A stretch of 64,000 bases of DNA from Asterias rubens (taxonomy: Eukaryota), in the NCBI RefSeq assembly GCF_902459465.1, contig NC_047083.1, forward strand, positions 496,001-560,000. Direction: 5' to 3'. A program made the translations under genes and the position numbers. This document shows, in pieces, positions 1 to 64,000 of the stretch (positions within the stretch are counted from its first letter, which is position 1; every line of letters starts with the position of its first letter). The notes beneath the pieces are model-generated. The model searched no databases. It was not told the origin of the DNA and was given only the letters and a program-made list of their open reading frames with translations.

Positions 1-43
1 TCATATAAATATTGATGCTGCTCCTAGCCGTGCATACCGAGTT

Positions 44-472
44 CTAGGAGTAACCGTTCATCATTCCTACAACAGTGCTGTGTTCCTTCGCTCGTAACCT
101 CAGTGCAGCTATACTGTTCGTCCTTCGATCTCCACCCTCCTGCCCACAATGCATCACTCCACCACTCTCCCCGTACTGTCCGTTATATGTATTCACATTC
201 TGTGCAGCTGCAGCGTGTGACATGAACTGCGCAGCGGCGGGGTTACCGGCGGTGACGGCTTGCGCCATGGCGTTGATTGGATTATTGGCTTGTTGTGTGA
301 GTTGGTTGAGCTGGTTGAGTTGGTTCTGATTAGTAACGCCCATAAAACTGGGGAGATTGGACTGAGGTGCCATACATGAGTTGTGAGGAGGTTGTTGCAT
401 CTGCATAGGGGCGGGGTTCATTGTTGAGGTCAGGGGTGAAGACATGTTGTGACCCCATGGCGAGGCCTGCAT
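44..472 (-). CDS. alx1: alx1 last coding exon with OAR motif (TNSIAALRLRAKEH), ends ...GMMNGYS*
   Basis: Pyrimidine-rich acceptor ttgatttgtttag|ATG at 473/472, phase 0; TAG stop at 46-44; OAR motif at about 80-121. Confidence 0.93.
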   Translation of the reverse strand: MQASPWGHNMSSPLTSTMNPAPMQMQQPPHNSCMAPQSNLPSFMGVTNQNQLNQLNQLTQQANNPINAMAQAVTAGNPAAAQFMSHAAAAQNVNTYNGQYGESGGVMHCGQEGGDRRTNSIAALRLRAKEHSTVVGMMNGYS

Positions 473-2132
473 CTAAACAAATCAATCAAAAACAAGAAAA
501 AGATCATTAGTTATCGAAAAGACTAAACTCATCAAAACTGAAATTCCTCTAACTATAAATGTACTAAACCGACATGCAAGCAAACAGCAGTGCCCGAATT
601 TCATGATGTCGTTTCACCTAAAGTATCGATATTATTCGTTGATGGTAAATGAATATTATAACTTTGCAACAGAAACAACCAATACCGCAGGTACAAATTG
701 GTAGTTACATAATCGTCATTCAAAAGAGGGCGCCGTTTATGCGATTTTAACAGAAACAGCTGTAAGTTCCGGTTTTGCAGTAGTTCATCCTACATTGGTT
801 GCCATAAATGAACATCTAAGTACTTCTCAAACTGTTAGTTTTAAACTTTGCAAACAATTTGATGCAAGTATTAATGTTTAATATTCATTTCTGAATATGC
901 TTATGAGAAAAAGGTGTGTAAAGTAACACAGTGCAGTTTGAAAACACTGATTGCGTCATAAAAACATTAAATTCGGAAAAAAACCCACCACAGAGCATCA
1001 TGGTCATATATCTTGATGTTTATTTGGTGTCAGTTTAAAAATTTGAAGTGTCTGGTAACAACTAAAGTTAATATCAATCATTGATATCAAGGTACCAGAC
1101 CAAAATGCTCGGCTTGTGTTTTCATGATGCATGCCACGTGCTTACATGCGTCATAATTGCAATAGTTCATTCCGGTTGGAAACTAATTAAGAAACAACTT
1201 ATAATGAATAACTGAATGTTAATGAGAAAAATCGCATGCAAAACATAAAACCATGCTTGATGTGATATGTGGAGTCTTAACTCGAAAATAACAAAATAAA
1301 TCATAAAAAAGATTGGAAGAAGAACCAAAACGGATTATCGAAAGTAAAAACAGAAACAATGGTAAGAAACGTGCACAAATAAACAAAAAGAAATAAATTG
1401 TAACTTCAACAAAAACCGAGTTCACACATGGCTTGGAATTGAGTGTTTATTCTTTGTTTTGACAAAAAGGGAAAAAATTGTGAGTTTGTGACGGAAGAAT
1501 GAAAACAATCTGGTGGGTATCAAACGAAAAAAAAACATGGTTCTCGTACCTTTTCACAATGAAAATTGCGAACCCACTGCCCCATTAGTCCATAATCTGT
1601 ATGCTTTAAACGAGAAACAGAAAGAAACAAAGAGCAGGGGGTGAATATTTATAAAACCTTTTTTTCTGTTTCAGAAATGTATTAAAATGTTACCCACTGT
1701 GTCCTTTTTGTTTACTTTCTTGTGTTTTAGGCGATACCTTATTTGTAGTGCTCTAACGATCTTCTTTTAAATCGGCTTATAATGAAGGTTTCTTTTGAGG
1801 CTGAATCCGTCAGAATTAAAACTATTGTTGGGAGGAGACTCTGTTTTCAGAGCATGCGCAGATGAGACGAATACTAACAACACTTGTTAATTCTGCTTTA
1901 ATACAACTTGTGTTTTTAAAGAAAGAAATTAATAATGTGTTTATTAGACCATTAGACGAACTGTAAAGCAATACAACTCAAATTTTAAAAATAAAAATCA
2001 CCGTCTACATGTTTAAGAAATAAAAATGAAATCAAAATAATTTTGAATCAAAAGAGGCTGGGCAGGCAATGGCGGGCTCAAAAGTCCGACGATGCTTTGT
2101 GAAGAAGAAAGAAGTCGAAACTAACTAGTTAC

Positions 2133-2303
2133 CATTGGCGACTGGCTATCAACAGCGCCCTCTGCCGCCTGCCCGGAAGCCAGCTTGCGCGTGTCAAATT
2201 CTCGCCGCAGATTTTGCAGGTTCCTGCAAATGCGGAGCATGGCGCCCTCAACGGGCGCCGGTGGCTGAGTGATGTCGCCCACGTGGAACCCGGGGGGACT
2301 CAC
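2133..2303 (-). other. alx1: Alternatively spliced 57-codon exon extension encoding Alx1 Domain 2 (VSPPGFHV...VEGAMLRICRNLQNLRREFDTRKL...SPM)
   Basis: 171 nt open and in frame between two donor sites. Peptide matches the echinoderm Alx1 Domain 2, reported as alternatively spliced and gained by exonization (Khor and Ettensohn 2017). Confidence 0.85.
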
Positions 2304-2435
2304 CTGTGAGTATGCGTCGGGTCGTGGGGCTATAGGCATTTCGTAGCCACCGCCGGGCCCTATACCACGCATGCCCTGCAGCTGTTGGAAGCGCTCCCTC
2401 TTCCGCCATTTTGCACGACGATTCTGGAACCATAC
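2133..2435 (-). CDS. alx1: alx1 exon 3, long form: homeodomain helix 3 (VWFQNRRAKWRKRE) plus Domain 2 extension
   Basis: Acceptor ctttctctctcag|GTATGG at 2436/2435. Proximal donor CAG|GTGAGT at 2304/2303 and distal donor ATG|GTAACT at 2133/2132, both phase 0. Confidence 0.93.
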
Positions 2436-3106
2436 CTGAGAGAGAAAGATTAAGAAGATAGGAATCAAATCAGTGACGTCATGACTTGAATGATTGGGGG
2501 AGTCATGGCGAACTGTGAGAAGCATCCAAGTTCACTGTTGTGTTATAACACTCTGTGTTTATGATTGCACTGGATGGTGGAATGTGCAGAAGTTTGCAAC
2601 AACAACAGCACTTAAGGTTGCTACAACAAAAAGCCCCTCATATAATGTACAACTGCACGTCACACACACTTCAAACACATCGCCACTGCTGACCAATAAC
2701 TTGTTTCATTAATAAACCCATCGGAGAAAAATATTCTACCGCTCTTTAGCGATAGCGCCATCTACGAGGCATAAGTGACATGCTCGCCAATAAATATTTC
2801 TCTCTACAACAGACGTACTATAGCGCCATCTGTTGTCTAAATACAACCAGTGTTTCATCAAGAAGTCACAGCCGACATTTGATTCCAAACAGACCATCTT
2901 GCCACAATAAACCTTGTTGGCATTAGTTTATACATGGTTTATATGATTACAAAAGAAACATAATATTGTAAACACTTTTTTTGTCTCTTCGTAAAAACTT
3001 TACCCTTTTACAAATTGACAAATTATCACGATATGGATTGTAAGTGTGGATGACATGATCCTAAACCACTGCCAACTAAATAGTTAACAATCTTTATAAT
3101 TTAGGT

Positions 3107-3250
3107 TAATAATAATAATAATAATAATAAGACTAGTAATGCGCACGTATCCACCTAGCCCTGGCGGCCTTACACTTTTGTATTATACTACAGCACAGAA
3201 GACGAGTCCTATATAGGGCTAGTATCCACCCTGCTGGGTGTTTAAGGCGC
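3107..3250 (-). mobile_element. Probable 3' end of a LINE/SINE with (ATT)n tail, fragmented
   Basis: (AAT)8 tract adjacent to gtaatgcgcacgtatccacc, with a second gtatccaccctgctgggtg copy. Resembles retroposon 3' tails; family unassigned. Confidence 0.35.
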
Positions 3251-3394
3251 AGGTTTACAACAGAACCCAGTCATATTCAGGGGGCATGGGAGTCAACCAA
3301 TAATCGTTAGAGACGAGGTTTGCAAATAATCTGCCCATTTGATAATGACCAAACAATAATGGTAAACTTTGTGCAGAAACAGAAAGGCTAATAT

Positions 3395-3548
3395 CTCACC
3401 AACTTAGGATTAATCTCAGGAATATAGGACGAGTCAATTTCCCTATCCATATACGTTATGACACATTGAACCCATCCTAAGTTAGGACGGGTTTAATACT
3501 CGTCCTAACTCAAGAAAGTATTTAGTCATAGCGTTTCATGAAATCGGC
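3395..3548. mobile_element. MITE family F (taggac/gtccta internal inverted repeats), degenerate copy
   Basis: Shares cctaagttaggacg...actcgtcctaact and a terminal tgaaatc motif with 4759-4870 and 58496-58598. Confidence 0.5.
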
Positions 3549-4758
3549 TTGTGGAGTTTATTTTCGCCGTCACGTTTGCTACCTTTAGCTAGAAAGAACA
3601 AAAACGGAAAATACGCAGTGAGCAGCTGAAACCAGCTGTTGGGTGAAAGTCGACAAGCACCATGAAAGTGACATACTGTCTGGACGACAAGCTATGATGA
3701 CAAATAGACTGGTTGACAGGGTATGGTGACAGGTCAATGGGTGGAACAAGCCTCTCGCTAGGTTATAGTCAGATCGGTAGGGGTGATGTCCCAAACATAT
3801 TCCTGCTGATTATGTGAAACAAATCACTTCTGAGGAAGTTGTCACTGAGAACTTACTCAAAGGGTTGACAACATTACTAAGAGATGTGTGAATGGAAGTA
3901 TATGAAAAATAAATGCTTGACGAAAGCTAATTCCATCTTTTAATAACACTGTACGATCATGAACTCATAGTTTCAATAAATACATTTATTTGAAAGACAG
4001 AAAAAAAGGTTCCCCCTTCAGCAGATCGTGAATTTTGTTTACCGTCTCAAACCCCCACCTAGGGTCCACCTGTCTAAACCAATCACCCACACAGACAAAA
4101 AACTCGGCATCTCCAGTTTCCTTAGCGTAACCTGCATGTAAACCACCAGTCCGGACCATCCCGGCTCATGGGGCCGCACGACGTTTGATACGGGCTGTAG
4201 AGGAGGTCAGTTTACGCTGACTACTCCCTCCCCCGGAGTGCCGACCGCAGCGATGGAATCTGCATTGGTTGGGGAACATGGATTGCGCCCCGCCACCGTG
4301 AAACACAGGAAAAAGTGGAGCAAGATTCTATATTTATCGGTTCTAATCTTGCAGCTGCGGACGATAAATGTGAACGGACTGGAGAAATATCCAAGACATG
4401 GGAAAATGCGAAATATTCCTGTTTTTATTTAAGAGATAATATATTTTGCTACACAGTGTAGACTCCGGTTAGAGATCTAACATTGTTGGAGAAAGGATTT
4501 AAAAACCAGTCATAATTCTGGAGACAAGTTGTTTTGGATCATAATGCGAAAATTTGCGTGAATTACTTTCCTTATAGGCACCTAGTCAAGATATATTGCA
4601 TTAAAATACAAACTTAAAAGTATTGGACATTTTGGTCTGGTTTCCTATAATATACACAATTACAACTCATTCCAAAAGGAGTCAAATCTTTGTTCCTTGC
4701 TCGTCGCCCGCAAGTAAATTTTTCTGCTAATATTTTGATAAATTAAAGAACGTGTCCA

Positions 4759-4870
4759 GGGTTGGATTTCACACAGACTTAAGAAATAGTCTAATCTTAA
4801 AGGACTAGCCTTAAGTTTGTACTAGTCCTTATAGTTTAGCACTAGTCCTAGCTCTTTTTGAAATCAACCT
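4759..4870. mobile_element. MITE family F inserted in a family-B terminal repeat
   Basis: TIRs ggttggatttca / tgaaatcaacc with internal ggactag/ctagtcc repeats. Flanks (tttgataaattaaagaacgtgtcca and gcctttaa) reconstruct a family-B 3' end. Confidence 0.6.
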
Positions 4871-4877
4871 TTAGCCT

Positions 4878-5245
4878 TTAAAGCTATTGTACACTTTCGG
4901 TAAACAGTATTGTCCAAAGGCCCACACTTCGTGTATCACAACTTATGTATAAAATAGCAAACCTGTGAAAATTTAGGCTCCATCTGTCATCGGAGTCGGT
5001 AGAAAATTACGGGAAACCCACTCTTGTTTCCGCATGTTTCGCCGTGTCATGACATGTGTTTAAAATAAATCCGTAATTCTCGATATCGAGAATTGATATT
5101 GTTTGAATGTTTTCTCAAAAAGTGAATCATTTTATGGACTAATGTTTCAAGAGAAGTCTTTCACCGTTACCTTCTGTAAACCCTGTAAGTTATTTGTAAA
5201 TCTGTGAACTTTTTTTTCTGTTCTGAAAGTGTATAATGGCTTTAA
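4878..5245 (+). mobile_element. MITE family A (Kolobok-type: TTAA flanks, AG...CT termini), full length
   Basis: TTAA|AGCTATTGTACACTTTCGG ... GAAAGTGTATAATGGCT|TTAA. Near-identical to 33127-33498 and 55006-55375. Internal 20-bp palindrome aattctcgatatcgagaatt. Confidence 0.85.
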
Positions 5246-5446
5246 GCGTCGATTGTGCAAATGTTCAAATCACAAATCAGTGTGAATGCAGAAGACAGGC
5301 ATTTCCTGGAGGTCTCCAATAAGGACATCCTGAAGATCAACTTGCTACTTGCTATAATCAACCCGTAGCTGAATGGTACGAACTGTGCAACGTTGCATGC
5401 GTAATTTCACCATGCGAATATTTCTTGAATCTTAATTACGATCATA

Positions 5447-5666
5447 GGGTCATGTCACATGAGACAACTTACAGGGAACCAGTTCCAGGGAACCAGTTAC
5501 AGGCAATCTCCAAGAAGAAAAGTCATTCACACTTCAATATTCTGTTATTTTGTTTGTTGATCACAAGACATTTTTGAAAAATTACCCCTGTGCTACCAAA
5601 GTATTCCTGTAGCATGCACTACTGCCTCCAAGTTGCCTGTAAAAGTTGTTGTGTGTGACAAGGCCC
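5447..5666. mobile_element. MITE family H (GG..CC termini, Harbinger-like)
   Basis: TIR-like ends ggtcatgtcacatgagacaacttacagg / cctgtaaaagttgttgtgtgtgacaaggcc; interior aligns with 22793-22975. Confidence 0.6.
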
Positions 5667-8600
5667 ATAGACTCAATTCTTCTAATATTTTGCTGCATGG
5701 TCACAGGTGACTTTGATTTGTTCAGCCAACATTGAAATGTCCTGCTTCAATGACACTGTATTCCCTAACAAAAGAAATAAGCCAATCTAGCTTCAATCAC
5801 AGGGAGCACTTCTTCCATACTAAACGTACTGTATGCTAAACTCATTGGCTAGTTATCAAACATGTTATTTCCTAATTACTACGAATCAGTCAAAGTCACA
5901 TTGCGTATGGTTTACCGCATAATTCTAGCAACATCATGATTAAACTTACAACCCACCGCATCATTTAAAAATAAAGATCGCCTGACAATGTTTCCCCCAC
6001 CCCAAGGGCGACTTGGTGTAGCTATGGGCAGTCACTACCGTGAGGGAACACCACACGACCGCCATGTCTATGTTTTTATCTTTTACCCCTGCACGGGAGT
6101 TTCCATCAAGATGCTAGACGCCTCTCGTATCCATCGACTTCCGGTGACCCGGTCACGAAGAAGACACTGTTATGACGTCATTGATGAGCAAGGCAGGTTG
6201 TGCGACTCCCCCCTCCCAGCCCCCCCCCCCCCCGAAGAAAAACAACAATTTGTTCTGCACCCACTCAGAGCAATGACTCACGTAACGTTACAAGCCAACA
6301 GCCATAATATATTTTGTTAAAGTTTTCAGGTAGGCAAATCTTTCTGAGGCACAATTCTAAAATTGTAAACTTAAAATAGAAATCATTATCATAATTTGGC
6401 ACATTATTAAAAAAAATTGTTAAGTATTTTTATTTTACATTCTTCAAGACCCTACTTTTAAAGGTGCAGTAGATATGTAGCAGATGGGTGATAGAACTTT
6501 AGAAGACAAGTGTGTTATCTAAGCGCGGTGGTCCCTTTAAAGTTAGCTAGAACTTCAGCCACTGATGAAGTAAATTCATTCTTCAGATGTATTTAGTTCT
6601 TCTAAGTAATGTAAAAGTTTGTCCATGCACACATGTCATTCCTCATCAAAATTTAGCTTAGATAAAATGTTAAAGAGTTAAATGTATTTTCCTCTGGTGG
6701 GATAATCTATTTCAAATATGGAAAATCATTTTCTAAAGTATTTAAAATAAAAAAATAGAAAGTACAAAGACCTCGTGGGAAGGCGTGTTGTGAATACCAC
6801 AAAGTACTTGATGTCTAATCTGGTCTATTTTGCAAAGTTCATACACAGTTTAAAACAGTGATTTGAAAAGCATGCCTTCTCTACTATGGTTTCGTACTCA
6901 AACTGTACGTTGACTCCAAAGTACTCCACAATTGTGGAAATTGAAAACATCAAAATTCTTCAAACAACGTTGAACAAGAGTAAAGAATTAGCCTATTTAT
7001 ATCCTCTAAATGAATAAGAAAACTAAATGAATAAGATGTTGACCATTTCTTATGTACATGCAACAAGTTGACATGAATGTGGTTTTAAGTTACTCTAGCC
7101 GCTTCGTCACAAGCCACGTGACTGGGAAAATACGCTCATTAATAAAAACACAAACAAACAATTATCTTAATGAAAACACATTCGTAAACTAAATCCAAAA
7201 ACGAAATCCCGCAATAGGTAATATTATCCTACCATTAGACTGAGCTAAGCACCATGTCTCAGGGCCAAACTTTAAACATATATCAAGTATTTACGACCAC
7301 TTCAACATCACAAGAATTGCTTTATGGCAACGTATAAATCTCAAAGTTTGTGGCTTACCGACAAAACAGGCCTGGAAACTGGTGAGTTTAAAGGAACTCA
7401 TCACTAGTTAAATGTCACATATTTTGGATATCGGTCTCCCACAGATGACGTTAATGAAAAAGTGGTTACCAGATATAATCTATCAAAATATCACACAAAA
7501 GTGGTTTTTTTTCTGACAACGCAAATACTACATTATATGAAATCTTGCAAGACCAAAATCCCATGTTTGAAAACAATGAAAATATCTGAAGGTTTTCTTG
7601 AGAGTCCATTGACAATTGAGCTGACAGGTTTGTTTTGTCATGTAATTGTCGGGTCACATCAAGTGTGGATACTGGTCTTTGACATTTTACCACTGAGTGT
7701 GACCTTTGCTTTAGTTTAAAGAACCGTGAAAAAAAACAAAGATTGTTTCCCTTTGTCTCGACGATAGTAGGATGCCATCGATAGCTCAGTCATCTTCAAT
7801 CCCAAAAGGGGCATATCATGTAACTTCTACGCACGATTTATTTTGATACACTTCCTTTAACTGTTCTTCATGTAGTATCGAAAGTTGATGAAGTTAATCG
7901 AGCTAGGATCGACTTATTAGTCGCCCGGGAACCATTGGAGGCTGCAATGCCTTGATGTGGCGGGTCGCAAGGGACGATATACGGTAGGCTGCCGAGGCGA
8001 TCTACGGCGCCGCAACTACGCCCCGGCAGCTGGCCCCGTATTGATGGAGTGTTTACTGAGTCGCAGTCACATTGGAAGCATTTTAATAGACTCTTTTGAT
8101 GAAGAGAAATCTCCAGATATCAGAGAGGTTTATACAAAATAACTATTTTGATTCCCCATGACTTATTCATAACTAAACATTACATGTTTTCATTTTGTTA
8201 AAAAAGCAAACAAACGTTTAATAACCGCCACTAAATATTCGTACGTTTTGACGTCACAAAATATTTGTGTGCACATAAAAATACACACACAAAAACCCCA
8301 AAAATACTAATAACAACAACACGTCGTTGAGAGACACAAACATGCCACAAATAAGTTATATGTACGAAAACAAAAATCGCAGCAGTAACAGATTGATACT
8401 CCTTTCTCATCACTCTAGAAATATATTGTACAATAACAAATTGAAGAGCAACGTCAGAAGAAAGATAAACGATAATCAGAAGACTCCCCAATGAGTAAAG
8501 ATTTGTTGGGCATTTGAGACTCCTCAGTTGCGGCAAAGTGGCTATGGGTCGAAGGTCAAACCAGAATGAAAAACTACAAATCCAGAGAACATTTGTTTCA

Positions 8601-9573
8601 CCTGTATCTATCATCAATCATGGAGTCCGAGATTTCAGGAAATGAAAGTAAAACTAAACATGACTAGAGTCACCTGGAATAAATCATGATCTGGTTCCAC
8701 ATGCACTGAGTAAAGTGTGAATGTAAATTCTAAACCTATGATACAGAGCCAGACTATTCCACCCAGCCTCGGTTTGGTAACATTGATTTGAACTCAAAGA
8801 AAAAGTCTGGTCGTCCATCATGATGATGAAGCTTACATCAAAAATCTCGGATACAGTCTATCAAGCTTCGTTTGTGAACATTGAACGCAAACCACATGCA
8901 TTGCAAGACTTATCCACCAACTTTAAAAACAGCCAGTTTCGGGACAAATTAGCTATATCACTCTAAAAGCTGAATTAACTCGACAACCCTGAAGTATGTT
9001 TCTTGTATCTATTCGTTACCATAGCTATATGACTCAGGCTGCTCCATGGGCCAAAGAACTATCATTTACCCCCAGACTCTGACAAGCTCCAACTGTAATC
9101 TTGAAGTAGCGTGGACTTATCTTAGTCGGTTCAGCGTCAGGCCATATTAGTAATCTACCTTAACATTGGTAATTAGGTGATAATTGGATTTGTGTGGTCC
9201 CCCCTCCCCAATCACAGTTCAGCTCTTTGGTGGGGGTGATGACGTCATACCTAAGGTCCTGCATAGCGTCAAGTGGAACAATTCCAAGACTTCCCCTGCC
9301 CCTTTCCGGCCTGTCTTGATAATCATACCCTCCCGCCAGTGTGCGATAGGAATCCAGACTACGGGTAGTTAAAGGGGCAGTGCGACACTAAACAAATAAA
9401 TGTTTCGGTGTTGCCATCGTGATTTTACTCCATTCCAACCCATTGTAACCAAACTGAGGCTGGACGAAATAATAGTCCGGTGCCATGCACAATGAATGTT
9501 AGCACTCATTACTGTTTATAATGTAAACAGGGAACGTGACAAAGATGGTGACAGCGTGAAAAAGGTCTGGTAT

Positions 9574-9615
9574 TACTGATCTTTGACAATTACCAAAGGT
9601 GTCCAGTGCCTTTAA
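9574..9615 (+). mobile_element. MITE family B 3' terminal fragment
   Basis: ctttgacaattaccaaaggtgtccagtgcct|ttaa is identical to the 3' end of 56583-56876. It abuts another ttaa|agggacagtgcga start that resembles the one at 9369. Confidence 0.7.
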
Positions 9616-10937
9616 AGGGACAGTGCGAGACCAGAACAACAATATTTCTAACTCTTACATCTAAGGAGGCAGTCTCATTTGGTTTTCAGTTTCTAAGAAA
9701 ATATGCTGCTCAAAATAAATAAGATGCAATTAAAGAATAAAAGCAGTGGATATAAATTAACACAAGAATGAGTGAAATAAGAATTCGGGCATATGTTGCA
9801 TGGGAACTTTACTTCGTTCTTGATTAAACTGTTTCCGAATAAATAATACCCTCATATAAAAGTCTTGAGAAAGGTTTGGTCTTTCAGTAAACCAATTTGA
9901 GTAGTCTCTTTAAGACTAAATGCTAAGTTCGACCTCCTTTGCAGTAGGCCACGAGAGATCGAGATGGGAGCGGGAAATTCGAAGTGGCGGGTGGGGGACC
10001 ACAGCTGGATCTGCCCCCGATCGTTATCAAGGCAGACCCGGTGGTTGACTCTACCTTCGCACCATGTTATTAACAAGTGATGTTGGTATTTGTATAGAGG
10101 TATATGTGTGCCCCCCCCTCCTCCCCTCGCAAGGGCAGACTGAAATAATCTATGACTAAAATGTCTTCATTGTCTTCTCTACAACAAGGTCGTATGATAT
10201 GTTTTCATAAGGATGCTTTGCCGACAATATAATTCAGATTTAGATTCAGAACTGTCTGTCCGTTCGTTCTTGTTTATGTTTATGTTGCTGTCTGTCTTCA
10301 GACATCTCATCACAAGCCTCGGCTTTTATAAATGATGCCTCTATACTTCTTTAATGTGTCTGCCTTGTTTGCCTACTTCGTTTTCTCATCTTAACAAACT
10401 ACAACAACAGTAAAACCCCAACATCCACAAAACTTCAACTACCTTTAAATCTCCATGTCACGAGTGCTTCTTTAACCATGGATACACCATCGCCCCCATC
10501 TTTTAATTCATGTTACATCAGGTCGACCTTGCAAATTAACCACTCAAAAACTCGATTTAAAAAACCCAACACTCATGACATGTTAACGTAACTATCTGAC
10601 GTCCAGCCTGGCCTATAACACTAAAACCACACACCTACACACACCAACCGAGTCTTAAAATAACATGACAAGACAACATCCATCCCCAACAAGAAGAATA
10701 AAGAAAATCTTAATTTAGATTGGTTGATCTGACATAGTGTATGATTAAAAACTAGGTCTTGCAATCCCATTTCGCCCCACCCCCCGCTACGAGCCCTCAA
10801 TCGAAGTCACTTGCAATCAACGAGTCATCTTAGAGACCAAAGGGAGAAAACCTCAAGGTTTCAATACATCAATGCAGTCCCTTATTACTGGCTGCATTAA
10901 ATTCTCACTTAATTTCTGACTCCACCCCAGCAATGTG

Positions 10938-11034
10938 ATGCGCTAATAGCGCCCGGGAGGGCGTCTTGTCGATGAATAGGGAGTATGCGCTAATATAGCG
11001 CCCAGGAGGGCGTCTAGTCGATGAATAGGGAGTA
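10938..11034. repeat. Tandem duplication of a ~47-bp GC-rich unit
   Basis: atgcgctaat(at)agcgccc(g/a)ggagggcgtct(t/a)gtcgatgaatagggagta occurs twice. Confidence 0.85.
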
Positions 11035-14000
11035 CATAATTTTATTATAAATCTAGTTTGCGGTTGTAATGTCATCATGAATGGTATTGTATGGATGCCG
11101 AGTCCTTGGCTCTATACTTGTTAAGTCTACTGGTCACAGAGATGGTTTGATGCAAATTAATTGACGAATTAGAAAGCGCAAAGCAAGCTGCCTACTCGAG
11201 CCCAGCATGCCCATATATGGCACAGGATGTCCAGACTTTAACACTCTATGTTTCCCTTGTTCAGAAATACACCCAAGATCCTTCAAAGAATTCCTATGAT
11301 TCCAAGAACACAATGAGGACTCGTCCTTCAAATTTAAGGTATATCCTTTATAAATAGAATAAAATAATGTACCTTGTATTGTTGTATATCCAGTAAAAAA
11401 AACTATAATCCAAGACGATACCGTGGAGCAACTTCCGAACCTTTTGAACTACAAATACATGAACCTTATCCCGAGGTCATCCTAAACCGATCTCCAAAGA
11501 AGGCGGGGCTGGATGGATGACAATTCATGACATATGTCATCGGTTAATTGTAGGATCAATATGACAGTCTGAACACCCAAACCCTCACACCCGTCTAATC
11601 ATAAACCTCTTTTTACATCGTGGCGTATTGGTAGCTTGGTATCGAAACATCTGTAGTGAATTTTAGTGTGGTCGCATTTCGGGACGCACAGCACCCTCAG
11701 CGCAACTGCACAGCTGTTACTTATAGTTGGTTTTGCAATTAAAACACACATCTAGTTGGTTAAATCATCCAATGATTTTTTAGATTAGCAATGCCCACGA
11801 GAAAACGTAGAATTCACGCGAGTTTTATTGAAGGCCGGTGGCTCATGACAATCCCCCACACCCACCCCCATCCATCTCCCTCAAGACCTAGGTGTTGCAA
11901 CAGACATCGCAAATTAAAAACCGCTATTCCGTCGTTGCCAACGTACGGAGAAAAACGAATATTTCTCGGTTCTGTCGACAAGCGGCCGATTTCTTAATGT
12001 CGTGATGAGGGAGTCACTTTTTAAATCTAGACCTTAAAAAAGAAAAGATGATTCAATGGCGGGGAATAATTAGTTTATTCTGAAGTAAAGAATAGAGGAA
12101 GATGTCCTTTTTGGGCAGGCAGACATCGCAACGCCTGGTGTCTTCCTCTATGGTGTGATGAATCGTGCACACCCCAGCGACCCATAAACCTAGATTTTAA
12201 ATACCGTACGTCATGTGGTTACATCGCGGGACATTTTGGTCGTCTCTTTTTCACTGCTTTCTCGTCCCACCCTAATTGATGGTTATTGACTAAGCTCTTA
12301 ACTGTATTACAAATGGACCATATTTAAGTGTATTTTATGTCTGATTCGAATTTAGCTAAAAGCCATGATGGGTTGCAAGTTAGATTTGAATAAGGGGGGA
12401 GGCGGGGCTTAAGACTCATAGAGGGTTATCTCATTTTTATCATTATTTAGATTGACACTATTATTCCCGATTGATAATGAAAATTTGCAATAACAAAATA
12501 AATTCAACATCGACAAAATAGCGTTTATAAGACAAATAATGTAAATTTGTTATTTTCACGAAAGCTTCGTAGTTAGTGATGTAGTCTTTTTATCAAACTG
12601 GAATTGAACACGTCTACAGAATTACCACAATTCAAACAGACAATTTAGAATAAACGTCACACGAAAGCCAGCGTTTGAAATAAATAGCTATTTTATGTGG
12701 GTTTTTATTGTTAAGCAACTATAAGCTCCATCTCGAGCGGGCGGCGACCGGATGAAGAGGCCGTACAAAACGAAGGAAACACGGTAGGATAAAGTGGTAG
12801 TATCGCAGTCAGTTTTAAGTGCTCGTGGATACGCACTTGACAGGTCCGTCTTGACATACAACTAGTACCGTGGATGAGCTCTTTAGGGTTTAAGTGGCTA
12901 TGCAGGTAGATACTCAAGTCATTCTTAGGGTAAAGGACAAAACTCAGTCTGTCGATAAATTGCCTCCAGGGATCTTGTCAAAGACGAGTATTTTCTTTTT
13001 GTTACAGATGTCAACAGGCGGATGCAGTGAGAATGGACACTAACTAATAAAGAACAAAGGACTTCTAAAAGGTATCACTCATCAACTTTTTTTTGTATTT
13101 TTTTTTTCCATCAAGATTCTATAACCTCAAACTGCTTTAACTTCGGATTCACTAACTGCATCCTGCCTCCTAAAACCCGTCTCCCAATTCAAACGCAAAT
13201 TCAATGGTAATTTGTCTACCTATCGATTTCCTTTCTGCTCATGTGAGTTCACACTTTTTAGTAATTTGTTGGTCACATTATTCTGGTAAGCATAATTTTG
13301 TTGTGCTTAGCTACTGTATATGCCTTTTGAAATCAGCGCTTTAACCTGTATTGATATTTAAATGTTGGTCATCTTAATTTTCATGAAACATCACAGAGAG
13401 TGGGTTTCTTTCCATGTTGGCAACTATATGTCATACAAAAATTACAATATTTTGTCGTGAAAAAGGAAATGACTCTCCCAAAAAAAACATTTCCCCCAAC
13501 GATATCCCCGCCCCCTCTGTAGAAAGACCATTAGCTTAAAGTCCACTTCAACCTGTCCAACTCAAAGCCGTCAATTTTTCATTCTCCTTTCCCTCTAAAA
13601 AATTCTAGCTCTTCGGAAACTTGTCGACTGACAACAAATCCTTTCCAATCCATGAGAGAAGGGGTAGACATAACTCTATCTTAGGGGAGATTCCACTTCA
13701 AATCAGCCATTAATCTCGAGGCATTTTGTTGCTGTCCGGGTGTTTCGGGAGGGTGGTCGTCGTTTTGGAAGTGTTTCGAGAGCGTTTTAGCGGGTAAATT
13801 CACCGCGAATCGTGAACGAGAGAGCGAGCGTGTTCCACCCGTAATGGATGCGTCTCGAGTGGTTAAGAGAAACACAGACGAGGTTTTAACGGGCACTTCG
13901 TCGTGAAAGAAACAACTGAAGGGGACACAAAATATCGACTCGACTTACTAAGGGGGACGAGCATTAATATTGCTAGGTTTAGAGGTAAATCATACTTTTG

Positions 14001-15524
14001 TTCTAAACAAAATAGTTGATGTAAAACTTCTCGCCAAACGGTTCTTTATTTTACATCAGCAGTATTTGTACCTCTGTGTAATTTATTTTCTCTTATTGGC
14101 CGACAAGGATGCATTTTTATGTTCCACACCCATGTTGCTTACTCCTTTAATAACTTGCAAAAAAAACATATAATGAATATTCCGGTTAACGAAAGACAAA
14201 TACAACAAAAATGTAAAACCAATTACACAACAGAGAAATGAACACAAACAACCGGGGGCTGTTTCCATCTTTCTCATTGAACAATTTCCAGCTGTAATTT
14301 GTCCTAAGAGAAGTTTGCAAACTTCTTAATCTCACCCACAATACACCTGAGGTGGATTTTGTGGTCCCCCATCGGAAACCTTGAGATGGTAAATCGAGTG
14401 TGAAATGAGGTTACGAGTCGAGGAGGTAATCGGGCGAGAGAATGGAGAATAATTAGTGGGTCTCAGACCTGTGAGTAGACGGCCAAAGTATTAGTTGAGG
14501 ATCCGGTGGTTTTTACCTTCGTCGGTGTATACGAGAATGAATTACCACTCTGTTTTGCTTCTGTATTTTTGAAGCTCAGAAAATCAAGAGGGACAGTACA
14601 TAATATAATAACCTGATAATCTCTCCTCTAATCAAAACAAATGCACCCAAACTGAGGCTGAGAGGTCTAAGATAGTCTGGTCTCTATTAAGGAGAATACT
14701 TCTATTTACCAGGGAAGCATGCATGGAATGCGACCGATCGAAACTCTATAGTATTTTGACCATAGTGTTATAGATCTAAGTTGGTAAGAAGTCAACTCGA
14801 CCTCAGTGCTTTAACACCAACCAGTTTCCTATCAATAAAAAAAAACAAGTAGCTTCTTGGAATTCAAAGTGTATCCTTCACAGTCTTCAGTGCGGCTTTT
14901 TTATTTGGTTTCGATTCAAACGGAAAACCCCTAACTTCCTCTAGAGGTGAAACTTGTAAGCATATTAGTCTCCTTTACCAGCCGTTCAAAGACCACAGTC
15001 TTTGATGAAACGCTTCCTTTAGTGTGTGGAACATGTGTTGTGTGGCGTTGGTTTCCCATTGCAATTCATCAAAACGCCTTGGATGACGGAACTCCGAATG
15101 CTATCGCTGTATCATGATTTCAATGAAGTCATTGGCCTCAACTTGTAATTCTTTATGATTCCATGCCCGGAGTTGAACTTGCTTCATTTCTACTATTGAT
15201 GGGTTTCTAACATGTTTATGGTGTATGACATCATTTTGCTCGTCTATAAATAGATACAGAACCTTTCTTTATGGTAGTGGCTTATGTATGGTGCCCGAAG
15301 CTATCTCAATAAATCAAGCGATTTGAGAGCTATCTCTAATCAAGCGATTTGAGTACAGATTTGTTAACTCAATTAGAAAGATAATTTTGCTGATGTCTGC
15401 AAAACATGGTTACACTTCTTACGGGTAGATATAAAGATGGGATAAAAAGTGTCCTCTTCACATTCACATAACGAGAAGATGCCATGATGACACTCTCTTC
15501 CTTGCTCTATGTTCTACCTAAAGT

Positions 15525-15727
15525 CCCTTTCACACGGGGGACATTTAGCAAGGGTCCCTTGTTTAATCTTAGCATGGTTATACAGTTTTACAAAACGTAC
15601 CTCTAGAAAGGCAACAATGTACTGTCAAAGGTTTCTTGTCAATATATATGGTCAAACAAGTGCTACATTACACAACTTTCTCAAATTAAACAAGGGACCC
15701 CTGTTAAATTGCTGTCGTGTGGACGCC
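15525..15727 (+). mobile_element. MITE family G (tttcacacg...agcaagggtcccttg TIRs)
   Basis: Long imperfect TIRs; aligns to 17009-17229 in the opposite orientation and to the 31321-31487 fragment. Confidence 0.65.
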
Positions 15728-16766
15728 ATGATGGAATCTCTTCGTTCACAATAATGACCTTTCGGGTATGACCTTCGCATGTGTAAGACTCCTCCATTCC
15801 TCCAAGACAAGAACCACACTCCAAGACGCACAAATCTTACAAGATACATGTACACATGTACTACTCATCCCACATGTCACATATACAAGCTACATTCCAT
15901 CACCGCCGTTTGAATCCCTAATATTCCATTCCAAAGCGACCGTGAACAAACCCTCCACATACTGTTTTCATAGTTAAACCACAGGGTATCAGCGTAGAGC
16001 CGCTGCCTCCACTGGACGGCAGGCTGGGGTGTTCTTAAACACGGCCCACACCAAGCAGCTTGTCTCGGTCAGGGGGACACCCCAAACAGAAAGATGTATC
16101 GGCGGCGGTGAGGCAATCCTCATCAAGGAAGACACAGTCTTGTCATTTCTTTTGATCTTAGAAGATGACATTAAATAAGTGTCTTGAGCACCCGTAGAGT
16201 TTAATTAAAACAAGTAGGTTTGGTTTGAACATGTGACTAAGATTATTGGGATAGCCTATAGGCCTATCTAGTCCAGCCGATTGTCCGGTGGGGGTTTCTA
16301 TTTGGGGTTAAGGAACACAGTTCAACATCTGTTGCTTGGCTGGATTGAGATCCATAGGCCCTACAGGCTTTATAATCCAGCAAAGACATGAGGCAACTTT
16401 AAAAAGTAGATGCTCATTTCATTTTTTGTGTTAACAAATTTAAGAAATTTAGTTTAGCCAGCAACCCGTGAACTTGACCTCTTAATTCCTTTACCCTTCT
16501 GAGATCATTTGTGACCTTGCTGAAAAGTACTAAACCCTTTATTTATCAAGCAAAATATTTGAAAATGGCTTTTCCATACAGCATTGTGGTTCAAAACAAC
16601 AGACTGCAAACGTACCAACCCTCACCCTAGATGTGGGGTCACTTAAAGGTCAGATCATCCAATTTAAATCACCCAAATCATCAAGTTGTGTCATACATGC
16701 ACCTGTAAATAAAAACCAAAGTTAATCCCATTTTTTTTATATCGTCGAGAAGTGGGATTAGAGTCA

Positions 16767-16968
16767 GAGCCTGACTTTTTTTTCATAACGCTGTTTAGCA
16801 GAAAAATGCTGCTAAGCAAATTTCTTTTTGCCGAGCAAGAAATGGGTGGGGCTCTGACGCCAACAGTATAACCTTTAGAAATGTTGGCTGGTAAACCAGT
16901 TCCTGCTAAGCATCATTTTGCTGTGCTTAGGGAGGATTTTCTGCTTACAGGCTTTATGAAATTGGGCA
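16767..16968. mobile_element. MITE family E-related (tttcat.../...tatgaaattgggc, internal gctaagca repeats)
   Basis: 3' end tttatgaaattgggca matches 62082-62100; repeated tgctaagca motifs. Confidence 0.5.
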
Positions 16969-17008
16969 CAGGACCAAACTCCCAGAGTCAGAGCGTCTCC
17001 CCTGTCTT

Positions 17009-17229
17009 TAAAGTGCTATTCACACGACATCAATTTAACTGGGGTCCCTTGCTTAGTTTCAGCATGGTTGTAAAATGTAGCAATGTTTTGCAAGATTTTG
17101 CAAGACAACTTTACAGGACAGTAGAAAGAATTGTCCTTTCACACGAGGTGCATTTTGTAAAATACTACAACTGTGCTACAATTTAGCAAGGGAGCCTTGC
17201 TAAATTGCTCTCGTGTGAAATGTGCTTTA
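17009..17229 (-). mobile_element. MITE family G, inverted relative to the 15525 copy
   Basis: TIRs ttcacacgacatcaatttaactggggtcccttgct / agcaagggagccttgctaaattgctctcgtgtgaa. Confidence 0.65.
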
Positions 17230-18435
17230 GTTACTGCCCTCTCAACTCCAGTACAGTTGTCCGAACTAATAAACTGACTAAGTTGTTGTTGTATAAACCC
17301 CAGACCATACCATGACATCTGACGATAGTGGAGATCAGCGAGCGTACAGGTCCCCCAAAGCCCTGGGGCCACAGACGGGGTTGAACCCCCTCGAGGGGCC
17401 CATGGAGTTAAAGCCCCCCGTTCATTAAAAACCTATTTTATCTCATGCTTGCACAAACGCTGAAGGTAGTGTACAGTCATCGCCCTAGAGCACAGGAAGG
17501 CCTAAGCAAAGTGGACACTTCGAAGGTACTCAACACACACTAAAATCAGTCAAGAGTCCAAGATTACTATCGTTTCCAGTTTTTATCTAGCGTGGGACAG
17601 GTACATACTCGTGGTTGAGATTTTCACTGCAAGTTATTAGAGCTTTCATCACCTAGATATAAAAAAAACCATTGGTGTCAAAGTTCATACACTTTATCTG
17701 TTTTTGGCCTGGGGTAAGATAAACATAGTTATGGGTAGATACAGATCATAATGGATGGATGAAGGCTTATCTTGATGAATTAGAGAGGGAAAGTAGGCTA
17801 AAAATGATCCATTTACCCTAAAAATAACAAATTTACTCCATAAATCCAAAGACGTAACTAAGTTACTTTAAAATCAAAATAGCTGAGCCGATATCCAAAG
17901 AGTTTATTCGTCACATTGATGATGTAATCAATGACGTCACTAGACATTACCAGCTTGGTAAAACTAGCTTCACATTCAAGCTAGTTTAAAGCAATGACGA
18001 TTAAATTGAAACAAAAACTTGATGAAGACCCATTTTGGGGGAGATGAAACGTTCACAATTGTAAGACAACTGAGATATCTATATCATCGTCACAAGAAGA
18101 AACAAACTTGAAAACTCCGTATAAACTCGTTTCTCGTGCGAGATTCAACGTGACTTGGCAATTTTGCTTTTGTCTCAGCATTTTTAGCAACTTAGCTGAT
18201 AGAAACCAGACTGTGGTGTTGCTGTTATCATAATAGGAGTCTGTTTCCGAGGGTCGGGTACTAGACCTTGGTAGCCTAAAATAAAAGCACCCTGAATAAT
18301 GGCTGCTGAAAGATAGACGGGTATACTGCAAATGGTGAGTCACAATTATGTGTGTGTAAGTAGGACATGAACCTCTACAGTAAGTCAAGGAACTAGTTTA
18401 GAACTAAATTAGACCAAGTTGAGTTCAAACTTAAA

Positions 18436-18570
18436 CCCGTGTCCGTATTGACGGCTTACGGCTTATGGCTACGGCTTTAGCATCACTTTAACATAAAGCA
18501 TATAATGTCCATGTAACACCCTTAGAAACAGCCGTAGCCGTAAAACATAGACTGTCCAAAATACAAGCCG
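18436..18570. mobile_element. Degenerate foldback element with (tacggc)n / (gccgta)n subterminal repeats
   Basis: tacggcttatggctacggct is inverted against agccgtagccgta. Confidence 0.4.
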
Positions 18571-20321
18571 GACTTCTTTGATTCCAGAAGAGTTTATAAT
18601 GACCGCTAAAACTAAGCTGCAGTTCATCTTGTATCAAATTTCATATTATTTTGTACATTATCCATCTTGACTACAAATTTGCAAGATTTGGATCAAACGG
18701 AACAATGAGAAACATTAAAACGGAAACTTACAGCGTCACAGGTTTCAACAAAACCTTTAATGAAACTTAAGGTCTGCTTCTATCTACGGTTTCTAAATAC
18801 CAGCGCTAAGTTTTAATCCGTCTAAAGCCGTTAATGCTTAAGGATTAACAGACCAGATAATAACTGACTCTCGATTCATTAGAGAAATTTGACCAAAACA
18901 CACATGTTACACAGATAACAATTGTGACGTCATCACGATGACGTAAACGAATTTGTTTGAGATCTTCAATTCAGAATCACGGCAGAAGTTTTGAAAGGTT
19001 CGTCCTTCAAGTTTAACATCTCATGCGGATACAGACTGAACGGTGGGAACAAAACAAACACTTCACTCTACCTCGTAATACCATACAGGTTTCTTAGTTT
19101 GTCTTTGTTGCCTCAAAAAAGAAACTACGTGAAGTGAACATCCAACAAGCCATACAAATAGGTATGGACAATTAGAAATGCAAGCTCAAAAATGGTATCA
19201 CGTGATACAAAACCCACCAATCACTGGACTTCATGTCAACCCATGACCTTATTTGGTCTCCCGCACTTGATGTTTTGTACATCACAGGAAACTTACACCC
19301 ACAAAACTTCAGATTATAAAATATCAATGGAACCCCTTTAAAGGTTTTTGAAATGTCACAAAGTTTTCGAAGTCGAAAGCACCTTTAAGGTTTGGGTTCT
19401 CATAGTAAGGAAACAACTTTCCCCAGGGGAGCTCACCCTAATGACATCGCGGAAATTGCCCTGCGCCTGTGGGATATGGCAGGGCAGGGTTTAAGATCGC
19501 TGGGATAAAACAAGTTGTGTATCCCCCTGGTTTAACAACCGAAGAGAGCCTATTTTACCCCACAGTCCAAATAAATGCAATTGGTGAGAGTTTTTGATTG
19601 GGCTTCATATATCAAGATTTGAAACCACGTGTGTGGACCGAGTCACAAACTGCCCGATTACGGATCTATTCGCCAGACTAAGAATATGAAATATTTCAAG
19701 GAATACTCTTTTACAGTACAGAACTGATTCTGATATGTTTCATGGAGACGCGTTCCTCAAAATTCCACTGCTTTACCCAGCAGCAATGCATGGATATAGT
19801 TTATAGACAAAAATTCAAAACTTTAATTTATAGATTTCTCCATCTTATAGAAAACTATTAGCAACAAATCTGCAGTTAAATTCAGCATTATCTTAACACA
19901 AACTCATGCATCAAACGAAGAGTAAAAACAAATATAAACAGAGAATTTCTTAACAAAGCTGCACCCCCACCCCCCCCCCCCCCCGACCATCAGCAAAGAA
20001 AAAGAAGGAACAAGTAAATGCCACAATAAAAATAATGGAATTTTAATAGCCGTACGATAATGAGAAGTCCTTGGGTCGGACTTCAAGAAAAAGCCTCCAC
20101 CAAAGAGAGTCGGCCCAGCACCAAAACTGCCTCGACGATATATTTACGGTTTAATCATTAGAGTTAGATGCTTATCAATATTCAGTCGACTAAAATACTT
20201 TTGACATCTGTTGTCGCGATCTCTGAAGTAAGGTCGACCGTGTTTACTAGCATTTTCAGATTTTAGTTTTTTTTTAAGGGTATGTGAAAAGAATGACAGA
20301 AATGTATACTTTACGTAGAGT

Positions 20322-20571
20322 TTAAAGGCACTGGACACGTTTGGTAATTGTCAAAGACACAATATTCTCACTTGGTGTATCCCAACATATGCATTAAATA
20401 ACAAACCTGTGAACAAAACACCTTGTTGCACAAATTTGTGGGCTTTCAGTTGCCTATCAAAAAGGTAGGAAATGTCTACAAAAAGTCTTTAAATATTTGA
20501 GTGAGAAATTACCTCTTTCTCAAACACAATATTACTTCGGAGGGAGCCGTTTCTCACGATGTTTTATACTA
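20322..20571 (-). mobile_element. MITE family B (Kolobok-type), internally deleted and 5'-truncated
   Basis: TTAA|AGGCACTGGACACGTTTGGTAATTGTCAAAGAC... and gagggagccgtttctcac are the reverse complement of the 54124 and 56583 copies. Confidence 0.8.
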
Positions 20572-22792
20572 AGTAGCATTTTGGTTATTTATGTTTATTG
20601 ATTCTAATGCAAGCCAAACATAGTTGTAGTATAGTTGATGTCTTTCAGGTACGAGGGTTGTTGGATGGGAAACTTTGCTCTGAAAATCTAGCAACAAAGA
20701 GAAAAATCTCGCCCTTATTAAAGGAGAATCTATTAAGTTAAATAAACCGTCTGTACAATGTACAATGTGTTAGGCTCATTTGGCATCGAGACTTCATGTG
20801 AATTTTGGGCAGTTAAGGACAAGGGTTGTCATGTAGCCTCTGCTACCAGGCGGTGAAGCTACAAGCATCTGCTTCCGTACTTGACACTTCTGGTTTTTGA
20901 ATTGCTACATTCGGGAAAGGCAAGCACAAGGAGACTCGTTTGTTTCAAAGTACATCCTCGAGGTCAACAATTTTTGGGAAGAAAGAACAAAAGTTCAGTG
21001 AGTTTTCAAAGTAGAAGTGGTAATGTTATGATTTCTGTCATTCAAACTCAACCCTCGGATAACGTGTCAAAGAACTTTAGTATAAGACATACGTTATTTT
21101 GTTTATTTGAAAAGAAGGTTCAGGATCGATAAAATATAGGTAAGTTTTTAATAATTCAGTACCCTGACAAAAACAAAATCAACTTTGGGTGTTCCATTTT
21201 GTGAAACAACAGAGAGGCATTCAAACACACTATCAAAAATATGTTCACAATCGAAAGCACATCCGGAGGACACGTAGTGATAGTTTTGTTCTACTTTATA
21301 TTCGACTTTATAGTCGAAATATATTGAATACTCTCAGTCTGATAATTTGATCGGCAGGTCTTCTTTTTTAATATTGTATTTTTCATCCATGGTTTATTCT
21401 TGAATTTAGACTAAAATAAATCAACGAATGAACTCATGTTTCTGTATACAGTTCCCCCCTTCATATAAAAAGAATTGTTGGCCAAAAATCCCTCGTCAAC
21501 TCCCAGTCATCTCATACTGCGTAACTCGAAGAACACTTAATTATGGAGGGCTTTTGTGGTGACATTTTACGAAAAGAGATTTGCCTCAAGGTTACGGCCG
21601 AGCCGCTTCTGTCCGCGTGCTCAGCTCTCATGGCCCGCCGTCTCTATCGCCACACAGACGGTCGCAGTTACACGGGAAACACGCTGATTACATTCACACG
21701 TGCGTGGATGACACGGAACGCTGGAAACCTAGTCTTGTATAACGTATTTTCCACAGACTGTTCGTAGAGTTTTAAGTTTGACGTGGGAAATGCACGGACT
21801 TGATTTAAGCTACGTTGATCACTAGGGTATTTGCGATACCTTCAAGATGCATATTAGATTTAAATTATACCATTATTTCATCTGGTACACGTGTTGTGAA
21901 TATGATGTACCAGACATGCTTGTGTGGCAGGGATGGTCGGAATTCTTTGGCAGACAGGTTGGGCGCAGAGACAAATTATCAGCCAAATTGTTGCTCATTA
22001 CAACGTTATTTGGAAACAAATTGAATGTTATGCTTTCTAACCCAGCTTCTGTCCATCTATTAAAACGATTTCTGTTTTTTAGACCACTCTTACAAAATAT
22101 GGTCATCAGAAAACAGTACAGATGGACAACGGGGGATTGCAATGGAATCTAAATTACTAACACAAGACCAAACTTATGGCAACTTTGCCTCATCAACTTT
22201 GTATCATACGTTGTGTGATAAACTTTAGTTATTAAGGACATCTTAAAACGTATGCATTAGAGGTTTCCATTGTCATACGTCATACTGTTGTACATACTGT
22301 TGAGAAACCTACACGGATATACTATGTTTAGCTTTTCATAAAGGGGCGAAAATGTACATGTAATGTACATTGAAATCTAAATATTCTTGCTTTGTTTCCC
22401 AGGATGTTCAATAATGACTAAACATAACCTCTAGCTAACTATGATTTATACAAAAAGAGTAAAGCACCACATTTATAAGCTTGTGTGTATTATACAATTC
22501 AGCCTGGCTACGTCACACACGCTGTAGCCATTTAACCTATTAAAGTCTAGTATCCTGTCTCTAAACATTCCTACCTGAGTGATTTAAAGATGGAGAATTA
22601 ACTGGATTACAACCCAATCCAATATAAGCACCAGGTTGTTCATTATCTTTGGGTTGGATTATAGTGAAGTATTATCGATACCCAGATTGGGGTATGTTGT
22701 TACAATAGTATACCTCATTACGGATACATAATTTGGTTGAAAAGATCCATTGCATTGACTGCCATCTTTGATGACCAACAGTATACGCTTGA

Positions 22793-22975
22793 AGCGCTGC
22801 ACACGGGCAATCTCCAAGAAGAGAATCCATTCAAATTTGAATGTGGACTTTGTTTTGGGAATCGTAAGACATTGTTTGAGAAATCACTTATAAGCTACCA
22901 AAGTGGTCCTGTTGCATGCACTGCAGTTGGATGTGTCCAAGTTGCCTGTAAAAGTTGCCTCGTGCGAAACGGCAC
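22793..22975. mobile_element. MITE family H, second copy
   Basis: Shares ggcaatctccaagaaga, gctaccaaagt, gcatgcact and ccaagttgcctgtaaaagttg with 5447-5666. Confidence 0.6.
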
Positions 22976-23524
22976 AAAGACCGTGGGGAGAGAAAACATT
23001 TCTTTATCACTGGCTTCAATGACGTACGAATTCGAAGGGTAATATTTTGTTTTCAGCTACTTAATTATTTCAAGATTTCTTCTTTTTAATCACATGTGAG
23101 AGTTGATGAAAGATTGCTTCAGCTTGAGCACCTCCTCAGCCAATAATCATTTCAAATAGTCCAACTTATCGATTCTTAGATGTATCTTCCACGACATGTA
23201 CAGAAAAAGCATCAACATCTGAAATGAAATTACCTAATTCCGACTTTCGCCTCCCACCGGACTTTCACCCAAATTAATTCTTCACCTTTTCTTAATTGGT
23301 CACAAGCCGCACTCCGAAGGAGTGATGACGAAAAAGGAGTTCAATAAAAATAGAAAAAAAATCCCTCCCTCGCCTTACACCGACTAGAAGGAAACTGAAA
23401 ATGAAGGAGTCATTTAAAGCAATTTGCTGCAATACAATAACGTAGTTATGGTTGACAAGGTTAAGGGATTTATTGCAGGGATATAGGGTGATCCCATTTA
23501 ACAATTAAGTGCTCAAGCACCATG

Positions 23525-23843
23525 CAGAAAGAGCCACTGAAAAGAAGACCAAAACGCAAGTGATTATTTCTTGGGATGTAGCAAGCTATACGCAGCAATT
23601 TTGTGCAGCACTTTCCAGCTCTGAGGTCATTTTTTTTTTGACAGAAAGAACCACTGAAAAGAAGACCAAAAACGAAAGTTTATTATTTCTTGGGATAGCA
23701 ACATTTTTGCAGCCATTTGCAGCTCTGGGTTTATGTGGCAGAAAAACACACTCAAAAGGAAGCCAAAAGATTGCTTTTCTTTGTTTTTTCTTTTCTTGGG
23801 AAGTAGCGAGCTACGCAACAATTTTTGCAGCCATTTGCAGCCT
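23525..23843. repeat. Degenerate tandem duplication/triplication (period about 117 bp)
   Basis: cagaaaga(g/a)ccactgaaaagaagaccaaaa occurs twice; tttcttggga...gcagc occurs three times. Confidence 0.7.
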
Positions 23844-26800
23844 TTATATACCAGAAGAAAAGAAGCGAAAACTCAATGTATTTAGACAGTAATTTCCTTT
23901 CTTGTGACTATGGCAAGCTGTGGTACATACGCATCAATTTGTTCTATACGTTGGCAACCGTCCGCAGGTATAATAAATGTTTATTGCTGGTGGGTTTTTA
24001 GTGGACATCAGGGGGCGGTTTATGTCATTCCAGGGCGTGTGTTTAACATTTGCCTGGTGCCACACTCTATATATAAATATAGGAGGATACAATACGACTT
24101 ACACTCATCAATAAGAAAGAAAAAATGTATATAAATGAACAAAAGGGTTAACTCGTCAGCGTTGTCTCCCCCCCCCCCCGCCTTGCCCCTCTTAATGCAG
24201 CCAGGGCAAACCCACTCTCTTCTAATCCTTACCCATTAACTACGCGCGATTCCAGGATAAAATCCATTAATTGAATTATTTGGAGGTGCTCCCAACCAAC
24301 GTCACTTATAACCGCCGGTCTGCGCGGCCTTCAAGGGTTATAGAAGGATTAGTTGGTTATTTCCCAATTTAGCGTGGAGACAACGATTGTTCATGCCGTG
24401 GATACAGCACTATCGGCCCCACGGGCACATTTCCTTCGTCACGCTGTTTTTTTTTTTTTTTTTTTTTTTTACTCATGATAGAAATGTCGAACGGTAAATC
24501 ATTTGATGGGAATGTTTGTACACAATACTTTCGGCATTATCGACTCGCTTAATTCGAGATGTGTTGGTAAGCTTTGACAATCCGAATACTAGCCTGCGGA
24601 CTGTTAAAGAGAGTGTTGCATTCCTATATGGAACAAAATCCACTCTACTATGATCGATTTTTAATCGAGTCTGGTATTCGATACTGTATCCCGATAATTA
24701 CATGCCCCCATTTTTTTTTCTAAATTCAAAAAATGCAGCTTTTAATTGAACAAGAATACATTTTTGACAAAGACATCAAGACGTTAACAGGCCTGTAATA
24801 TTCACGATACAAAATCCCCGTTTAAGATCAAGTTCCCTCATTTGCATATCGATCACGAAATCAAAATGGCGGCAGTATTCTGAACCTTTGTCCAAAATGG
24901 CGAGCAGGAAAAAACAAATTAATTTGACGTAAACATAGTTTTTTATATATATATCTGCCAACTTCCTGTGCAACCCAAAAGAGGACCGGTGACACTATAC
25001 AACAGCTGTAACTTACAAAACTTCTATCTTTTCCCATTACATTACCCCGAAGTGCAATGATTCTCTTAAAAAAGGTTTATATCAAAAGATGCTGCACTCT
25101 TAACCAAGTAAGTTGTATTCGCCATAATTGTAACAGTGACTACAAATCGTATTTTATTTATGGTTTATCTAATCTGAATAAAAAACAACCAAGGGTTCGA
25201 CAAAATTCAATTTACAGTTTTTACAGAGTTAACATTCAACAATAATGTTAAATCCATACGCAAACACAAAAAGTATATAGTTTATCAATAACGATGAATT
25301 TCTGGGGCAGTTTTTGTCTGCTCACAGTGACCAAACCCCCAGGGGTCAGACTCTGGCTGCCCCACAGTGTTTGTCACAGCATGTGGCACATACAACATGC
25401 AGTGATTCTTTGTTGTATACGAGTCAAGTTCAATCTAAGTGTCTTGCAGTCTTCACAAACACGGGGTATGTCAGGCCGGTGGTCCAGATCAAGTCTATAT
25501 TTGGCTACAAAATAGGAGATCCACGATTGAGTTTTGGATTTTGTTGAGGGTCATGACAACTCTATCTGTGTCCTACAAAAAGTGAAAGTTCACAAATGGT
25601 TTGTACCTTATTCTAAATACACGTCTTGTAAGAATACAATATTATCATGGGATGATGTGAAGTTGGGATTACAAAATAAAAACATTTCAAAAGTAAAACA
25701 GTGAAGAATTGTCAAAATGTTCTCTTGTGACTCCAATGACTGATTGAGCTTAACTTTCACAGGTTCGTTATTTTTATTTTTTAGGGTCATATAAAAAGAG
25801 GATACTGGTATTAAACAACAACCAATCTTGTCCCCTGTGCTTGAAAGTGTATACACATAGCAATGTTATAGGACGAGTCAGTTTCTATAGAAGACAATAA
25901 GTAAATCGAAGTAGTATACATATCAAATGCATATCAAAAAGGAAGTATCACATGCTTACATAAGAATAGCATTTTGACATATCAAGAGAATTTTTTTTTT
26001 TTTTAAATTGGGTTAAAAAAAAGCTGTTTTAAAAACCCCAAATCACTTCAATATTGTTCCATGTTATGCTTCGGGGAAAAAAAACTACCAAATTACATTG
26101 AAACATTCTTACAAATCTGAAGACTACTTTGCCAGTCTAATTCCAACACAGCTGGATGGGATAGAAGTAGCGGACCAACCGGATCGCTGTAATTATTATC
26201 TGGACGTTGGCCTACATCCCTGTATCGAATGGGGTCTATGCACTTTATTGCCTGAGTAGGATTTGCGGCTTGAATGTATTGGATTGAAGGAAAAGGGGGT
26301 CAAAAACTAATTCTTGATCCCGTCTCATAAATCCTTTTAAATGATTTTAGATCGATCTCTACCACAAGTCAAAAAAAGAAGAGAGAAATCTTTGCAAAGT
26401 GGATTGTTGATTACGAATCAAAGCTGGAAGTGGGAAGTGTAACACCTTAATGTACACAGCTTAACAAAGCACTGACCTCAAAAATCCATCAAGATTTCTA
26501 GGTTAGGGAGGCCGTCTTTAACTAACCCCCATTTACCGCCGAGAAACAAATCGCTCAAGTTTCCTTCCAAAGTATAACACTTGTGAGATAATCAAATCCA
26601 GAGTTTCTTTAATACGAGCAAGTAGTAACGTTAAGACAATAATAATGGCTACAAAACTACCGCGGAAAAAACACTGTTTCTTCCTCCATGTTTTGTTACC
26701 TAGCATTCTCTACTACTTTTTCTTCCTCGATTCCTCCAATATTTAAGACATATTTTCTGTTTCTTGTAAAAGTTAAACACAGTGAGTGAAAGCAGCCGTT

Positions 26801-28488
26801 TCATGTTGCCTTGAGGCAGAATGACCGAGCTCCATGAACCCACCATTGTTTTATTGAAGGGTTTTGGGGGTAAACCCAAAAGAGCCCTGGCGAATTGTCC
26901 TTCATTTAACCTTTTTGCACACCCTTGAAATTGGATTTTTCCCCAGCCGGTTGGCAAAACTCGTCATCGTGAGAAACTTGAGCTTCTTTGGGGGAGCCGG
27001 AAACTTTGCAAACCGACGGGGTTATATTTACTTCCATGCGGTGAGTAAGAGTGACAGAATATAATGAAATTTATGAAGTGGTTCCTTAAAGTGGAGGACT
27101 GGTTAAAAAAACCTGAAACATACCCACAATATTTCTGATAGCAACTTTAAAAAGATATGGAAGTGAAGTTGGGAAGGCTAGTCTAGTCTTCTTATTATGA
27201 ACAAAGCACAACAAACCACCAGATTTTCAGAGCCAGAATGTGGCATTTCATTTAGTTCATTACAATTATTTAGTTCATTACAATTTGATTTGAGTTTTAC
27301 ATTCACCGCCATTGCCAAGTATCAATCTTTCATTGGTCAATTGCAGAGTTTGAGATCAGCAACATGGCGGCCTAAATAGCCTCAGAACATTACACAAAAC
27401 AAAGCACAATAACGTCTTACTTCTCTTCTTTTTTCATGGTGGGTTGGTGAGATGGAGAACAACTTTACCTTAAGGCTTTCGAGTCTACCATCGAAGACAA
27501 ACTTACACTTCAAAATATTTTCTTTAATTTCCTTTATAAAAAAAGATGATTTGAGAGAACACCTAGGGAAGCAACCATGGGTGCCGCAAGTTGATCCGCC
27601 CCTATCGGGTGTAGCAAGCACCAGGGTGCCATGTTTCATTTGGTAGGAGTGACAGCTGATTCTGTTATTTCTTGCCACCAGGTGCCAAGACTGGAGATCA
27701 ATCAAGGGGGACTGGGTTCAAAGCAAACCGGCAGGGACCCGTGTGTCTGGTCGTGGTGCTGTGAAAACACCACGGGGCTGATCAAGCAAGGTGCAAGATA
27801 TTTAATCATAAGAATCCTCCATCCACGCCTGCTGGCTGGTATAGACTGGGGTTGAGGTAATTTTAAAATAACTTAAAATGGTAACGTTTTGACCGGGTGC
27901 TGTCTTGGTGGTACACGACAGTTGAGTCTCCTCTCACAATCTCAAAGTTATTCTTGATTTTTTTTTTTTTTTACCGAGTTGAGGGATAAAATTTGAGGGT
28001 TTGATCGGAAATATCGGATATCCTGTGAAATAAATCTTGTCTTTAATACCTAACCACATCCCGATTCTATCGTGGGTTGTCGTGACGTATCTTATTTATG
28101 GTATTGCGAATGTTTGAAACAGCTGCAACAAGATGTGATGCAACCTTGAGCTGAGGTCGCATCATGTTATCCATTTGACTCAAGTCTAGATCCCTGACTC
28201 ATTACATAGTTGAGGCAATAATGAACCATTTTTATTTTGTTCTATTGCAGAAGATGCGTTAACATAAACAGTTAAATCAGGCAAATCGTGCGCGCTTCTA
28301 TTTTTGTCTGTCGCAAAATTTAAGCTTTCCAATTGGTTGGTCTAGTTATTGTTGCCATACAGGCTAGTCACATGGTATTAATACTATTTGTTAACGGTTG
28401 ACAAAGAGGGCGTGCACAGTGGACACAAATGACAAGAGAAAAAACATTGTCCATGTTATGTTTATATTATGGTATAATGTACACAAAT

Positions 28489-28656
28489 GGGCCCTACTTA
28501 ATATTAGGGCTACTTAAGTACAAAAATAAGCTAGGCAAAACAAACAAATGCTTACCAGAATAAGGTATCCTGCTCATTATGGTATCCTGCTCATTATTGC
28601 TAAGTAGGAATTTTCCAAGCAGGTTTAACTGCTTAGGCAGCTCTATAAAACTGGGC
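28489..28656. mobile_element. MITE family E (GGGCCC termini, Harbinger-like)
   Basis: gggccc...gcagctctataaaactgggc; interior atgcttaccagaa is shared with 61918-62100. Lies about 110 bp into intron 2. Confidence 0.6.
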
Positions 28657-28765
28657 TAAGTTCTGTGTGTGTCACTAAGAGTTCTTTAATTTCGTTTTAT
28701 TTTAGTTTGAAACGGCAGTTTTGGCTTATTCTGGCGGGAAAGATAATTTTGAATGGTAGTCTTAC

Positions 28766-29130
28766 CTGCACACGTGCTTCAGTTAGATCACATCTCAGGG
28801 CGAGCTGCTCCCTACAATACACGTCTGGATAATGTGTCTTCTGGAAGACCCTTTCCATCTCCTCAAGTTGGAAGCTCGTGAAGGTTGTCCTGTTTCTTCT
28901 CTTCTTTCTCTTAGAGGCATCGTCCCCCTTAGAGCCCTCGCCATCCTTCCCGTCATCACCTTTATTGTTGTTATTCTCCTCGGAGGATTTGTCACGTGGA
29001 CTACCGGCTGAGGCGTCGTGCAGGTCGGAGGACTTACCGCCTGCCGTTCCGACTCCGGAGGGGTTGACGCTATCATTGTCCTTAACGGACTCGCCGATTG
29101 GTGACGTCAGAGGTGTCATGTCTTTGTTAT
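28766..29130 (-). CDS. alx1: alx1 exon 2: homeodomain N-terminal arm, helices 1-2 ([49 protein letters not shown])
   Basis: Acceptor ttttacattcacag|AT at 29131/29130 (phase 1). Donor CAG|GTAAGA at 28766/28765 (phase 0), at the typical PRD-class homeobox intron position between codons 46 and 47. Confidence 0.95.
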
Positions 29131-29619
29131 CTGTGAATGTAAAATTACCAAAGAAAAAAACGAAACAGTAAATAAATTGCATCTGACAAATGTATTCTTG
29201 TTTCTGATTTCAGTCTTCAAAAATTCTTAAAAGTTAGTCAAATCTGAGAAGGTTGGCCATATGTTGCAGGGGTTATAAGCTAAACCCTGAACCCTCTTCA
29301 GTTATTTCACCAGCTTAGGGGCTTATGAAGCAAAAGGTAAATACGACTACTGTGTACAGCAACGGAATGAAAAACTGTCCACGCCTGGGTGTAAATTGCT
29401 TAGAAATTGCTCTTCTCTAGAGTTTGCTAATCCACAAAACAGATCAAATGTAATGCAGCGTAGCACGCAACGACGTGTTGAGGATACCAGGGAATTAATG
29501 ATGCTTCACGCTCAATCTGAAAGTGCTATGACCAATTGGTGACATGAAGAGAGAAATCGTAGGGGAATGTGAGAATGGGTTTCAAGACGTAATGGCGGTG
29601 AGTTGGGGAGCAGAGTGAT

Positions 29620-30070
29620 ATAATGTACATAGTAGTGTTGTGTTGGTGTTATGTGGCTTTGAATTGGATAGCAATGATATCACTAAGGTAGTGGTGTTGT
29701 GTTGGTGTTTGGTTGGTGTTTATTGGCTTCGGGTAGGAGTAAGCAATATAATATTACAAAGAGAGTGGTGTAGTGATAGTGTTATGGTGGCGCGGTTGGG
29801 AAATCAATGTATAACTTAGTATTGGTGTTGTGCTGGTGTTGCTTTGGGTTTGGGAAAGGAAATTATGTTACAGAGATATTAGGTTGTGTTGGTGTTAGGT
29901 TGCTAGTTGGTGGGGAAGCAAATGCACCATACAAACATTTGCGTTATGGTATGAGTGTTGAGTTTGGTTGAGTTATTGGTGTAGGCCTAAGTAGGTGTTA
30001 TGTTGGTTATGTTAGTGGAAGATTGTACATGTTTGTGTTTATATTTGTTGTTGTCGTTGTTCAAGGTTGT
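29620..30070. repeat. GT-rich degenerate minisatellite (tgttgtgttggtgtt units, about 60-bp spacing)
   Basis: Recurring gttgtgttggtgtt motif; CA-rich on the transcribed strand. Confidence 0.6.
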
Positions 30071-31320
30071 GGTTTAGGAGCCCTATGTGGTAAGGGTGAT
30101 GATCAAGTGAAGCCGCCTCTTCAAGATGGTAAAACAATTTAGGGGTTCCTCTTTCCCCACGTGCAGACCCGACCCTCAAATAAAAAACAACATCCTAATA
30201 AATAATAAACATGTTATAACCAGAGTACAAAAAGACCAGACAACAACGTAACAACTCCTAGCCTCCAGTAATGCGTTTTGAAAACAGCGATCTCGTGCCG
30301 AGACCATAGAGTACCGCACGCAATCAAAACACCGGGACTCACGTCTGAGAAGACCGTGGTGCCGCAGCTTCCATCCCCCGGGGGAGATGCACTTTCACTC
30401 CGGTACAGCCGACAGCTAGCATCGGTCCGAGGCACGGACGCCAGCGAGCACCCCCAGGGAAAATGAAATATACCCTGAGTTTATAAGAGTTGGCCAGACG
30501 ATGTACCCAAATGTAGGTACCTCCTTGACCCTTGTTTGGATACAAGGGGTACAAGGTCTCGCCTAGGGGTGTCAAGGTCGTTACCCATGGGTCTCCCAAA
30601 ATACGACAAGAAAGACACCGTGGGACTATAGTGTTAGAATAACTTGTTGTTTTCGAGTTAGCTATTTAGGAGTTGTTCTCACTGACTTTGTCTGCCGCCC
30701 TGGGACTGTTTTCAACCAATTGAGGCGATAAAAACCACAATAATTTCCAGTACAGCGGGTGGTAGCGGTAAGCGGCTATTTTAACATCTTGTAATCAGAA
30801 TTGTAATTTGTAAGATGCCTGGGGACTTCTCGAAGCCCCAAACAAGCAGAGAGGAATGGTTGCTGATCAACAAAAGTGAATTTGGTCATGAATAATCCTT
30901 TAAAAAAACTGACTAGTTATACAAGACCATGGGAAGAATACGTATGAATTCACAAGGCAGGAAAAGTTGCAGAATAATTTGTTTAGCAAATGTTTACAAT
31001 GAATCAGCAATAATTTATTTACAACATGACATTGTGCCACTTGATCGTAAGCTGCTCTAAGCAATTATATATTGCTACTTAGCAGATTTGTTCCTGGTTA
31101 CTTTGAGTCCCTGCTCTTATGCTTTGAGATGAGGAAAACAATAATATATATATACCCACTGAGTTGAGAAGAAAAAACAAAATTGTAGAAGAATATCTAT
31201 CTTGAGTTGAAATCGATCAAATACAAAGATATCATCAATTAGATCATCAATTATATATCATCAATTAGATGTCATCAATTAGCATCATCATAACAATGTT
31301 AATAAGTGTAAACAAAACCT

Positions 31321-31487
31321 TGTTCAATGATCAGGTAGAAACAAGGGTCCCTTGCTAGATTGTAGCATGGTAGTAAAATTGTACAAAATGTACCTCTTGT
31401 GGAAGGACAACAAATATGTTCAATGATCAGGTAGAAACAAGGGTCCCTTGCTAGATTGTAGCATGGTAGTAAAATTGTACAAAATGT
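31321..31487. repeat. Perfect 71-bp direct duplication (period 96) that includes a family-G fragment
   Basis: 31321-31391 is identical to 31417-31487. Confidence 0.9.
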
Positions 31488-33126
31488 GACTCTCATTTCA
31501 AGGTTCTAGAAATTGATGAATTTAACATATTTTACTTGCGACTCAAGTAGGGAAAATGAACATGAAAAAAAAAACCTATAGCCATTAAGTATACAATGAA
31601 ACATGATATGAAAGTTAACGTGTACGAGGATCTTCTCCCATTTCAACGAAAACGGGATGGCAATCTACTTAGGAAACTCTTTGGTTCACCAGGGTTATCC
31701 GACGGCAGCTAGCGATTCATGGTAGACCACTTTATAAATATTGGCCAACGTTCATGATCTGAAGACGAAACACTCAACATGTCGTCGTGTTGTGAATCTA
31801 GAAACATCGAAATACTTTCACGAAAGTAAACACTCATCGTGACGAGAATGAATAACTAGCAAGAATGACCTTTAACCTATCAGATGCTACGTCACTATGA
31901 CGTACATCTTCACTAATAAGTTAGTTAGTTAGTTAACACTCATCTATTAAGTATTTGCATTGTCGCTGTTCTTTAAACACTAAAATGAACTAAATCGCAA
32001 GGTGCCATCACCAAAGAAGCCGTAAAGCTGACACAATAAAAAGTGTGGTGAAAACAACAGCTAAATAAAAGAACGGTTGCAAAAAAAATTAAATACAACT
32101 TAAGTACTTCAACCTCGTATTCACAACCTCGAATTTACCTTGGTATACATAGTTATAGATACGTGCAGGCCACCTTTCAAACGATAAACAAACGAATAAG
32201 TCAATGCAAGAGTATTCTAAGCAATAAAACGTTAGCTAGTGTTTCAAAAAGATATCAAAATACAACAACCTTGATTCCGGAAGACCGCTGCCGCACCGAT
32301 CAAAGCGTGTTTCTCCAGGTAATACCTGCCGACCAAATTGAGCATTCTACGGCAGTAGACTTAGTGAGTGATGCGGTGATTATGATGATGATGACGGTGT
32401 CGTTTGCTTACAGGCTAGCTTCCTCATTGACCATTTAAGTCGCGTGTGACGTGCTTTATACTACGCGGTATCCGGTGCGCTAGGAGAGGGTGTGTACGTA
32501 TGAGGGACTACAGAGTCCCAGAAGGTCCATGGGGAGTCACCAAGAGCAGGTAGAGAGAGGGGTGGAAACGGCGCAAGGACACAAGCAAACCAATCGGATC
32601 TTTTAACTGTCCTATTACACTAAGTATTGTTTCTTGATCACCGCTTTCCGGTTTCACAAAAGCCACGCCCCTTTTGTCTCTCACTGTAATCTCTGAGGCG
32701 ATGAATCCTGTATGGACAATTTATTATATGATTGACAAGTTGCCTTGCTGACGTCACTGGGCCTTTGTTCGTTAATTGGTAGAGTCCGGTAAGTTGTAGG
32801 ATATCGAGGTTTCTTATCGGCAAAAACCAGGGTTTTATTTTGGTGTTTTTGAACTAATTGACAAAAACAAGTTTTTATTTGTCGCGATTTTTTTAATTGG
32901 ATAGATGAAATACAGATGGTGACAAAATGCGACTTTTGATGTTTTGGGTGTCAATTTGTATTTTGAGTGACATTACTTTATAATCGTTGACGTCAGCAAC
33001 TTTGCTAACATCGGAAACAGGTTTCATCCAAAAAGAACCATCAAAAATGGAGTTATGACACTAGAAGGTTCTAAGCGGTTACAATTGACTGATTAATATT
33101 GAAAAGAAAAATCATGAACATGCTAA

Positions 33127-33498
33127 TAAAGCCATTGGACACTTTCGGAACAGAAAAAAATTAAAAGTTCACAGATTTACAAATATCTTACAGGGTTTAC
33201 AGAAGGTAATGGTGAAAGACTTCTCTTAAAATATTATTCCATGAAATGCTTTACTTTTTGAGAAAACATTAAAACAATAGCAATTTTCGATATCGAGAAT
33301 TACGGATTTATTTTAAACACATGTCATGACACGGCGAAACGTGCGGAAACAAGGGTGGGTTTTCCCGTTATTTTCTCCCGACTTCGATGACCGATTGAGC
33401 CTAAATTTTCACAGGTTTGTTATTTGATATAGAAGTTGTGATACACGAAGTGTGGGCATTGGACAATACTGTTTACCGAAAGTGTCCAATGGCTTTAA
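33127..33498 (-). mobile_element. MITE family A, full length
   Basis: TIRs AGCCATTGGACACTTTCGG / CCGAAAGTGTCCAATGGCT|TTAA; reverse complement of 4878-5245. Confidence 0.85.
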
Positions 33499-36312
33499 AG
33501 TACGCTTTCTTAGTATTTCTGTAACTATTTAGACCTACTTATTCTTAATCGAATCCTAGAGTTCAAGTTAGAAATGAACCATAAGTAGTTGAAAGATAAA
33601 GAACAATGTGAATATTGTTCTTGTTTCTTATTCAGATTTCAAAGCTCACGTCACGAAGTCCCTGTTTTATGTTACAATGGCAACATGAGATCTTACCATA
33701 CCCCGCATTAACGACAGAGGAAACTCATTAAACTAAAGCTATTTATAGACACTTATGTTCCTTTTTAGTATTATTTTATGGTTAGGACACGGGTGTGCCA
33801 CGCGACCATAAAAAAAAACCAACTCCGTTAAAAAGCCGCAACCGAGGGTCAGAAACCATTTAGCGGTGATTCCGCGCACCAGGCCATCCGGCGATCCGCG
33901 CCGTTTGACGGTACAGGAAGACTCTGTCAACGCCGTAACATTAGTGGGAGACCTCGGTGCGTATCTGGGGGAAAACATCTTTGGCGATTGTGGGGGCTTG
34001 GTCTTGAGGCTTGGGGAAACTATTAAGTTCATGGAGAGTGGACTGAACTGAGGGTCACCAACAGATATTAAAAACGTGTTTGTATGTTTTATAAATTGCT
34101 CCCGTTTTCAATTGCTGAGCACTAACTTCTAACTTCCAAAGGTCATGCTTAGAGGGGTTTACAAAGTTACAACCATAAGCAACAATAAGGTTTTGTTTTA
34201 TAAAACACAGAAAATAGTGATGGTAATTTTTGTTTTTTGTGGAGAATCATTGTCTAAGGTCAATCAAGGCCATTGAGTAGGCCCCCTATCATGTACAAAT
34301 TGTTTCACTGAACAAAGTCCAATGGTGGAAAGTTATGTTTTGCATTCCATGTTTTTGTAGGCTTTTAATAACGGCGATACACTCAATGCACTGAAGTGAT
34401 CACACATTATCATTAACGGTTATTTTGTCTTAAAGTACAACCTAAGCTGTTGCATGTCATGTTGTCATTTTAACAAAAGAAACTTTGAAGCAAAAAATTG
34501 ATCGAAATAATGTCAGTATCTGTTTCTGTTTGTTTGAACTGGGTTTTTTTCGGGGGGGGGGGTATCGTCCACCAATTTTATTCATTTATCAACCACTCAT
34601 CATTCATTCATTCCAACAGCTTCCACCGGACACTTAAGTCATGGCTTTCCAAACATTCCTGTCCAGAATTGTTATTAAGACATTAAATTAGCGTCGATGC
34701 CCCTTTCCTGTGAGTGCCTCGTGTCTCATCTCAACCAACACCTCAGAATCACTTCTTGAGTTTTACCTGACACTAATTCTTGGCAGTTCTTTGATTCAAT
34801 AAGAAGATTGCATCCGATAACTCTAACATCTTCACTTCAAGAAGAACTGTGATAAGATTTCATTGCTATTGGGGCATACGATGACCTCGCTCAGGATAGT
34901 CTAGAAAACACACATGCGTGTAGCGCAGGAAGACAATGGCGACGTCGATATGGGTGTTTCGTAGTTAGGTTCCCACCCAAATTAGCAAACAATTGACCCC
35001 AAATTGGTCAAGTAATTCCCCGATCCTGTATGTGTCACCCTCGGGAGTTGTCTACACACTTCCTTCCATAGGAACCATTCAGAGTGACATGTACTGTATT
35101 TGTCAACGCGGTGTGTTTTGGGGCGCTTGTTTTGACGATAATTAAACGGAAACTTTGTCAACACGTGAGATAGGTGTCACACGATGTTACGCACATTCTC
35201 ACTGTGAATGGTTTAACAAAGTTATAAAGTTTGCAAATCAGTGAGTTTCCGTTACGCCTAGTTGAGACTCCAAGGTGGGGACGAGCAGCTAAAGCAATGC
35301 CTTGGGGACGATCAGCTATAAATGGCACTGCATTCGGGACGACATGAAGTTTCTCAAGATATAATAAAACGCATCGACTATGTTGTGCAACTTTCAACGA
35401 TATCACAAAGAGCTAAGAATTTATATTAACGGCCCATTGATCTTAGTTGCTAAGTGAAGTGTGATATCACAATAACAATCACTATGGTAATACTGACAAC
35501 TCATATTAGGATGAATCTTATCTCTGTCTGAAATCGATACATAGAAAGACTTCTATGAGAACTAAATTACGATCATAATGATCTTACAAGACTCTGTCAG
35601 GACACTCAGTCTCAACAATCTCTCAAGTCGGTTTCCCGCACCTTCATTTTATAAGCATCGGATCTTACATCTTAATCTTGACATCATAATCAAAGACAGA
35701 CACTGAGGATCAGCAAAAGATGGATTAGTGATACTACTTTAGTATTAGAAAGAGATTAAAGGACGATTACCTCAGATCAAGAATTCACACACTCACCTAT
35801 TTCATATTCACTTCAATCTTGAAATAAAGACTTACATGACAACTGAAAAAAGGAAGTTGGTAAAACATCTTCAATCTATAATATAATAGCAAATGTCGTT
35901 GGTTCCAGTCCCACACGGGTAATACGTGTGACCTACACACATCGGAGTAAGAGCAAAACCAATCATTTTCGCCAATACTTCTGGTAAAACATTGTCATGA
36001 TTGCAGCAATCTGATTGTTGTTTTCCTTACTCCATTGTTAAATCCATGTGGCTTAACCGAGGCTTTGCGGTAAAAATAGCCTGGTGCCTTATTCTATAAT
36101 TAAAACCAGTGTTTTTGTTGCTGCAGTACAGGAACTCGACAAAGTTTTAGTCTGATAGGCCAACAGCTTCAAATACTAGCAAGAGAAAATCTACCAAAGT
36201 CATCACAAGAAGTTATTAATTCCTTCTTCAACATGTTCTGATTAATTTTGCAAACACAACATTTAGTAGCAAAGCATTGAAACCTCATTAAACAACACCA
36301 GGGCGTTTTAAA

Positions 36313-36677
36313 ACATGTCATTCAAACTAACAGCTAAACCTTTACTGGCTGCACTCAGAACAATCAAGTGCTGCTATAAATATTTCTTATCATGTTCTTT
36401 CTTTAATTCACATCAGTGTACTCAAACAAAGATATGAAGGAATATAGTATGGTCCCTTGATTACAGTATGATCTTATTTACGCCCTAGCGTACAGGACAC
36501 TAGACCAAAAACAGGTCATTCAAAAAAGCCAAACCCTATCGTTCAAAACAGTCAAGTTCTGCTGTATAATTTTCTTTCCTCATATCAATGTCCTCAAACC
36601 GAGGCATGAAGAAATTTAGTCTGGTCCCTTGATTACAGTATGATCTTATTAACGCCATAGTATACAGGAACAAGACC
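36313..36677. repeat. Diverged tandem duplication (about 172-bp period)
   Basis: ggtcccttgattacagtatgatcttatt at 36451 and 36623, with alignable flanks. Confidence 0.75.
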
Positions 36678-37470
36678 TGTACGTCGTTACCATATTAAAG
36701 GTAGCATTGACACATGGTTTGCCATAGTGTTACACCTCCGTTAATCTCTTGTAGTTAATTAAGGGAAGGAGGTAGACCTCATCGCTCACTGCATGTAGGA
36801 TTTAATGCCCTTCCTGGTGCAGTACACCCAACGATAGATCATGGGCGTTACCCTTAAGATATGACGTCACAAACAAAATGGTTTAAAATCTTCTCAATAC
36901 AGTGCGTTCTAATGGGAACGAAACAGTGTTAGGAACTGCCAGGATGGCCGCCATGTTGTATTTTACATGTCATTGTGTACCGCATTGCTTTAGAATCAGC
37001 GCGTCACGCAGCTCCATCTCGCGAACATCATCAATATAAAACACTGCAAATGGTCAAATGAAAAACGACCATTGATTCTTTGAAGGTAAAAGACTGATCC
37101 TGTGAAGTTACTCAAAATGTTGTTACAATTACATAAACCACCAGCGTGAACTTCCCTTTAAAGCTATCAAAACGAACTATCTTGTGGTTTCTCGATATAG
37201 CCCTATAGAGCCCAAAGATAGTTCTAAGATTTGATTGATAAAGATGCATCTTCATCTTGACAAGTCTAAGATGATCCAATGACAGCTTCTGTGAGTCATT
37301 CATTTAGACACCATTGTCCTATGCCACATCATTTGTAACCATGATAAATTAAGGACTATTAATAGGAAATGTGGAACAATCAAATAAGTGAGGAGGGCGC
37401 TTGGACGACTACAAAAGCACTGCTATTAGGCGATCTGACTACAAGCCCAAAACGAGCCCAATCCGCCTGA

Positions 37471-37729
37471 AAATATTATGTGCTGAGGTGCTTTAGTTTT
37501 TGGGTAATGAGTAAAACAATGTCATGAAAATAATTTTCGTCTCATGAGACGAAAATTATTTTAAGCATTTCCAAACCTATTTTCGTTACATTGTTTTACT
37601 CATTTCTCAAAAACTACAGCACCTCAGTAAATAATATTTGAAGGGAAGCTTTTCACTCTCATTATCTTCAAACTCTGTAAGTTTAATGTAAATCTATGGA
37701 CATTTTGAAAAAGTTCCCAAATCCTTTAA
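37471..37729. mobile_element. MITE family D (palindromic, ends CCT|TTAA), 5'-truncated
   Basis: Perfect 36-bp central palindrome at 37527-37562; arms gctgaggtg...gagtaaaacaatg / cattgttttactc...cacctcag; related to 52158-52322. Confidence 0.75.
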
Positions 37730-38244
37730 CATGGCCTGTGCTGAAGTTGCTTATTCAACTCATCTCCAATGCGCATGATCAGACTGTCGTCCAAGATTGA
37801 CCCCCTGGGTTCCGGGGAACTAATCTTCTATACTAAAGGGAATTCCATGCACAGAGGCCTTTTCCCCTTTCACAACCCATAAACATCAACCACAAGCTAT
37901 CAAGTCACTTGGGTACAGTCATGTACATATCACACCACCATGGGTACCTGTGTGATATCGGGCGTGGTCCGAGAGAAAACATGTCTTCGCAACCTGCATC
38001 CCGTTCAGAACGCGATAAGACTCGCCCTGCTCGCGATAAACAAATACGTTGCAGAAAATAGCCCGTTATCTGGGCTATCTGTGGGTACTGCAGCGTACCC
38101 TAGCGAATCGGTGCGGCTTAACAAATAAGCGCAATGCACAAGGTGATACTAAAATGCACGCGATGACGGGAGGGGTTTTTATGCAGTGTCATTTTGCCCC
38201 CTTACTCTCTACTGGGGGGATTTGCCAATGTCGTGTGCTGGTGA

Positions 38245-38572
38245 TAAGGCATGATGGCTGACATCGTCGCTAGCTTCAACTTGTTGGAGGCTAGTAAGTG
38301 TCTGTTCAAGTGAATGTTTGCAAAGGATAACAGTTACAATTAAGGCCTGATGGCTGACATCGTCACTAGCTTTAACTTGTTGGAGGCTAGTGTCTGTTCA
38401 AGTGAATGTTTGCAAAGGATAACAGTTACAATTAAGGCCTGATGGCTGACATCGTCACTAGCTTTAACTTGTTGGAGGCTAGTGTCTGTTCAAGTGAATG
38501 TTTGCAAAGGATAACAGTTACAATTAAGGCCTGATGGCTGACATCGTCACTAGCTTTAACTTGTTGGAGGCT
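38245..38572. repeat. Tandem repeat with 92-bp unit, about 3.5 near-identical copies
   Basis: Units start at 38252, 38348, 38440 and 38532 (tgatggctgacatcgtc...); the first unit carries a 4-bp insertion. Confidence 0.95.
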
Positions 38573-40317
38573 CCAAATGTAGCATTTGCTGTCTAGTCTG
38601 GCACCCTATGTGCGCTCATGCGTTTTGGGGACCCAAAGTTTTTTCTATGTTTTCAATTCAATATTGGTTTATTTTATAAAAATACATCTCCAAGTAAAAA
38701 GTCACAACTGAATTTAGTTTACAAAATTTGGTTTACAAAAGTGGTATCTAAATATCACAGACAAGAGCTGTGGAAAGGAAATAATACAAATAGTAAACAT
38801 TATGTGTGCTAATGGCAAGGTTTGTATTGCACCACGTGATCGGAGAAATGGTAAACACATCTGGGTAACTTATAGACCTTTCTTTTGCAACGTCACAGCC
38901 CGAGTTTTTGCCAACCTAGGTTGGAAACCTATGGAAATCCATAAATGCAAAACAAAAACAGATCGCTACTGTTTGTAACAATGTTACACAAATATTCAAA
39001 CATTGTGTTAATTTTGTTGAAAACAAAACAAATATTTATGGGCGTATTTTAATTGATTGAAAAATTTCAGAAAATGTGGAACTTGGTTAAAACATCTGAT
39101 AATACGATATTCAGTGTTTTACAAATATTCGGCCGTCCATGCCAACCAAGGCGGTTTGTTTATCAACAAAAGAAAGATCTATAGCATCAACGTGGCTTAG
39201 CAAAAACTAATCTGAAAAGACTTGAGTAAACCTACTTTACAAAATGATGGACAACCCTGGAACATGCAGAGCGATTTGTCTTATACACGAGGAAAACAAT
39301 TCACATCGAACCCCTCTGGGAACGAGGTTGTGTATGATATACACGGGCGGTCTGTTTTTCATTTCCCACGTGTCCTCTGGGACGGTTATCGACATTCTAT
39401 ACAGGAAAACACTCTTCATTTTTGTTTTCCCACCCACAACTTGAAAAGAAAAGAAAAAAAGTTGGCAATCTGTCCAGCCGTCAATGGGAAAGGAGGAAGG
39501 AATTGTCTGTAGTTTTCGCTCTTTACCAAATTTGTTTTTAAAGTGACAGGGATATAAATAATTCCCGGACAGGTCCTGCAGTCCTCAGTGTAACTTATAA
39601 GAAAGTTGGCGTCACTTCAAGATGGAATATTCACGAGGAACAGTTAGCAGGAAAACATTCTTAAAAGTTTTCCATATCCATGGTCCAGTGACTAGACTGC
39701 AAGACTTGTCATCACAATGTTGTGGAGTCAAATCTTACTAAGCTATAGCCACGGGTTTCACAATGACTAGACTAAGTATTTGCGTCTAGTTACAGAATCA
39801 AAACTTCTTGATTTGTGCAAATCATTACCAAAGTTTGAATGAGAGAGATTGGCTGTTGCCAGCTTGGTGTTACTAGTATAAAGCTCAATGGAGGGCCTGT
39901 TAAATGTTAAATTGATTCATTGATACATATTTATATCAATTTTTATATCAGCGTTTTTCTTTGTTTGTTAGGGTTCTTGTTTGTTTGTCTGTTTGTTTGT
40001 CGATAATGCAGTTATTTTGTTTTTCTTTTTTAGCTGGGGCAACGGTTTAAGATTTTATACAGTTTATTAAACAAAGGAGCAAAATGTTTTCTTGGGTTGG
40101 AATGAAGGAACTCTGAGATCATTGTTGACTCATCGTCCCTTTAAAGCCCCCATTGAGTCATTTGCAATCACAGGCAGACAAACTCGACGAAGCGTCTAGA
40201 GTGGTTAGTCACGCTCCGTTACGTCCAAATGCCATAGAAAGGCCATGGTATAGAATCACTACAATTATGAAAAATAATAATAGAATTAAGGGTAACGGTA
40301 GAGTGGCATTAAAAACC

Positions 40318-41120
40318 CATAAAGGGGACGAGGTGGGGCGAACAGGAGGAGGGGGAATGATGAGAAAATTGATGAGGTGTGGAAAAGAGTAGATGGTGGA
40401 GGAGGAGGAGGATGGTTGGTGGATGAAGGGAGAGGTTTTGTGGATGTGTAAGATGAGGCGAGTGGAAGTTGTTTGAATGAGCAGCAGGTTGAAGTAGTGG
40501 ATGAGAAGGAGAAGATGGTGGGGCGAACAGGAAGAGAGGGAATGATGAGAAAATTGATGAGGTGTGGAGAAGAGGAGATGGTGGAGGAGGAGGAGGGTTG
40601 GTGGATGAAGGGAGAGGGTTTGTGGATGTATTATAAGAGGAGGCGAGTTGAAGTTGCTTGGATGAGCAGCAGGTTGAAGTAGTGGATGGGAAAGAGAAGT
40701 TGGGACGAACAGGAGGAGGGAATGATGACGAGATTGATGAGGTGTGGATGAGAGGAGATGGTGGATTGAGGGAGAGGGTTGGTGGATGAAGGGAGAGGGT
40801 TTGTGGATGTGTAAGAGGTGTGTGGAAGTTGTTTTTATGAGCAGCAGGTTGAAGGTGGATGAGAAAGAGAAGATGATGGATGAGGAGATTGACGAGGTGT
40901 GGAGGAAAAGAAAGATAAAGGAGGAGATCTTGTGGATGTAAGAGGAGGGATGGTGGTGGATGGAGGAGGAGGATTTGAAGATGCGTGGTAGGAGGGAGTG
41001 GAAGTTGTGGATGATGATGGTTGGATGTGCAGGTGATGGTGAATTGTATACAGGGAGGTGATGGATTTGGAAAGAGGATGGTGGATAGAGACTTGGTGGC
41101 ATGGAGGAGGCGAGTGAAGA
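40318..41120. repeat. Purine-rich (GGA/TGG) minisatellite, about 185-bp unit, decaying into low complexity
   Basis: gg(g/a)cgaacagg...gaatgatga...gatgaggtgtgga starts at about 40335, 40520 and 40702. Confidence 0.85.
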
Positions 41121-41479
41121 TGAGATAACAATTATGATGTGCTCATGGCAATGGGTGGGTTTGTATCCACGTTCAAACCGGGGACCTAGAACAAAAGGAA
41201 CATAGGGTCTATGTTTGCTATCACAAAGGAAAACAAGGGGGTACACCATTGCTATCACAAAGAGTTGAACAGAGTCCACGATTGCAGGTGTATACACACT
41301 TGTGTGTGGGGGGGGGGCTTTCGTATTCTCTGAAGATCTTTGTCTCTCGATAGTAAAAAAAAAACCTGAGAGGCAAAATTAAGGAACCTCCAAATTGTTA
41401 CAATTAAAGGAAGACATAACTCAAGTCACTCATCAGCAAGGCTCAGACACCTTTATCAACATTAATACCGAGTACAACA

Positions 41480-41550
41480 ATATCAATGACAATGACAATG
41501 ACAATTACAATGTGATGACAATGACAATTACAATGTGATGACAATGACAA
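41480..41550. repeat. (GACAAT)n-based simple repeat
   Basis: aatgacaatgacaatgacaattacaatgtgat repeated. Confidence 0.8.
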
Positions 41551-43562
41551 CGAAATTTGTCCCGTAAGAAATCAACAACGATGACTTGAGATTACCCTTC
41601 TCTAAAATGCAAACAACTTAAACAACTCTTGCACTTGAGGGTTCAATCATTAACCACTGTGCACTACTGACCCCAAAACAAGAAACCAAACGAACAGCCT
41701 ACCCCCCCCCCTTCTATAATAAGATGATCATTTCAATCGCACTATAATTACATTTGGCAACTGATACAGAGGCCTAACTTCTCCCCCTCTCTTGTCTCCT
41801 TAACTACCTCCAGATTTCTAAGAGGGATCAAAGCCAGATCATTTAGGCCAATCCAATTCCCCGGATTGAATCGGGCTAATCCCGATGAGGGACCCCCATT
41901 GCCGGGGTTTATGGAGCTTTCTATCCGCTAGATACCTGATGTGATTTCAGCTCTGTATGGACGGTCGACATGAGTTACACGAATTGGGAAACCATGCTAC
42001 ATGCCCCTCAGGGTCTGCGTCGATACAGAGTGTGGGTAGTAGACAGAGCTAAAAGATAAATGAGTATGATTTATTAAAGATGTAGTTTGATATTGTAGAT
42101 AAGGCTGCAAAGTCTACGTTAACATACTGTTGCTTGACATCTAGCGCAAGACGCACCTAGGGAAAATAAAACGACCGAAAACGCTTGACAAAAAAATATT
42201 AAAATATAACCGGTTTAAGTAGTTTTATGTTGTTTCCATTTTGCCTATGTGAAACACATTTTGCTGATCTTGTTTTCCTTGTTAAAGATATTTTGAAAAA
42301 ATAATAATAAACGCATCAAAATGTTTACGGGATTGGAACCCGTCTGTAAGAGCCGAGCAAAAATAAGGCATTTTAGGACCTTCTTTAAGAAGATAATGAC
42401 GAGGGAAAGCACAACTTCAGCTTCCTTCCTTAAAAAGAACGTCACTGCATATTTATAAAAAGTTAACCGCAAGCAAAAAATGATACCCTAAAATAAAAAA
42501 TACCAAAATGAATCGTGAATCATAAAATTATGAATCATCCTGAACACATTAAGAATCAAACTATGTTTCTTCAAGAGTTTACAAGGGATGGTCAACTGTT
42601 TAAACTATTTTTACAGCCAGGTTATTTCATGTAGGCAAAACACTGTCTACGACTATTTTGCAGCTAAACGTGAAAAATACTTTTTTGTATTTTTTTTCTT
42701 TTTTGAACCTTCAAGAAAGACTCTGACGTCAGGCCATCAACTATTTTTTTGCATTTATACCATAGGTCCTTGTGGTTAGTAAGCAGTTTACAACAGCTAA
42801 TTCTAGTTTCCCATACCTTTAAATTCTAATAATTTAACAACCAGTTTTGCTGGTGAGTGTACGCCCTTCCTCCTTTGTAAATTGAGGCATTGATAAGCAG
42901 CAAGCTGCCCCGTGCACAGGTCCCCGGTTTAGCCGCGTTAAATCAGGCTTGAATGGCGTGGTCACCTTATGGGATAGTTTAGCAAACCTTTTACCCTGGT
43001 TCTTTCCTGTAGTAATAATTGACATTATTGAATGAATATGGGAGGGATATTAGGCGATCCGTTTCTGTTTCTTAATAGTAGTTTAAAGGTAACAGTTACC
43101 TTTTGGATTGTTGAACCATTTGATTCGTTTTAATCCTATACAAATGTAGATAGTATATACAATAAAACTAACCTTGAAAATTTCATTTCAAAATCTAATT
43201 TCGTTTTAGAGATCGCCTTAAATTCCGGAGCGGTTATGTCCATGCAGGAAGAATAGTCCATAATTGGAATACACAATCGGTATACTATCGGTAACGCTTC
43301 TATTATTCAAATTAACGGCATCAAAACTTCAATTATATTTGTCCAACCACATTACTTCCAAGTTAAATTATTTTCAAAATGTTGTTATCGAAAGCTGTGC
43401 TGACTTCTAACCGAGTAAGATTTGACTGCCTTTAATATTTTAAGAGTGATTACCAAACATACTTTCACTTTACGGGTTAGACCAAATGACTTTGTTCAAT
43501 GAACCTCCCTTTAACGCCGTGTGTGAAACACAGGGTGATCAGCCTTAAAGTTAAAATTTGAA

Positions 43563-43710
43563 TTTAGATCATGCATATGCATGAAATATCTCTTCTGTTT
43601 ATGTAAATTTAGTTGAATATTCATTACCCACATACAAGAAGCATTTTAGATCATGCATATGCAAGATATATCTCTTCTGTTTATGTAAATTTAGTTGAAT
43701 ATTCATTACC
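43563..43710. repeat. Direct duplication of about 66 bp (period 82)
   Basis: tttagatcatgcatatgca...gttgaatattcattacc at 43563 and 43645. Confidence 0.9.
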
Positions 43711-46159
43711 AAGATCCAAAAAGCGTTTTGTAATAGTATCATATAGCATGAAGTGTGGCTTTTCTACTTGTGAATACACTATTGCGAAATTAAATTTAAA
43801 AAAACCTAATAATCGAAGATGTGAATAATTAAAGGTAGTTTTCAAAAGAAACTGAATCTCAGGTTCTTTTTAGACCAGTCCGTTTTTCCGAGACACTTTT
43901 TGTTGTCATGTATTATTACTTCAATTCAATTGATTTATTGTTGAATATTAACTGAAATAGTTCCTAGTTGGATTGCTATCATGAAGTCATCCAGAGTCAA
44001 ATACTTCCCAAGTACTTCCGGGCTTCCGGTTATATAGGAAGAAAGTATAGACCAGAAGCTGATATACCAATAGTTTCTTTTTAACAATAATAGGAAAATC
44101 CGCACAATGTGGACTTAGCATTACATATTTTTCTCATTGTTTCATCTTCATTCGTGAACAATTAATAAAAAGAAGACAACAAGAATAAACACATTATTAT
44201 AACAAGCTTTGTTCTACGCAATTTTTGTCAAACTGAAATAAAATTTCAAAAACTTGAACGCGATTAAGTCAGATCCTGCGATCATTACACAAGTCTAACT
44301 AGCATTTATTTCCTTTTTGCAGGCGATGTTTTAATTGGAAATCCACTAATCATAAAAAACATCTAACCTCCAATTTTAGATGTCTGTGTTATGTATATTG
44401 TAGTATATAAATGTTTACCTTTTAACGAGCAAGGTCTGTGAGGGCACATCTTTTTTGATGACAGTTTTTATAAATAAAACATCAGTCAAGAAGTAAATCA
44501 AACAAAGAAATAAAGAACTCTTTCCGCTCACAAATAAATAAATAAACAAATCAAAATCAATCCCCGCTCCCAGCCCTCAAGTTACGCCTCTCTCTCAGTC
44601 TCATATCACATCTGTATACAATAATATACTTTACCATTTGATCAGCCATGCAGTTTATTACGCTTATATAATCATCGAATTAACCCAAACTCAATTACTC
44701 AAAGCAGTCGGCTGTAATTTGTGGTGGCATTTATTGAGGGCGTTTAGCGACAGTCTTGGCAAGAGAAAAAGGAGCTGTGCTGGGAATCCTAAAGTGAATA
44801 ATGAACGGACTCAATTGGAATCTAGAATTGGTCTTGAGGTTTTGATTAGAGGAATGGTATCATCAGTAGAGCTTTAATGAGTCTGTATTATATTCAATTG
44901 ACTCACGTGTTTATTGAAATAAATGCAACATGTCGGGTAACCAAACTACTCTAACAATATAATTACATTACTTCGTTAACTTTAATGATACATGAAGATT
45001 GTTTTATTGACTTTAAAAAGACATTGAATGTGACATGATGCCACTTGTTTTGTCAATAAAACTAAATTACCGATTAAATGATTTAACTGGTGCACGCGCT
45101 CAGTGATTAAAACCCACTACGGCATTGTTAGAATGTAATTGAGTTGTCTTATTACGCCATATTGATCCAAGGTACTAAACTACGTCAGAACGAAAATTGT
45201 TTTGTTAATAACATTACTCTTTGATTGATTCTGATTGGGGTAAATTATAGCAGGCTAAACAAACCTCCACGTTTTACTCAATATTGTTCCAGTTTATCAA
45301 CTTATTTGTTTCATTACGTACATTTAATATGCAAACTTTGAGCTTGTCTCGTCTTGTCGGAAAAACAACTCATAAAATCATAGGTCCAAATGTTATTTGT
45401 TCCGTTCGAACCAATGATAAAGCATTATTACAATTTTCGTTATCGTTTCAACTTAACGTCAAATATTTAATGAAAATATTTGACAACAGATGTTTATTTT
45501 ACTCTAATTAATTATTCCTTTGTTGAATAATTGCTTTTCTTTCGCCATTAAACTTTCACATGTTGACGCCATCATTGTTTGTGAGAAAACAAGTAGAAGT
45601 CGTCGTTTATTTTCCTTCCTTTTCTTAATCAGTAAAATTACCAGAAACGTCTGATAAAATAAATGCATTCTGGATTTTAAAAAGAAGAAACCACACATGT
45701 TGCAAATTACTCCACACGTCTATTGCGGTTCCATTGTCTCGACGTAAACAAAGTGCATTATTTATTTATTTTAAGTAACAAAATTACAAATTTTGTCTGC
45801 AATATTTATGTTTGTTGCAGAATGTTTGTGAGTTTTCTGCGCAAAGATGTCAGATCTCAAGATGAAACTGTTGTTTTTCTTAAAAGTGCCGGTAAACACA
45901 CGAATATGAGCATTTTGTTCAACAGCTTATAAACTGCTTCCCGTGTCTAACTCTTAAACTGAGCTGAGATGCAATATCAATTTATCAACTATGTTGTCTT
46001 GCGTTTTCTTTTTGGATGTTTATTTTTAAATAATTGCATTAATTTTTGCATCAATTAAAACACTTTAAATTAGCTGTGAAGGCCAGACTTACTACATGTC
46101 TCAATATTTTTCTCTACAACAAACAATTGAAAGAAAACAAGGTGATTGTGTGGTCTTAC

Positions 46160-46391
46160 CGGGCGATGGTGACTCCCCGCTACCGTTGCGGCCTCGGGCA
46201 CCCCCGTTACCGAGAATCCCGTCGATTGAGTGTGGCATACCGTAGCCAGGCCTGCAAGGCCCGCCGGCCAACGCGTTGGCGAGCCCCGTCGCCGTCTGCT
46301 GCGAGTGGTGCATACTCGGCTCCTCGGACAAGCCGGCGAAAGAGGATTTATGCAGACTTGACATATCCTCCGAAGTGTTAAAAATCATCAT
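46160..46391 (-). CDS. alx1: alx1 first coding exon (MMIFNTSEDMSSLHK...HSIDGILG...ESPSP) with octapeptide/eh1 motif
   Basis: GC-rich ORF ending at donor CCCG|GTAAGA (46160/46159) in phase 1, matching the phase-1 acceptor of exon 2 (G+AT = Asp). The start codon could be 46391, 46388 or 46364. Confidence 0.8.
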
Positions 46392-47039
46392 CACTGAAGC
46401 TGATTGTGTAACTAGGTTTTTAAAACCACGTTGGGAAAAATGAAATCTGCTTAGGCGCTTTGAAGAATCTTAAAACACACCAGAGAAAATTCAGCAGAGT
46501 TTGAGATGACAATGTCTTGGGTTGCTTCTTAGCATTGAGTAGAGGGTGATCTCAGATGGTTATTGGGTACACGATACACTGCTAAGCATCTTCTCATCAG
46601 GTGTATCACACACAGAGAGAACAACACAATCCAGGCTCTCCGATCACACGCTGTGCAGGCTTCGTCTTGTGTCCTACTTCTTTATCCACTACCGAGCTGA
46701 AGTTGTAAAATAGTGCAGACGGTGTTTCACTATACTGCGTAAACCACGTTGTCAAAGCGGTACCCTGGTTCAAACCAAAGCTAGGCCAGCTGGCAGGCTA
46801 GGTCAGGAGCTCGCTGTCGGGTCTTGTTTAGTCCTCAGCTGACGCAAAACACTGAAGCAGATTTTCAAGCCTGGCGGTGGAGTTTAAGGGAATCAGGTAG
46901 CACTGATAACTTTGCAAGATCTGCTCTACACAGCGAAGTCCCAAGCGGGTTTGGTTATACCATACGCAACACACGTATCCCTAAAAACAGGAATAGTGCC
47001 ATTACACACTGTGGAGTAGTACGTAGTAGCCGCGCGTCT

Positions 47040-47110
47040 GTACTCCACGCATGCGTGAGAAAGTTGGAATGATTTGCATATTTAGTGGACTGGCAGTGGG
47101 CCAATGGGCT
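47040..47110. promoter_or_regulatory. Candidate proximal promoter of alx1
   Basis: CpG-rich block about 650 bp upstream of the ATG with palindrome CACGCATGCGTG (47046-47057), octamer ATTTGCAT (47072-47079) and CCAAT (47101-47105). TSS not determinable from sequence. Confidence 0.35.
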
Positions 47111-50100
47111 GAAGCGATAGAGACGGCGTGTGTCCATGTATCGTGTGTGGGTTGTTATGCTTTCATGTAGCCGCCTTTACTGGTTTAGTGCATTCCCTCG
47201 AGAATGTCCCATGGTGATTCCTATGAACTTTAAATTAGATTTGCTGTTATGATTCAGCCTCAAGCTTTTCTATCTGATACAGTAGTGTGGATTGGATGTA
47301 CAGTATACAGTCAGTGGACAAGAGTATAAAACACACTGTTATTAAAGAGTGTAACAGGCCAAGAAAAATCACAACAAACAGAGAATTAATGTCGTTGTCT
47401 TAAGGTTGCGGTATCCAACCAGCAATTTATGACAAATAAATAACAGAGCTGAGGAAAACAATGTCTTTCAACCGACGCACCATCACAACAAGATACTTCA
47501 TTAAACAAAACTACAAAGTCATTTTTCTTTGAAAGCCAGACTAAAGTTGATGGACCCTTTGGCGAAAACAGTAGCCAATTTGAACTGAGGTTGCACTTTA
47601 CTGGTCATACCCCTGGGGACAAGGGGGCATGGTCTCCATTCATGTAGTGCAAAACGTGATGACGTACATGTTAACTGTGCAGAACAAAGAACTGAAAAGT
47701 ATTGCTTTTAAAAAGGAAAAGGGGTATTATTATTTTTTTTCTTTTTAGTTTATTTTTATGCTTTGCTCTGCTTCAATTTCTTTCTCACCACAAATCGTAG
47801 CTTTTCGTCGTAAAAACCCTGAAGCAACTTTTACATTTTACTATTTATTTGACAGGCGACTGATATTTGTTATTCAAAGAAACGGTCTTTACAAACTAAA
47901 ACGCATTGTTCTAAAGTGTGAAAAGGTATTTGTACTTTTTTCTTTTGACTGATTTTCATGGAATAAATCATTGGAGGTAATTTGTTTGTTTGTTGATACA
48001 CCTGTTGTCTAGGTGTAGTCAGACGGAAAGTCTGTCTTTAGTTGTCCTTTCTATACGTTCCACCTGTCCATCGCTTTGTCATTAAGTCTAGAGATCTATT
48101 TCCCGGGTGTGCACTTTTAACTTTTTGTGTCTGCTTTCAAAATGCTAAATGCACACCGTTTCAGTCCGTGCGTCACAATGCGAAAGAACAACAGATAATG
48201 TTGTTCAGGAACAAATCTGAGAAAATTACAGCATCAAACTGAAGGGGGTAATTAAAAATTGCATTTTAGACAAAAACACTTCTTCTTTATATTGTTTTTG
48301 TTTAGTGACGAATACTGCATCGTTTTTAAGTCAGACAGATCTTTGAATCACACCACATGAAGCCAAAACGTTTCTAAAACTGTCACAACTCATTATTTAA
48401 CAACACCAAACTCCAACCCTAAGAACTTGAAATGTATATATACAAACCAACAACACAAGAGTAAACAACCTATGCAGTTAGCCTCATACCAAGCTATTAT
48501 GTATAATTCAAATTAAATCAAACTTACGACCAGACAGAAGTAAAATTTACTCATAAAATGTTTGCCCTTGACATCTTCTCCATAGCTAAAGATCTTAGGA
48601 CCTGGATTCCACACCACAAAATACCAATAGTAAAAACAATCACTCTCGCATTTAGCGACTATATACTCCTGTACGATGCCATGAGCACCAAATTCAGCCG
48701 TAGAACGCTCGGGTTTACCAGCGGGGAGTCCGGGTACCAATAATTGAATTCATTAGTAAATAACACCGAATGATCGAGTTGAATAAGACTTTAATAAATC
48801 CAATTAGTGTTTCTTGGGGGCTCTGAGCCTTGTGTCTTGCCTTCCACTCTATCCTTTCTATATTTGAGTTGAAGTGAAACAGTTTAGCTTGAGGAGCGCA
48901 TGGGCCTGGGGGAGTTTAACTGACACGTCATAATATGACGACCAAGGTTTGTCTTTGTGGATGCGGATTGCTTAAAGGGATGGGTACAATTATTGAACAT
49001 AAAGCGGGGTTTTGTTTATCAAGATGTGGATCATACAGTGACAGGTCAAAGGTCAACGCTTATTATGATTCAGTATTTACAGTGAAAATATACATATTTA
49101 AGAAATTCGATGTAAGTATCTACAAATGAACCAGATTGAGCAAGGTCTGGGAGGGAGGGCACATCTTTATTGATGACAGTTTTTGACTTTTGCTCTTTCC
49201 TGGACGGCATCTGCTTGTTGTATTAAAATAATTTTTAAAAAAATTAAGGAAAATAAATGATTAGAGAACTAAACACATCCTCTGTTACAATTTATCTGAA
49301 TAATATGTCTAAGAATTTGAGAGTGAATTACCACTATGAGCTAAGCCAAATATACTGCTAAGCACAAATAAGCAGAAAGGAAAGTTGTCACAAACTATGT
49401 AGCCCTATATACGGTACTTTGACTGGCTACCCCTTTCTGCTACGATGTTTTCGTTTGCACTTAGCTGATTTGTTGTGCTTTTAGGAGCTCGATAAAATCG
49501 CCCCTGCAGTTCCTTTCCTTTACCCCAAACGAAATTCCATTCACGTAATCTTTCATCTGTGAGATTTACAACGTCGGTAAACAAAAATGTGTAGATATCT
49601 TCTTATAAGAGTGCTTCTTATAATATAGGAGGGGTATGTTAGAATCATTAAGATTGAAGTATGGTTGCACTACGACCCCATGAGAACTTGGTTAAAGGGT
49701 TGGAAATTAACCTAATACACGATGAATTAACCACAGATTGGTACTTAAGATTATCAAAAGGCAATCTGGAAAATGAGGAATGGTTTGCAAGATGCGTAAG
49801 AATGTTGTAGCTTTTTTTTTTTTTTTTTCAGGTACCCTAATTGCCTGATTTCACAGGTTCATTTTTACGATGGGTTTAGGTTTCTACAAACAGGAAAGAA
49901 GTAAAAGCAATGGTCAAGTGAAAATGTACTCGATTTTAAAACGCAAAATTATAAGTTTGTGCATACAAACGTGTAAAAACGCTGAGTGTGTTTGTGTGTG
50001 TTGGGGGGGGGGTGTAGGGAGTGATGGTTGGGGAACTTTTACTTTCGATTCGTGATCTGTTTTTCTCGTTTTTCTTTCTCCGTGTTCGATCGTCGCAGTT

Positions 50101-50844
50101 GGGTCTTTGCAAGGGGCTTGTGCCGAGGCCAGGGCCACATCGGATCGGTCAGGTACCGTCAACATTTCCAGCGTGAGAAAAAATAACCCCTCACGCACCA
50201 TCAGCCAAATGTAACACTTTTTTGTTAATAGCATGTTTGTAAATCTGACATGGGTTGTAATTGGGAATGAAGGTCGTTTATCGTATATTCGAAAGACCTC
50301 TGTGCTCAGAGCTGAACTGAAGAGGTGGGGGGGGGGGGGGTAGGGTGCTGGAAAAAAGGCACATTTTTAAAATAAGACAAATAGCTCTTGATTTTCCTTT
50401 TGATTGGAATTGGATAGATTGTGAGATGGGAATCAAGTAGAATCGCTTATGAATGCAACATGTAGATCGCTACTTTGGTTTACAAAGTAAAAATATTGAT
50501 TGAGCGGTTTAATTTGGGAGTGAAGTTACATCCAGGTGGATCTCACGAGCACTTAACTCTGACTGCGTGTAGCTACGTCTGTAGAACTTACGATTCAATA
50601 CGATTCAGAGAAAGTTGAAGCTAAGCTTAACCACTGCGACATTTGCGGTGTGGGTTTGAATCATAGCAAGCTAACTACTGATTTTACAATGACTATTAGA
50701 ATAAGTATTGTTGTCTAACTACTGATATACCAATTACATGATTTGTACAATTCTCAATCATTGTTAAACCAGTGTTTGTATGAGAGAAATTGGCTGTTGC
50801 GAGGCTGTTGCGAGCCTGGTGTTCCTATACCCCTTGTGACCATC

Positions 50845-50905
50845 TAAGCAAGCAAGCAAACAAACAAACAAACAAACAAACAACCCAACAAACAAACAAA
50901 CAAAC
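50845..50905. repeat. (CAAG)n/(CAAA)n microsatellite
   Basis: Direct reading of the sequence. Confidence 0.9.
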
Positions 50906-52157
50906 AGTTCTGTGTGACTGGTTTGCTTGTTCTTTGTGTACCTCAATAGTAGGTCAGGGGTGAGTTTGTCATGAAATCATAATTTGCCAAACGTGGCCCT
51001 GTCAGACTCTTTATTAACTATAACAACCGGGATCTGGAACCACGCCCCTATGCTTAGGAACAGGTTGTTGTTTATCCATGATGAACAACGTTAAGAATGA
51101 TATTTGAAAGGCGTGGTCGCATTAGTTTCCTCAACAGATCCATTAAAGAAAACTGCAAGGTAAAAGAGGTTGCCCCCTTTGTCCTCTCTAGGTTCCCTTT
51201 ATCGACTGATTGCGGGTCTCGAGAGAGGAAGTAAGATTACGTGGTCTGGGTGCTTTGTGGAGCTGAGACGTGGATGTCTTACGCTACAAACTTCACCTCG
51301 GGCGGGTGGGCACCGATTGTCCACATGTTCCTATGAATAATGTATTTATAATTCTCAAATCATACATTATGATTCAGGAAATTTACTCAAGGAGCTGACT
51401 GGTTTTTCTGAGTGACTGATGTCTTAATTTTGTTATAAGTTTACTGGAAGTTGGTTTTAGTTTTGGTGTTGTCAAACACGCCCATCTATAAAATGCAAGA
51501 ACATATTTTTAACCTTATGATTGTATTTTTTTTTTCAGTTTTATATATTCATGTTGCATAACTTTACACAATAAAAGGCGTTAGTTGTATTTGTGCTGCA
51601 CATACAACCCAATCTTAAACTTTATGTGTTCTCATTCAGTTCAATAAATGAGACATTATCAATATTAGTTCATCTTGTTCACACACTGAAGACTGCATTT
51701 AATCTTTGAACCTTTGACTGTGTGATATATATTCTCACCATTCAGTCGACTTTTAAGACGTTACGGATCTTTACTGAGATTCCCTTTGTGCTTAAATTAA
51801 CAACCCACAAGGCATCACCCTCCCCCCCCACCCCAACCTCCAAATTAAATTGGACTCGGCTTACAGTGTTCACCAACAACTACCCTCATTTCCAGAATGA
51901 TGTTTGTTTTATTTAATTTAAATACAATTGATTACGTCCAGGAATAGTTTACTTCTCAGAATGAATGTGTCACCCCAAACAATTACCGCCAACCAGCTTT
52001 CAATGTAGCTTTACAGGTGGACAAACTTTTTAGGAAACTAAATTGCTAACTTTAAAGAGCATGAGCATGCACTATTTATTCTTATCATTCGTAACATGAA
52101 AGAACGGTCACAGAAAAATAAATAACAGGTAAAGACGTTGTACGGGTTGAACTAATG

Positions 52158-52322
52158 TTCGTCTCCTGAGACGAAAACTGTTTCCTTGGCTCTTGTTTTA
52201 CTCATTTTACCTCAGCAAGTAATTATTTAAAGGGAGCTTTTTACATTATCTTCACCAAGTTTAATGTAAATTATGTGGAAATTGTGTCTTATGTCTACAA
52301 AAAGTACCCACCAACCTTTTAA
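52158..52322. mobile_element. MITE family D, 3' half
   Basis: ttcgtctcctgagacgaaaa...ttgttttactcatt...aagtttaatgtaaat...aaaaagt.ccca..ccttttaa aligns with 37471-37729. Confidence 0.65.
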
Positions 52323-54123
52323 GTATAGACTGAAGAACCAACCATGCTAATGTGAGCTTCACTCCCTCGATCTTAAAACACGAAAAAGGAATTTGTAATT
52401 AAGAGCAGGAAATTGGGTCATTTAGTTGTGGGAAACTACGGTGGGATTCCCTCCTGAATGATTCTTATTAATGTTCTATTTCCCTTCTGAAGAGAATAAG
52501 ACCACAGAGACTTCATGAGGAGTCCCCCTCTCTCAGTGTGCCTCATCCTCCCACTATTCCCTAGAGAATCAGACGTCTTGAGAAAACTACACCTCCCATT
52601 TCCAGAATTAGAATATCTTGGCATTGTTTTAAAGAAGTTGTTTTTGTGGGAAAGAGCTTTCGGAGGAACACTTTCAGGAGCACCCAAACGCAGAAAATTG
52701 TAAATAGAGCCATGAGAATAATCAAATTAAAATTGTTGTACACGTTTCCAAGTTGTTTCAACAGACAGAATATAATCAGACAAGACACTTGTTCCTTGAG
52801 GCAAAAGTAGGAATAGTTGATCAGGTACAAGGGATGGCCTACTTGTATATACAAGGTAAGCTCAAACAAAGTCAGCCTTTTTTCACACTTTGTCTCAAAT
52901 TTCCAAGGGCAAAAAACAAAAACAAACAGACTCAAGTAATAGCAATAATAATAAGCATTTAATGTTATCACTGGTGTACCGTTTGCACCTTCTATTTTTA
53001 ATAAAATTAATAAATTACAAATAAAAAAATATTTCAACGTCTACTTTTGTTTTGTTTTTATTTATTTATATTTACTTGTATTTATTTGTTTATCTTTTGT
53101 ATTTGTATTTGTGTCTCTCGTTGTCTCTGTCCAATTGACACACATTTAAATGGTTTAATAAACTTCACGGTGGCACACGTAGACTTTAACAACAAGGGTT
53201 GCCAGTTGAGTCGGGCACCCGTTGTTTCTACACTCTGGTCTCCAACCCAGTCCAATATGTCAGATTCGCAGAGGGCCTTAGCTTCGTGTAGGGCCGCTAC
53301 GGGACTCTGGGGCTGGGTAATCGGTCCGATAGTATTGATAATAAGTCACTAATGACCTACCAGCACAAAATGTAAACTTGGATGAGCACAAATTTACACG
53401 AGTATGGGAAATAATTACTAAGAAATGTTAGTCTGCAGATTGAGGGAGTGTTTTAAAAATGAATTCTTAACTTTAAAAAGGGTGGGTGAAAGATGTCTTT
53501 GACCTTGTATATCAATATTTATAAACATATTGCAATAAATAATAGTGACTTGAAGACATTAAGTGGAGAGAGATTGAGTGGTGTCTTTTTCAGGTAGTGA
53601 TTTAGTGAGTAGTACTATTATTGGAGACAGGATTTCACACAAAGATTGATAATGTATTGGTCCTTATCGATATGCAATTCCTATAATCGATATCACTTCC
53701 TACAACGTCTACTAAAACTTCCCAGACACTACAAGAACCCAACTACTTCGAAGCTGAGACACATTTTTTAGACTACCCTGTGAAAAACAACTGCATGGTA
53801 TCCTGCTGTTTACATGCAACCCCTTCGCGGTGAATCCATTACCAGTTATAATGACTCAATTACAATTTCTTATAGAAAGAATTTGTACTTTTCTTGTTTT
53901 TGTGCGTCTTCGTGTGCTCCATCAGTGCTGGGATCAAGGCGCGTTTGACGGCAGGGGGTTGGGGAGCGCACGCTGCGATCTGATTTGGGACGGTTCATTG
54001 ATATGCTACCATAATATGGGAAGTTTTCACCCACAAAAAAGTTTGATTACTGATTTTGTTTCAATATTTATTGGTGTTGGATGCGAGAGATTCATGTTTT
54101 ATACCTAGTGATGTTTGAGTGAG

Positions 54124-54507
54124 TTAAAGGCAGTGGACACTATTGGTAATTAATCAAAATAATTATCATCACGAAACCTTTCTTTATTACCAGTAATGGG
54201 GAGAGGTTTATAGTATAAAACATTGTGAGAAACAGCTCCCTCTGAAGTGACGTAGTTTTCGAGAAAGAAGTAATTTTCAACGAATTTGATTTCGAGACCT
54301 CAAGTTTAGAACTTGAGGTCTTGAAATCAAGCATCAGAAAGCACACAACTTCGAGTGACAAGGGTGTTTTTTTCTTTCATTATTATCTCGCAACTTCTAC
54401 AACCGATTGAGCTCAAATTTTCACAGGTTTGTTATTTTATGCATAAGTTGAGATACACCAAGTGAGAAGACTTGTCTTTGACAATTACCAATAGTGTCCA
54501 CTGTCTT
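54124..54507 (+). mobile_element. MITE family B, near full length
   Basis: TTAA|AGGCAGTGGACACTATTGGTAATT ... AATTACCAATAGTGTCCACTGTCT. Confidence 0.85.
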
Positions 54508-55005
54508 CGGGTAACTTCAAGTTAGCTTAAAAGTATTGAAATGTTATTTTAAAAATAAGCTCCCTTCTGTTTTTAATCAATATTGCAACTTGTTGTTTTA
54601 TGTTTCAATACTATTAATTTAGATTTCTGCGTCATAAGTAGGCCTTTATTATTGTTTTTCTTTTAAATGAGCAAGGTCTCGAGGTAAAATTTTTTTTTTT
54701 TAAGTGGATTTTTCAAATTTAATTTTACCTGCGTCTTTCCCTGGACGGCCTCTATACTTGTTATATAATTATTGTTGTGTTTTCACAAGAATTAATATAT
54801 AATAAAAATGAGATTATTGCTAAAATTTACTGTCTTTTATTGGCAGCTTGTTGTGTTTGACAACGTAAGACGAGTTTTGAAAATGTTTCCATGAAAAAAT
54901 AATTACATGTTCTAAAAATGTGCTGATATTGATGTTGATGTAACATAGTCATAACAAAATACACTCGTGATCAGAGCTTCCAAATATTGGTTGAGCGTCT
55001 AACCT

Positions 55006-55375
55006 TTAAAGCCATTGGACACTTTCGGTAAACAGTATTGTCCAAGGCCCCCACTTCGTGTATCACAACTTCTATATAAAATAACAAACCTGTGAAAATT
55101 TAGGCTCAATCGGTCGGAGTCGGGAGAAAACGGGGAAACCCACCCTTGTTTCTGCACGTTTCGCCGTGTCATGACATGTGTTTAAAATAAATTCGTAATT
55201 CTCGATATCGAGAATTGATATTGTTTTAATGTTTTCTCAAAAAGTAAAGCATTTCATGGAATAATATTTCAAGAGAAGTCTTTAATCACCATTACCTTCT
55301 GTAAACCCTGTAAGTTAATGTAAATCTGTGAACTTATATTTGTTTTTCTGTTCCGAAAGTGTCCAATGGCTGTAA
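55006..55375 (+). mobile_element. MITE family A, full length
   Basis: TTAA|AGCCATTGGACACTTTCGG ... CCGAAAGTGTCCAATGGCT. Confidence 0.85.
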
Positions 55376-55403
55376 GAGGCTGCGGTATATTTTACAAATA
55401 CCA

Positions 55404-55567
55404 GTTGTTAATGCCGCGGGAAAGCCGACTGTCACAGCTGGGTCGAACTCTAGCACATCAAGTCGATGGGAAGACTGTTCAAGATTCCCCCACTAGAGTT
55501 GGGAGTGAGTCTTGATACATCGAGACGGTAAAGAAACTTGGCACCCAGGCTTTCCGGCATTAACAAC
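55404..55567. mobile_element. Small foldback element with about 20-bp TIRs
   Basis: gttgttaatgccg(cg)ggaaagcc ... ggctttccggcattaacaac; single copy in the window. Confidence 0.5.
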
Positions 55568-56582
55568 AATCGGGGTGACGGGCAAGAAAAAGTGGGGCTG
55601 TGAACCTTATTTTTGCTTGTGTTTACTCAGTAAACCTTAGAGACTGGCAACTATGGTAAGAAAGTAACAGTTAAGTTTGAGGTAACTTTGGGGTATAAAC
55701 GGTATATTTTTTTAGAAGAGGGTTTGGTTATCTGCATGATGGTTGTAAATTGAGCGGTTAGCATTTTTTTTATCAGGTTTTCCCGGGCAAAGTTAAGTTT
55801 TCCACGCACAAACATTTTAAAGTCGCAGAACATTTGCGGTGTGACAATGTTTACAAAAAAGTCCTAGTTTTAATTTACACACATTTGCAAGCCATTAATG
55901 AGAGATGGAGCGACAGACAAAAGTCGCAGCGAATACGTTTCGAAAGAAAACACATTTTAGTTTAATTTTGTACAACATTTTTTTCTTTTTTAGATCGGTA
56001 CAATTATATTTCATAAATACACTCTTATCCCCATTATTTTCTTGAAGGAGAATAATTGTTTCATATTGTGGGGTGTTTTTGTTAACTTCAAGTTTGCCCA
56101 TGGTTGGAAAGAGGTTGTAATATTACGGTGAAAATCTAAAACAATTATTGCATGAAACCGCAACCTAAGACGACAAGCAGTTTAGATCTAACGGGGAAAC
56201 TCTCCCCTTTCTGGAAGTGTAAATTTCAATGTGACTCAGAAAGTAACTCCCGGACAAAATATCAGTAATATTGCGTGATGAAACGTCACACCCACTACAA
56301 CCGCCAACAATATCTAAAAAAAGGGTAAATTAGTGAAATCCTGCTGTGAGGAAATAGTCTGTCCTCTGCAATGCCTCTCAATTAAAGCACCATCTTAGAG
56401 AGGATGAAGACACAAATGTACATGTACATCCATTTTTCACGTCTTGGGTTAGCAACTAATTTTAAACCACCACCCAACCCCAACAAAAGACCGTAACCAC
56501 ACGAAGAGCTAAGACAGCAGGGTTTACCCTAAAAACCTTTTCAATGTTCACCTTGTCCATATGTAATAACTATTGTTAACAC

Positions 56583-56876
56583 TTAGAGGCACTGGACACT
56601 ATCACTCAAAATAGTTGTTACCATAACATTTTACTTGGAACGAGCAAATGGAGAGCTGTTGATAGTTTAAAACACTGTGAGAAACGGATCCCTCTGAAGT
56701 AACGTTGTTTTTGAGAAAGATGAAATTTCTCACTACAGTACTTAAATTGAATTCGAGACCTCAGGTGAGGTCCCGAATTCAAGCATCTGAAAGCACACAA
56801 CTTGTGCATTATGTTGAGATACACCAAGTGAGAAGACTGGTCTTTGACAATTACCAAAGGTGTCCAGTGCCTTTAA
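56583..56876 (+). mobile_element. MITE family B, internally deleted
   Basis: aggcactggacact ... gtgtccagtgcct|ttaa. Confidence 0.85.
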
Positions 56877-57615
56877 CTAGGCAGTTGGACCACATACAGG
56901 TCTTTAGATAATTTGACCAGTATTTGGCCAGTGGATTGCACAAAACTAGACAATGCTTAACGTACTAGTATTGTTTTGTGTTTGTAATTTGAAATGTTTG
57001 TCTTAAAATATGTGTTGTTTGTAATGTTTTTAGATCACACTAGGAAAACAAATCTAACCTTTTCTTGTTAACGGTCATGAAATAATAAATTTGAATTAAT
57101 TGAATTGATTGAATCGATTGACTCTGTCAGGTCAAAAGGTTAATCCATTCCAGAATATTTTAAACAATAAACGGTTTTTTTAAATGACTTTATCGGTTTG
57201 TTATAGGATGCTTCACAACTTTTCAACTATTGCATTCGAACTTCTGTTCTACAAAATAAAATTCTAAAGAAAAAAATGTTTTTCTTAATAATTAAGAAAA
57301 CAATGTCACGAGGAAGGAAACATGAATGAAGGAAGTCTTCAAGGTCACAGTATAGAGAGTTTCAAGGTTGACATCGAGTCAAGAAAGCGGATCTTATAAT
57401 CAAGACGTTCTAATGTTTGGAAATGCATTGCAAGACTATTTTTTACTGTCAGTCAAAGTCAGCTATTTATTTTGCAGAGCGTGTTGCCCTTGAGTGAACT
57501 GTACCCTATAAATCACAGTTTAATTTGTGTGTTTTATTCATACAGACAGAGGGACTTCTAATATGTGAGAATAGATGTAGAGATTGTTTCTATTTTGCCT
57601 ATCTATCTTGTCATG

Positions 57616-57883
57616 TTAACGGCACTGGACACTATTGTTAATTACTCAAAATAATTGTTAGTGGCTCCCTCAGAAGTAACGTAGTTTTTGAGAAAGAAGT
57701 AGTTTCTCAGTAAAATATTTGTGTGACAAGGATATTTTTTCTTCCATTATTATCTCGCAACTTCGACGACCAATTGAGTTCAAATTTTCACAGGTTTGTT
57801 ATTTTGTGCATATGTTGAGATACACCAAGTGAGAACACTGGTCTTTGACAATTATCAAAGGTGTTCAGGTGTTCAGGTGTTAA
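57616..57883 (+). mobile_element. MITE family B, internally deleted
   Basis: ttaacggcactggacactattg ... ggtctttgacaattatcaaaggtgttcag. Confidence 0.8.
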
Positions 57884-58483
57884 AGCAACTTACGTATACG
57901 TCTCGTGTGTGTTTGAACATTCTTTGAACCACTTTGGTCCAACGGCTTTACTTTACATTCTACGTTTTCCTTATCTGAACAGGGTCTGATTTCAGAGAGC
58001 TGCTTTGTCACAAAATAGCTGCTTAAGAATCTCCTGCTAAGCAGAAATGAGCAGGATACCAATCACAAATTGTACTTGTGGCAATAGCAGTTTTCCTGGT
58101 AAACCTGTTTTTGGTAATAACTCGAACCTATGAAGTTATTATGTGTGAGAGTTTAGGTAAACTGAAATGTATTGACATCAGTATAAATGGACTAACATGT
58201 GAAAATATTGACAACATGAAATAGATAAGGAATCATTTGTGTTTGACAACAAGTAAACAAGTCCTTGAGGTCAAATTGGTACAATCAGACACTAGAAGAT
58301 GGTGACAATGATGAACGTCTTCCTGTTGTTTTATTAAGATGCACCTAGACCAGGCACGTTTAACAAAGAGTGTGTCCCACAAGTCCGGACAGTCTTTGTC
58401 CATACTATAATTTAATTAGCGTAAGAAGAAAAAAAGAGTTGGTTGTGCTCGTGTTGGAGAATTGATAATACCTTTTGTTGTGG

Positions 58484-58960
58484 TTAAAGACACAGGAATT
58501 AATTCCACTTAGTTAGGAAGAGTTACTCGTCCTAACTTAGGACTTTAGCCTTGCGTTTTTACTTTCTCTTAGGACTAGTCCTATTGTGAAATCGATCCCT
58601 GGACACCTTTGATAGTTGTCAAAGACCCGTATGCCCACGTGTATCCCAACATACGCATGAAATAACAAACCTATTCAAATTTGGACTCAAATAATATTCG
58701 TCATCGAAGTTGCAAGAAAATAATAAAGAAAATAACGAAAGAATAATCACTCTTGTTGCGAAACTTTGTGTGCTTTTAGATGCATAATAAAAGGTTTCAG
58801 GCCCGTTGTTATTTGAATGAGAAACTACCTCTTTCTCAAAAACTACGTTACTTCAGAGGGAGCCGTTTCTCACAATGTTTTATACTACCAACCTCTCCCT
58901 ATTACTCGGTACAAAGTAAGGTTTTATGCTTTTTATACAAAACGTGTCCACTGACTTTAA
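58484..58960 (-). mobile_element. MITE family B whose TIR is interrupted by a family-F insertion (58496-58598)
   Basis: ttaaagacac[a + F]ctggacacctttgatagttgtcaaagac ... gtgtccactgact|ttaa. Confidence 0.8.
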
Positions 58961-59839
58961 TTCACAAGGCCGGACAGGCTTTAAACAAACTATAATTAAA
59001 TTAGGGAAAGCAAAAAAGACTTTGTTGTTCTCGTGTTCTTGAGAAATAACAATACCCTTTCTTTGTGGTTACCAATCATCAATTAAGATGGATAATAAGA
59101 CGGTATTGTAATTCACTCACGCCTCTACTTTCTTCAATTCCATTGATCTAAAACTCTTACATAAAAGACTATAACTACAGTACACGTGAACTGTCCTTCC
59201 AAAAATTGTTTTTGATTTAATTTGTAAAATAATAAACGTCTTTTTGTTGGTCATAAATATGTGAAATTAATCTTCTTTGGGCTGTGTATTTAACAAGGGA
59301 ATAACTTTAACAGGTCATCATTATCGCTGACCCTTTTTAATACACACCAGTTCAGGGACTTCCGCCGGAGAGAAAGCTGTCTGAAAGGTTTTCATGAGTT
59401 CGATAGAGGCAGGAAAAAAAACTTGAACATTTAAAATTATTTTTCAATATGTTTTTATCGGCGAAAGCAGGGTAGAATACTGCTGGAGTTTCGATCAAGG
59501 TTTTTTTTACTTCCGATGTCGGCTCGGGCCGGCCCCTTTGGATCGTCGCTAGCCCCGCCGAGGAATCGGCTTCAAGGCCTCCACGATGGATCGGCGAATC
59601 TAGGGTAATTCTAGACCCGTGTTTATGAAGTTTAGATGACATACAATTTTACGGGTCATTTGCTTTAAAGCTAAGCAACAAGTTTGGGTTTATTAAGAGT
59701 TGACTTTAAATTTCAATTGTACACCCGTTATTAGGTGAGATGAGCTAGTTATTGAGTGAGATGAAAAACAAAAAGATCACGTGATGAGTTAGTCGTCACG
59801 TGCACTGATTCCTCATTGCCTGCAAAAGTTATACAGTAA

Positions 59840-60015
59840 AGCTGGAACCAAAGCCAGCAGCCACAGCCAACAGCCACAGCCAGCAGCAACACCAGAAAGC
59901 CAATACATCCAGATGCCACAACATGCAGCTTAAGCCAGAAACTAAAGCCATCAGCCACAGCCATACGCAAATGCAACACCCTTAACAGGCAGCCACAACC
60001 AGAAGCCACGCCTCG
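59840..60015. repeat. Degenerate (CAGCCA)n-like repeat
   Basis: Recurring agccacagcc / aagcca motifs. Confidence 0.7.
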
Positions 60016-60689
60016 CCCAATACACCCAATGCATTGAACCGTAGACATTATCATGGAGACGCCATCTTGCTTTCTCCCATTCAAATAAATGTTATCAAAC
60101 CGAGGCTGAAAGGGTTAATAGTCTGATCCCCTGCCAAAAACTTCATCATTGTACATAAAAGGTCAATGGGTATACAGGGAACATAACTTAAAATATCATG
60201 GCGGTACCGGTAATGAAATTTACACATAGATGGACAACCAAAATTATGACTTAATTTAAATGATTGTTAAGTTATTCTATAACCTGTCACAGGTCACAAA
60301 CTTAGCAATTATGACAAATCTAGATCGCGGTTTCAAAAACACCATACCTGTATTTTCATTCAGGAATAAAAAACAGATGCCAAACAGATTCTATTTGAGA
60401 GTATGCAGACTTCCGTATTTATTATTTGTAGTTGTTTGTTGGTGATTTTTCAGCGGAAACACCATCACGATTTTGAAAACCAAAATAGCACTTTCTGGAC
60501 TCAAGGGACTTCAGGTCATGCAGTTTGTTTTCAGGGAGGGGGAAAGGACTGGATGAGTGGTGAGGTAAAAGGAACTCTGACCGAAATTGAATCATTTTAT
60601 TTTGCTTTTATTGACCATGAGATATAGTATTAGATGTTGCAAAGTGCTTACCTACTAAAATGACCTATTGTGTTAATGCAATATATAGA

Positions 60690-60755
60690 TAGTGGTCTGA
60701 TGTTTCGTTCATTTAGCTTTCGAGAAAGACTCTGCTAGGATCGAAACGTCAGAGG
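60690..60755 (+). mobile_element. Penelope-type pLTR relic with minimal hammerhead-like motif
   Basis: TCGAGAA-A-GAC-tctgctagg-ATC-GAAAC-GTC at 60720-60750, preceded by an inverted stub tagtggtctgatgtttcg; second copy at 61866-61908. Confidence 0.5.
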
Positions 60756-61417
60756 ACTCTGACAAGTCAGAGTCATAGATTTGTTGCACAACTCAACAAA
60801 GTATAGGGTCTATAAATTATAGGTATAGACCTATTCGTCCGAAGTTAACAGGCGATGTTTACATATTATACATAACACGGACAGAAACTAGCGTCTCTCA
60901 ATCTTCGTACTCTTATCAACTTGACTGAAGAATCTCAAAAAATAGATTTCATTTTTAAAAAAAGACACATTTTCTACTTCTTTTTGGTCAAAACCGCAAT
61001 TGAAAAACATCCGCGAGCTCGTACATCCGGCATTTTCACAAGGGAACCCACAATATGAACAAGTCAAATTAAACGGCTCCTAGCCCTGGTGTGCCGGAAA
61101 GAGTAGATTATCAAGCCACCTCTACGTCTGACAAATAAAAGTAAAAACAATTTTTTTGAAAAATGGAACATCCCCATCCAGGTAAAGTGTGCTACCAGCA
61201 AACAAAGATTACAGAACTGGGCAAAGGGGTTTAGGACAGGGTCACCCCTCCACAACCCCCACCCACCGACAAAGTCTCATTTTATTTCATCAGTGAACTT
61301 TTGTCAAGCTTAAGTCAGATTTGCGGTTATTTTATGTTAAATATATTACGTTTATTTATGATCCTTTTTTGCAGCGTTCTATTAGTTTTTAAGGATTCCG
61401 TTTAGTGAGTTTAATTA

Positions 61418-61536
61418 TTGTAGCTCACAAGTCTGAGGAGACCGCTAAAAAGGGATGTTTGTTTTTCATTTGACTTGTAGCTCACAAGGCTGAGGAGACC
61501 GCTAAAAAGGGATGTTTGTTTTTCATTTGACTTGTA
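61418..61536. repeat. Tandem duplication with 57-bp unit
   Basis: ttgtagctcacaag(t/g)ctgaggagaccgctaaaaagggatgtttgtttttcatttgac occurs twice. Confidence 0.95.
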
Positions 61537-61865
61537 TCCTTCTTTCCTTTGAGAGAAAGGGGCTGCTAGACCTCCAACAATAGAAGCGTACCTTCTTTTC
61601 GGTGTCAGTTCTCATCCCAAACACATTGGGTGAAAGCAGGTCCGTGTAGATATAAACTGCTCCCCTTCCATACCTTGGCGACCAGCACTGTGATTGCATA
61701 GACATACAAAGGGATCCAGACCTTGGCACCACACTGCATCCTTTATAGACCTTCAGGAGTTAGAAAGAACCATAGAAAGAACGAGTCTTCAAAAATAAAA
61801 TAAACAAGAAATGATCTATCGACTAAGACGAACTTTACAAAATCACAGATGACCCGAAAAAATGT

Positions 61866-61908
61866 TAGTGGCTTGAAGTTTCGACCCTAGCAGAGTCTTT
61901 ATCAAAGG
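61866..61908 (-). mobile_element. Penelope-type pLTR relic with minimal hammerhead-like motif, second copy
   Basis: Minus strand reads CCT-TTGATAA-A-GAC-tctgctagg-GTC-GAAAC-TTC. Confidence 0.5.
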
Positions 61909-61917
61909 ATAATGAAC

Positions 61918-62100
61918 AGGGCCAATTCCATAGAGCTGCTTAAACACAAAAGTAGCTAAGCACAACATATTTATGCTTACCAGAACAGGGTAATACCAGC
62001 CAAAATACATACAATTTGTGACTGGAATCGTGCTCATTTCTGCTAAGCTCAAATTGCTAAGCAAATATTTCTGCTTAACCAGCTCTATGAAATTGGGCCC
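61918..62100. mobile_element. MITE family E (Harbinger-like GGGCC...GGCCC TIRs)
   Basis: gggccaattccatagagctg / cagctctatgaaattgggccc. Confidence 0.75.
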
Positions 62101-62415
62101 ATCAGGTAAACTGGTGCAACAGAAACAGTCAAGTTGATTTGTTTTTCCTCAAAAACTCCCAAAATGGAGAAGGTAAAAATATAAAAGTACAAAACTGATG
62201 ACCGAGATGAAAACACAAAGAGAAATCAGGGGATGAATGAAGAGGAGGGTAACAAAGGTTTGGGAAGGGGGCTTGTTGACCACAGGAGGTGGGGAAGATT
62301 GATAAAGCCAGATCAGAATCGATTCATCTGATCCTAATTATTGGTCAATGGCGAATCAAAGATGAACTAGAAAATTAGGAGTGACCCATTTTTCCACCTT
62401 TTATTTTCTATTAAG

Positions 62416-62695
62416 ATATTATGACTTGCACCTGCCGCGTTCATATGCTCTAGGCAAACTCTGCAGAAACCATGGAGTTGAAGGTGAGGTATGGGGACAC
62501 ATTGACCATGGGTCAACGTAGAGGGCCTATGAAGTGACCAAGACATTGAATCAATTAGATGCTTTTCTTATAGACGGTAACGGTAACATGAGCAATGACC
62601 ACATGCTGGTCTTATTTAAAGCCAAGCAACAGACTCTTAACCTGGTCATCCTGACTGCAATTGATAGGTTTTGTCTTGATGAAGAAAACTTGTGA
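62416..62695 (+). CDS. Two candidate coding exons (62416-62483, 62574-62695) of an unidentified plus-strand gene
   Basis: Strong acceptor ccttttattttctattaag|, donor GAAG|GTGAGG, 90-nt intron, acceptor gcttttcttatag|. In frame: YYDLHLPRSYALGKLCRNHGVEDGNGNMSNDHMLVLFKAKQQTLNLVILTAIDRFCLDEENL*. No family recognised. Confidence 0.3.
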
Positions 62696-63721
62696 CAATG
62701 GACAGTTTTTAGGAAAGGCAGGGTCACTGAAAGGTCACAATTCAAGGTCACAGTTCAATGTCACATTTCCTGCAATGCATGACCCTCATATGGTTCTCAT
62801 TTGTAATTTTGAAACCTGTGTCTCTTGAGAGAACGGGAAGATGAAACAATGAGACTTTGAAACCCCTGGGACTAACAGGTTACAATTAAAGATTGTTCAA
62901 CTAACCACCCTGCACCCCCCCCCCCCTTTTTCTTGAGTTGTTTTGCAAATTGAAGTAAACCCAACAAACAAAAAACAAACAAACTTGGAGCTATATCAGG
63001 TAAGAAAGCCGATTTAAAACAAACAAATCTCGCCCCCCGAAAGTATTTTAAAACTTGATGTATAGAATGTTTTGGTTTCTTAATGGATACCATTGCTCTT
63101 TGAAAAGCATTTGTTGCTACTCAACCAACACACGTAGAAGCAAAACAGCAATCCACACTAGCAATGCCCTCTCTAACTTCAATCAGTGAAAACACTTGTC
63201 ATACAACCATCGTGGCCTTTGAGTACCACGACGTCTTCACTCCACGGCGGTACCACTTAACGATCGCCCAGGCATGCCATTAGCGCGGTTGCCTCGCTAA
63301 GGGGATACCGTGTTCTTCGCCTTATTAACCGGGGCGGAAAGTGCGACCGACCCGCACTATGCTCTTTTGATTGCCGTGTGCTTCCGGTGCGGTGTGGGAT
63401 AAATTGCGCAGTTTGGGAATGTATGACTGGGGTTGATTTAACCACTTGAACCACAGTATGGTGTGGTGTGGCTAATCGGGAATAATGATGCATTTAGTGA
63501 GGCAAGGAAAGAGAGGAAATGAGACCAATCCAGGGTGTCTAAGCAGTGAGGAATCGAACACTTACAAAATGACTGCAAAGATGTACTTCAGCTGTAAACT
63601 GAACCACTCCATTATTGTGACATTGTCAGCTAAGATGTAAACTTGTCAAAAATGTAAAAGAGTTTCAAGACAGTCCTAAAACCCTCTGGTTTAAGAGATA
63701 AAGAGTGAGGTGACAACATAC

Positions 63722-63792
63722 CTGAGGAAAAGCCAAGACGTGTTTTCCATGCTGTTCAGCATTCTTCCTCCATTCTTCCAGACGGCCGCCAT
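63722..63792 (-). CDS. Candidate first exon of an unidentified minus-strand transcript (MAAVWKNGGRMLNSMENTSWLFL...)
   Basis: aacaaaATGGCGGCC start overlapping a YY1 motif, then 71 nt to donor CAG|GTATGT. No convincing downstream coding chain found. Confidence 0.35.
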
Positions 63793-64000
63793 TTTGTTCG
63801 CTTGAACGCATTGTTTAGCTTTATCAAAAGACTGTGACTTACGTAATGTTACGTATGATAGGAATCTAGACCTGTAGTGTATGCATACTCTATATGAAAA
63901 TGAACTGACTACTGTGTTTAGTGATTGCAGTAAACCAGTATGTATTTATGTATAGACTTTTTATGTCAGTGCATTCAAAAAAATTCAAGGGGTTATTTTA

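What the first reader, a model, noticed from the sequence alone, without database searches (positions are those of the whole stretch)
2133..2303. Domain 2 of Alx1 sits between a consensus proximal donor and a weaker distal donor
Seen: two in-frame 5' splice sites 171 nt apart, CAG|GTGAGT (full consensus) and ATG|GTAACT (weaker). The first codons of the extension (V-S-P) are the proximal donor sequence itself. Established: Domain 2 is required for the skeletogenic function of echinoderm Alx1, is alternatively spliced and arose by exonization (Khor and Ettensohn 2017). Inference: the D2-less, Alx4-like isoform may be the default here, with D2 inclusion actively regulated. That would be a splicing switch for biomineralization, relevant to sea stars, which build an adult but no larval skeleton.
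Basis: partly seen in the sequence, partly recalled or inferred. Interest (0 to 1): 0.7.

Follow-up and report, generated by a model that had tools for sequence, protein, structure and literature searches.

The report
Alternative splice donors in starfish alx1
In the common starfish's skeleton-control gene alx1, one exon can end at a strong early splice signal or at weaker later ones, so the skeleton-making "Domain 2" is left out or kept; this is real, but it was already published for another starfish and is already annotated for this genome.

Summary
On the minus strand, exon 3 of Asterias rubens alx1 starts at 2435. It carries CAG|GTGAGT (exon end 2304) and, 171 nt further in frame, ATG|GTAACT (exon end 2133).

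- The 171 nt encode Domain 2 plus Domain 3.
- A third donor lies 7 nt further on (CTA|GTTAGT, exon end 2126). It is the only distal donor seen in the RNA contigs I laid, and it shifts the frame, giving a product with no OAR domain.
- A conserved 54-nt alternative exon (1603..1550) sits in the downstream intron.

RNA contigs show joints 2304→472, 2304→1603 and 2126→472. One run holds only the D2-less mRNA, one holds all three forms, and a relative holds only the D2-containing form.

All four products match RefSeq A. rubens isoforms X1, X2, X4 and X5 exactly. The proximal donor is the ancestral one: alx4, 48 kb upstream, ends its homologous 132-nt exon at the same codons.

Khor & Ettensohn (2017) already described this internal donor, the alternative exon and a developmental shift towards D2 inclusion in Patiria miniata. 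Erkenbrack & Thompson (2019) already drew the evolutionary inference.

Verdict: a real feature that is already known. "D2-less is the default" stays plausible but unquantified.

The parts
46160..46391 (-). alx1 exon 1 coding part (ATG at 46391; donor CCG|GTAAGA; phase 1)
   Evidence: the joined exons translate exactly to RefSeq A. rubens isoforms.
28766..29130 (-). alx1 exon 2: charged region and homeodomain helices 1-2; donor CAG|GTAAGA
   Evidence: The loose end of RNA contigs at 2438 reads into the end of this exon.
2304..2435 (-). exon 3 common part (132 nt): homeodomain helix 3 plus Domain 1, ending ...AYSQ
   Evidence: The homologous alx4 exon is also 132 nt and phase 0.
2298..2306 (-). 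proximal 5' splice site CAG|GTGAGT (exon end 2304): the ancestral donor; its use gives D2/D3-less mRNAs
   Evidence: Joints 472|2304 (X12 depth 10.2, X1 9.57) and 1603|2304 (X1 7.67). It lies in a 17-nt run invariant in 5 sea stars and a 23-nt run invariant in 3. It is the only CAGGTRAGT in the window.
2181..2303 (-). Domain 2 coding sequence (about 41 aa, VSPPGFHV...REFDTRKL); the boundary with D3 is placed by conservation and the published length
   Evidence: Synonymous invariance is 31/40 codons, against 20/40 in the common part.
2133..2180 (-). Domain 3 coding sequence (about 16 aa, variable between echinoderm classes)
2127..2135 (-). in-frame distal 5' splice site ATG|GTAACT (exon end 2133); gives full-length D2+D3+D4+OAR protein (RefSeq X1)
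   Evidence: It is conserved in 5 sea stars. It was not seen as a joint in the contigs laid.
2120..2128 (-). +7 distal 5' splice site CTA|GTTAGT (exon end 2126); shifts the frame and gives the OAR-less RefSeq X5
   Evidence: Joint 472|2126 in X1 (depth 8.59) and X7 (depth 4). Exact match to X5. The same site is present in P. miniata and A. planci, and P. miniata X5 has the same kind of tail.
2056..2125 (-). conserved start of the intron downstream of the distal donors (candidate splicing-regulatory element; function inferred only)
   Evidence: 0.88 and 0.70 of positions are invariant in three sea stars, against about 0.3 in the rest of the intron. A 27-nt invariant run spans 2138..2112.
1550..1603 (-). 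54-nt in-frame alternative exon (18 aa, HTDYGL...HCEK); acceptor tttaaag|CAT, donor AAG|GTACGA
   Evidence: Joint 1603|2304 in X1. Exact match to RefSeq X2. It is 0.85-0.93 invariant in three species and present in A. planci X1.
44..472 (-). last exon coding part: Domain 4 and OAR domain, stop at 46..44; acceptor ttgtttag|ATG
330..332 (-). TAA stop of the shifted frame used by the 2126->472 mRNA (X5 ends ...FYGRY)
2268..2304 (-). predicted hairpin pairing the proximal donor with downstream D2 codons (hypothesis, weak support)
   Evidence: It is the local minimum-energy fold in 5 species (-16.4 kcal/mol here). Z-scores are only 0 to -1.8 and there are no compensatory changes.

Best explanation
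This is exon 3 of Asterias rubens alx1, an exon with three competing 5' splice sites followed by a small cassette exon. The first site (exon end 2304) is the ancestral constitutive donor, inherited from the alx4-like progenitor, and it matches the consensus almost perfectly. If it is used, the mRNA skips Domains 2 and 3 and encodes an Alx4-like protein, with or without the 18-aa alternative exon (RefSeq X4 and X2). If the spliceosome passes over it, the former start of the intron is read as coding sequence (Domains 2 and 3). The exon then ends at one of two weak donors 7 nt apart. The donor at 2133 keeps the frame (X1: D2+D3+D4+OAR). The donor at 2126 shifts the frame (X5: D2+D3 plus a 49-aa unrelated tail, no D4 or OAR). 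Shown here: the sites, the frames, the RNA joints for 2304 and 2126, the alternative exon, the conservation and the identity with annotated isoforms. Inferred from Patiria miniata and sea urchin experiments: only D2-containing forms have skeletogenic activity, and the choice shifts towards D2 inclusion when the adult skeleton forms. Inferred only: because the proximal donor is so strong, D2 inclusion needs active masking of that donor, by a bound repressor or by a local hairpin.
For: Exact identity of four spliced constructs with RefSeq A. rubens X1, X2, X4 and X5 comes. RNA joints 472|2304, 1603|2304 and 472|2126 all have GT..AG ends, and isoform content differs between runs. alx4 lies 48 kb upstream on the same strand, and its homologous 132-nt exon ends TAC TCA CAG|GTAAGG. 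The proximal donor lies in the longest invariant run of a five-species alignment, which includes five consecutive synonymous sites. Echinoids and holothuroids, where D2 is a separate exon, have V-N-S-P and V-G-S-S at that place instead. Synonymous constraint is higher in D2+D3 (43/54 codons) than in the common part of the exon (20/40), Fisher p=0.004. This is what is expected of sequence that serves as both exon and intron. The same isoform sets are annotated in P. miniata (X1/X3, X4, X5) and a D2-less form with the alternative exon in A. planci. Published RT-PCR and rescue assays are in PMC5758115.
Against: No quantitative junction counts were obtained for A. rubens. Contig depths are only rough, and the raw-read run gave 7 reads, none on a junction. 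The tissues and stages of the runs are unknown, so no link to skeletogenesis was tested here. The in-frame 2133 joint was not seen in any run laid, so its use in A. rubens rests on the RefSeq model and on Patiria cDNAs. The donor scores use an approximate matrix written from my own knowledge and a U1 duplex energy, not MaxEntScan.
Confidence: 0.85

Rival explanations
1. Inverse polarity. In the cells that really express alx1 (skeletogenic cells), D2 inclusion is the ground state, as in sea urchins. The D2-less mRNAs are then a minor or tissue-restricted by-product, not the default.
For: Run X7, from a related sea star, holds the exon as one unbroken contig 2126-2438 at depth 19, with no branch at 2304. 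In sea urchins the D2+3-containing form predominates at all stages (PMC5758115).
Against: Run X12 holds only the D2-less mRNA, as a near full-length 2191-nt contig. X1 has about twice as much depth on proximal-donor joints (9.57+7.67) as on the distal joint (8.59). The proximal donor is far stronger. In Patiria embryos D2-containing mRNA rises only at late larval stages. The A. planci RefSeq model listed as isoform X1 is D2-less.
Confidence: 0.2
2. Use of the internal GT is splicing noise at a site that merely looks like a donor. The nucleotide invariance reflects protein constraint on V-S-P-P-G of Domain 2.
For: D2 is highly conserved as protein. GT dinucleotides are common, and one CAGGTRAGT per 64 kb is the chance expectation.
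Against: The site is the homologue of alx4's constitutive donor. Synonymous positions are fixed in five sea stars, while the amino acids themselves differ in classes where the site is not an internal donor. D2-less mRNAs are assembled as major forms in two runs and are annotated in three species. Published RT-PCR shows stage-dependent change.
Confidence: 0.04
3. Mechanistic sub-hypothesis. D2 inclusion is set by a conserved RNA hairpin (2304..2268) that buries the proximal donor, from position -1 to +13, against D2 codons G-D-I-T-Q. This would resemble the stem-loops at tau exon 10 or SMN2 exon 7.
For: RNAalifold predicts it in all five species. It is the local minimum-energy fold in each (-16.4 kcal/mol in Asterias, Patiria and Acanthaster, against -12.2 for the U1 duplex). 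All four substitutions in the 3' arm keep a wobble pair, and 98.5% of cells are paired against 31-69% when partners are slid.
Against: The fold is not clearly more stable than shuffled sequence (z = -1.4, -1.8, -1.4, 0.0, -0.9). No compensatory change is possible because the donor arm is invariant. The structure was derived from the same sequences, which inflates the slid control. The 3' arm is under protein constraint anyway.
Confidence: 0.2

Closest known systems
Patiria miniata alx1 alternative splicing (Khor & Ettensohn 2017, eLife 6:e32728, PMC5758115)
   Same: The architecture is the same: D2+D3 is continuous with the homeodomain exon. [quoted passage not shown] The donor and alternative-exon sequences are identical or nearly so in the P. 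miniata genome. The RefSeq isoform sets correspond one to one.
   Different: The species and order differ (Asterias, Forcipulatida). No staged RT-PCR exists here. In the two runs with a distal joint, only the +7 frameshifting donor joined directly to the last exon was assembled. The paper describes that kind of donor together with the alternative exon.
Echinozoan (sea urchin, sea cucumber) alx1 Domain (2+3) cassette exon
   Same: The D2 motif is homologous and the upstream exon ends at the same ...YSQ position. D2+3 skipping exists as a minor isoform, and so does a frameshifting donor at the end of D3 in Lytechinus.
   Different: There D2+3 is a separate exon with its own acceptor, and inclusion is the predominant state. 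Here it is an exon extension governed by competition between 5' splice sites. I could not fetch echinoid genomic DNA.
alx4, the tandem paralogue (C23:590.7-606.7 kb in this genome)
   Same: It has the same 132-nt, phase-0 exon ending TAC TCA CAG|GT, and the D2-less alx1 mRNA has the same exon logic.
   Different: alx4 has no D2/D3 reading frame after its donor, because the read-through has stops and no similarity. It shows no sign of an extension.
Structure- or repressor-masked 5' splice sites (tau exon 10, SMN2 exon 7)
   Same: This is a functional analogy only: a donor whose use may be tuned by a local stem-loop.
   Different: This is recalled from general knowledge and not tested here. The predicted stem is statistically weak.

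Membership tests
Echinoderm Alx1 (as opposed to Alx4) | Paired-class homeodomain and C-terminal OAR domain | tested here: met
   The homeodomain motifs are in exons 2 and 3, and the OAR motif is at the end of the last exon. The identical RefSeq protein P0100 carries PF00046 and PF03826.
Echinoderm Alx1 (as opposed to Alx4) | Presence of the Domain 2 motif between the homeodomain and OAR | tested here: met
   The 41-aa D2 aligns with echinoid, holothuroid and asteroid Alx1 and is absent from Alx4 proteins. The HMMER search of 1.84 billion representatives with D1-D3 found 7 proteins at E<=0.001. Three were strong (E<=1e-30) and came from sea-star alx1, and the other four matched only part of the query.
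Echinoderm Alx1 (as opposed to Alx4) | Tandem linkage with alx4 | tested here: met
   alx4 exons lie at C23:590712-606742 on the same strand, about 48 kb upstream of alx1.
Asterozoan-type D2/D3 exon extension with internal alternative donor (Khor & Ettensohn 2017) | D2+D3 in one open reading frame continuous with the homeodomain exon | tested here: met
   the same holds in five sea-star sequences.
Asterozoan-type D2/D3 exon extension with internal alternative donor (Khor & Ettensohn 2017) | Functional GT donor at the first codon of D2, used in RNA | tested here: met
   Joints 472|2304 and 1603|2304 with GT..AG ends in runs X12 and X1.
Asterozoan-type D2/D3 exon extension with internal alternative donor (Khor & Ettensohn 2017) | In-frame alternative exon between D3 and D4 | tested here: met
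   1603..1550, 54 nt, joined in RNA, in RefSeq X2 and conserved in P. miniata and A. planci.
Asterozoan-type D2/D3 exon extension with internal alternative donor (Khor & Ettensohn 2017) | Developmentally regulated shift towards D2-containing mRNA at skeletogenic stages | not testable with these tools
   Isoform content differs between runs, but the runs' stages and tissues are hidden.

The most novel reading that the evidence does not exclude
In forcipulatid and valvatid sea stars the main D2-bearing alx1 mRNA may not be the textbook full-length form. It may instead be the +7 frameshifted one (exon end 2126), which encodes homeodomain+D1+D2+D3 with no Domain 4 or OAR. In that case the gene toggles between three protein classes through a conserved tandem donor (GTAACTAGTTAGT, followed by about 70 nt of conserved intron). 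Published agarose-gel bands, which cannot resolve 7 nt, would then mix the in-frame and frameshifted forms. By the sea urchin rescue data (HD+D1+D2 suffices) such a protein could still be skeletogenic.
Probability: 0.3. Interest if true: 0.4.

Novelty: already known. Interest (0 to 1): 0.2.

Why it matters
Alx1 is the pivotal regulator of echinoderm skeletogenesis, and Domain 2 is what separates it functionally from Alx4. A splice-site choice that adds or removes D2 is therefore a plausible lever for when and where a skeleton is made, including the lack of a larval skeleton in sea stars. That idea and the underlying gene anatomy are already in the literature (2017, 2019) and in the RefSeq annotation of this genome, so the finding adds no new biology. 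This follow-up adds details:
- The proximal donor is shown to be the alx4-type ancestral donor.
- Nucleotide-level constraint on the donor and on D2/D3 is quantified.
- The distal donor seen in RNA contigs is the frameshifting +7 site.
- A candidate masking hairpin and a conserved intronic element give concrete targets for minigene work.

Tried and rejected
1. Dual-coding selection on the first 143 nt of the last exon, which the X5 mRNA reads in a second frame. Nucleotide conservation looked high there, but synonymous invariance (23/37) does not exceed that of the common part of exon 3 (20/40, p=0.36). The comparison with the rest of the last exon is biased by indels. Rejected.

2. Hairpin masking of the proximal donor. 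It is predicted consistently but is not statistically distinguishable from shuffled sequence, and it has no covariation. Kept only as a hypothesis.

3. Raw-read quantification. Run X21 was read to 1865 million letters and gave 7 reads, all in the last exon, so no junction information.

4. Fetching P. miniata X5 and Lytechinus genomic loci by exact protein failed. The P. miniata and A. planci loci were obtained through their longest isoforms instead, so no echinoid DNA comparison was possible.

5. MaxEntScan is not available. I used an approximate position matrix written from my own knowledge and ViennaRNA U1 duplex energies.

6. I first guessed that X7 was Patiria. Its variant letters match neither P. 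miniata (14/35) nor A. planci (16/35), so it is a third relative.

7. Searches of the scan's own notes gave nothing on alx genes.

8. Later literature holds nothing on A. rubens alx1 isoforms.

Full report
WHAT IS IN THE SEQUENCE

The feature lies on the minus strand. An exon begins at 2435 behind the acceptor ctctcag| and encodes homeodomain helix 3 followed by "Domain 1", ending ...PDAYSQ.

- CAG|GTGAGT ends the exon at 2304.
- The frame stays open for another 171 nt (57 codons, starting V-S-P-P-G-F) up to ATG|GTAACT, exon end 2133.
- Seven nucleotides further on lies a third GT, CTA|GTTAGT, exon end 2126.
- Reading through all of them meets a stop after V-T-S.
- The next coding exon starts at 472 (ttgtttag|ATG) and runs to a stop at 46..44, ending in the OAR motif.
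- Upstream, exon 2 is 29130..28766 and the coding part of exon 1 is 46391..46160.

IDENTITY

A HMMER search with the non-homeodomain part of the exon found only 7 proteins at E<=0.001. The three strong hits (E<=1e-30) came from sea-star alx1. The cluster members are Patiria pectinifera and P. miniata Alx1.

A word-based search with P. miniata Alx1 brought in four Asterias rubens RefSeq isoforms. Spliced constructs made from window coordinates translate exactly to them:

| RefSeq isoform | Exon joins | Length | Product |
|---|---|---|---|
| X1 | 2435..2133 + 472..44 | 442 aa | full length |
| X4 | 2435..2304 + 472..44 | 385 aa | D2-less |
| X2 | 2435..2304 + 1603..1550 + 472..44 | 403 aa | D2-less with alternative exon |
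| X5 | 2435..2126 + 472..330 | 349 aa | frameshifted, no OAR |

The window is therefore A. rubens alx1, and every splice choice discussed here is already annotated. The window is C23:496001-560000 of its assembly. alx4 lies at C23:590712-606742 on the same strand, about 48 kb upstream, which is the published tandem arrangement.

RNA EVIDENCE

- 472|2304: in X12, as part of one 2191-nt mRNA contig at depth 10.2, the only form in that run. Also in X1 at depth 9.57.
- 1603|2304: in X1 at depth 7.67. This defines a 54-nt, 18-codon alternative exon, 1603..1550.
- 472|2126: in X1 at depth 8.59 and in X7 at depth 4.

X1 is at least 99% identical to the window. X7 is a related sea star, 90-97% identical, and is neither P. 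miniata nor A. planci. In X7 the exon is one unbroken contig, 2126-2438, at depth 19, with no branch at 2304.

No 472|2133 joint appeared in any run. Contigs drop minor variants, so this shows only that the +7 path outweighed the in-frame path in X1 and X7, not that 2133 is unused.

The raw-read run X21 gave 7 reads, all in the last exon. So more than one junction is used and isoform content differs between samples, but stage, tissue and true ratios are unknown.

DONOR STRENGTH

These scores come from an approximate consensus matrix, written from my own knowledge, and from U1 duplex energies.

| Donor | Matrix score (bits) | U1 duplex (kcal/mol) |
|---|---|---|
| 2304 (proximal) | 12.6 | -12.2 |
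| Exon 2 donor | 11.0 | -11.0 |
| Alternative-exon donor | 7.5 | -5.6 |
| 2133 (in-frame distal) | 6.4 | -5.0 |
| 2126 (+7 distal) | 3.3 | -1.7 |

CAGGTRAGT occurs only once in the window, at this site.

ORIGIN OF THE PROXIMAL DONOR

The homologous alx4 exon in this genome is also 132 nt and phase 0, and it ends TAC TCA CAG|GTAAGG. The alx1 proximal donor is therefore the ancestral constitutive donor. D2+D3 is former intron read through it, as the exonization model of Khor & Ettensohn holds.

CONSERVATION

I compared the window with genomic loci of P. miniata (L008), A. planci (L009) and two unnamed sea stars from marine metagenomes (L001, L004).

- All five keep CAG|GTGAGT. The longest invariant run of the five-way alignment is the 17 nt CAGGTGAGTCCCCCCGG, covering five consecutive synonymous sites (shuffle P=0.057 for such a run anywhere).
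- Echinoids have V-N-S-P and holothuroids V-G-S-S at the start of D2. The fixation in asteroids is therefore not explained by protein constraint alone.
- Among Asterias, Patiria and Acanthaster, synonymous invariance is 43/54 codons in D2+D3 against 20/40 in the common part of the exon (p=0.004). This fits sequence that must serve as both exon and intron.
- The tandem distal donors with their surroundings (27 nt, 2138..2112) are identical in these three. Conservation continues about 70 nt into the intron and then falls to background.
- In L001 and L004 the in-frame donor is kept, but the +7 site is degraded to GTCGTT and GTCGAA.
- The alternative exon is 0.85-0.93 invariant and has identical splice sites in the three named species.

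HOW INCLUSION MIGHT BE ACHIEVED

A near-perfect donor has to be passed over for D2 to be included. RNAalifold predicts a hairpin in all five species in which positions -1 to +13 of the donor pair with D2 codons 8-12 (2304..2268). It is the local minimum-energy fold in each species. All substitutions in the 3' arm keep a wobble pair except one at the terminal pair.

The evidence is weak, however. Z-scores against shuffles are only 0 to -1.8, and covariation is impossible because the donor arm is invariant. I keep it as a testable idea with odds of about 0.2. A repressor on the invariant C6GG tract or on the conserved intron start is an equally untested alternative.

COMPARISON WITH THE LITERATURE

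Khor & Ettensohn 2017 (PMC5758115) report the following for P. miniata:
- D2 and D3 lie in one reading frame with part of the homeodomain.
- RT-PCR shows five variants. [quoted passage not shown] They also show that homeodomain+D1+D2 suffices for rescue in sea urchins, and that OAR, D3 and D4 are dispensable. By that assay the OAR-less X5 product could still be active.

Erkenbrack & Thompson 2019 (PMC6499829) state outright that gain or loss of these isoforms early in development could explain the loss of a larval skeleton in asteroids.

VERDICT

Its claim that D2-less is the default fits donor strength, ancestry and two of three RNA data sets, but it has not been quantified. The only mildly new points are these:
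- the predominance of the frameshifting +7 donor in the contigs examined;
- the extended conservation around the tandem donors;
- the excess synonymous constraint on D2/D3;
- the weakly supported masking hairpin.

Noticed in passing
P0090 (Patiria pectinifera cDNA-derived protein BAU71482.1), compared with window 1603..1586 and 2303: This deposited protein carries the first six residues of the alternative exon (HADYGL) between ...AYSQ and VSPPGF, that is, before D2. The alternative exon lies downstream of D2/D3 in the three genomes examined, so linear splicing cannot give this order. It may be an RT/PCR chimera of two isoforms. The protein also reads SPK instead of SPM at the D3/D4 junction.
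   Followed up: partly
window 2056-2125 (minus strand): The first ~70 nt of the intron after the distal donors are 70-88% invariant among Asterias, Patiria and Acanthaster, while the rest of the intron is about 30%. This may be an intronic splicing regulator. I spotted no UGCAUG (Rbfox) motif by eye.
   Followed up: partly
window 602-755, 1246-1411, 1339-1509: Low-depth (2-5) contigs from the RNA-type runs X1 and X12 lie inside the intron without joints. They are probably pre-mRNA or DNA carry-over. Conservation there is only slightly above background.
   Followed up: no
window 40209-41297 (minus-strand ORF of 362 aa) / 40332-40879: The longest ORF in the window, inside alx1 intron 1, is low-complexity (S/P/H/L-rich). 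It coincides with a 185-nt minisatellite (3 copies, 86% matches), so the ORF is an artefact of a repeat and not a gene.
   Followed up: yes
RefSeq names of P0100, P0101, P0109, P0111 (all encoded by window 44-46391): Isoforms of this one gene carry three unrelated automatic names: 'homeobox protein orthopedia-like' (X1), 'retinal homeobox protein Rx2-like' (X5) and 'ALX homeobox protein 1-like' (X2, X4). The P. miniata isoforms are likewise split between 'pituitary homeobox 1-like' and 'ALX homeobox protein 1-like'.
   Followed up: no
L001/L002/L003 and L004 (marine metagenome and Tara Oceans contigs): Plankton 'metagenome' assemblies contain contigs of up to about 17 kb from unnamed sea stars (about 80% identical to A. 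rubens in this exon). They are presumably from larvae or environmental DNA and are useful as extra asteroid sequences.
   Followed up: partly
G000:C23:590712-606742 (outside the window): alx4 of A. rubens lies on the same strand, about 48 kb upstream of alx1. Its homeodomain-helix-3 exon is 132 nt with donor CAG|GTAAGG, and the following intron is about 340 nt.
   Followed up: yes
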